DNA from: Podarcis muralis
Lineage: Eukaryota
Direction of reading: 5' to 3'
Length of the DNA stretch: 64,000 nucleotides
NCBI RefSeq assembly: GCF_964188315.1
Contig: NC_135667.1
Coordinates: 17,112,001-17,176,000 of the forward strand
The notes beneath the pieces were generated by a model. It made no database searches. It was not told the origin of the DNA and saw nothing but the letters and a program-made list of their open reading frames with translations. The position numbers and the translations under genes are program-made. Of the stretch, positions 1 to 64,000 are shown piece after piece (within the stretch, counting starts at the first letter, position 1; the number at the start of each line of letters is the position of its first letter).

Positions 1-1030
1 CGTGGGTGCTTTAGTGGCAGTGGAAGAACTCTGCCAAGTGCCAAGATGATGTGGTATAAGCCTCTGCTTTTTCCAGCTCAAGCCTGTCATGCAGATTGCA
101 AGGGAATGTATTTCCCCCACCAACTCACAGACAAAAAACTTCGCTTGGTTTTGGGGCCACTGGCATCTTGGTTGTTGCAGCATGGGAGACCCAGCCTTGC
201 AAGGTTCAGTCGTGTATCAACAAGCGCGCACGTTACAGATCTCACAAGGAGGCAGCCTCTTGTGTAGGACACCAACTCCCAGTCAACCCTCAGATGGAAC
301 AGGGCCTTCTGTCATGGCACCCACACTATGGAACATCTTGCCTCAATAAATTTGGGTAGCCCATCACCTGCTTTTGGAAACCCGTTCAAAACTTCATTCA
401 GGCCATAGCTTAGTAATAGGGTAAATGCTTTGCACTCAGAGGGTCCCAGTTCAGACCCTGAAATTTCTGGGTGGGGTTGGAAAGATCCTAATCTGAAACC
501 CTATCAAATCGCTTCCTATGCTCCACGAATGCGTGTTCCATTGGCCATGATAACTGCCTGCTGTTTTTAATATTGTTACTGGGGTGACTTATTGCCTCTA
601 TGCTTTAAAATGTGCATTTTATTTGTTAGTGAAGTTGGAGTCTCCACCAAAGGACCAACAAGGCAAGCTCCCCCCCGCCCCCCCGCCCCGTAGCCCTAGC
701 CCAGAGAATAGTACTTCAACTGTGTTTGAATAGCTTATTGCAAGGGCCTTGTACACATTAATATTTTATTCCATGGAAGAGGCCATGTGCGCAGTTTAAC
801 ATTCTCTTCTTTCTCAAGTTTTTAAAATGATCCTATTTTTAAAAATACCTTAATGGAGGCTGCTACTATTCAACAAATATGAGGGACAGGAAAGAAAATT
901 TAGATTGAAAGAGCTGGCTCTCAAAAAATGTAAATTTTGGCAATATTCAATAACTTCTGAATGGGACAGGGATTGTCTCATTCCTGAACTCCCCCCTCCT
1001 GCCATAAGCCCGCTGTCTTTTACACCTCAG

Positions 1031-1713
1031 AAGACAGCAACTCTGGGGCAGACAAGCTGGTGCCACTTGCCAAATCCAACATGTGCAAACTTGATGTGCC
1101 GCCATCTCCACTTGGGACAACAGCAACCCATCACAGCGAGCAGACAAGGAAAAGCACCAGCTCCAGCTGCCTCCGTCCTACTTCCCCCTTGTGGCTTGGA
1201 ACGATGCTAACTACCCGTTATCCCATGACAAAAACCATCGAGTGAGTTGCAATCTAAGTCAGGTAAGGAGGATACCTCATGCCAGCATAGAATCATAGCA
1301 CTGTAGACTTAGAAGGTACACCAAGGGCCGTCCTGCAATGCAGGCTGCAAGGCAGCGACTTCCAGGGCAGCACTTGGAATGGGAGGCTGTAAGCAGCTTC
1401 TTTTAGCTTTGAATTCTGACTATCAAATAATGGAATTGCTTTCCAGTGTGTTTTTGTAATCCTGGAAATACCTAGAGGTTTTTTTATGGGCACGTTTACG
1501 ATGCTCCTTGGTCACCGTTATAAAACACAAGAAACACAGAGATCTGTTTACGGCCTGCAAGATCCAAGACTGGAAGCAGCGAAGGCAAAGGTGAGGATTT
1601 TGCCGTCGTGCAGCCGTCCCCGCTGTCAGCATATCCTGTCCTAACACTCCTTTTGCACCCTCTCACCACAGGCCACTTCCTTCCTGTTACAGTCATGTCT
1701 ATTAAGATACTGA
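1031..1713 (+). CDS. Last three coding exons of an unidentified gene (5' part outside the window or not resolved)
   Basis: Exons 1031-1241, 1476-1590 and 1672-1713 have AG/GT ends and mutually compatible phases (2 then 0). They give ...WLGTMLTTRYPMTKTIEGFFMGTFTMLLGHRYKTQETQRSVYGLQDPRLEAAKAKATSFLLQSCLLRY*. Donors are GTGAGT and GTGAGG. The 81-nt last intron has a CCTAAC branch point and a pyrimidine tract. AATAAA at 2014-2019. Protein not recognised. Confidence 0.55.
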
Positions 1714-2009
1714 ACTCAAGGCAGCGCTGCTACCCCTTGTACAATGGAGAGGCAAGTGTTCCTGTTGAATCTTCATTGTGCTTTTGTGTGGACTAAACTT
1801 TTAAGTGAAAAACTAGTCCTGCAGCCAAGTCTTCCTTCTGGGCCAGTCTTCATTCTTGATGTTTAGCAGGGGCAGATGTCTGCCCGAAGCTTCTCTTTTT
1901 TTCTCGACAACCCAAACCCTCCTGGGGGGAAAACAACTTAAGTTCTCAGACAGTTAAAAACACATGCACCTATGTTTTCCCCTCCAAAATAAGACAAAAT
2001 GAGGCATTG

Positions 2010-3771
2010 AAGGAATAAAGGAATGATTTATTTCAGGGTCTTTTTATACAATTCAAAGCAGGAGGGGATGGGGAGGCATTATTTCCCTTCAATCCAAGTT
2101 CCCTCATAGTATTACACGCCCCAGGAGGAAGCCCATTTAGCATGCCGTCGTGGATGGACAAACAGGCAACACTGTCCGAACAGAGACTTCCTCCTCACTC
2201 AGCTAGATAAGCTAAGGAAACAAACAAACAGACAAAATCCACATTCCCGTTTTTCTGCTTGCAAAATTTCTGTCTTTGGGAACCCAAAGGTTCTGGCAGT
2301 TCTTGCTCATCCAAACTGGTACCCCCCTCCCCAAAATGGCACACACAGAGATGGGAGGGCTTAAAATCCAGAAGTTAGTCCATCTAAAAAGTAGTGCTCC
2401 CTCCCCAAAGCTTTGCCTTCAACCAAGGTTGCTTCATTCCCAATACTTTCAGCAGACAACAGTCTAGCCGCTTGTTCCTGGTTTAGTGCTCGCATATCCA
2501 AAATACCTCCTCCCCTCAAGAGTTTGGTTGTTACGGGGCAACTGGGTTGTCCCCTCAGGACACACAAGATGTGATCGTCCGTCATCTTCCCAGCCTTTCC
2601 CCTCCCTTGTAAAATTCATGTTTGCTGATAGCTGCGGGCCCCTGATCATTTTTGGACTTCGATCTGACCAAGGCAAATGGGGGGAGGGGGAGGGTAAAAT
2701 TCTGCACACATTGTTTAAGAACATCATTGATGAAAGTGGAGGGAGGGGGGAATTAAGAGGGCAGCCATGTTAGTTTGTAGCAGCAAGAAGACAAAAGTGC
2801 AGTGCTGTTGCAGAGGCCAATTGGTTTCTTGAGGGACGTCAAAGGGTTCACGTACCCCGACTGCCCAATTAATCAAGATGCGAAATGGAAAGGGGGAGGA
2901 AGGAGGGAGGGAGAGGCAGACAACCACAAACCTTGCCTTGAAAGAGGAAGCAAATGAAGTTGAAAGCCTTCCTTTTCATCTGCACAGCCACAGAAGGGGG
3001 AGACATTGCCCCCCTCTTCCGAACAGGCACACCTTTCAAGCTTTGTAAAGATCTTCATCTTGCGCTGCACAACAGCTGCTGCCCACAGTGACGTGTTAAG
3101 GTTAGAGATGTGCATGAAAGGTGTTTGAAAAATGGCACTAACCAGCAGACAAAAAACCAGCACATACATGCCCTCCATTTGCGCAGGGAGGAACCAGGAC
3201 TCCTGTGAGTTCTCAAGGAGTGTAGTGGGGGCGGGGGGGGGGCAGGGGAGAGAGTCAGAACCCTTGGGCTCTGTTCCCAGTTGTGGAACAGTCATGTGGT
3301 TCTGTGGATTACAAGAGCGAGAGTCCAGGAGCCAGGGTTTAGGTTCAACTCCCTTTTTGTTAATAATGCCCAAGGGATCAGAAAATGGCCCTGCTAAAAA
3401 ATCAGCATTAGTTTATTAACTCGTTAACAAAGACAATAAAATGCCAAAAAAAGGAGATGACACTCCGCTCCCTTCAATTTCTTTGAGGGAGGGGTTAAAG
3501 GACAGGGGAAACCGATTTCCTTTCCCTCCTGTAGGGGAGGGTACTCCCCTCCCCTCCCCCAACCTGGGCACCAGGGTCTCACCCTGACACATCACATTAA
3601 GGGGGTCCAGAGATGGGTTACCAGGGTTCACAGCCACGTAGCAAAGCGCAGTTGTACAGCAAGTCGACAGGGGCACCCCCAAATTGGTACCCCCTGAATC
3701 CTGTGCTCCCCTCTAAAATCCAGTAGGGGAGCTGGGTACAGTCCCAAATCATCTCCTGGTGAAGCAGAGAC
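2010..3771 (-). other. MAPK3: MAPK3 non-coding last exon (3'UTR)
   Basis: Donor GTAAGT at 4386, 19 nt after the stop codon. Acceptor tttctttttgttccag ends at 3772. Minus-strand AATAAA at 3412-3417 and 2027-2032. Confidence 0.7.
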
Positions 3772-4405
3772 CTGGAACAAAAAGAAATCCTATGAGAATT
3801 ACAGACGCAAATACTCAGGAGTCCTGTCTACAAATCACACACGATGCAGCAACATTTAAATGGCTTAGCTGCAGCGGGGAAACCAAAAAACCCCAAAATC
3901 ATCCACATAGCAAACACACACATTTCTGAAATTTGTAATAGCAAAAATGTCTACCTAACAAGTCTTGATAGTGCCTCACAACTGGATGCTGTATATGTGT
4001 GTATATGTGTAAGTATTTGCAGGCAATGATCAGGCAACATAAAACTTCTCTGGCTACATACACATGCAAAGTTCAGATAAAACTCTCTCTCCAGGTTCCT
4101 TCACATGTGCGTTTCATAACTTAAGCAGCTTGCAGCAAGGATCTGCTCCACCCCGTTGGACATCCCCAGTCCATTCACGGAACTGTAGGTACCTGGAAGT
4201 GGAATCTCCACCAAGGGGATGTCACAAGGTAACTGGTAGTGGGAACAAGCCACTACAGAATCAGTGCGTTCAACACCAATCATGTGAGTAACTTGGGCCA
4301 ACGTATTTCTGCCCCACAGATGGCCTTCCCAAGGTCAGGCAGCTTTACTAAAACCACCTTTTGACCCGCAGTGCTGTTTGACTTACCAGTGGTCCGAACA
4401 GCCCC

Positions 4406-11064
<6,659 letters not shown>

Positions 11065-11560
11065 GGCCGACCTGATCGAGAATCTCCTGCAGCCGCTCCT
11101 ATCGCTGCTTTACCCGGAACCGACACCGCCCGACAGCACCGCGCATGCGCTCGCCGAGGAAACGGAGAGACCGCGACTGCCCATGCGCTCGGCAGAAGCT
11201 GCGGCTTGGGGTTCCTCTCAGGGCGCATGCGCCCAGCCTGCCTCATAGCGTTTTGCGGGCCACAACGCGCCTGGCTCGGATTGGGACGTCAAGAACTCGA
11301 CCCGGAAGCGCCGCACCCATAACATTCCACTCAAAGCGATGCTCCACCCTCTCGCGCGCGCAAGCTTCAGTCCCGTTGGGCCACGCCCTTTGGCTCTGAT
11401 TGGGCCACGCCTCTTGGCTCAGCTCGCCTCCAATCCAGTGCCCGACGCCACGCGCTTGCTCTTGTTTCAAGGCCCGCCCTTTTCCCTGTAGTCGCGTGTT
11501 CGAATCCCCAGTGAGGCTATATCTGCATACACTTGCGGGCTTCTTTGTATTCATTTGGAT
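11065..11560 (-). promoter_or_regulatory. MAPK3 CpG-island promoter
   Basis: CpG-rich from about 10650 to 11500. NRF1-type GCGCATGCGC palindromes at about 11141 and 11223, CCGGAAG at about 11302, and repeated CCAAT plus GGGCGTGG units at 11376-11420. Confidence 0.75.
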
Positions 11561-11794
11561 TTAGATTTATAGTCTGAATGGAGAGATGCGAGGCTACACC
11601 GGTTGGATTTATGCAGCTGTGCAGTGGCAGGAGCTCTGCCTTCCTTTATTTAGTACCTATGGCGTAAGAGCTTCAAAGAAACTTTACAATAAAAACAAAG
11701 CAACTTGGGTTTAAGAATGACTCTAGATACCTATGGGCAAAAAGGGGTTCCCAAGCTACAGTCAGAGCAGGACTTCGTTAGACTTCGTTATTGG

Positions 11795-11935
11795 GGGTTA
11801 TAGAATACGAGAATTATGGTTGGAAGGGACCGTGAGGGTCATCTAGTCCAACCCCTTGCAGTGCAGGAATCTTATGCCCAACGTGGAGCTCAAATCAATG
11901 ACCCTGAGATTCAGAGTCTCATGCTCTACCGACGG
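11795..11935 (-). mobile_element. tRNA-Lys-derived SINE with CR1-like 3' tail
   Basis: The reverse complement reads gtcggtagagcatgagactctgaatctcagggtc...cacgttgggca followed by attcctgcactgcaaggggttggactagatgaccctc, a CR1-type tail. Confidence 0.7.
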
Positions 11936-12164
11936 ACCACTTGACCTCGCACAGGGCACCATATTAACAAAAGATTATCAAAGGCTGCCCCTGATTTGTT
12001 TGTTTGTTTTTAAAAAACAAACCTGCTTTTCAGCCAAAAGAGCAATCCCCAGTCTTGAGTCAAAGCAAGCAGTAATAAATGCATTCAGGCATGTAAACCT
12101 GAAAGACATGGTATAAATGGCAAAATATTTGGAAGGAAAAGGTAAAAAAGCAAACTTATGGAGA

Positions 12165-12675
12165 ATGCCTGGATAAGTCAGTTGGTTAAATGGTGGTGGC
12201 ACTGATAACGCCGATGTTGCAGGTTTGATCCCCTGATGGGACAGCTGCATATTCCTGCATTGCAGGGGGTTGGTCTAGACCAGGGGTCTGCAACCTTTAA
12301 GACAAAAAGAGCCACTTGGACCCGTTTCCGAAGGGGGGAAAAACTGGGAGCCGCAAAACCATTGCGACATTTAAAACAAATATAACATTGCATATATTGT
12401 TTCTTACCTTAATGTCCGATCTGACAGCGGGCAGGAAGGTGACGTCGGGACGGTGCGTGACTAACACACACACTGCCCCCATGCGACGTCACAGCCAGTA
12501 CAGCGCCTGCCACAGTGGGGAGTGTCAGGGTGCACAATGCACCTCCTCCCCTCGCTAGTATCCGCCCCGGAGCCGCGGCAAAGGTGTAAAAGAGCCACAT
12601 GCGGCTCCGGAGCCGCGGGTTGCAGACCCCTGGTCTAGATGATACTCAGGATCCCTTCCAATTCTATGATTCTAT
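12165..12675 (+). mobile_element. tRNA-derived SINE with CR1-like tail, interrupted by a hAT MITE
   Basis: A/B-box-like head at about 12170-12235. The tail attcctgcattgcagggggttggtctaga...cccttccaattctatgattctatg is split by the insertion at 12281-12632. Confidence 0.65.
12281..12632. mobile_element. Non-autonomous hAT (Charlie-like) DNA transposon
   Basis: Perfect 15-bp TIRs CAGGGGTCTGCAACC / GGTTGCAGACCCCTG. 8-bp TSD gtctagac / gtctagat. CpG-rich interior. Confidence 0.85.
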
Positions 12676-12945
12676 GGTGATCCAGATCTTTGGGGGAGCT
12701 TTGGTCTCTTGTAAGAAAGGAACACAAATGTGACATTTTGAAGTTCCTGGGAAATTCTGGCCATCACAAAGCACAGAGATGGATAAAATGGCCACTTAAT
12801 TGTCTTGCTTTATTTCTCTTATGAAATTCTAAAGCTCTCCGTTGTGAACATGGCAAGGTTTTTTTATTGCTCCTAATTATTGCCTCCTGTGTTTTAGATC
12901 AGGAGATACTATGATGCTGGAAAATTTAGCTATCCTTTTCTTAAT

Positions 12946-13298
12946 GGTAAAGGTAAAGGGACCCCCAACCATTAGGTCCAGGCATGGCCGACTCTGGGGT
13001 TGCGACGCTCATCTCGCTTTATTGGCCGAGGGAGCCGGCGTACAGCTTCTGGGTCATGTGGCCAGCATGACTAAGTTGCTTCTGGCGAACCAGAGCAGCA
13101 CATGGAAACAACATTTACCTTCCCGCCAGAGCAGTACCTATTTATCTACTTGCACTTTGATGTGCTTTCGAACTGCTAGGTTGGCAGGAGCTGGGACACA
13201 GCAAAGGGGGCTCACCCTGTTGCAGGGATTCGAACCACTGACCTTCTGATCAGCAAGTCCTAGGCTCTGTGGTTTAACCCACAGCACCACCCGCTTTC
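12946..13298 (-). mobile_element. Sauria-type SINE
   Basis: aaggtaaagggaccccc...ggattcgaaccactgacc...ccacagcaccacccgc. Same sequence family as the copies at 24056, 24609, 44976 and 55433. Confidence 0.8.
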
Positions 13299-13420
13299 CT
13301 TACAAAGCACAAATTCACCTGTTTAAGGACATGTTTGTTAAGAGAAAAAAGTTGACACAAAAAGTATTCTGTCAGTCTAAAGTGGAGGCCTCTCAATCTG
13401 GCCCTTGGGATTCTCTCAGA

Positions 13421-13610
13421 CATAGGAGCCAAGTCCTAGGGGCGATGGGGGCTTCAGCCCCCACAATGAAATATTTGAGGGGGGTGGGCCCCCACAAAGT
13501 TGATGAGCATTCCCATTCAGATGGTGTGTGTGCACTGCATCATGTGATCAATTATGTGGGGCGGGGCTTTCCTGGGCCCCTGCAATATTTTATTCAAGTT
13601 GGCACCCCTG
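13421..13610. mobile_element. Degenerate hAT-like MITE
   Basis: Starts with cataggagcc and ends with ggcacccctg. Flanked by near-identical 8-mers ctctcaga / ccctcaga. Confidence 0.5.
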
Positions 13611-15586
13611 CCCTCAGATGCCAGATCCCCTCCTCAGCCACACCCCTCACCAGCCCAACTACACTACTCAGGCATATTTATCTGGCTGCAATGCATCTTT
13701 GCACTTTGATCCTGCCGCTTGGTTTCCTGGGTGGAGAAAGGGGTGTGTAGAAACAAACCTGCCACACAGAAGTCCATTTTGCATTCACTGCTGTGACCAC
13801 TTTTGCCTTCTCACCACTGCCATGTGACCCTCAGTCTGGGAAAGATTCTCCATACCTGCTTGAAAGGCTAAGAGTTGCGTCCAGTGGTAGTCCTACTCAG
13901 AGCTGACCCATTGAAATGGTTCATTAATTTCAGTAAGTCCGCTCCAGGTAAAATGTATGCAATCCTATATGTGTCTACTCAGAAGTCAGTCCCGTTGAGT
14001 TCAATGGCATTTACTAAGATTTCAGCTTTAATGTAGTAGTATACACTTTCCTAGACTAGGCGGGGTAGTGTTGAGAATGCTAGGCAGGGCGGGTTAAAGA
14101 CCCTGCTAACCACAAAGTGTATTGGGTGAATTTTTAAAAAGCACTGTAGGATCAAGTCAATGGCTCATCTAATCCAGCTTCTGGTTCTCACAGTGGTCCA
14201 CTAAGATGCCTGTGGGAGAATTTCAAACTCAATGTGAAACAAGGGCCTCCCTTCCTGTGATTTGCAGCAACTGGTACTCATAAACTTTAAGGCAGTCTCG
14301 CTCACACACCTGCTTGTTGCAGAAATCAGAGGGAAAGCCATCCATTCTTCCCTGAGCTTCTTGAAGGAACGGAATAAAAATACATATAATAAAGATGTGG
14401 TGTTATCCTGGCAGATTATTTACATATGAGAAATGATAGAAGGTTGGGTGAAAAGGCCATGCGATGTGCAGAGCTACACGTGTCTACTCAGAAATAAGCC
14501 CTGTTGAGTTCAGTGGGGCTTACTCCCATGTAAAGTGCATGTAGGACTGCAGCCTAAGCGCCAGTTGTCGTCAGTGACATTTCTACATAAAATTCAAATG
14601 TATGAAAAAGAATTAGCACACCATCTACCCACAACAGCATCTGTAGGGAACAACACTACTTTCCTGTGCTTTGATTTGCTAACTTAAAACCTACAGCAGT
14701 AGAGAAATCTGTGCTCTCAGTTGATCACAAACAGAAATGCTTCTCCTTCTTAATTTATATAGTTTAATGACAAAACAGACATCTCTGGATTTGTCTGAAA
14801 CAAGCAGCTGGAATGGATGAGTAGAGAGCTTCACTAGATTTAAAAGGGCTGCTTAGTTTCTTTCTCTACACTGTCGTCTTCTGTTCCCTGATCCACCATC
14901 ACCCACACAATCCTCTAGCCGTCCCCTCCCCGCAAAACAAAACCCCAAACAAAAAGAGGCCTTGGCATCTTCAACAAATGTATCCTAGCATCAGATGTCC
15001 AGTAGGCAAGAGCCCTCTTTTGTCTGATGCCATCTGCTGAAGAGGACTCGACTCTTAGCTAGGATGCAAGATCACGTCACAATAAATGCATTAGTCTCTG
15101 AGGTGCCACAGAACTCCTGGGTTTCTTGCAGCAACAGACTTGACCTGGTGACTCATCGGGAATGAACGCCTAAAAAACATTTCTCTGCCTATCAGTGAGG
15201 CCGTGCTTGAATAAATAAAAGCCTGGCCTCCAGGCAATTACAGTTCTGTGCCAAAAAGAAAGGGAAAAAAGTGAAATGGGTTGGATTTGCATGAGTTTAG
15301 TTTTATAATTGTCAACATTTTGCATGCTTTATCCAATGTCTTGTAGTTAGAGTGGGCATGGAGCTATGTTGAGGATTGGAATACCTCTAACCATTGGGAA
15401 TATTGTCCAGGAATTCCTCTGGCTTCCAAATTCTCAAGCTGCCCCCAGAGGTTGCCCACCCAAAATTAATGCTGTTGTTAGACGGCACCCTCTTCCTCCA
15501 GCAGTGTTACCAAGCGGAGTTGCCTTTGAAGGAAAGAGCCCTGAAGAGTGAAGACTTGCAGTGTCTATGATAACTTGGTTCATATA

Positions 15587-16170
15587 CAGTGGTACCTCAG
15601 GTTAAGAACTTAATTCGTTCTGGAGGTCCGTTCTTAACCTGAAACTGTTCTTAACCTGAAGCACCACTTTAGCTAAAGGGGCCTGCTGCTGCTGCTGCCG
15701 GAGCACGATTTCTGTTCTCATCCTCGGTCCTGTATACCTGAAGGAGCGTCTCCACCCCCATTGTTCATACCAGACACTGAGATCCAGCGCCGAGGGCCTT
15801 CTGGTGGTTCCCTCACTGCCAGGGAACCAGGCAGAGGGCCTTCTCGGTAGTGGCGCCCGCCCTGTGGAACCCTCTTCAGATGTGAAGGAAATAAGCAGAT
15901 ATCTTCTCTTTAAAAGACATCTGAAGGCAGCCCTGTTTAGGGAAGTTTTTAATATTTAATGCTGTATTATTGTAAACACTTGATTGGAAGCCGCCCAGAG
16001 TGGCTGGGGAAACTCAGCCAGATGGGTGGGGTATAAATAATAAATTATTATGATGATGATGATATTATCCTGAAGCAAAGTTCTTAACCCAAGGTACTAT
16101 TTCTGGGTTAGCAGAGTCTGTAACCTTAAGCATCTGCAACCTGAAGCGTCTGTAACCCAAAGTACCACTG
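15587..16170. mobile_element. Tc1/mariner (Tigger-like) MITE interrupted by an L2 fragment
   Basis: TA-flanked TIRs CAGTGGTACCTC / GTACCACTG. Uninterrupted copies lie at 45533-45758 and 59571-59788. Confidence 0.8.
15725..16066 (+). mobile_element. 5'-truncated L2-clade LINE 3' end
   Basis: agggccttctcggtagtggcgcccgccctgtggaac (RAFSVVAPALW motif) with a (TAT/GAT)n tail. Flanking ATCCT repeats at 15720-15724 and 16067-16071. Confidence 0.75.
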
Positions 16171-17639
16171 TATATGTGGCTGATGGGTGCCATACTACAA
16201 CTCCCATCAGCCCCAGCCAGCAAAACATTTTGGGAAAGTAGCTTTAGTAAAGCATTTGTGGAAGCAAACATCAGGCCGTCCTACAAGGGAGCAGATTCCT
16301 CCAGGAAGCAACTTGGGTAACCACCGCCCTGTGAGAAAACCATGCACCCCTACTTTTCCCTCTGTCTGCTCATTCCAGCTGCAAAAATGGATGTTTCTCT
16401 CTCAGGCTGTGTACACACTGCTGTTTACTCCGTCTCCAGTGTGCTCCCGCCACGAGTGTTTGAAGCTGAGTACATGTGACGTTAGCTAGAACTCATGTGC
16501 ATCCTGTAGTTTATTGAGAAAAACTCTGGTTTGGTGCGTTTTCTCTCAAACCAGCTGCCATCTGATTTGAAAACATAAGCCACATTCACTTCGCAGTTAA
16601 GCTGAGGTGTGTACATCTGAGGGAACTGTTGCACATGCACACAAGCTGACAGCCTTGTGAGGAGGATATGGGGTTGCACGCACAGGGGAAACCAAAGAGG
16701 TCATGTCTGTTGGGTTAAGATGCCCCCCTTCTCCTTTCTTGGAAGTGTGTAAGTGTGCGTGTGTGGTTTCGCTGCATTTTAAGCCCCTGATGTGTACATA
16801 GCCTCACACACATAACAGTTTTAGGCACAATTACTCAGAAATAAGCCCCACTGTGTAATATAGTGCTTACCGCAAGTTAAGTGTGCGTAGGATTTGCAGC
16901 TACAGTCTTCCAAGAATTTAGGTGAATTGCCCATTCAGGGGACCACCCCCAGCCATAAAAGAACATTAGTATTTTATTTTATTTTAATTTTTATTTTTTT
17001 GCAAAACCTTGGGCTCTCAGCAGGTGACACTTGGGGACAATGTTGTAGTGATATAGATCTGTTTGCTGGAATTGGCCAACAAACTCACAGTACATACCTT
17101 CAGAGCCACAAGGCTTAGAAATTTGGGGATTTATTTCAAAATGAAAGCATTGCTTTTTAAGGAGCTGAATTCTGCTCCTGTACCACCTTCTACATTTTGG
17201 GCTCTTGTGGAATCTAAGGCTAGGATGCAGCCTTGCTTATTACTAAAGGATGGGTGTGAGCAAGGAAGCAAAGAATACAAAGGCACGTGCATAATTTTTT
17301 AGAAAGATAAAGCAGGTAACAGCTAACATGCTATCCGATTATAATTTTACCAAAAAGCCGCCGGGCTGTGGCGAACTGTTCCTTCAGGCAGGAGCGAAGA
17401 GACCTGTGCAGCCTGCAACCTTTCCAAATAGTTGGTTTAACGAGGCATCCCTTCCAAACCGTTTGCGTGTCTCTGTTTAGCACAAACGTATCAGCAATTC
17501 TCTGTAACGTTAAGGATGAAGAATATGTACGGAGAGGAAATGAGATGGGGGAGAGAGAGAGACCTGAAGATGGATGCTCTGTGTCTGTGTGTCTGTTTGT
17601 GTGTAGGGCGAGATATGACAAGCCGAGCCTGTGAGCTCC

Positions 17640-17782
17640 CTGCTTGACGCACGCTGAGCGCTGGCCCTTTAAGAGACCAGCCCTCCTCGCTCTGACAGTT
17701 CCAGGGCGATGGCTCTGTTAAAAAGCTCAGAGCAGCTTCATCTCCAATTCATTGTGTGGTGCATCTGCAAAAGAGGCTGCAG
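17640..17782 (+). promoter_or_regulatory. CORO1A: Candidate CORO1A core promoter and non-coding exon 1
   Basis: TATA-like TTTAAG at about 17668 and a strong donor CAG|GTGAGA at 17782/17783. The first coding exon begins at an acceptor 5 nt before the ATG (18966), so an upstream exon is required. Confidence 0.55.
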
Positions 17783-18895
17783 GTGAGAGTTTGGGGCTGA
17801 GGGGCGAAAGGACCTTCCGGTTGGGAGGGGGAGATGGCAGTGAATTGGGGAGGGGACGTTTGCTCGCAGAGCACTGGGGGGGCTCTTGTATTGATTATTT
17901 TATGCCTGAAGCACTTTCCAACGTGCAAAACGCTGCATGTTGCATGTTCCTCCTTTAATACCGAATTCACAGGACCCTGTGAGGCAGGTCACAAAATTTA
18001 CTATTCACATTTTAAAGCATGCAAAACCAATCATTTTTTAAAAAAAAAAATCTCTTGTGGCTTAATCTGTGCTCAGGATTTTGCTGTATTTAGAATTTTC
18101 TTTCCAGGTCACATTGGCTAGCAACCCTTGGCGTGTGATGTGTCTGTTGTCCCCTGCGCCCAGGCATGGTGTCATAGATGGAGTGTTTGGTTTTAGGTCA
18201 GATAGTCCTGGTTTCAAATGCTCCCACCCCCGGTGAAGTGAACTCGGTGACTGTGGGCACATTTTTATCCTCAGCCAAGCCCACCTCACAGGATTGTTGT
18301 GAGGATAAAATGTAAGCCCATATATATCATGCTTAGAAGAAGAATGGCATGCAGATCTGACAAATGCGTAAATGCGCCGGGTACAAAAAAATTTCCTTCC
18401 CTTTCCCACATGCGACTTGGCTTTGTTGCTTGGGTAATCTAAAGAGTTTGGCGCCTTTCAAAGCAAATCGTGCTCATTGTGGGAGCAAATATGGACTTAT
18501 CAGGAGCTTATTTCTTACAGGCATGGGATCAGGCTGCATATACTTCTCATGTGAAACGTGCAGGCATCTCTAGAAAGGGCTGCCTGCACAGTGCTTGTGG
18601 AACTGCCTGCCACTCCTGATCTTTCCCAGAATCTGAATGCTGTTTTGGTTGGGGTGTTTGTGGGGCTTCAGGTGTGGTTTTGCTGGTTGGGGGAGCTTGC
18701 CAGGGCAAGGAGCTAGGATGCACAACCCTCAATTATCTTGCAGACTGTGTGACTTTGAAATGGTGGCATGATTGAGACCATTGGGGCCACAGCTAAGATC
18801 AGACTTCCTAGCTGCCAGGCTGCTATATGGTCTGAGATATAAATACTGGGTTGAGGGGTCTGGCGACACCAGTGCTTATGGGACTAGGAATTTGA

Positions 18896-31211
<12,316 letters not shown>

Positions 31212-32438
31212 CACCCGCCCTTCCACTGCCACCCAACCAATAGCTGTTCTCCATCGGTCATACTGGACTTTGTTTCATTGGTCTTTTTTAAACCCTTCAG
31301 TTTTTTAAATGGGTGGATCCTCAGGGCATTATTAAGCACCACCCACCCCCAAACTCAGGGCAGAAAGTCAGCCTGCCAGCTCCAAATGGGCTTTGCTTTT
31401 GGCTAGCCAGGTTCCACTGCTGCCTTGATTCTGCCTGGGCAGCACTAAGCTCACCCTCTTGCCAAGTTCTTGCACGCCAGTCGCCTCTGCCCCACGACCT
31501 GCTGGCGTCCTTCTCCACATTGCCTCCCAGCTCCCAGATTAGATGCATGGCACCGCCTCCATGTTGCTGCCTCCCCTGAGAAAACTTTACCCACCTTCAG
31601 GATTTTTGTAGAAGTGCTGTAGGACCATCTTCCTGCAGTGGTTTTGTCTCACGTTTTAACCAGGGCTGCAATGTTTCACTGACAATCAGTTGAACATTTT
31701 GGTTAACTAGGCCGGGGTACGTTTCTATTGGCCAGCAACTTGCAGGGGATGGGGTGAGTAAGTACTTCTTTTTAAAAATCAGGTAGCAAGGGCTCTCTTA
31801 GAAGACACATTCCCTCCTATGTGTGAGAAGGGAAATATCTTTTTAAGATGTATGCTGCAACAACCGCAAGTGTGCATTACCTAATAAAGTACGCTTGTTT
31901 CTTTAGAAGTATTGTCATATGCAAGTTTATATATTAGTCAAAACTCACGACGATCAATCAAGTTTTCTTGTATTGTGTGGCAGTACTAGTGGGGTTTGCC
32001 TAGTACTTATTTTTAACCTCTTCTTAAACATCACAGAGACCTCCTCCAGAAAGGTAGGCTAGAAATTAATAATACCAAGTGGCCTGACCTCCCCGTCCCC
32101 TCAGTCCAGAACGCAATCAGATAATACAAGCTCATCTTTTAAGCACCCAGAGGACAGCAAACACAATCAAAACCCTACTATTCCCATTTTTTGTCATAGG
32201 AGTACATACAGTAGCCAGTCACACCAAGCCATATTTCTACAGCTGTTTTGTTTAACCACTAGAGGGCAGCATAAGAGGGGTTCCCAAACTGCAGTCCCTA
32301 GCACAACACATTACAATTGCTACAACAGGTGGAGATTTCGTTAAGTGGTCCACCAAGAGCCTCAGCAATTTTCAAGTGGTCGGGAAAGTTTGGGAACCAC
32401 TGTTTTACACCCAGCTGCCCTCCTCTCTCTTGTCTCCC

Positions 32439-32545
32439 TAGCTCAGTCAGTAGAGCATGAGACTCTTCATCTCAGGGTTGTGAGGTTGAGCAAAAGATTC
32501 CTGCATTGAAGGGTTGGACTAGATGACCCTTGAGGTCCCTTCTAT
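32439..32545 (+). mobile_element. tRNA-Lys-derived SINE with CR1-like tail (internally deleted)
   Basis: tagctcagtcagtagagcatgagactcttcatctcagggttg...agattcctgcattgaagggttggactagatgacc. Confidence 0.7.
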
Positions 32546-33255
32546 CTCCTGGGACTTTAAAATCTTACTCTATATTTGCAAGAACAATCCCACCTCATTT
32601 ACCGCTTCTTTAAGGGCCAAGACTTCTTTTAACAATCAATGGCAGGTGGGTGGGAGAGAAAGAGAAGAGATCAAGCAATGATCTCCTACCCACAAAAACA
32701 AAGTGTTAGTTTGCACCCTTACTAAAAAAATGTAGCTGGAACCTTTTCACCTATAGGTAAAGGGAAAAAATTACTTAGTGCCCCGTTCCCTTTGCCCCCC
32801 CTTCTTCCCCCCTCCTAAAAATCTGAAACACGCAGGATGGGAAGGTATTGTCAAAGCAGGAGTGGAAAACCTATGAGCCTCCATGTTGCTGAACTCCAAC
32901 TCCCATCAGCTCCTGCCAGAATGTCCAATGGTCAGGGATGATGGGATTTGTAATCCAGCAACACCTGGAGGGTCACAGGTTCCCTATCCTTGTTTAGATC
33001 ACTTGGCTTCAGAGATGCTCAGAGCAGAGTCCAACAGGTAGGAATGATCAATATAACACACAAGGAAACTGGTTTTACATTTTATTTTCTGCTACATGCT
33101 CTTCCAAGTCCTCCTAGTATTCCCACTGGGGAGACCTGGGTGGGTCCCACGACTGCATATGTTTGCTCCACAGCTGCCTCTCCCATTCCCTTGGGGGTTT
33201 GTTTTGGTCTCTGGGCTGCCGCCGCCTTCTTTCCCAGGGCAGAGGAGCTCCTCTC

Positions 33256-35850
33256 TCACTTAGCTTCTTGTTCTTCCGCCCACTGCTCTGGCGTTAGGGT
33301 TCTCTGTTCAAAGGCATGAATGTGCTTCAACTCCTCCACTAAGACTTCATTGACCAGCCTAGGGAAGGTGGGGAGAGGAGATGGAAATAGGCAAAAATCC
33401 AAGGGCATTCTTGCTTCTAGACTGCATCTTAGCCGGTAATGTAATTTTTAAAAATACCACTCTGGCCATTTTTAGCTACCAGCAACAACTTCGAACGCAC
33501 ACAATCAAACCGATTAATTCAAGAAGTCAATGGTGTGGTGCGGAAACGGTTTCTCCACTCTTCTCTGTGAAAATGTTTGACATTTCCAAAAATGAATGGC
33601 TGCAGATGTGATTAGTAATGTGGGGAATCCGTACAATACCAGTCAAATTGGTTGGCTTCAAAGTGGTAATTAACTTTTTCATACCACTATACAATGAAAC
33701 ATCTGTATCTAATATGCAGCACTTTGGGCTGTTAGTATGTTAGTTTTCAGTGCCTTCATTTCCCCCACCCCTAAAAATTAAACAATGTAAGGGAAGTCTG
33801 TGCTACTGAATTGTTATGTCTGAACATTTACAAGTACTCCAATAAATAAAATTTACAAGTAAAGCTTTCAGTCTGTTTGAATAAAACATTCAAGCAACAC
33901 TGGGGGGGGGGGGGGGGAGATCAATAACACACACAATCATTTAAGTGCTTTTGGAAGAGACAATTATACCACATGTAAGCCTAACATGACATGCATATTT
34001 AGTTTTGTTTATTAAATACAACTCAAATGGCTAACTCCAGATAAGAGCCCCCTCTATTAAAGGCATTTTATTGATTCCAAGTTTTCCAGAAAATAATCAC
34101 TGACCATGTTTTTATGGACAAAGTTTGTAAAACATTTCCTGAGTCTTGCATATTTATAAAGTGCTATTTGGTTTAACATAATTAAACTATAGGCAGCATT
34201 GATTTAGACACTTTGATCACATTAATGAAAAATCAGAACATCAATTTAATAAATTCCAAGGATACAGAAAATGTCAGTGAGTGTGTTTTTGAGATATACA
34301 TAATTAATTGTGAACGCAATGGAATTTTGTAGAAGTGCAGTGTGTTAAGTAATTTAGACAGGGGTCTAATGAGCCTGGTGTAAGAGCTAACAGTGTTGGA
34401 CTAGTCCAGTGATGGCCAAACTTGGTCCTCCAGTTGTTTTGGAACTACAATTCCCATCATCCCTGACCACTAGTTCTGTTAGCTAAGGGTGATGGGAGTT
34501 GTAGTCCAAAAACAGCTGGAGGGCCAAGTTTGGCCATCACTGGACTAGGAGAAGACCCAGATTCAAACATCTGCTGTGCCATGAAGCTCACGGAATGACC
34601 TTGGGCCAGTCACTCTCAGCCTAACCCTCCTTCACATGGTTGTTGTGAAGGTAAAATCAGGCAGGGGGCATGTGATCCACCTTGAGGTCCCTGTAGCAAT
34701 GGTGGGATAGAAATGTAAGTAAATGCAAGAATGAAACAATCATGGAAGGGAGAAGTTGCTGGGTAAGGAACAGCACATGAAGCTGAAGCACTGACAAGAG
34801 CGGGTGAGAGATACAAAGAATACTTTATTTGGGAGTCTTTTGACTCAAGAATCTGAGTCTTTAAAGAGACACTGCCAGCCAGTGAGAGGAGAAAAGAGTC
34901 CCCCTAGCTATGCTAACTCATTCTCTCCCTACTTACCGATGCCGCTGCAACAGGGCTTTTCCTCGGAATCGTGGGGAAACTACCAGGACTTTGAAGCTTG
35001 TGGCACAGCGTCCAGGGGTTGTGTCTTCCACCTCCTTGTGTAATGGGATGAGGAAAAGGTTGATTATACAGAGTTTAGAAGAGGAGTCAACGCAGGCCAC
35101 CCCTCCCCTTGCAAATTCATTTCACGACCTGCGTGTCTTGAAAATACAAAGCAAGCCAAGCCAAGTACCAAGGTGTGTGCATAATGCGTACCAAGCCGTA
35201 CAACAGAAACAGTGACGGTCGACTCCCTACTAAGAAGGGTACACCCACTTCTCTTAATCTTACTACAGAACCACACAAAGCTGGTCAAGGGTGCAATCCT
35301 AGGTAGAATTATAGAAAGTAAATCCCAGCAAGCTCAGTGGAAAACACTTAGGAATAGCAGACACGCTTATGACAATGCTAAAAGGCGTCCCACGGGTCCT
35401 AGAATCTAGGTGATAGCCATTCTGGTTTGATCTCATTTTATACAAAATTTAATATTTATCAGATGCATTACTTATCTCTTTCCTTGCACTCCTCAGTTGA
35501 GCTCCCAATATTTTAATTGCCAAGATTTGAAGCTGACACCTAACTAGTGCGAGGCTATATTTCTGTGCACACTTTCCTCGGAGTAAGCTCACTAAACACA
35601 GCAGCCCTTCCTTCCGAGCAAACCCGGACCAGGCTGGCGCTGTGAGAGAATAAAGAGCGTCCAGGAGCCACGCAGGGAAAGGAGACAGAATGGCTCTTCC
35701 AACAAAGGAAGCGGCGGCTTCTTTTTCAGAGAAAGAGGGGCGGGTCAAAGGTCCCTGGGGGGCTGCCCCGCTTACCACATGCTCGGCCTCGAGCCCCTGG
35801 AGCAGCCGCTCCCGCAAGGCCTCCACGCTGAGAGCGCCAGACGCCTCCAT
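33256..35850 (-). CDS. BOLA2: BolA-like protein 2 (Fe-S cluster chaperone partner of GLRX3), 91 aa
   Basis: Exons 35850-35776, 35034-34937 and 33358-33256 total 276 nt: MEASGALSVEALRERLLQGLEAEHVEVEDTTPGRCATSFKVLVVSPRFRGKALLQRHRLVNEVLVEELKHIHAFEQRTLTPEQWAEEQEAK*. Minus-strand AATAAA at 33081-33086. Confidence 0.93.
34407..34542. mobile_element. hAT-type hairpin MITE nested in a SINE-like repeat
   Basis: Perfect 16-bp TIRs CAGTGATGGCCAAACT / AGTTTGGCCATCACTG. TSD gactagtc / gactagga. The host repeat resumes as agacccagattcaaac...gaccttgggccagtcactctcagcc. Confidence 0.75.
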
Positions 35851-35879
35851 CCTGCCCAGAGAAGCGCCCGAGATGAAAG

Positions 35880-36660
35880 AGAACCCCCCCAAACGCCCCA
35901 CTTCCGCCTATGGCACACGTCACATCCGCCCCTGGTCTCCTCTAACCAATCACATCGACCTAAAGTCGTGCGTGCCTGCATCACTTCCGCGTAATTTATT
36001 TTACCGTAGAGAAAGAATAAAGTAGAGCTGCCCCACCGTCGCAGTCTTTTGGGGGGAAATTGAATTAACTTCCTCTTCTAAATTTGAATGCAAAGTATAT
36101 ATCGATATTATTATCATTATTATTACTTTACCAAAGAGGACTAGAGTGACATCACCTTGAGCCTATCGCAGGCTTAGTCTGCAATCCTATGCCTGTGACT
36201 AAGACGCATTGAACTAATTGGGGCTTACTTCTGTGTAGATGTGCAGAGGAATGAACTAGAGACATATAAAACCGCCTCCATGTTTGACACCGCTTCGTTA
36301 AAATATTCAGAAACGTTTATCTGAATGTTTATTTTTTTTTTGTAATTGTTGCAAGCCATATTCTCAAATGTAAACAAAGATATATCTTAGTACAACCCTG
36401 TTAAACAGCTTAAAGATGAAAATGAAGAAAAAGCGCCTTTAGGTAGAATTATAGACTTTAAAAAAAATGTTCTCGGCTACTCTTTGACACTAGTTCCGAT
36501 TAGATCTCTTACAAGATTTTCTTAATAAGTCTATGCTCCCTGCACACCCCGTGACGTCACCCGCTCCTCTCGCGGGAGGTTGCCCACGTGGGCGGGGCAT
36601 GTCTTCGCCGCAGCCAATAGAATGCAAACGAGGCCGAACTCAAAAGAAACGGTTAGCCGG
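35880..36660. promoter_or_regulatory. Divergent BOLA2/SLX1 promoter region with two CpG modules
   Basis: BOLA2 side: ACTTCCGC ETS sites at about 35899 and 35983, CCAAT at 35946. SLX1 side: full CRE GTGACGTCAC at 36551-36560, TCTCGCGGGA at about 36568, CACGTG at 36585, GC box at 36590, CCAAT at 36614. Confidence 0.7.
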
Positions 36661-37220
36661 ACCTAAGGTGGAAGGTTGACGGGTAGCAAGCGGACCGAGA
36701 TGGGGACAGAAAAGTGGGGTGCAGGGCATGATGGGAAACTGCGGAAAGGCTCAGGCGGAGCATGATGGGAAAGGGAGGGGCCTCTGTTTGAAAGGCGCAG
36801 GGCATGATGGGAAATGCTAAAGCAAGAACTATATCCCGGTAGTGCTGCATGGCAGGCAGAGGTTCAATAGGTGCAGCTCTCCCTTCTATGGCAATAAAGA
36901 ACCCTCGTTGGGCCGCTCTTCCTCCAAGAACTGTGTTGACAAGCAGCAGCCCAACATGTCCAAGTCTCCCCTCCATGGAGAGGCAGTGATGCTGGATTTC
37001 TGCCCTGCACGTATCTCTTGAAAAGGAGCCCTGCCAGGAGAAGAGGCGGCAGCCCTATACTGAGCGGCGTGGAAAACGGGAAGGCGTCGGAGCAAAGGAA
37101 GGGCAGAGGTGAGAGAGGAACAACAGTTATTGCTGGAAGAGAGCGGGACTCTTCGCCTAACGCTTGCTTTCTCCTTCCTTGTAGGTCTCCTTGGACGTGC
37201 TTGAGCCCTCGGCGGTCGCC

Positions 37221-40200
37221 ATGGTGGTGGAAGTGTGCAACTTCTTTGGGGTCTACCTTCTGTACTGCACCAATCCTCGTTACCATGGCCGAGTCTACGT
37301 CGGCTTCACTGTCAATCCCGAGCGACGCATCAATCAGCACAACGGCGGGAAGCGACGTGGTGGGGCTTGGAAGACGAGTGGCCGTGGTCCTTGGTAATGC
37401 ATAACAGCCAAGGAAGCCGTGTTATTCCCATAGCTGTCAACTTTTTCCTTTTCTTGTGATGAATCCTATTCAGAATAAAGGAATGTCCCTTAAAAATAGG
37501 GAAAAGTTGACAGCTATGGTTATTCCAAGTCAGACCTTTGGCCTATTCAGCTCAGTAGTTGTCGACCACTGACTGGCCGCAGCTCTCCAGGGTTTTATAC
37601 TTGGTGGACGGAGGGGGGCTTTCCCAGGCCAGCCTTAACTTGACATATCAGAAATTGAACTTGGGATTTTCTGCTTGTAAAGCATGTATTCTACTACTGA
37701 GCTATGACATTCAAATTTTCCTTTTCTGTCTATGTCTTCCATCTAAGTATGTCCATTTTCTAGGCCAACCATTCTGAGGAGACTTCAGTGCATACTGCGA
37801 ACTAGACTTTCTAAGCTGTGCATGTTGGGAAATCAAATTTTCCTTCCTTTCTCCTTGCAGGGACATGGTGCTGATCATCCACGGTTTCCCTTCTGATGTG
37901 GCTGCTCTGCGGGTAAGGCCCTTCTCAATTTCCGCTCACCTTCCTTTTCCTTTTTAGCAGTGGGGTTCCTTTCCCCACAACTGCTCGTCCCACACACACC
38001 TAAGCAACCTCCTTTGATTTCCTCTCTCCCCCACGCAGTTTGAGTGGGCTTGGCAGCATCCGCACTCCTCCCGCCGCCTCACTCACGTGACCCGCCGCAC
38101 TTCGCGGGAGCGCCAGTTTGACTTCCACCTGCGTGTCTTAGCCCACATGCTCCAAACAGCTCCTTGGTGCCGTCTGCCCCTCACCATCCGCTGGCTCAAG
38201 CAGGAATATTGCAGGGACTTCCCTGCAGGCCTGGAACCTCCGCTACACATGCCGGTGGCTTTTGGGCAGGTCCGAGCTGTCAAGACCAAGGGGGTGAAGG
38301 CTCCAGAGGTGAATGTGGCTACTCCAAAACGCTGCAGCATCTGTCTGAAAAAATTCCAGGTAATGCTGGGTCTAGGATATTTGGTATCCTACCCACCTGT
38401 CTTCATGGACTGGCTGGATGCAGAGGAGTGGCATTAGCTGGGGAAGAAGGCTCAGAGCCCGGGGAGTGGTGGTGCGATGACTGTGAGTGGTCAGAGGGAA
38501 AAGAGGGAGCAGACTGGGAGATGTCGGAAGCTGAAGAGGGAACAAGGCTTGGTGAGCAGGAAGAGGCTGTGGCAGAGAGCAGTCCAGACGCAGCAGCAGA
38601 GGGGAGGGAGGCTGCTGAAAAGCCAGAGAGTCTCCCCCTTTCTTCTGGTCTCCCAGAACATGGAGAGGAATGAAGAGGGTGGAGCAAAGAGAGACAAGAC
38701 CAAGGAGCCTCAGGTTCCTGGGGAAGGACTTGCGGTAGAAGCCTTAGAGAGCGGTGGGGAGGCAGGGACCTTCAGTCCTCACAATTGCCTCCTTGAGGCA
38801 AGACCTACTGGGAAGAGTTGCTGTGATCAATCACTAGGCCTGCATTGTTTTGGGTTTTTTTGAATAAAGAGTTAACTTCATTGACACCAGGTGTTCTATT
38901 GCTGGCCTGCCCCTGACTCCAGCTCCTGACACCTGTCAAAGTTGGGCCGCAGGGGTAGGGGAACAGAGAAAGATCAGGGCTGAAAAGGTTCCCTGCCTCT
39001 CCTTTAGCAGGAGAATGGATTGGAGTGAGTGGGGCAGGGAAGGAGGGCTGGAAGCTGGCATTCCTGGATGGTTTGAGAGGTGAGATCTATGGAATGAGTG
39101 TCCGTTGCCAGACTTTTGAAATAATCTGGGGGAGATTTGAATTTGGGGGAATAGGAAGTTTGAAGTCAGGACACACTGGCTGTCGGAGAATGCAAAAGCC
39201 CTACTAGATCAAGCCGAAGGTCGATGCAGTCCAGTCCTGTTCTCACAGTGGCCAACCAGATGCCTCTGGGAAGCAGGAGTGCAGCAGCACTACTCTCCTC
39301 CCTGGTGATTCCCTGCAGGTGATACCCAGAGGCACCCTGCCTCTGATAGTGGGGTGGGGGGTGGAAACAGCCATTGCTGAACGCCTTTATGAGAGAGGAT
39401 TTGGTGCTGTTTCCTCCTGTGTCTGTTACTGGAGTAGGGATTAAGGTAGAAGGACTGTGTTTTGGATTTTGTCGCCCCTGCAGGATGGTGACAATGACAT
39501 CCCCTTGCACTGCTTCCACCCTGGCTGCACCATGGCTGCTCACATGACTTGTTTGTCTCGTGCTTTCCTAGCGAAAGAGCCGCTTCACTTCCTGCCAATC
39601 GAAGGGCAGTGCCCGGGGTAAGCAACTTCTCCTGCACACTGGCAGAATTAAAAAGAAGTTGGAGCAGGTTGACAGAATTTGAAATGCTGGCCCTGAGCCT
39701 GCCCCATCCTGCTCCAGCTACCACACTGAGAAAATCCTGCTTTCTCCCCCTTTCCCCCAGCTGCAAGAACCTTGTGCTCTGGGGGGACCTGGTTCGTCAC
39801 CATAAAGGCTGTTACGGCAACCTAGAAGCTGATCCCACCTCCTCCCAGGTAAAGGCCTCTAGACACTATTTCTATATTTGACTAGTTTGTGCTGGAAACT
39901 ATATTGTGTTCAAGCAGATAGATTAGGTTTGTCATATTTCAAACAGTTAAAAATCTGGACATTTTTAAATGTCCACTATTTTTAAGGGAAATCGCCAAGA
40001 ACGATACTGCTGACGTGGGTTGCCATATGTCCAGATTTTACCAGGCATTTTAGCGATTTCCCCCCAGACACTGCTTCCGACTGCAGTATTCTGGTTATGT
40101 CTAGGAAATTCCGGCTGTATGGAAACCCTAAGATAGATGTACAGTGGTACCTCGCAAGACGAATGCCTCGCAAGACAAAAAACTCACTAAACGAAAGCCT

Positions 40201-40684
40201 ATGGGCTTGCTTTGCAAGACGGAAATGTCTTGCAAGTTTGTTTCCTTTTTCTTAACACTGTTAATACAGTTGCGACTTGACTTCGAGGAGCAACTCATAG
40301 AACGCGGTGTGGTAGCCTTTTTTGAGGTTTTTGAAGCTTTTCCAAAACTTTCCCGACACCGTGCTTCGCAAGACGAGAAGAATCGCAAGACGACAAAACT
40401 CGCGGAACGAATTAATTTCGTCTTGCAAGGCACCACTGTACACCCTTGTCATAATTTAAGCCCATCCCTGTCCCGTATAAGCCTTTCTCCTCCAACCAGC
40501 TCCCTTTCCTTCCAGTCAAGTTAATCTCCTGCCTATGCTGCTTAAATTCTCCCTCCTTTATTTGGCCACATCACCTCTGGCATAAGCCCCACCTGTTCCA
40601 CTCCGCTATGTTGTTCCTTGCACATTAACCCATTTCCTTCCTTTTATGCTGCAGGAGCATTGGACTAATGAGCTGCAGCTGTGA
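37221..40684 (+). CDS. SLX1: Structure-specific endonuclease subunit SLX1 (GIY-YIG nuclease plus C-terminal RING/PHD-type zinc finger), 265 aa
   Basis: Exons 37221-37393, 37861-37912, 38039-38359, 39484-39617, 39761-39848 and 40655-40684 total 798 nt in frame. GVYLL...[25 protein letters not shown] motif, [16 protein letters not shown]...CFHPGC...H..C...CPGC, and an EHWTNELQL* end. 5'UTR acceptor at 37184. Confidence 0.93.
38401..38931 (+). mobile_element. Probable solo LTR in a SLX1 intron
   Basis: 5-bp direct repeat CCTGT on both sides (38396-38400 and 38932-38936). Ends in ...CCTGACA, with AATAAA at 38863-38868. The 5' end reads CT rather than the canonical TG. Confidence 0.6.
40142..40438. 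mobile_element. Tc1/mariner (Tigger-like) MITE
   Basis: TA-flanked TIRs CAGTGGTACCTCGCAAGACGAA / TTCGTCTTGCAAGGCACCACTG. Confidence 0.8.
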
Positions 40685-43600
40685 AGGAGGAGTCCTGTGC
40701 TTTTGCAAAAGCTGCCCATGGCTGACCTTTCATCCTTTAGGGCAGCGGAAGAGTGCCCAGGAATTCCGACACTTTGTGTGACCCTTCTGAAAATCCCAGC
40801 ATGCCCTCTTCCTCTGCCCTGAATCAGCTCCTGTGTTTGCTTCTTCCACGGCTGGATCTGGGCTCTTTTAAGCTTCCAGCCCCAGAATCATGCAACTAAC
40901 AAGTGAAATAATTAATTTTCTTAAGTGAAATGATTAAATAAAAGGACTGAAGGACTCAGCAGGATGTCTATGAAATAAGAAAAGCAGGGGTGGGAGAAAT
41001 CAAGACTTGCAAGATGAATGGAAAGCTCCCGTCCTCCAGGATTTTCTGGCTGGGAACCACGGAGGGTGGATGTTCCAGTGCTCTGGGACAATGGTGGGAA
41101 TTCTGCCACTGGCATTCAAAACACTGAAAGGGCAGAGCAGAGCAAATTGGGGCCAGAAGAGCAAGAAAAAGCACCCAAAGAAGAGTAGTGGAGGGGAACC
41201 TGTGGCCTTTCACATGTTGCTGGAATACAGCTCCCACCATCTCTGCCCTTTGGCCCTGCTGGCTGGGGCTGATGGCCAATGGAGTCCAACAACAGGCTCA
41301 CAATGACTGCCCTGGAATGTGGCCAAAATTAGGACAATTTTATATCGTGCCTATTGCACTGGCTGCTCATACAGAACAAGGAAATGGCATGTTTCTTGAC
41401 CATTCGTAAAATACAGTAGGTTCTTAAGGCAATAGTTGTACTCCATATTTGCATGAGTTTCTTCCTCTGTTTAAAGCACTTACAGTTCCTCCCCTTAGGC
41501 TAGTATTATCCCTATATTGCATAGGAGAGGACTCGGTGAATAATGGCATGCCTAAAGCCACTAAGTGAATGAAATGAAAGTTCAGCCACAGACTTCTCAC
41601 TGTTAAAGTATGTCGAGGGTATGTTTACTAATTATTGAAAGCTGCTTTATAGAAGCCCAGTTCCCTTGTTAATGCTTAGCCCCAGCAGTTGGCATGACCA
41701 GGGAGGAGAGCTGTGGGTTTGGTCTGGACATCTACGCGTTTGCATATCCTCGCTAAGTCATGAGCTTTGTGTTTTCAGAACAAGTAGGTCCTCCATTAAG
41801 ATGTGATCTTCTCCCAGCATAATCAGAGTTCTCGCTCTTAAGGAGGCTAAAATAAAGCCCATATGGGGAACCAAGAGCATATACAAATGAGCCCCCCAAA
41901 GAACTTAAAAACCCTTAATTACCCATAATGACCATGTGAACAGATGTGAAAATGCTTAAGCCTGTGTCTATTTTGTGCTTTTTAAAGCAAAAGATCCAAG
42001 ATTGCACTTAGGAAAGCTCAGTTTCTCCCCCGCCATAAACAACATGTTAAAAAAAATATCTGTGTGCTTCTGATCTGCTCTTTTAGGAATCACAACATTG
42101 ATAGAACAGGACTATGAGAGCCTTGATTAGCAAGAGGCATCCTGCTTAAGGAACAACAGCAACTCTTGCCAGGTTTTATTAGAACCGATGTCTTGGTTTT
42201 TTAATGTTTGAATCTTTTTTGTAAGTGGTTTTTGTTCCACATTTTGGGAAACTGGGGAATAAATTATTAAATAAACAGAAGCGCTGTTGATTTTCCATTT
42301 CTAGAGAGTTAAAAGTTAAAATACACCGCCGACAGCCAAGTCAGTTACACCGTGCAATACTCAACCTGTAGGGGCACAATCACTATCCTGCAATTAGTAG
42401 TAAGCTGTGCCAAGGAATCACAGCAGGGCCCTGTAAAGCGTTCAGCAACAAGAGGCATTGCCCAGAATGAGGCTGGGACATTTCCTATTTCCCCATCCAG
42501 CCCTCCTTTTCCAACGTGGGCTGCCAAATTTCCATCCAGCCGCTGTACTTGTAAGCCTTTAACAGCAGCATGATGTGTAGATATTCACAACTGGTAGTGT
42601 TATCCCCATGCTGAGAAACTGGTTGAATTTATGCACGTAGAGCCACTAATAAAGGCACAAGAGCACATTTGGCCAGTGCTTTTCTTGGTCAGTTGGCAAT
42701 CCTATTTCCAGCTCAAGGCCTGGAGTTTATACATGAGTTGTACCCTATTCCCCCCCGGGCTCCATTGCAGGCATCACTTTTGCGAGTCCAGCATGCTCCT
42801 GAAGCATACTTTGCCTTTTAAATGCTTAAGAACAAAACAAGCGCCTACTAAATCAGGCCAATGGCCAATCTCTCATCCTGTTCTCACAGTGGCCACCCAG
42901 ATGCACATGGGAAACCTGCAAAAGCACTCTTCCCTTCTGTGCCTTCCAGCTTCGGGCTGTTGCCACGATGCAAACGGTCAGTTTCAGGCGTGGGTACAGC
43001 AAAGTGCTGAAAGTGTACTTCTAACTTGGCAGAACTTGCTTGGATACAAAAACGTTGAGTGAGATGCTCAAATTTTGCAGTCCTCCCAGTGGCACCTGCT
43101 GGCTTGTGCTCAGAATCCTGCCCATGTCTTGATACATATTCCAGCTCCAGCAAGTGATCCCATGATAACGTTAAATAAATAGATGAAACCTGACCCAGGG
43201 CGGCCTTTCTGGATCTGAATGACAATGGATAGTTTTCCTTTCTCTTAAGATGCTCCCCCAGTTTCACGACTTCGCCAAATGACAGAATGGATAGTACAGA
43301 CCCTTCTCCCCAACCCCTCCCCACCCCTGGAAGCTGCTTGCCCTCAGACATCCTTTGATCATCAGATTCGAGATGCACACAAGCAACAAAAGCTCTAGAA
43401 GCCACCCCTCTGCCAACAGCATAGCCTGCCTTCTGAGCCTCCCAGCGCAAACACCCGGCTGCAGCCTCTTCGCCTTGGATACAGGAGTAAATTCCTTTGC
43501 TCTCTGCTCAAATCTGTCACACTAACAGGAGACAGCAGGAACTTCGTCAAGACCTTCCTTGGCTGCAACAAAAAGGAGAAGGTGAAATTCAGCCCTTGTT

Positions 43601-43735
43601 TTCTTGTCAATTTGGTCCATAATGACAGCCAATGCAGTGTGGCAGTTGTTGTCAGACTAGGACCTGAGAGACCAGGGTTCAAATCCCCACTCAGCCATGA
43701 AGCTCCCTGGGTGACCTTGGGCCAGTCACTCAGCC

Positions 43736-44128
43736 CATATAACAACAACAACAACAATTTATACCCCGCCCATACAACAACAACAACAACAATAATAATT
43801 CATTTATACCCAGCCCATCTGGCTGGGTCTCCCCAGCCACCCTGGGTGGCTTCCAACAAAGTATTAAAATACAGTGGTCTATTAAACATTAAAAGCTTCC
43901 CTAAACAGAGCTGCCTTCAGGTGTCTTCTAAAAGTAGGGTAGTTGTTATCTTTGACATCTGGTGGGAGGGTGCCACTACCGAGAAGGCCCTCTGCCTGGT
44001 TCCCTGTAACTTGGCTTCTTGCAGCGAGGGAACCACCAGAAGGCCCTCGGTGCTGGACCTCAGTGTCCGGGCAGAACGATGGGGGTGGAGACGCTCCTTC
44101 AGGTATTCTGGACCGAGGCCGTTTAGGG
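43736..44128 (-). mobile_element. L2-clade LINE 3' fragment inserted in a SINE
   Basis: Reverse complement of the L2 3' end seen at 15725, with an (AAC/AAT)n tail at 43736-43810. The host SINE continues on both sides (43630-43735 and 44129-44225). Confidence 0.7.
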
Positions 44129-44226
44129 CCTAGCCTACCTCGCAGGGTTGTTGTGAGGAAAAAATGGAAATGGGGAGGGCTATGTACATCCCATTGAGCT
44201 CCATGGAGTAAAGGTGGGATAAATAC

Positions 44227-44356
44227 ATAGAATTGTAGTGTTGGAAAGGGCCACAAGGGTCAAACCCCTGCAATGCAGGAATCTTTTGCCCAACGTGGGA
44301 CCCGAACCCACAACCCTGAGATTAAGAGCCTCATGCTCTACCGACTGAGCTATCCC
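44227..44356 (-). mobile_element. tRNA-Lys(CTT)-derived SINE with CR1-like tail
   Basis: The minus strand reads GGGATAGCTCAGTCGGTAGAGCATGAGGCTCTTAATCTCAGGGTTGTGGGTTCGGGTCCCACGTTGGGCA and then AAAGATTCCTGCATTGCAGGGG. Confidence 0.8.
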
Positions 44357-44975
44357 TAATTCAGGCTGAGTTTGAACGCAGAAAGTGTGGAACCGATGCT
44401 CCTGGGTTGTACCACTTCAGAATACAAAGGGAGGAGTGGCTTGCTTGAATGTTCGCCCACATGTAAACAAGCACATCCACACAGCTGAACATAGGCCCCA
44501 TCTGCACTATCAACTGATAGCAGTATCATGCCAATAAAGTAACATGCCTTGCTCAAAAGAAACCTGGGAACTGTAGTTTTTAAAAGGGTTTTCTGAGAGT
44601 TGTTAGATGAGGCCTACTTGTCTCACGGGGCTACAATTCCCAACACTCCCTGGGAAGAGGAAGCGACTATTACACCACTCTGGGAATTGCAGTTCTGCGA
44701 GGGGAACAGGGGTCTCCTAACAACCAACAGCCAAAACAGGCTTCTCAGCCCACCCTCTTCATGCAGCTCAGGACCACAATGCCTCAAGGACTGCTTCTCT
44801 CCATATGATCCTACTAGGACCCTGAAATCATCTTCTGAGGCCCTTTTTCATGTGTCTCCTCCATAAAAAGTCTGGAGGGTGGCAACACGAGAACGGGCCT
44901 TTTCTACAGTGGCTCCCCGTTTGTGCAATGCTCTCACCAGGGAGGTTCGGCTGGTGCCTTCATTATACACCTTTA

Positions 44976-45333
44976 AAGGTAAAGGTACCCCTGCCTGTAC
45001 GGGCCAGTCGTGTCCGACTCTAGGGTTGTGCGCCCATCTCACTCAAGAGGCCGGGGGGCCAGTGCTGTCCGCAGACACTTCCGGGTCACGTGGCTAGCGT
45101 GACGAAGCTGCTCTGACGAGCCAGAGCCGCACACGGAAACGCCGTTTACCTTCCCGCTGGTAAGCGGTCCCTATTTATCTACTTGCACCCGGGGGTGCTT
45201 TCGAACTGCTAGGTTGGCAGGCGCTGGGACTGAGCAACGGGAGCGCACCCCGCTACGGGGATTCGAACCGCCGACCTTTCGATCGGCAAGCCCTAGGCGC
45301 TGAGGCTTTTACCCACAGCGCCACCCGCGTCCC
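44976..45333 (-). mobile_element. Young Sauria-type SINE nested in an L2 fragment (about 44750-45420)
   Basis: Perfect 13-bp TSD TTATACACCTTTA at 44963-44975 and 45334-45346. CpGs are retained. Confidence 0.85.
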
Positions 45334-45532
45334 TTATACACCTTTAGGCACCAGGCAAAAACATTCCTCTTCCATCAGGTCTTTGGTTGATGGACATCAG
45401 TGCCTTTGGCATTGTGGGTGGGGGGGATTATTGGGCTGTTGTTAGTTTTATCACGTATTTTGTGTTTTTTATATTGTACTTTTATGTTGTGAGCTGCCCT
45501 GTGGTATAAAAACAACAACATCAACAACAATA

Positions 45533-45758
45533 CAGTGGTATCTCAGGTTAAGAACTTAATTTGTTCTGGTGGTCCGTTCTTAACCTGAAACTGTTCTTAA
45601 CCTGAGGTACCACTTTAGCTAATGGAGCCTCCCACTGCCACCACACTGCTGGAGCACGATTTCTGTTCTCATCCTGAAGCAAAGTTCTTAACTCGAGGTA
45701 CTATTTCTGGGTTAGCGGAGTCTGTAACCTGAAGCGTATGTAACCCGAGGTACCACTG
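45533..45758. mobile_element. Tc1/mariner (Tigger-like) MITE
   Basis: TA-flanked CAGTGGTA...TACCACTG. Same family as the copies at 15587 and 59571. Confidence 0.8.
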
Positions 45759-45874
45759 TAATAATAAATGCTTCCTTTCTATTGGCACACATCCACCTAA
45801 AGGTGGGCCACCCCCACAAGATGCGGCTAATGAGTAAGCCAGAGTCGGCAGAGGAGAGGAATGGAAGGCAGCTC

Positions 45875-48800
45875 CTACCACGAATGGCGCCTCTGGTGGT
45901 TCACGACGTGCGACCTCCGCGTGAATCTCTTCCCGCAGTAAGCGCACTGGTGGGGCTTCTCCCCCGAGTGGACGAGGAGGTGCTTCGTGAGGGTGGTGTT
46001 CCTGTTGAAGCTGTTCCCGCATTCCGGGCACTGGTAGGGCTTCTCGCCCGTGTGGATCCTCTCGTGCCGAATGAGGTCCCACCTCTTGCGGAACCTTTTC
46101 CCGCACTCCTTGCACAGGTGGCGCTTTGCTTCCGGGTCGGCGAGGACTCCTCTGAGCCCCCTGTCCTTGATGACCCGGACCGAGAGGCAGCCCCCCTTCT
46201 GCTGCATCCCCACGCTGCGCTCGTTCCCGTGCGGCCTTCTAGGGTCTCCTCTGGGGAAAACAGCCTCCCCGAATCCTCCCGGAGCTCTCCTTCCCGGCTC
46301 TTCCACTGCAGGCTGGTGAAGCTCCTTGGCAACAGCTCTGCTTGCAAAGTAGCTTTCTGTTGGGAGAAAAGAGAGAGGGGCGTTTGGGGTGGAGGCGCCA
46401 ACATGCCATGCTCTGCATGCTGGTGATCTTGGGCTCAGTCCTGGGCATCTCTGGTAACAGAAAGGAGGGCAAGCAGAGCTCCTGGGGACTGCAGTTTGTT
46501 AAAGGCTGCTGTATCGCAGAAACCTAACCCTACAAAAATGGAAAAGCCATCCTTCTGAGGCACTTCCTTGTTGCAGTTACCTTGCAAGCTGTTATCCTCG
46601 TCAGCTGGTTTGGTTTCCCTGCGAAGGTGTCTCTGTGTCGAGTCCGACAGGTCTACAATGGGGGAGTTTACAATAACCATCTCAATCGGCACCGTTATCT
46701 GAAAGGAACAGAACGGGGAACGGTTGAATTTAGATGGCGCAGAACAAGAAGCCCCGACAATAACGGACTGGCATTACAAGCTACAAGAATTTGCTGAAAT
46801 GGCAAATACCCTGAGAGGCGATTCAAAACAAAAATTTATGGAAAAGTGGGATAGATATAAAACATATGTTCAAACATACAGTAAAGGTTCACTATCTATG
46901 CTGGCATTTGATTGACGTTGGAGTGAGACTGAGTTGAGAAATAAGACTAAGAGCACATATTGACATAGGAATGTATTAGATAATATGTAAAGAAATATAT
47001 AATAATAAGAGTACATTCATTTGTAAAAAAGGAATATACAACGGGAAAGGCAGGAAGTCTAGTGTGTTGGTATGTATATGATTTTTGGAAAAAATTGTTT
47101 GTTTTTTTCTTTGTTCTTTCTTTCTTTTCTTTGTTTGTTTCATTTTCTTTTTAGGTATATAAAATCTGTATATAATTTTTGTATACATGTTGGAAATTAT
47201 AGTAAGTCCTGTAATGTAATATGACAATGTTTACCGATGAAATATAAGAATGTTAATAAATAAATAAAAAGGAAAAAAAAGAATTTAGATTGTGCAGAAA
47301 CTGATGCCGAGTGGCACCAATAGAAGCTCAGTTTCTTTATTCAACAAGTCAGGTTTCTAACCATTATGGGTACACAAAGATAAGTTTCAATCGCATGGGT
47401 TTGAAATGAAATGTTTTGCCAGAAGAAAAATGAAAGCGTGGTCAAGACTCCCCGTGGCCAAATGACGAGATTCCCCATACAAATGTTGACAGTGACCACA
47501 ATCTACGGTTCTGGGAGAAAGGCAGGATATATAACAACAATAACAATAATAATATAATACCATCTGAAGGATGTGAATAAATAAGTGTTAGCAGCCAGGG
47601 TGCATACAGATTATCAGAGCAGAAACACTGGACGAGGGAAAGTGGAGCAACAGCCTTGCAGGGAATGAAACCAGAAAAGAACTGCCGTCGCTGTGCCTCA
47701 AGAGGCTGGCAGAGTGTGATGCAATCACCACAGCTAGTATATGAACAGAGTTTGTTGACAAGCTCCCCCCCCCCCCCCCCCGGCAATTCTGTGGTGAGGA
47801 ATAACCTTCCCACTTTCAGACGAAACCACAGCCCACTTTGTGTTGGCCACAGGGGGCTACAGCGGATTTTTAATTGATCTCCTGTGCATCCAACACACAC
47901 AATCTACACTGCTTTTAGAGGCAAAATGTTCAGTATCTGCTGTTACTCAATAGTTTGTAGGTATTCCCCCCCCCCCAAGTACATATACAGTGGAACCTCA
48001 GTTGTTGAACGCTTCAGAAGTCTAATGTTTTGGCTTTCGAACGCCGACAACCAGAAAGGGAATGCTTTTGTTTTCGAACGCGCCTCAGAAGTCAAACGGC
48101 TTTCGAGGGGCGTTTTTCCGTTTTTTCCAATGGATTTTGCTGACAGCCCATTGCACCTCAGTTGTCGAACGTTTCAGAAGTCAAACAGTCTTCCAGAATG
48201 GATTATGTTCGACAACCGAGGTTCCACTGTATTCAGGGAAAGATGGAATCTGCCAGGACAGTTCTCAAGATGACTTGCACCCTCGCGTCAATTTTTCACA
48301 CTGTTCTTGCTGATTATACCCCTAGCGATATGTCCCCACCCTTTCTGCTAGACAGAATTCAATTTCCTGTTTGCAAACCCATGAAACCCTGTCGGCACCC
48401 CCAGAAAAGACCAGGGCCAATTATGTCCCATACCTGTTGGGCCCATCTCTCGGTCTCCTGCTGCTCCTGCAAAAACTCCTCAGCCAGAGCCACGGCCCGG
48501 TCGCAGGTCTCAGGCCCACGTTCCCTGATCCAGTCTTGCATTTCCTGCGGCAGGATGACAAGGAACTGCTCCAAGATCAGCAGGTCCAAGATCTGCTCCT
48601 TGGTCTGGCTCTCGGGCCTCAGCCAACGGTGGCAAAGCTCCTGGAGCTGCTGGCACGTTCCTCGTGGCCCCTCGGCGTCCTGGTAACAGAAGTGCCGGAA
48701 GCCTTGGCGATGGGCCTCTGTGGCCATGTAGCTGTCCAGCCTCAAAATGGCCACCTTCACCTTCCCATAGTCGCCCTTGTCTTTCGCATCCAAACCAAAA

Positions 48801-49225
48801 TAGGCCTGCTGGGCTTGGCCACTGAGGACGGGCACAAGTCGAGTTACCCACTCCTCTCTAGGCCACTGAGAAGCATCGGCCACTCGCTCAAAGGTGGCCA
48901 GGTAGGCCTCAGTGTTGCCCCCCTGGGACAGTGGAGGCAACTGTGGGTTGTCCCGCACTGAGGCCGCCACTGGAGTGGGCACCACCTCCAACACCCGCTG
49001 CCATTGGCAATCCCAGCTCTGAGGCGGCTCCTCTGCCAGCTCCTGCTTCACCCTGGGCACAGACGCTCCTCTCGCTAGCTCCTCGGCAGCGCCACAGGGG
49101 CTTACGCTGGGGAATTTACCATTTCCTTCTGGTGAAGCGCTCGCTGCTTGGCTCTGAGCCTCCATTTTGACTCGAACCGGCAATGGGAGTGCCAGGTCTG
49201 CCATTTCTCCTTGGGGAGCCGCCAT
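45875..49225 (-). CDS. SCAN-domain C2H2 zinc-finger protein with extended Gag-capsid-like N-terminal region, about 463 aa
   Basis: Exons 49225-48434 (phase 0), 46698-46581 (phase 1) and 46356-45875 total 1392 nt in frame. SCAN motif LQELCHRWLRPESQTKEQILDLLILEQFLVILP...WIRERGPETCDRAVALAEEF. Three C2H2 fingers joined by TGEKPY and SGEKPH linkers. No KRAB exon found. Confidence 0.85.
46745..47280 (+). mobile_element. 5'-truncated L1-like LINE
   Basis: Encodes PTITDWHYKLQEFAEMANTLRGDSKQKFMEKWDRYKTY (like an L1 ORF2 C-terminus), followed by an AT-rich 3'UTR and an AATAAA/A-rich tail. TSD of about 19 bp: gaatttagatggcgcagaa (46726-46744) / gaatttagattgtgcagaa (47281-47299). Confidence 0.75.
47988..48229. 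mobile_element. Tc1/mariner (Tigger-like) MITE
   Basis: TA-flanked TIRs CAGTGGAACCTCAGTTGT / ACAACCGAGGTTCCACTG. Confidence 0.8.
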
Positions 49226-50772
49226 TTTGGGAGTGGGCGTTGAAGTCTGGCCTCTTTGCTTCTCAAGGGACTGATGCAGCCGCCGCTTTCTCTTGGTTTC
49301 AGTTTCTCACGCTGAGGAGAAAGGCCTCTCAATCTCTTGACTTGGCCTGTGGTTAGAATAATCTGTGGTAAGGCAGTGAAGTCATTGTCCTGTCATGAAA
49401 AGTGGAACACTCTTAGCCCAGGACTGCTCATCTGAAGATTGTTCCATTTTTATTTTCACCCCGCCTAATATTCCAGTCCCCAGGTGCACAAGGAAGGGGA
49501 GGGGACCACAATCCCTGGCATGGAGATACAGTGATGACTGATAATAACACAAGATCCCTCGGAGAAAGTAAAATACAAGTTGATAACCCTGTTTGCCCTT
49601 CCAACAACACTTGCTAGTTATTATATATGGTGGTCAGCCATCTTGGCCTCTGGTGCAGACGCAACTACTGTCCATGCACTGTCACTTGATAAGAGCATTT
49701 AAATGAGATGGAAGCCATATAGAAGAATGCTTTATGCTTTTAAGTGCTTAGTCCAGTGTGGTGTAGTGGCTGGAGTGTCTGACTAGGACTTCGGAGGCCA
49801 GAGTTCAAATCCTCTCACTCAGTCATGAAGCTCACTGGGTGGAGTGACCTTAAGCCAGTCAGTGCCTCTCAGCCTAACCCACCTCACAGGGTTGTCGTGG
49901 AGACTGAGGAAGGGAAGAACCATGTATGCCACCATGTACAGATCTTTGGAGAAAAAGGTTGGATATAAATTTAATAAATGCAATAAATAATAGCTACTAC
50001 CACGTTGCACTTGGTCACAGACTCAAGACTGATGAAGTGGGCCTACGGTAACTATTTTATCTTTTGCTTTCAATGCAGCCAAGTGGAAGGGCTGTTTGTT
50101 GATTGATTGATTTTGATTATCTATAAACCGATAAACATGCAAAATTCTATAGTGGTAGGGAACAAGAAAATGAAAAAAGAAGTGAAAATGGATAAACACT
50201 TATACAGAAAAGAAAGAAAAGTCAGATCTGACAAAATGTATACAATGTTGGGGAGCCGTTCTGGGAGGAGCTGGAATCAGATAAGAACACAAGAAGGGCC
50301 AATGTCCCATCTAGTTCTGCATCCTGTTCCCACAGTGGCCAACCTGGTGATAGGTCCACCTCCCAGCCCCGTGGGTCAAGGCATTGCTGCCTCACCTTTT
50401 TCTCTAAAGCAGTCAGGGCCTGACCCACACATGCAGGAGGACTGTACCACTTCAATCTTTGGTACAGGAGTGGGGACTCACACGTTCCACTGTCCCGTTA
50501 TGTCAGAAACTTCCTACAGTAAAAAAAACCTAGTACAACCGAGACAGAATGAGCTAAGCTAAAAAAAACAACAACAACTAAGATGCTTCGATTTCTTGAT
50601 CTGCAGGGAGCAGGTGCCCTTAATTCAACGTGCAAGTTTAAAAAAGGGCACGCTCCGTCGACAGTCCTTCGTAGTACAGCGAAATCTCGACGGACCATGC
50701 CAGGAAATGATCCCCCCTTATTCTGCTGTGTGCGTATGTGTGCATACTATACTGTCTATATATATGTATGTC

Positions 50773-50801
50773 TATGTGTGTGCGCGCGCGCGCGCGCGCG
50801 C
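50773..50801. repeat. Alternating purine-pyrimidine tract containing (GC)10
   Basis: tatgtgtgtgcgcgcgcgcgcgcgcgcgc read directly from the sequence. Confidence 0.95.
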
Positions 50802-50879
50802 CTATGAGCATATACAGTACGGTATATCTATAGGTATACAGTCCAAGCTGGATCTACGAAAAGGGAGTGTACAAACGCG

Positions 50880-51320
50880 TGTCGGGTCATCTTTCAAGAC
50901 AGCAAGGAAGAGAGTGTATGCGTGCATTTGCAAGGGCAGGCAGGCAGCCCTAGTCCAGGTGTGATCCCAACCTCCCAACCCCCACCGTCCGCTCCCCGCC
51001 CCCCCCCCCCCCCGATCCAGGGAGCAGAAAACTCTGGAGCAGAAGGGGGACCACGTGGCCCTCGGAGGGAGGAAATGATTCTCTTCCTACCTTTTGCGTC
51101 CCTCCTGGCAGCTTCTCTCCACCCACATCTGGAGGCTCGCACTGCGCAGCCTCTCTGGCTTTGCTGCTGCTGCTGCTGCTGCTCTGACAGGGGCGGGGGG
51201 CGGGGGCGGCGCGCGAGGGGGACCCAAAGCCCCTTTCAGTTCCTTCCCCACTTTGGGCGGAACGGGAAAGTGCCGTAGCATTTGGCACCCCCTTCTTCGG
51301 GTGTCTCGGAGCCTCTCTAG
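50880..51320 (-). promoter_or_regulatory. CpG island with candidate non-coding exon 1 of the SCAN-ZNF gene
   Basis: GC-rich region with a minus-strand donor AAG|GTAGGA at 51091/51090, a (CAG)7 tract at 51163-51183 and GC boxes at about 51192-51215. Confidence 0.55.
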
Positions 51321-51619
51321 GCTTAGGGCTTTTGTATTTGATTTTTTAACCCTTCGAGTATTTCCGCATACGGCTAATAAGCTTCTGTGCTGAAGTTGAC
51401 TTGGCTAAGGATGGGCGGATCGTGTCCGTTTTGGGTACTCTCAGTTTCTCGCTTTCCGTCCTGAAGTTCAGCTTTCCACATTTCCACATGCAGGTTTGTT
51501 TGTTTAAAGTCTTTATGAAAATTCATCAGCATTCTTCGGGTGAAATCTTCCTAATAACGCAAGCATTCCTATGTGCAATTTTGCCTCACCTGCAGGTTTT
51601 GGTAAAGCAATATTCCCAA

Positions 51620-52325
51620 ATGGAATCGTGGAGTTGGAAGGGACCCCGAGGGTCATCTAGTCTAGCCCCCTGCAATGCAGGGATCTCAGCTAAAGCATCC
51701 ATGACAGATGGCCATGCAACCTCTGCTTAAAAACCTCCAAGGAAGGAGAGTCCACCATCTCTCGTGGGAGTCTGTTCCACTGTCAAACGGCTCTTACTGT
51801 CAGAAAGCTTTTCTGAATGTTTAGTCCAGGCTTCCTCAACCTTGGCCCTCCAGAAGTTTTTGGCCTACAACTCCCATGAACCCTAGATGATAGCAGGACC
51901 AGTGGTCAGGGATGCTGGGAATTGTAGTCTCAAAACATCTGGAGGGTCGAGGTTGAGGAAGCCTGGTTTAGTTGGAATCTCCTTTCTTGTAGCTGAAAGC
52001 CATTGGTCCAGAGGAGGAGAAAACAAGCATGCTCCCTCCTCCATGTGACAGCCCTTAGGATATCTGAAGATGACTATCATGTCTGCTCTCAGTCGCCTTT
52101 TTCCAGGCTAAACATACCCAACTCTTTCAAGCGCTCCTCATAAGGCTTAGTTTCCAGACCCTTGACCACCTTGGTTGCCCTCCTCTGCGCACCTTCCAGC
52201 TTGTCCATATCCTTCTTAAATTGTGGTGCCCAGAATTGGATACAGTATTCCAGATGCGGTCTGACCACGTCAGAATAGAGTGGTACTACTACTTCACCTG
52301 ATCTGGACACCACACTTCTGTATAG
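51620..52325 (-). mobile_element. CR1 LINE 3' fragment with nested MITE (51827-51965)
   Basis: The minus-strand [41 protein letters not shown] is typical of a CR1 RT C-terminus. CR1 3' end at about 51620-51680. The MITE has TIRs CAGGCTTCCTCAAC and TSD gtttagtc / gtttagtt. Confidence 0.85.
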
Positions 52326-54127
52326 TGTATACTCCTGGAATGCATTTTTGTACAGTATGTCATTTTCGCAGTTAAATGCATTTTTACTCACAGTTTACCC
52401 TAGTTTTTGCATTTCCGTACAGACACTTGGCTGGATAAATGCACTGCAGAGAAGTCCAAATTTTGAAGGATGGCTGTGTTTTGGTTCGTGTATTGTTTTG
52501 GAAAGTGCAAATTAGCTTAGTTCCTCTTTAAATGTCAACTGAATATCATTTCTCCCTCGAGGGCTTCTTGTCACCCCAACCCGTGACAATGTGTGCTGGT
52601 TGTCCCAAACAACTTTCGCATTCCAGCCCTTTAAGAAATGATACTTGCCAGTAATGGACACACACACACACAAAATAATAATAATAAAAATAAAAATCAA
52701 TATATCAGTTTTTCCAGACTCCCAAGTGCCTTGAGGCCAAACTAGACATGAGTTTATTATCCACACCTTTAGACCTTGCATGACTAATTTAAAAATAAAT
52801 ATCTGATAAAGGCACGCCTGAGGGAGGATAGAATCCTAGAGAATCGTAGAGTTTGAAGGGACCAGGAGGGTCATCTAGTTAGTAGTCCAGGAATCGTTTG
52901 CCCACCATGGGGCTCGAGAGGAAAGAGTTAATTTCAGGTACCGCCTCTCTGTGGGCGGAGCTATTGCAGGAAGAATGCCGGGGAGATCCATGACGCGGCT
53001 GCAGCTTTTCCTCTGTAAGTTGGGACCCTCGCGTGGAAGTGGAAATGGGGCGGGGGGGGGCTTTCCTGGGTTAAATATATGTACGGTACTGTAGTGCATG
53101 ATGGAAGCCAGAACTCCTGGGTTCACCAGCAGTGAATCGCAGATTAGTTCTTCTGACACACTAGACCACTAGTCACAATCTAGCTTAGATCCCACTCCTC
53201 CTTCTGTCTTTCGGTGCAAATGCTTATGAATTAATTGCAATCTGCATTTTGTGTTTGCGAGTGTAGAACCAGAGATCGTCGATTATTCCCGATAAAAGAT
53301 GGGTGCGTGTGATTTTTCTTTCTGCCCTTTTTCAAGGGGCTCGTAACCTTAACACGTTTAACCTTCTGCACTGGCCGCTTTTCGCTGCGGAGTTCTGTGA
53401 ATGTTTACTCGGATACCCTGTGCTGAACGATCTGGAGGAAAATAAAGTGTGAATAGTGGGGGAAGGAAAGCTAAGAACACTCAATAGGAGAAAGTTATAA
53501 ACCAGCACTCTTTTGATGGCTTTCCCACATTTTGGACACCAGGTGTGTTTGCTGAGTTCTGTTGGGTGCCGGTGAAATCTCTGCATTGGTCTCCTTGTCG
53601 TGTAAGAGGGAAGGCCGTTTCTCCTTTTCCATATTACAGAGGATCCATAAGGCTGATCTTTGTGTTTTTATTCTCCTTTGAGTAGCTTCCTGTCTCATTA
53701 AATCACAGGTGGGGAACCTTTTTCAGACTGAGGGCCACATTTCCTTGTGCGGGCAGTCTTCTCAGGACCAGAGGCAAAAGGGTGTGGAGCAATGAAAATA
53801 AATGGTTCCTTTGTACAACAGGCTTAATAACTTGGCACACACTCACACACCCCTCTCTATCCCGGCCCTGCTCTAGATCCTTAGGGACCAGTTCCCATTT
53901 ACTTCATGGTTTTCGAGTGGGTTCCAGAATTTACCGTAGCAATTCAGCAGTGTTCCAGTAGATTATATTGATGGATTGTGGGGTGTTGGTTTTTTTGTAG
54001 GATTCTTATTTACCAGCCTCAAAATGAGCCATTTCCAAAACTGCATTTCCATATCACAACAGTCATCCCCCCCATTTGTTTCCAAGATTGAACGTCAAGA
54101 CAGAACCTCTTCCGTCCCATCCAAGCC

Positions 54128-55283
54128 ATGTCTGTAGGCTCCAGTCTGGTGAGGATGAGTGCCCTCTTCCGGCCACGCCTTCTGATGTTACTGGACCACC
54201 CGCATCGCGCTGTCCACGCCTCCTGTGCTGCCTTCGCCGGACACAACAAATGGTCCAAGGTCAAAAACATTAAGGGTCCGAAGGATGAAGCTCGGGGCCG
54301 TGTCTTCCAGAAGCTTAGCATGTTGATCCGACTGGCTGTAAGAGGTACAGCGGCAGGATTTCTGTTGCTATTCTGTAATGGAAGCGGAGATTCCTAGCAC
54401 ACAGCTAGGCTCCCATGTTTCCGCTTGCTGCGTGGCAAGTGTGCCACCGGTCTCTGGCAAGCATGGGCGAACCCCAGCTTTGCCCACATACTTGGAGCAG
54501 CAAATCTGGTCAGTGGCCATCCCCGCAGTTCCTGTTCCCCAGCTCCCAATATTTATACAGAATGCACTAGACTACATTCCCCTCCATTATGCTGCATTTT
54601 CTTATTCTTTTTTTGATAATTCTTTTTATTAATTTTCAGTTACAGTCCAATAATAGCCTCATTATAACAATACCAAATTATAATACCATTACTAATACCA
54701 ATCATTCAAATACCGAATTATATAATTTAAGTGGCCACTAGATTTGATGGTTTGATGATTTTCTTCATTTCTGCATTCCAAAATATTATTTATTTCAATT
54801 ACATTCCAGTCAAAATAATAATCCCTTATACAACAGCTGCAATATTAATAACTTCTATTCATGTTGGCACATTAAATGATTTATAGAACTACAAGCAAGG
54901 CACTCAGACTATAGCCTAGTTCTTCCTGTGTGTGGCAATTATTCTGTCCCTGGTGTTTCTTCCTTACGCTGAATTTTCAATTGTAAACAATTTAGGGCAA
55001 AGACCCTCTTGCGTTCCCATCATTCTGCGAAGCGAGACAACGCTTTATGATAAACCATTCGTTTAAGGGTAATCTTCTGTCTTCCTGCGTTGTCTTTGCC
55101 AGAAGGTGGACCCAACCCGGAACTGAACACGAATCTTGCCAATATTATTGAGCAGTGCCGCAGCAAGAGCATGCCCAAGGCCTCCATCGAAGCAGCACTC
55201 ACCCGCGGGGTACGTTTCTGAGCTGTTTGGATTCAGGGCGCAGATGCGGATGCTGCCACCTCTTTTGTGTGAGAGGAGAAAGT

Positions 55284-55314
<31 letters not shown>

Positions 55315-58091
55315 CTGTGTCTGGTGGGGTAACAAGGAAATGGTAGTGATTGGAAAGGGGTTGATTGGTCTGTGTCACTCACCGTCCTTTGTGTCCTCAA
55401 GCCACCCTTACCCAAAACTTAAATTGGTAGTAAAAGGTAAAGGTAAAGGTACCCCTGCCCGTATGGGCCAGTCTTGCCAGACTCTAGGGTTGTGCGCCCA
55501 TCTCACTCAAGAGGCCGGGGGCCAGCGCTGTCCGCAGACACTTCCGGGTCACGTGGCCAGTGTGACATCGCTGCTCTGGCAAGCCAGAGCCGCACACGGA
55601 AACGCCGTTTACCTTCCCGCTAGTAAGCGGTCCCTATTTATCTACTTGCACCCAGGGGTGCTTTCGAACTGCTAGGTTGGCAGGTGCTGGGACCGAGCGA
55701 CGGGAGCGAACCCCGCCGCGGGGATTCGAACCGCCGACCTTTCGATCGGCAAGTCCTAGGCGCTGAGGCTTTTACCCACAGCGCTACCCGCGTCCCTAAA
55801 TTGGTAGTAGTAGTGGAAAATCTTTTGATTCTCCACATGGCACTGAACTACAACTCCCATCATCTAGGTGTGGGTGTGTCTGTTCCTCAAGATACAACTT
55901 ACTGTTCTTTTCAACTTTTCTCTTTTGGTAGGAAAAAATCAAATCGTCCTACCTTCTGTATGGGGTGCGAGGCCCTGGCGGCTGCACCCTACTAATTGAG
56001 ATGCTGACGGACAATACGAAAAGGTCCTTCAATGAAATCCGGCATCTTCTGAACAAACACGGGTTAGTGTGGGGGTGAAGTGGTCGGCTGGGGGTGGGGA
56101 CCACATCTGGCTTGCAGTGGTTGAGAGGGTCTTACTGGGTTGGAGGAGAGGGTTCTGGATTATTTGCTTCCCGGTGGTCACAGTGCGGCTTTTCTGGATT
56201 CCCTTTGGACTGGAGAAGTTCAAGCATTCCCCATCATATGGCGATGGCGGACAGCAGATGTTGGCTGGTCCTTCTCCTCCGTGTTCCCCACCGTCCCAAC
56301 CTCTTACTTGTTGGTGCTGAATCTCCAACGGCTCCTTGACTCAGGCAGATTCCCCATGCATTTCAGTGTTGCAGCTGCAAACATTCAACTCCAATGCTTA
56401 GAGGGCTGTGGGGCTGGGATATCAGGGGCAGGACAGAGGCGGTGGAGACAACACATCCTTGCTCTCCCCACCTCATCTCTACATGATGGGGAACATGTGA
56501 GGAAGATTCTGTGTCCAGGGCAGCTGTCTACCAGCTCCATCTGGTACGCAGGCTGAGACTCTACCTGCCTGCAGACTGTCTTGCCAAAGTGTTGCATGCT
56601 CTGGTTATCTCCCCCTTGGACTACTGCAATGCGCTCTACATGGGGCTACCTTTGAAGGTGACCCGGAAACTGCAACTAATTCAGAATGCAGCAGCTAGAC
56701 TGGTGACTGGGAGTGGCCGTTGAACTACATTGGCTCCCAGTACATTTCCGAGCACAATTCATAGTGTTGGTGCTCACCTTTAAAGCCCTGAACAGCCTCG
56801 ACCCAGAATACCTGAAGGAGCATCTCCACCCCCATCGTTCAGCCCGGACACTGAGGTCCAGCTTCGAGGGCCTTCCGGCAGTTCCCTCACTGCAAGATGT
56901 GAAGCTGCAGGGAACCAGGCAGAGGCCTTCTTGGTAGTGGCACCCACCCTGTGGAACACCCTCCCACCAGATGTCAAGAAAATAAACAACTACAGAAGAC
57001 ATCTGAAGGCAGCCCTGTTTAGGGAATTTTTTAATGTTTGATGTTTTATTGTGCTTTTAATATTCTGTTGGAAGCCACCCAGAGTGGCTGGGGAAACCAT
57101 GGGTCTCCTACTGGGTCTCCCATCTGTGACCTTTGGCTCTACTGGCTGGGGCTTATAGGAGCTGGCATTCAGAGTGTGTCAAAATGCCAGCCTTGCCCAA
57201 CCTGATGCCCTTGAGACATTTTCAACTCCAGTTACCATCTACTGCCAGCCAGCATGACTGCTTTGGCTGGGGCTTATGGGAGTTGTACTCCAAAGTACTT
57301 GGAAGCCTCTGGGTTGGGGAAGCCTGCAATAAGGGGTGTTTTGGTTGGGGTTTTTTAGTTTCTCTCTGGGAGGAGAGGAATGTACTCTAGTAAGTTGAAG
57401 GTGGGACCATAGGAACCTGATTTCTCTGGGAAGAACATGGTTAAATAATGTGTGTATGATACAGGACTGAGGCCTGCACGTCAGGCATGAGTTCTGTATG
57501 CAGCCTCTGAGCAAACCATATTCCCGCACTGCTTCTAGTTTTGAACGTCACTATCACTTAATGTCTGTGCTGGGGGGCGGGCGGATTGCTGCCCCCCACT
57601 TTGTGTTCCCTGCAGAGGACAACTTGTCGACGGGGCCCAACATAACTTTGAGAAGAAGGGCGTTGTCACGGTGAGCAGCGAGAACCGGTCCGGCAGCACC
57701 ATCACCTTGGACCAGGCCCTGGAGCTGGCTATCGAGGCTGGAGCGGAAGATGTCCAAGAGGAGGAAGATGAGAACGAGAAGATGCTTCTGAAGGTGAGAG
57801 GCAGGTTTCTCATGCAGCTGCACTACCGTGTTCGAGTCTGCGAAGCGTTTGCAGCTGAATGCCTTTCTTCTTTTGCCCCCTTCTGCCCAGTTCGTTTGCT
57901 CTGTGCCAACATTGCGCCAGGTCCGTGAAAAGCTCGACTCGCTGGGCCTCTGTTCTGTCTCTGCCGGCCTCGAGTTCATCCCGACCGTCAGCACCCAGTT
58001 ATCGGACGAGGAGATGGATCAGGCGTCGCGGCTGCTGGAGGCTCTGCGGGACAACCTGGATGTCGTCCGGGTGTACGACAATATTGCATAG
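54128..58091 (+). CDS. TACO1: Translational activator of cytochrome c oxidase 1 (YebC/PmpR family, mitochondrial), 277 aa
   Basis: Exons 54128-54344, 55103-55209, 55932-56062, 57616-57793 and 57891-58091 total 834 nt in frame. A presequence-like N-terminus is followed by [43 protein letters not shown] and DVVRVYDNI motifs. 5'UTR acceptor at 54086. Confidence 0.92.
55287..55320. repeat. (GT)n microsatellite
   Basis: Direct reading. A similar (CA)n tract lies at about 27819-27838. Confidence 0.9.
55433..55796 (-). mobile_element. Young Sauria-type SINE in TACO1 intron
   Basis: Perfect 13-bp TSD TAAATTGGTAGTA at 55420-55432 and 55797-55809. Same subfamily as the copy at 44976. Confidence 0.85.
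56505..57098 (+). mobile_element. L2-clade LINE fragment (degenerate RT C-terminus)
   Basis: [39 protein letters not shown] and [25 protein letters not shown] motifs in broken frames. Confidence 0.85.
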
Positions 58092-59570
58092 ATTGATGAG
58101 CCTCCCTGGAGAACCTCTCTCGGCATCAGCGGGAGCGGCAGAAGACTGCTATAAGCTGCGGCCTGATGTGCACCATGTCAGAAGCCTTGCTGCAAGGTCA
58201 AATTTGAGGTACCTTTTCTGAGCAGTTAAGTTTGGCAGCCAGGAATGAGGGTTACTGTGCTGCTGACTTTTCTCTCATAGTTAATGGTACCTTACCTGGA
58301 GGCAGGCCCACACGGTGAGCAAAATCTAAGGGGCCCTCGAGCAGCTGTGGATGTCAAGTGAGCACTCTGGCAAGGCTGGATTCTGGCCCTGTTTTGCACA
58401 CTTCTTCTGCTGGAAAATCCAAGGAGTGTTCACTACAAAGGCCTCCTCCTTGAAGCCGCAACGTTCTCTGGAGTTCCAGTACTGAAGCAAGGTCCATGGA
58501 CTTTTAGTCATGAGGTTATTCATGAGCCAGCAATGGCATAGTTACTGAATGCCTCACTACCTCACCACCTGACTCGATGCCCAAATGATCCAAATGGGAT
58601 TTTTATGTTTTCTCTGGCATTGTTTGGAGGTGGGTGTGATTGCTCAATAACCCTGCAAGGGCAAAAACCTTTGATAACATTGCCTACTTTGTAAGAGTGA
58701 AAGGCTGCAAAGCAACGTGAGGCCGAAAGCAGGTGTCATGTTTTTAAGTGTGGTGGAAGCAGTCTGAAAGCTCACATGTATTTTGCCTTGGAAGACATTT
58801 GTTGTCAAGAGGCAGAAGATGGTGTGTTCAACAAGCCACAATTCATGTCTTTATCCTGAGTGTTGCCTAACGTTTGGAGAGAGGTAATTAAAGTTTTGTG
58901 TTTGCTGTAGCCTTCTGGTTCTGTTGCATAGAGCAGAAGTGGGAATAAGGAGTTTTGACTGGGAAATTTTTGCCTTGTGCCTGAATGAACTCTCTCTACA
59001 CTCCCTTCAGTGAATGCTAAAGAGAGAGTGTTTGGGAGTATGTTGGCAGCTAGTACACGTCTTCAAAACTATTTGTGTATGTTGCCAACCGTTCCCTTAT
59101 TAATGTGTGTAAATGTACTCTCTGCACTTGAGGCTGCTGCCCTTTTGGTATTTGTTTGGTGGCTGCGCATACGAATGTGTGATATTAACAGGTGGATACC
59201 TGCATGCCTGCATTTTAAGCATCTCCCTGTGCCTGCATTGGGTGCATGTGAGAGTGTGGATTTCACTGGACGTCTACCAGTGCCTCACTATGTGAAAATT
59301 AACTCCTTCGTCTCTTTCCAAGTACCCGTCCTTTCAGTCTCTCCGTGTTTATGTACTGTGGCTTTTACACGCTAGCTCTACGCTATACACTGTCATTTTG
59401 TGAAGAACCTACAGAATTCACAGTACACCTGCGAAACTACAAAAAAAATAACCTACTACAAAGAGTGGGAACATATTTCTGCATCAATGTGCTCTGGTTC
59501 AGGATGGCAGTGTGTGTTTTTTGGCAGAAGCTGTGTCAGCCATTTTAGTCTGAAACTGGTTTTTGTTATA

Positions 59571-59788
59571 CAGTGGCACCTCGGGTTAAGTACTTAATTC
59601 GCTCTGGAGGTCCGTTCTTAACCTGAAACTGTTCTTAACCTGAGGCACCACTTTAGCTAATGGGGCCTCCTGCTGCCGCTGCTGCACGATTTCTGTTCTC
59701 ATCCTGAAGCAAAGTTCTTAACCTGAGGTACTATTTCTGGGTTAGCGGAGTCTGTAACCTGAAGCGTATGTAACCCGAGGTACCACTG
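59571..59788. mobile_element. Tc1/mariner (Tigger-like) MITE
   Basis: TA-flanked CAGTGGCACCTCGGGTTA / TAACCCGAGGTACCACTG. Confidence 0.8.
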
Positions 59789-60625
59789 TATATATATATA
59801 GTATGTACCATTAAAACAAAGCCCACTGCTTCCTACCCTGAAAAAAGCCAGCCCTCCCAACTATTGCCAAAATCTGACCAAAACTGGGAGATTGTGGAGG
59901 CCAAGAAGTCAACAAGAGAGAATCCTTTAATGGAACTGTGTTCTCACATACCTGATCTCAAAGAGTCCTGCAGGCAGGGGCAAAATTTCAAACAGCTTTA
60001 TTACAAACAGATTTCACTGATGAGTCCTGTACACAAGCCTCTTATCATACAGGCCCAAGAAAGTAGAAGAACCTGTCACAATGCTTTGTTCAGTCGCCAT
60101 CAGCTCCTCCTCCGATGCAGATGTCTCTTTGTAGAGAGTTAAGCATGCCCACATGATTCTGCCAATACTGGCCTAATTCTGCTCCGGCTTGACCCAAGGA
60201 AACCCCCAACCATTAGTGACAGTGATTTTCATTAAAGCAGAAACACCGAAAGAAGAAAATTGACAAGCAATCATTTGAAGTACTTATTTCAATAGTGTGT
60301 GTGAATGTAAATACATGGCTACTCCAGGGGAGAGACAGCCAACACATTGCCCTCCAGGTGCTGTTAAGACTGCAATTCCTATCATGCCTGATCATTGGCC
60401 ATACTAGCTCAGGCTGATGGGAGCTGTAGTCCAACCGCATCTGCAGGGCACCACATTGGCTACCCCTGTTAGGGTGTCTCCATGCAAACTGATGCCCATG
60501 AAGAATAAAAGAGACAGCTCCAGCTTCAAAGCAGAACTAGCAGTTTATGACATCTATGCAGTTGCAGCTACTAGAAAACTCAGGTGGAATAATGGACGGC
60601 TCCGGCCTGTGGCCTCCGGCCCAAT

Positions 60626-61648
60626 TCAGTCAGTGTCACTCTCTGGGCTTTGGGGGATGGGGGACCCTCCTGAGGGAGCGCAGGGCAGAAAAAGTTCTGC
60701 ATATCCGTTGCCGCTCGGTGGGGAAGGGGTGGCGGTGGGGAAGTCCAGGCCCACAGGCCCAGCCAGGCCTTGGCTTTGGAAAGCCTCATAGTCAGTCCCA
60801 GGGTTTCCTGGGGGCAACCCCTCAGGAGGGGGGCCATCCGCTTGGCGGCACACCTCAAAGCGCAGCCAGCGGTACCCGGTGCACTTGCGAGCTCCTGGGC
60901 AGCTCTGGATGAGGTGCTGAATGGCCGGGTGGGAGAGGCCAAAGAACTCGGCCCCTGCCGGCTCAAGCTGCGCTGCTCCCACAGCCTCCAGAAGCTGAGC
61001 GTGGCAGGCGTCAGGAGTGGAGCCAGCGAACACGCAGCCCGGCTCGTCCTCAGGGGCAATCTCAAAGTGCGGCCTGCCACCGCCGTCCTTGATCTGGCAG
61101 GTGTAGAGGCAGCGGTGGACTGGTCTGCGGGTGCTGGCGAAGATCCTGGTGCTGCAGTAACCGACGGGATAGATGGCCGTCTCTGTGTGGAAGCCTGGGC
61201 GGTCGGGAACAATTTCCCCCAAGCTGTAGACGGTCAGTGGACCCAACACAATGGGTAAAACCGGCCGCCCGGAAGGATCCAAGGGAAGCGGCGGAACCAG
61301 CCGGCGGACGCTGAGATCGGGGGCCGCCCTGCGCTTGGAGGCCCGGCCGTTCTCTTTGCCTTTGCGTTCCCGACGGGGCTTGCGGGCAGCCGGCTCATCC
61401 GGCGAGGGCTGCGAAGCGGAAGCGACGGCCGGCAGAGGAGGCTCGTCTTCCGCCAGGGCTTGCGCTTGCAACAGGCGAGCGAGCAGGAACCGGCGCTCTT
61501 CCCGGACACGCAGGTATTTCGCCTCGAGCCTGGCAATCTCGTCGCACAGAGCGGCGTTCTCGTAAACCAGCACTTTGGCCGCACGGCGCAGGCGCCGGAA
61601 TTTCAGGCGGTAACGCTCGCCTTGGTTTTTGCGTAGGGTTTTCTTCAT
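60626..61648 (-). CDS. TBRG1: TBRG1 (NIAM)-like protein with FYRN/FYRC domains, intronless CDS, 340 aa
   Basis: Single ORF from GCCATG at 61648 to TGA at 60626. MKK...YRLKFRRLRRAAKVLVYENAALCDEIARLE coiled coil; LDPSGRPVLPIVLGPLTVYSLGEIVPDRPGFH...IYPVGYCSTR (FYRN); YTCQIKDGGGRPHFEI...GAEFFGLSHPAIQHLIQSCPGARKC (FYRC). Acceptor at 61683. Minus-strand AATAAA at 59997-60002. Orthologue versus retro-paralogue is unresolved. Confidence 0.85.
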   Translation of the reverse strand: MKKTLRKNQGERYRLKFRRLRRAAKVLVYENAALCDEIARLEAKYLRVREERRFLLARLLQAQALAEDEPPLPAVASASQPSPDEPAARKPRRERKGKENGRASKRRAAPDLSVRRLVPPLPLDPSGRPVLPIVLGPLTVYSLGEIVPDRPGFHTETAIYPVGYCSTRIFASTRRPVHRCLYTCQIKDGGGRPHFEIAPEDEPGCVFAGSTPDACHAQLLEAVGAAQLEPAGAEFFGLSHPAIQHLIQSCPGARKCTGYRWLRFEVCRQADGPPPEGLPPGNPGTDYEAFQSQGLAGPVGLDFPTATPSPPSGNGYAELFLPCAPSGGSPIPQSPESDTD

Positions 61649-63149
61649 GGCAAGGGGGGTGGGCAGGATGGAAGGGGGCTCACTTGAGCAGAGAAAAGCT
61701 GGGGAGGAGAAAAGATTCAAGAAGCAATTCAAACATTAACACACACACGCACACAAAAATCATACAAACATTTCCAGCTCAATATTATCCCCAGGATCAG
61801 AGTGAATAATCATCTTTCATAATGCTAAAAAGGCTCAGATACACATTCAGATGAACAGTATACACCTTGGGTGTACTGCTATCCCTAAATCCAGGCACTA
61901 GAATGTTTTTGTACCTTCAGGGGTGCCTGAAATTATGCTCAAAAGTACATAGGATCTTTTTCTCTCTCTAACTGGATCTTCACCTGCACATGATACAGAA
62001 GGATCACTGTGGGTTCTTAGCAGCATCTGCTCAAAGAATCTCCTACAAGGAAATTGCATGAGTTTTCCATTCCGACATTTCCATCCCATTTTGCTACCAT
62101 TTCCCTCCGGTAGCAGTAAAATATTATGGGATTTTAAGAGGCATGACTTCCTGGCCAGTTTCTTATTTTAGTTATTAAAAGCATCAAACAAAGGGCAGGC
62201 AGTTCTGTAGCAGTGGGGTAAACTGGAGTAATAGAAAATATTAAACACAACCTCCATAAAACTAGGAGTACTTAGCAAAGCTCCTCTCCGGAATGGAAAT
62301 GGAATGAGGAAGCCGTAGCCAAAGAATTTAGAGAGCTTTGACAGCAATTGATAAAATTATGTATAGCAAGGATGGGGAACCTCCAGAGGTTGCTGAACTG
62401 TAACCATAATCTCTGGCCATTGATCACATTGGCTGAGGGCTGAAGGGAACTAGAGTGCAATATCCGGAGAGCCACAGGTTTCCCCATTCTGATATGTAGT
62501 GTGGATATGTGTTTTCCCACATCCCTGTTCCATATTACACCATACCGCCCTGTGATCCTCAGATGAAGGGTGGTAAAAACAAGAACTCAGGGTGATTCAG
62601 TGAAATGTACTGGCAGTAGGATCATGACAGATCAGGTGACTGGCCCATCTAGTCTAGCATCATGGAAGGTATTTGTCCTATACACACACGTCATACATGT
62701 AAAGCACATGCAACACACGTTTACAGCTCATGGCTCCCACCCCTAAGAATCCCCCGAGTTAAGGGTGCTGGGAACTGCAGCTTTGCAAGGGTAAAACTAC
62801 AACTCCCGGGTTTGTTTTTTTGAGATGCCGCATGTTTTAAACGCATGGTGTGGCTCTGTCGTCTAAGTTTTACTCAAGGCAGACCCAGTGAAATTAATGG
62901 GCATGACGAAGCTAGGGCGCGTTCATTTCAACAGGCCTACTCCTGAGCAAAACTTAGTTGCCTACCATCCCTGCTCTCACAGCGGCCAGCCAGATGCAAG
63001 CCTAAAGCAGCACCGAGTTGCAATTTATGCTTGCAACTTATGCTGAATTTGGGGCGACACATGCAGCGCTTTTGCCAAGGAAGCGGCTTCAAATGATGCA
63101 ACTGCCTGCAAACAATCGATGCTCAGCCACGGGACCCCCCCCCCATTCC

Positions 63150-63560
63150 CCTCTTTCATTTGCAGCCCCCCAGCTTCTCACCCAAACGTTGCTGCTGCTG
63201 CTGCTGCTCCCTTTGCTCTCCCGGAAGCTCTGGCGGGGACCGGAAGCTTCCCTGCGCCGCGCGCGCCGCCTGCGTAACCCTTTCCTCCCTGGACAAAAGG
63301 ACAGCCTGTTTTCCAATCAGGAAGGGCGGGGGGGGATCGAGGAGGGGTCGCCAACCTTTTGCTTCGGACGGGGCATCAGCGGGGTAACAATGTCAGAATG
63401 TGGTCTGAAAGGTCCTGAGCGATGCTGGTCACAGTGCGAAAAGCCCTCCTCGTTGCGCCTGGCGCACCTCGTGCTCCCTCTGCGGAGTGGGAGCCAGCCC
63501 TGCACTGCTGCTGCATCGCTGTCTCTCTAGGCCGGAGAAAAGTCATATCCCTACGCCTGC
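63150..63560. promoter_or_regulatory. CpG island, candidate promoter and non-coding exon 1 of the TBRG1-like gene
   Basis: Minus-strand donor TGG|GTGAGA at 63182/63181 and a (CAG)6 tract at 63191-63208. Two CCGGAAG ETS sites (about 63220 and 63240), a GCGC-rich tract at 63254-63272, CCAAT at about 63313 and a GC box at about 63324. Confidence 0.6.
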
Positions 63561-64000
63561 TGAATAGCACAGGAGCCCCATCAGGAGACAAAATCTGCAA
63601 CTGGATTCTCGGAAGGGGTTAGGGAGGGAAGCCAGAATTCCGGCTGAGAAGGAAGTGGGGAGTCTTATTTACCAAGGGGGGTGGTACCAGGTTCAAGTCC
63701 TGGCATCTCAGGTACTCCTGGGAGAGGCCCCTGCCTGAAACCCTGGAGAGCTCCCGCAATCCGTGTTGACAGTATTGAGCGAGACGGACCAATGGCCTGA
63801 TTCACTTTTCCATTTTTTCCCTATGAGGTGTGCAACATGCTAACAAACACTGCCTTGTTTCATGTTAAATGTCACCAGAGCTAGGGGGAAATGGCCGTAC
63901 AAATCCTCCTCAAAATCCTCTCCTGCAAAATTTCGTGCCAAACATGTTACTATTTTTCCCCCCGACATCCTAACACTGACTTTCAGCGACATCTGATGGT

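What the first reader, a model, noticed from the sequence alone, without database searches (positions are those of the whole stretch)
48434..48945. SCAN-ZNF retains an apparently complete retrotransposon Gag capsid (CA-NTD plus SCAN/CA-CTD)
Seen: directly upstream of the SCAN domain is LPPLSQGGNTEAYLATFERVADASQWPREEWVTRLVPVLSGQAQQAYFGLDAKDKGDYGKVKVAILR (aa about 96-162). It matches the pattern I recall for the Ty3/Gypsy capsid N-terminal lobe (D.EAFL..FER.A....WP...W...L...L.G.AQ.AY..L......DY..VK.AIL). Established: SCAN derives from the C-terminal capsid domain of Gmr1-like Gypsy elements, mammalian SCAN proteins generally keep only that lobe, and domesticated full capsids (Arc, PEG10, PNMA) can assemble particles. 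Inference: this host gene, with introns, SUMO-type VKME/VKQE motifs and three fingers, is an intermediate in SCAN domestication and might oligomerise beyond dimers or form capsid-like particles. Extended capsid homology in lizard SCAN genes may already be partly described; assembly function is untested to my knowledge.
Basis: partly seen in the sequence, partly recalled or inferred. Interest (0 to 1): 0.75.

Follow-up and report, generated by a model that had tools for sequence, protein, structure and literature searches.

The report
Lizard zinc-finger gene keeps two-lobed capsid
This squamate zinc-finger gene carries, ahead of its SCAN domain, a conserved four-helix lobe, so it keeps both lobes of a retrotransposon capsid protein; this "extended SCAN" layout was described in lizards in 2011 and is typical of reptile SCAN genes.

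Summary
On the minus strand, an intron-containing gene has three coding exons: 49225-48434, 46698-46581 and 46356-45875. It encodes a SCAN domain at aa 170-257 (Pfam E=7e-39) and three C2H2 fingers. The quoted segment, aa 96-162, lies directly upstream of SCAN.

Pfam and a PDB sequence profile miss that segment in this protein. AlphaFold2 (pLDDT 90) folds it as a four-helix bundle joined to the five-helix SCAN lobe. Foldseek aligns the whole model over about 150-200 columns with Arc, PNMA2, dArc1, Ty3, MLV and HIV capsid proteins. Eight of 54 paralogues hit Pfam Retrotrans_gag; in the three tuatara paralogues inspected the match runs across the lobe boundary.

Across seven squamate orthologues the N lobe is as constrained as SCAN (pN/pS 0.13 against 0.11).

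The layout is not special to this gene. An N-lobe profile finds 5241 protein clusters, and every named one is a host SCAN fusion protein of a squamate. The word search adds tuatara and turtle paralogues.

[quoted passage not shown] Calling it an "intermediate" is imprecise, because it is the retained ancestral state.

Capsid-like assembly remains untested, and nothing here supports it.

The parts
48434..49225 (-). First coding exon, 264 codons. It holds the N-terminal tail, the capsid N lobe and the SCAN lobe, and ends CAG followed by a GT donor at 48433-48432.
   Evidence: ORF and translation; sequence read; orthologues map over this whole stretch to its 3' end.
49160..49171 (-). VKME (aa 19-22), a SUMO-consensus-type motif (hydrophobic-K-x-E).
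   Evidence: The pattern is kept in 7 of 7 orthologues although the tail is only 47% identical. SUMOylation itself is an inference.
49040..49051 (-). VKQE (aa 59-62), a second SUMO-consensus-type motif.
   Evidence: identical in 7 of 7 orthologues.
48989..49015 (-). WDCQWQRVL (aa 71-79), a conserved motif upstream of the N lobe. The family form is W-[ED]-x-Q-W-Q-x-[FV]-L.
   Evidence: A looser search pattern for this motif matches 226 of 320 reptile ESCAN proteins, most often as WEAQWQEFL. aa 60-95 have pN/pS 0.20. It was not modelled.
48719..48940 (-). Capsid N lobe (CA-NTD-like), aa 96-169. Predicted helices are at aa 105-118, 123-133, 136-143 and 153-168; the last continues into the first SCAN helix.
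   Evidence: AF2 models; Foldseek; family conservation; pN/pS 0.13.
48455..48718 (-). SCAN domain, the capsid C lobe, aa 170-257.
   Evidence: Pfam PF02023, E=7.1e-39; PDB SCAN structures.
46581..46698 (-). Second coding exon, a linker of 39 codons plus 1 nt. It has an AG acceptor and a GT donor.
   Evidence: Sequence read; tblastn of orthologues; no Pfam family.
45875..46356 (-). Third coding exon, with three C2H2 fingers (about 45884-46120) and a TAG stop at 45877-45875.
   Evidence: Pfam zf-C2H2, three stretches; sequence read; orthologue mapping.

Best explanation
This is a host transcription-factor gene of the extended-SCAN (ESCAN) zinc-finger class. It is an intron-containing orthologue found across Squamata and annotated elsewhere as 'ZSCAN16-like'. 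Its N-terminal module is a whole two-lobed retrotransposon capsid protein: a four-helix N lobe followed by the five-helix SCAN lobe. Shown here: the gene structure, the SCAN domain, family-wide conservation of the N lobe, its predicted capsid-type fold, and purifying selection on it equal to that on SCAN. Inferred: the SCAN lobe mediates homo- and heterodimerisation, as in mammalian SCAN proteins. The N lobe, rigidly coupled to SCAN through a continuous helix in the model, probably adds a second protein-protein surface, either a partner or peptide binding site as in the Arc N lobe or an extra oligomerisation contact. The C2H2 fingers bind DNA, and the two conserved hydrophobic-K-x-E motifs in the tail may be SUMOylated. 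The two-lobed form is the retained ancestral state of host SCAN genes. It is neither a novelty nor a transitional form of this gene.
For: Gene model. SCAN. Orthologues at 86-92% identity over aa 88-263 in Rhineura, Sphaerodactylus, Liasis, Sceloporus, Ophiophagus and Vipera; paralogues in tuatara and turtles cover the N lobe. AF2 model: pLDDT 90.2, pTM 0.72, four plus five helices. Foldseek against PDB: rat Arc CTD 7r24_A over 155 columns (TM 0.56/0.63, prob 1.00), PNMA2 8rb3 over 180, MLV 6hww over 209, dArc1 6s7y, Ty3 6r24 over 154, HIV CA. N lobe alone: PEG10 CA lobe 7lga (TM 0.72, rmsd 2.1 A) and human Arc N lobe (TM 0.56-0.69). Foldseek against BFVD: Gag and coat proteins of reverse-transcribing viruses. 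Ty3 CA-NTD is a four-helix bundle and its CA-CTD has five helices (PMC6525542). PF03732 Retrotrans_gag hits 8 of 54 paralogues; in P0011 the match runs aa 140-220, across the lobe boundary. pN/pS: N lobe 0.128, SCAN 0.111, aa 1-59 0.50. Literature: ESCAN derives from a full-length Gmr1-like CA and is joined to ZF/KRAB in Anolis (PMC3406341).
Against: Pfam finds nothing on the N lobe of this protein itself. A profile of it finds no solved capsid by sequence. Foldseek E-values are weak: 1e-2 for the whole model and 0.25 or higher for the 82-residue lobe. A small four-helix bundle is a fold that Foldseek can match loosely. I did not obtain a direct alignment to a Gmr1-like Gag: both searches that could have reached one returned only host paralogues in their visible lists. 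The primary paper is not held in the library. The role of the N lobe is inference only.
Confidence: 0.85

Rival explanations
1. The two-lobed capsid module still assembles. The protein would form pentamers, hexamers or closed capsid-like particles, as Arc, PEG10 and PNMA2 do, with the zinc fingers taking the topological place of nucleocapsid.
For: Both CA lobes are present and under strong constraint. PNMA2 and Arc capsid structures are among the Foldseek matches over both lobes. The fingers lie C-terminal to CA, where nucleocapsid lies in Gag.
Against: No assembly test could be run, because no multimer prediction tool was available. No Pfam family matches aa 1-87 or the linker exon. There is therefore no sign of an Arc-type N-terminal domain, which mammalian Arc needs to form capsids (abstract of PMC8121366, listed), and no CCHC knuckle. 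The solved SCAN structures in PDB are deposited as homodimers or two-chain entries. Thousands of paralogous DNA-binding factors share the module, which fits a combinatorial dimerisation code better than particles. The model joins the lobes with one continuous helix rather than a flexible hinge.
Confidence: 0.08
2. The N lobe is not a retained CA-NTD. It would be a later tandem duplication of the SCAN lobe, or an unrelated helical region that merely adopts a similar four-helix fold.
For: The best Foldseek matches of the isolated lobe include CA C-terminal lobes such as PEG10 7lga, RSV and HIV CTD. The two capsid lobes share one core fold (PMC6525542), so fold alone cannot separate NTD from CTD.
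Against: The SCAN HMM does not match the N lobe even at E<=10. Profile-profile comparison of N lobe against SCAN lobe gives probability 0.25% or less. The Retrotrans_gag profile aligns collinearly across the lobe boundary in tuatara paralogues. Whole-model alignments to two-lobed capsids cover both lobes in order. The literature derives ESCAN from a full-length CA.
Confidence: 0.05
3. The locus is a decaying retrotransposon gag fragment or a pseudogene, not a functional host gene.
For: The capsid-derived sequence is of transposon origin.
Against: The reading frame is intact across three exons with canonical GT-AG introns. Orthologues exist in distant squamate lineages with pN/pS about 0.12 on both lobes. 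No protease, integrase or reverse-transcriptase family appears in the Pfam hits of the seven long relatives scanned.
Confidence: 0.02

Closest known systems
Extended SCAN (ESCAN) zinc-finger genes of lizards (Emerson and Thomas 2011, J Virol 85:12043; summarised in PMC3406341)
   Same: A conserved extension directly N-terminal to SCAN, which together with SCAN represents a full-length Gmr1-like capsid protein. It is fused to C2H2 fingers, is a host gene with introns, and has expanded in squamates.
   Different: Nothing essential differs. This gene is a short-array member with three fingers where its orthologues have two. It is conserved as an orthologue across Squamata and is not one of the lineage-specific copies.
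Mammalian SCAN-ZNF proteins (ZNF24, ZNF174, MZF1, PEG3; PDB 3lhr, 1y7q, 2fi2, 4bhx)
   Same: The SCAN lobe is 43-53% identical in the Foldseek alignments (sequence matches). The N-terminal position in a C2H2 protein is the same, and dimerisation is presumably the same.
   Different: From the literature, not tested here, mammalian proteins keep only the C-terminal capsid lobe. This protein also has the four-helix N lobe and a conserved W-x-x-Q-W-Q motif upstream.
Domesticated two-lobed capsid genes that form particles (Arc/dArc1, PNMA2, PEG10) and the Ty3 capsid
   Same: A predicted four-helix N lobe plus five-helix C lobe. Foldseek alignments cover both lobes (7r24, 6s7y, 8rb3, 6r24).
   Different: Sequence identity is only 12-16%. 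The protein is fused to a DNA-binding finger array. No Arc-type N-terminal domain, protease or CCHC knuckle was found. Assembly is unknown.
Gmr1-like Ty3/mdg4 retrotransposon Gag
   Same: It is the proposed source of both lobes (literature).
   Different: This locus has introns, has no PR-IN-RT downstream, and has orthologues across squamates. A direct alignment was not obtained here.

Membership tests
SCAN domain family (PF02023) | Match to the SCAN profile above the curated cut-off | tested here: met
   131.9 bits against a cut-off of 27, aa 170-257.
SCAN domain family (PF02023) | Five-helix fold related to the retroviral CA C-terminal domain | tested here: met
   The AF2 model has helices at aa 170-177 (the end of the bridging helix), 186-201, 207-224, 227-236 and 241-262. 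SCAN crystal structures are the top Foldseek hits. This is a prediction only.
SCAN domain family (PF02023) | Self-association into dimers | not testable with these tools
   No multimer prediction or experiment was available.
Extended SCAN (ESCAN) = full-length Gmr1-like capsid in a host gene | A conserved segment directly N-terminal to SCAN, shared across non-mammalian SCAN genes | tested here: met
   All 120 listed homologues align from query residue 28 or earlier of the 176-residue piece, most from residues 5-22. There are 7 invariant and 15 nearly invariant columns and 5241 clusters.
Extended SCAN (ESCAN) = full-length Gmr1-like capsid in a host gene | The N-terminal segment folds as a capsid N lobe (four-helix CA fold) placed before the C lobe | tested here: met
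   AF2 pLDDT 90 for the whole piece and 82 for the lobe alone. Foldseek matches over both lobes to Arc, PNMA2, Ty3 and MLV. The lobe alone matches the PEG10 CA lobe and the Arc N lobe at TM 0.56-0.72. These are predictions and the E-values are weak.
Extended SCAN (ESCAN) = full-length Gmr1-like capsid in a host gene | Sequence homology of the N-terminal segment to retrotransposon Gag | tested here: inconclusive
   This protein has no Pfam hit. Eight of 54 paralogues hit PF03732, the best at E=1.6e-5, collinear across the lobe boundary. No Gmr1-like Gag was retrieved for a direct alignment.
Extended SCAN (ESCAN) = full-length Gmr1-like capsid in a host gene | A host gene, not a transposon copy | tested here: met
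   GT-AG introns, a finger exon, orthologues across Squamata, and pN/pS about 0.12.
Particle-forming domesticated Gag proteins (Arc, PEG10, PNMA2) | A two-lobed capsid domain | tested here: met
Particle-forming domesticated Gag proteins (Arc, PEG10, PNMA2) | Self-assembly into capsid-like particles | not testable with these tools
   This needs multimer modelling and EM.
Particle-forming domesticated Gag proteins (Arc, PEG10, PNMA2) | Accessory assembly or cargo parts (Arc N-terminal domain, CCHC nucleocapsid, protease) | tested here: not met
   No Pfam family matches aa 1-87 or the linker exon. The C-terminus carries C2H2 fingers only.
Gmr1-like LTR retrotransposon (active or decayed copy) | gag followed by PR-IN-RT in one intronless unit | tested here: not met
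   Downstream of the capsid exon lie introns and a C2H2 exon.

The most novel reading that the evidence does not exclude
The thousands of reptile ESCAN transcription factors, this one included, might use their complete two-lobed capsid module to build oligomers beyond dimers (capsomer-like pentamers or hexamers, lattices or closed shells) on chromatin. Alternatively, the N lobe might be an Arc-like peptide-binding pocket that recruits partners. Either would be a function lost in mammals when the N lobe was dropped.
Probability: 0.1. Interest if true: 0.75.

Novelty: already known. Interest (0 to 1): 0.3.

Why it matters
The result confirms, with a confident structure prediction and a selection test, that reptile SCAN zinc-finger proteins carry a whole two-lobed capsid protein. 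They do not carry only the C-terminal lobe familiar from mammals. The N lobe has been held under constraint as strong as that on SCAN across the distant squamate lineages compared (gecko, iguanian, amphisbaenian, snakes). What the N lobe does is unknown. Interest in domesticated capsids (Arc, PEG10, PNMA2) is high, so a simple biochemical test of the oligomeric state of ESCAN would be worthwhile. The anatomy itself is not new.

Tried and rejected
1. Pfam on the N lobe alone and on the lobe plus SCAN found nothing beyond SCAN.

2. A profile of 53 N lobes against PDB sequences returned only chance-level hits.

3. I tried twice to reach Gmr1-like Gag-Pol polyproteins. One attempt was an exhaustive profile search with the N lobe. 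The other was a word search with a 1430-aa squamate SCAN-BED-hAT protein restricted to its ESCAN region. Both visible lists were filled with host squamate paralogues. The seven long hits scanned by Pfam were SCAN-ZNF, SCAN-KRAB-ZNF or SCAN-BED-hAT proteins.

4. The primary paper, Emerson and Thomas 2011, is not held in the library. I relied on the summary in PMC3406341. Searches for 'ahSCAN', 'ESCAN' and 'extended SCAN' added nothing further.

5. The tandem-duplication-of-SCAN hypothesis was rejected by hhalign.

6. Four orthologue proteins could not be traced to DNA. Three genome loci and three Logan contigs were used for the selection test instead.

7. Synonymous divergence is near saturation, so some corrected dS values were undefined. 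I therefore give uncorrected pN/pS for all segments.

8. The spliced protein was never joined. Every search used single exons by reference.

9. No contig that I took for human was met. Human SCAN-domain entries appeared only as rows in PDB result tables and were not saved or pursued.

Full report
**What is there**

The feature lies on the minus strand. An open frame runs from 49225 to a CAG codon at 48436-48434, followed by a GT donor at 48433-48432. Squamate orthologues map onto three coding exons:
- 49225-48434, 264 codons;
- 46698-46581, a linker exon with an AG acceptor and a GT donor;
- 46356-45875, with three C2H2 fingers and a TAG stop.

All searches were made exon by exon, by reference.

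The first exon holds a SCAN domain at aa 170-257 (PF02023, 131.9 bits, E=7.1e-39). It matches solved SCAN domains of ZNF24, ZNF174, PEG3 and MZF1 at E=2e-26 to 9e-19. VKME is at aa 19-22 and VKQE at aa 59-62.

**Is the upstream segment more than chance?**

Pfam sees nothing on it in this protein. A profile of 53 such segments finds no solved structure by sequence. It is nevertheless one of the best conserved parts of the protein.

A word-based search with aa 88-263 returned orthologues that are 86-92% identical over that stretch. They come from Rhineura, Sphaerodactylus, Liasis, Sceloporus, Ophiophagus and Vipera, are about 445 aa long, and are annotated 'zinc finger and SCAN domain-containing protein 16-like'. 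The same search returned over a hundred paralogues from squamates, tuatara and turtles. All of their alignments begin within the first 28 residues of the query piece, most within residues 5-22, so they cover the upstream segment.

In 53 sequences the segment has 7 invariant and 15 nearly invariant columns: F, E, A, W, Y, K and L, plus the W-P, L-x-G and D-Y-x-K-V-K-x-A-I-L motifs. A profile of this segment alone, scored against 1.84 billion cluster representatives, gave 5241 hits at E<=0.001 and 1301 at E<=1e-10.

I checked 7 of the hits by Pfam, and 14 more are named. All are host SCAN fusion proteins of squamates: SCAN-ZNF, SCAN-KRAB-ZNF or SCAN-BED-hAT. None carries protease, integrase or reverse transcriptase.

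**Is it a capsid N lobe?**

AlphaFold2 on the 54-sequence alignment of aa 88-263 gave a confident model (mean pLDDT 90.2, pTM 0.72). In exon numbering:
- the first three N-lobe helices are at aa 105-118, 123-133 and 136-143;
- the fourth N-lobe helix, from aa 153, runs without a break into the first SCAN helix, giving one helix over aa 153-177;
- four further SCAN helices are at aa 186-201, 207-224, 227-236 and 241-262.

That is four helices followed by five. Ty3 has the same count: a four-helix CA-NTD and a five-helix CA-CTD, with both lobes sharing the 'CA/SCAN fold' (PMC6525542).

Foldseek of the whole model against the PDB first lists SCAN crystal structures. Their TM-scores are poor despite 43-53% identity, which I attribute to domain swapping in the SCAN dimer (Ivanov et al. 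2005, title cited). It then lists two-lobed capsid proteins aligned over both lobes:

| Target | Entry | Columns aligned | Other scores |
|---|---|---|---|
| Rat Arc CTD | 7r24_A | 155 | TM 0.56/0.63, prob 1.00, E=9.5e-3 |
| Human Arc CTD | 7r23 | 152 | |
| PNMA2 capsid | 8rb3, 8uyo | 180 | |
| Immature MLV capsid | 6hww | 209 | |
| dArc1 | 6s7y, 6tap | 149-159 | |
| Ty3 capsid | 6r24 | 154 | |
| Many HIV-1 CA entries | various | about 146-204 | |

A separate model of the N lobe alone (pLDDT 82) matched only capsid lobes at the top of its list. These were the PEG10 CA lobe 7lga (TM 0.72/0.70, rmsd 2.1 A), the human Arc N lobe (TM 0.56-0.69), and RSV and HIV CA-CTD. The E-values were not significant (0.25 or higher), as expected for an 82-residue helical bundle.

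Against predicted viral structures, nearly all of the listed hits are Gag or coat proteins of reverse-transcribing viruses, including a fungal metavirus ORF1.

At the sequence level, 8 of 54 paralogues reach Pfam Retrotrans_gag (best E=1.6e-5). In tuatara P0011 the match spans aa 140-220, which is profile positions 6-89 of 97. It runs from the second half of the N lobe into the first half of SCAN, as expected for a collinear capsid.

The N lobe is not a duplicated SCAN. The SCAN HMM does not touch it, and hhalign of N lobe against SCAN lobe gives no signal.

**Selection**

I extracted the orthologous first exon from three genome loci (Sceloporus, Vipera, Ophiophagus) and three Logan contigs. 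I then computed Nei-Gojobori statistics for all 21 pairs:

| Segment | Mean pN | Mean pS | pN/pS | Mean aa identity |
|---|---|---|---|---|
| aa 1-59 | 0.298 | 0.591 | 0.50 | 47% |
| aa 60-95 | 0.131 | 0.644 | 0.20 | 74% |
| N lobe, aa 96-169 | 0.068 | 0.532 | 0.13 | 86% |
| SCAN, aa 170-257 | 0.073 | 0.655 | 0.11 | 85% |

With Jukes-Cantor correction the N lobe has dN 0.072, dS 1.08 and a ratio of 0.067. Corrected dS is undefined for some pairs in the other segments because synonymous sites are saturated.

**What is already known**

A 2012 review (PMC3406341) summarises Emerson and Thomas (J Virol 2011). [quoted passage not shown] Later work treats SCAN as the C-terminal capsid lobe only and documents the large squamate expansion (bioRxiv 10.1101/2025.03.03.638093; PMC8321522). 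The primary 2011 paper is not held in the library. I found no paper on the structure or oligomeric state of the extended form.

**Interpretation**

The gene is an ordinary, well-conserved member of the ESCAN zinc-finger class. 'Intermediate in domestication' is imprecise, because this is the retained ancestral state shared by thousands of reptile genes.

The most likely mechanism is inference from mammalian SCAN proteins and from the fold. The SCAN lobe would dimerise. The N lobe, coupled to it by a continuous helix in the model, would provide a second interaction surface. The fingers would bind DNA.

Capsid-like assembly cannot be excluded, but nothing here favours it:
- no Arc-type N-terminal domain, CCHC knuckle or protease is present;
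- the solved SCAN structures are dimers or two-chain entries;
- the module is spread over a very large family of DNA-binding factors.

I give that reading about 0.1.

**Limits**

The fold evidence rests on predictions and on Foldseek scores that are individually weak, although consistent across three searches. I did not obtain a direct alignment to a Gmr1-like Gag. The loss of the N lobe in mammals is taken from the literature and was not tested here.

Noticed in passing
window 48989-49015 (minus), exon aa 71-79: The motif WDCQWQRVL lies about 25 aa upstream of the N lobe. A looser search pattern for this motif matches 226 of 320 reptile ESCAN proteins, most often as WEAQWQEFL. aa 60-95 have pN/pS 0.20. 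Conserved capsid-derived or host-added sequence may therefore extend beyond the four-helix lobe.
   Followed up: partly
window 45884-46120 (minus): The window's gene has three C2H2 fingers. The orthologues P0004, P0006, P0008 and P0010 have two. The middle finger (C-P-E-C ... H-L-L-V-H) is extra here.
   Followed up: no
window 47985-48232: A 248-bp element with 26-nt terminal inverted repeats, 92% complementary, lies in the intron about 200 bp downstream of the capsid exon. It looks like a MITE-type insertion.
   Followed up: partly
window 43319-43563 (minus): Weak matches (59% and 90% identity) to the C-terminal part of Rhineura isoform X2 (P0001), which lacks zinc fingers. This may be an alternative 3' exon giving an ESCAN-only isoform.
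   Followed up: no
related proteins P0227, P0317, P0325, P0328, P0332, P0336, P0337, P0344, P0349: In squamates the same two-lobed ESCAN module is fused to other DNA-binding or transposase-derived parts besides C2H2 arrays. These are BED plus hAT, Tigger/jerky-like DDE_1 plus HTH_Tnp_Tc5, MULE plus FLYWCH, Myb_DNA-bind_4, and FAM200-like.
   Followed up: no
window 49040-49051 and 49160-49171 (minus): Both hydrophobic-K-x-E motifs are kept in all seven orthologues, within a tail that is otherwise only 47% identical. This suggests they are functional, and SUMOylation is plausible.
   Followed up: partly

What the first reader, a model, noticed from the sequence alone, without database searches (positions are those of the whole stretch)
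59975..63300. Intact TBRG1 retrogene candidate with an acquired 5'UTR intron and CpG promoter
Established: mammalian TBRG1 is a multi-exon gene. Seen: the entire coiled-coil plus FYRN plus FYRC coding region is one 1023-nt ORF without stops or frameshifts. It is preceded by a splice acceptor 34 nt upstream of a good Kozak ATG, has a candidate non-coding exon in a CpG island 1.5 kb upstream, and has a downstream AATAAA. The CDS is strikingly CpG-rich and shorter than human TBRG1 in the linker regions. Inference: an old, selected retrocopy (no polyA remnant or TSD visible), either a second TBRG1 or a replacement of the parent. The CpG-rich body hints at an unmethylated or germline-expressed locus.
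Basis: partly seen in the sequence, partly recalled or inferred. Interest (0 to 1): 0.7.

Follow-up and report, generated by a model that had tools for sequence, protein, structure and literature searches.

The report
Lizard TBRG1 is an intronless retrogene
The only TBRG1 gene seen in this lacertid lizard has a coding region with none of the eight introns that fish and mammals share, so it is most likely an old reverse-transcribed copy that replaced the original gene in reptiles; the gene is already annotated, but its retro-origin was not reported in the papers searched.

Summary
Window 60626-61648 (minus strand) is an intact 1023-nt, 340-aa ORF with an INO80E-like coiled coil, FYRN and FYRC. 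It is 98.5-99% identical to the annotated TBRG1 of Podarcis raffonei.

Echidna and milkfish TBRG1 share eight coding introns at the same positions and phases. All eight are missing here. They are also missing in Sceloporus, Tiliqua, a sea turtle, a caecilian and the axolotl.

In three squamate families the gene sits between a head-to-head C2H2 zinc-finger gene and a tail-to-tail TACO1. In echidna it sits next to SIAE. dN/dS among squamates is 0.06-0.09.

A 5'UTR intron is plausible. An ETS motif, a donor site and a 19/21 block of the candidate exon 1 are kept in Sceloporus.

Verdict: the canonical sauropsid TBRG1 is probably an orphan retrogene, a new member of a known kind.

The parts
60626..61648 (-). 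TBRG1 coding sequence in a single exon: 340 aa plus stop at 60626-60628. Coiled coil (INO80E-like) at aa 13-59, FYRN at 131-189, FYRC at 192-265.
61649..61698 (-). 50-nt 5' leader of the coding exon, with no upstream ATG. It begins right after the conserved polypyrimidine-AG acceptor.
61699..63181 (-). Inferred 5'UTR intron of 1483 nt, GT at 63181-63180 and AG at 61700-61699. It is AT-rich and CpG-poor.
   Evidence: Inferred only; there is no RNA evidence in this species.
63182..63260 (-). Candidate non-coding exon 1. The 5' end (TSS) is not known. It holds two ETS-type CTTCCGG motifs at 63246-63240 and 63227-63221, no ATG, and the donor tgg|gtgaga.
63100..63500 (.). Upstream CpG island and candidate promoter, with ATTGG at 63317-63313 and CCGCCC at 63329-63324. 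It faces a head-to-head C2H2 zinc-finger gene whose start codon lies about 0.8 kb beyond the window end.
61000..61700 (.). Second, stronger CpG island (o/e 0.73-1.21) covering the 5' two-thirds of the CDS. It is present in all sauropsid and caecilian orthologues examined.
59975..60625 (-). 3'UTR of about 650 nt, with AATAAA at 60002-59997. It contains one copy of a dispersed repeat at about 60350-60470.
57828..58091 (+). Last coding exon of the neighbouring gene TACO1, tail-to-tail with TBRG1. This is a context marker, not part of the gene.

Best explanation
This locus is the lizard's working TBRG1 gene (NIAM, a nuclear FYRN/FYRC protein). Its coding exon descends from a reverse-transcribed, fully spliced TBRG1 mRNA.

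The ancestral bony-vertebrate gene had at least eight coding introns, which mammals and ray-finned fish still keep. In the ancestors of turtles and squamates a processed copy was fixed among zinc-finger genes; in squamates it sits next to TACO1. It came under strong purifying selection and appears to have taken over from the multi-exon parent, which makes it an orphan retrogene.

Inferred expression, not shown: transcription starts in a CpG island about 1.6 kb upstream that carries two ETS sites and a CCAAT box and faces a zinc-finger gene. A short non-coding exon is spliced over a 1483-nt intron to an acceptor 50 nt before the ATG. The transcript ends at the AATAAA 624 nt after the stop.

The CpG island over the 5' part of the CDS may be a carried-over or secondary promoter region.
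For: - The 340-aa ORF is intact, with full-length FYRN, FYRC and INO80E-like domains. Its FYR domain aligns over the whole solved human TBRG1 domain, PDB 2WZO, E 2e-60.
- The echidna gene has 9 coding exons that rebuild the database protein exactly. Milkfish has the same eight introns at the same alignment columns and phases 0,2,1,0,0,2,2,1.
- The CDS is a single exon in the window, P. raffonei, Sceloporus, Tiliqua, Caretta and Rhinatrema, and by gene span in Ambystoma.
- The gene order ZNF, TBRG1, TACO1 is kept in Lacertidae, Phrynosomatidae and Scincidae. Echidna TBRG1 abuts SIAE instead.
- Pairwise dN/dS among squamates is 0.06-0.09, with dS 0.9-1.4.
- Turtle isoform X1 joins an upstream exon (ending at L001:9337) to an acceptor 43 nt before the main ATG. 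That acceptor aligns with the lizard and skink polypyrimidine-AG.
- The ETS motif, the donor and a 19/21 block of the candidate exon 1 are kept in Sceloporus; only 2 of 300 shuffles reach that score.
- Two protein word searches returned only the intronless type from squamates and turtles.
Against: - No poly(A) remnant or target-site duplication is visible, and no similarity to parental UTRs survives. Retroposition is therefore inferred from intron loss and changed neighbours only.
- The ancestral tetrapod position of TBRG1 was not established. Look-ups for coelacanth, lungfish and shark failed, and the milkfish neighbours match neither context.
- TACO1 was not seen within 10 kb of the turtle gene.
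- There is no RNA evidence for this species.
- Absence of a multi-exon parent in the lizard genome was not tested genome-wide.
- The candidate exon 1 shows no significant similarity in Tiliqua or Caretta.
Confidence: 0.75

Rival explanations
1. Intron loss in place. The original gene lost its eight coding introns by recombination with its own cDNA, which typically spares 5' introns. Later rearrangements then changed its neighbours. There was no retroposed copy at a new site.
For: An intron survives only at the extreme 5' end. There is no poly(A) or TSD relic. The ancestral synteny is unknown.
Against: The 5' acceptor, 43-50 nt before the ATG, matches no fish or mammal intron position; the nearest milkfish intron lies about 42 codons upstream. 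Neighbours differ completely from the echidna SIAE context. Precise loss of all eight introns at once is the usual signature of a processed copy.
Confidence: 0.13
2. An extra copy. The multi-exon parent still exists elsewhere in the lizard genome, and this locus is a second, functional TBRG1 paralogue.
For: The lizard genome could not be searched. Only the best 120 hits of each protein search were listed.
Against: NCBI-annotated squamates (P. raffonei, Sceloporus, Tiliqua) and Caretta contribute only the intronless protein to both hit lists. A parent-type protein at about 50% identity should have ranked among the listed mammal and fish hits.
Confidence: 0.1
3. A processed pseudogene, or an untranscribed ORF kept by chance.
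For: No RNA data could be obtained.
Against: The frame stays open at identical length (340 aa) in three squamate families, with dN/dS 0.06-0.09 at dS near 1. Gene order is conserved. Turtle models include spliced isoforms.
Confidence: 0.02

Closest known systems
Orphan retrogenes, i.e. retrocopies that replaced their parents (Ciomborowska et al. 2013, PMC3548309; Carelli et al. 2016, PMC4772013; examples named there include RNF113A, MARS2 and TRMT12)
   Same: It is an intronless CDS derived from a multi-exon gene that outgroups keep. No parent is seen in the same lineage. Purifying selection is strong: 0.06-0.09 here, against a mean of 0.088 reported for human orphans. A CpG-island promoter is associated with it, as in nine of ten orphans in Carelli et al..
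   Different: Here humans and other mammals keep the parent, while reptiles (and, with an intronless CDS, amphibians) carry the processed form. Human-centred screens could therefore not find it. Parent loss and expression are not yet demonstrated.
Retrogenes that gained a new 5' exon and intron, and retrocopies driven by a neighbour's bidirectional promoter (Carelli et al. 2016, Fig. 2E-F and Fig. 5A, e.g. NXT1 and HTR7P1/HEBP1)
   Same: A candidate non-coding exon in a CpG island upstream is spliced to a site just before the retro-derived CDS. A head-to-head neighbour gene is present.
   Different: The zinc-finger gene's start codon is about 1.6 kb from the candidate exon 1, and in P. raffonei it has its own CpG island. 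Sharing of one promoter is therefore uncertain. The junction is supported only by comparison, not by reads.
Mammalian TBRG1/NIAM, with the solved human FYR domain PDB 2WZO
   Same: The domain order is the same: coiled coil, FYRN, FYRC. The FYR domain aligns end to end. They are reciprocal best family hits.
   Different: It is about 50% identical overall and 60-70 aa shorter, through deletions in the linker and tail. It has a single coding exon against nine, and different neighbours. The squamate stem branch is very long, 0.86 changes per site.

Membership tests
TBRG1 (NIAM) protein family | Adjacent FYRN and FYRC domains forming one FYR module | tested here: met
   Pfam FYRN E 3.7e-26 and FYRC E 2.4e-18, both nearly full length. 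PDB 2WZO is covered at residues 1-146, E 2e-60.
TBRG1 (NIAM) protein family | N-terminal basic coiled coil (INO80E-like) before the FYR module, with best hits annotated as TBRG1 | tested here: met
   PF24237 E 7.7e-9 at residues 13-59. Nearly all of the 120 listed hits are named TBRG1 where a source names them.
Orphan retrogene | The parent in outgroups is multi-exon, with introns older than the copy | tested here: met
   Echidna and milkfish share eight intron positions and phases.
Orphan retrogene | The copy lacks all parental coding introns | tested here: met
   tblastn gives one uninterrupted match in the window, L001, L002, L004, L006 and L007.
Orphan retrogene | The copy lies at a new genomic site | tested here: inconclusive
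   Squamates have ZNF, TBRG1, TACO1 and echidna has TBRG1, SIAE. The ancestral position is not known because outgroup look-ups failed.
Orphan retrogene | Poly(A) tract and target-site duplications | tested here: not met
   None is visible, and no UTR homology to other classes survives. This is expected for a copy older than the turtle-squamate split, so it is weak evidence against.
Orphan retrogene | Open frame under purifying selection | tested here: met
   dN/dS is 0.06-0.09 among squamates and 0.13-0.21 between squamates and turtle.
Orphan retrogene | The parent is absent from the same genome | not testable with these tools
   The lizard genome could not be searched. Indirectly, only the intronless type comes from sauropsids in two protein searches.
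Orphan retrogene | The copy is transcribed | not testable with these tools
The only indirect support is NCBI turtle isoforms with a spliced upstream exon.
Retrocopy using a neighbour's bidirectional CpG promoter | A head-to-head protein-coding gene within about 2 kb, sharing one CpG island | tested here: inconclusive
   A head-to-head C2H2-ZNF gene is present in three families. Its ATG is about 1.6 kb from the candidate exon 1, and it has a separate CpG island in P. raffonei. Neither TSS has been mapped.

The most novel reading that the evidence does not exclude
One retroposition in the stem of tetrapods produced the intronless TBRG1. It then coexisted with the multi-exon parent until after the amniote split. 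Afterwards the lineages sorted reciprocally: mammals kept the parent and lost the copy, while amphibians and sauropsids kept the copy and lost the parent.

The alternative that the data also allow is two or three independent replacements of the same parent (caecilians, salamanders, sauropsids), which would be unusual too.
Probability: 0.3. Interest if true: 0.6.

Novelty: new member of a known kind. Interest (0 to 1): 0.42.

Why it matters
TBRG1/NIAM is studied in mammals as a regulator of ARF, MDM2 and p53. If reptiles, and perhaps amphibians, run this function from a retro-derived gene with a recruited promoter, then regulatory comparisons across tetrapods are not like for like.

The gene would also be a clean case for asking how an orphan retrogene rebuilds expression. 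It adds a non-mammalian orphan retrogene to a list drawn mostly from human-centred screens.

The distribution (intronless in amphibians and sauropsids, intron-bearing in mammals and fish) poses a testable question: long coexistence with reciprocal loss, or repeated replacement.

Tried and rejected
The exon 1 to exon 2 junction, the TSS and the tissue pattern are untested.
- A Logan contig of a related squamate (L008) carries unspliced upstream sequence and says nothing about splicing.
- Number of origins: the careful tree leaves caecilians with mammals (92/92) and salamanders with sauropsids (87/87), both unstarred.
  - treekit AU tests did not finish and one script timed out.
  - A plain LG+F+G4 AU test rejects neither an all-intronless clade (p 0.056) nor an amniote clade (p 0.144). 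It marginally rejects amphibian monophyly (p 0.033), but that constrained search was cut short.
  - A count of shared derived residues gave too few sites.
- UTR-level homology between classes: none.
- Candidate exon 1 in Tiliqua and Caretta: no significant local similarity.
- Literature: TBRG1 with retrogene, with intronless, or with "missing in birds" gave nothing relevant. Earlier scan notes hold nothing on TBRG1.
- Rejected: the idea that CpG richness of the CDS marks a retrogene or germline expression. The echidna multi-exon CDS is as CpG-rich, and other squamates are much less so.
- Joined sequences: spliced models of TACO1 and of the zinc-finger neighbour were not joined or searched. The echidna and milkfish exon chains were joined only inside scripts, to check them against the stored proteins and to measure base composition. 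Nothing joined was sent to a search tool.
Full report
**What is in the sequence.**
On the minus strand, 61648 to 60626 is one open frame of 1023 nt: 340 codons plus a stop, with no frameshift. Pfam finds an INO80E-like coiled coil at residues 13-59 (E 7.7e-9), FYRN at 131-189 (3.7e-26) and FYRC at 192-265 (2.4e-18), the latter two almost full length. The FYR module aligns over the whole solved human TBRG1 domain, PDB 2WZO, at E 2e-60. The best database hit is the annotated "transforming growth factor beta regulator 1" of Podarcis raffonei (E 2.4e-223; 98.5% identity by tblastn). Sceloporus and Tiliqua follow at 88%, both also 340 aa. The flanks are 91-94% identical to the P. raffonei chromosome, so the window comes from a close lacertid relative. 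Chance is not a serious alternative.

**Is the intronless state derived?**
- The echidna gene spans 8.4 kb. I rebuilt its nine coding exons with GT-AG junctions so that they reproduce the database protein exactly.
- In milkfish, the part homologous to tetrapod TBRG1 has eight introns.
- On a protein alignment the eight fish introns and the eight echidna introns fall in the same columns, the last within two columns of a gapped region, and have the same phases 0,2,1,0,0,2,2,1. Several exon lengths are identical: 71, 147, 98 and 111 nt.
- These introns therefore predate the split of ray-finned fish and tetrapods.
- All eight are absent from the window and from P. raffonei, Sceloporus, Tiliqua, Caretta and the caecilian Rhinatrema. 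In each of these tblastn gives one uninterrupted match.
- In the axolotl the called gene spans exactly 406 codons plus a stop.
- Echidna exons scattered over 8 kb map back to back on the caecilian and turtle genes.
- Precise removal of every coding intron is the signature of a processed, mRNA-derived copy.

**Place in the genome.**
- In Lacertidae, Phrynosomatidae and Scincidae the order is the same: a head-to-head gene of 878-898 aa, then TBRG1, then a tail-to-tail TACO1. The window is colinear with the P. raffonei locus.
- Pfam on the large exon of the P. raffonei head-to-head gene shows C2H2 zinc fingers.
- The turtle gene also sits between C2H2 zinc-finger genes. TACO1 is not within 10 kb of it.
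- Echidna TBRG1 abuts SIAE. From my own knowledge, human TBRG1 does too, at 11q24, while human TACO1 is on 17q23.
- The processed gene is therefore in a different neighbourhood from the intron-bearing one.
- I could not fix the ancestral position. Look-ups for shark, lungfish and coelacanth were not on record, and the milkfish neighbours resemble neither context.

**Selection.**
Pairwise Nei-Gojobori dN/dS among four squamate lineages is 0.06-0.09 at dS 0.9-1.4. Against P. raffonei it is 0.08, and against the turtle 0.13-0.21. The gene is functional. The protein tree shows very long stem branches for sauropsids (0.47) and squamates (0.86 changes per site). Change was rapid early and constraint tight afterwards.

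**Expression model (inferred).**
- *Turtle model.* Isoform X1 (P0009) maps as an upstream exon ending at L001:9337 (cag|GTCAGT), a 620-nt intron, and an acceptor whose exon starts 43 nt before the main ATG.
- *Acceptor.* In an alignment of the region before the ATG, that turtle acceptor lines up with a polypyrimidine tract and AG in the window (AG at 61700-61699, exon from 61698, 50 nt before the ATG). The same motif occurs in Tiliqua. Sceloporus and an unnamed squamate have similar sites nearby.
- *Promoter and exon 1.* A CpG island covers 63100-63500 with o/e 0.69-0.79. It holds two CTTCCGG motifs (63246-63240 and 63227-63221), an ATTGG (63317-63313) and a donor, tgg|gtgaga, after 63182.
- *Conservation.* Sceloporus keeps one CTTCCGG, an aligned GTAAGA donor and a 19/21 block just upstream. 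Only 2 of 300 dinucleotide shuffles reach that score. Tiliqua keeps a CTTCCGG but shows no significant block, and the turtle shows none.
- *Leader and 3' end.* The spliced leader would have no upstream ATG. The first AATAAA lies 624 nt after the stop, at 60002-59997.
- *Neighbour.* The zinc-finger gene's ATG lies about 0.8 kb beyond the window end, and in P. raffonei it has its own CpG island. A shared bidirectional promoter is possible but unproven.
- *Second island.* A stronger CpG island (o/e up to 1.2) covers the first 500-650 nt of the CDS. It starts sharply about 100 nt before the ATG in every sauropsid, and in the caecilian it is continuous with an upstream island. It may mark a second, proximal start site or a carried-over parental island.

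**What the CpG content does not show.**
The whole-CDS CpG o/e is 0.77 here, 0.72 in P. raffonei, 0.49 in Sceloporus, 0.57 in Tiliqua, 0.65 in the turtle and 0.72 in the multi-exon echidna CDS. GC3 is 0.72 here against 0.55-0.58 in the other squamate families. The richness is partly specific to the lacertids sampled, and it is not a hallmark of the retrogene.

**How old, and how many events.**
The processed gene, and probably its 5' intron, predate the turtle-squamate split. The intronless CDS in a caecilian and a salamander raises the question of one early event or several. The gene tree supports tetrapods (100/99) but not their internal order. The AU tests are undecided: all-intronless clade p 0.056, amniote clade p 0.144, amphibian monophyly p 0.033 from an unfinished constrained search. 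Shared derived residues are too few to decide. Neither protein search listed a bird, crocodilian or frog TBRG1 among its best 120 hits. One unnamed Logan protein (P0011, 76% identical to the turtle) could be from any of these groups.

**Comparison with what is known.**
Retrocopies that replace their parents are an established class, the orphan retrogenes. Their typical features are strong purifying selection, CpG-island promoters and frequent gain of 5' exons (PMC3548309; PMC4772013). This locus fits that class on the features I could test. Loss of the parent and transcription could not be tested, and poly(A) and TSD relics are absent, as expected at this age. The gene itself is already annotated as TBRG1.

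**Limits and housekeeping.**
The echidna and milkfish exon chains were joined only inside scripts, for checking against stored proteins and for composition. TACO1 and the zinc-finger gene were never joined.
- No locus was taken for human, and no N runs were touched.

Noticed in passing
protein searches: No bird, crocodilian or frog TBRG1 appears among the best 120 hits of either the lizard or the turtle query, although turtles, squamates, caecilians, salamanders, mammals and fishes do. This could mean loss in archosaurs and anurans, or just gaps in the data. P0011 (401 aa, Logan contig, 76% identical to Caretta) is of unknown taxon.
   Followed up: partly
tree; AU test: Amphibian TBRG1 is not monophyletic in the gene tree: caecilians group with mammals and salamanders with sauropsids. 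Forced monophyly is marginally rejected (p 0.033, from an unfinished constrained search). This could be hidden paralogy, separate retropositions or long-branch artefact.
   Followed up: partly
P0013, P0034, P0099, P0125 and other fish hits: Shark, ray-finned fish, coelacanth and lungfish TBRG1 proteins are 465-631 aa and carry an N-terminal HARE-HTH domain (PF05066). Every tetrapod protein lacks it, whether intron-bearing or intronless.
   Followed up: no
window 60626-61648 against L004, L006 and L007: The lacertid CDS has much higher GC3 (0.68-0.72) and more CpGs (74-83) than Sceloporus or Tiliqua (GC3 0.55-0.58, 43-50 CpGs). The two Podarcis-like sequences already differ by 9 CpGs at dS 0.08, which suggests ongoing GC-biased change at this locus.
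   Followed up: no
L001:9222-9337 (turtle): In Caretta the upstream exon is annotated as coding in isoform X1 and adds 53 residues. The lizard candidate exon 1 has no ATG.
   Followed up: partly
window 60350-60470, with copies at 9687, 16192, 22147, 29797, 29965, 34487 and 57271: A dispersed repeat sharing a 21-nt core occurs 8 times in the window, against 0.01 expected. One copy lies in the TBRG1 3'UTR.
   Followed up: partly
window 18914-31140 (+), 45669-49225 (-), about 55000-58091 (+): Other genes in the window are a type-I coronin with several exons on the plus strand, a SCAN plus C2H2 zinc-finger gene on the minus strand (already noted by the scan), and TACO1. The locus sits in a zinc-finger-rich region, as does the turtle orthologue.
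   Followed up: no
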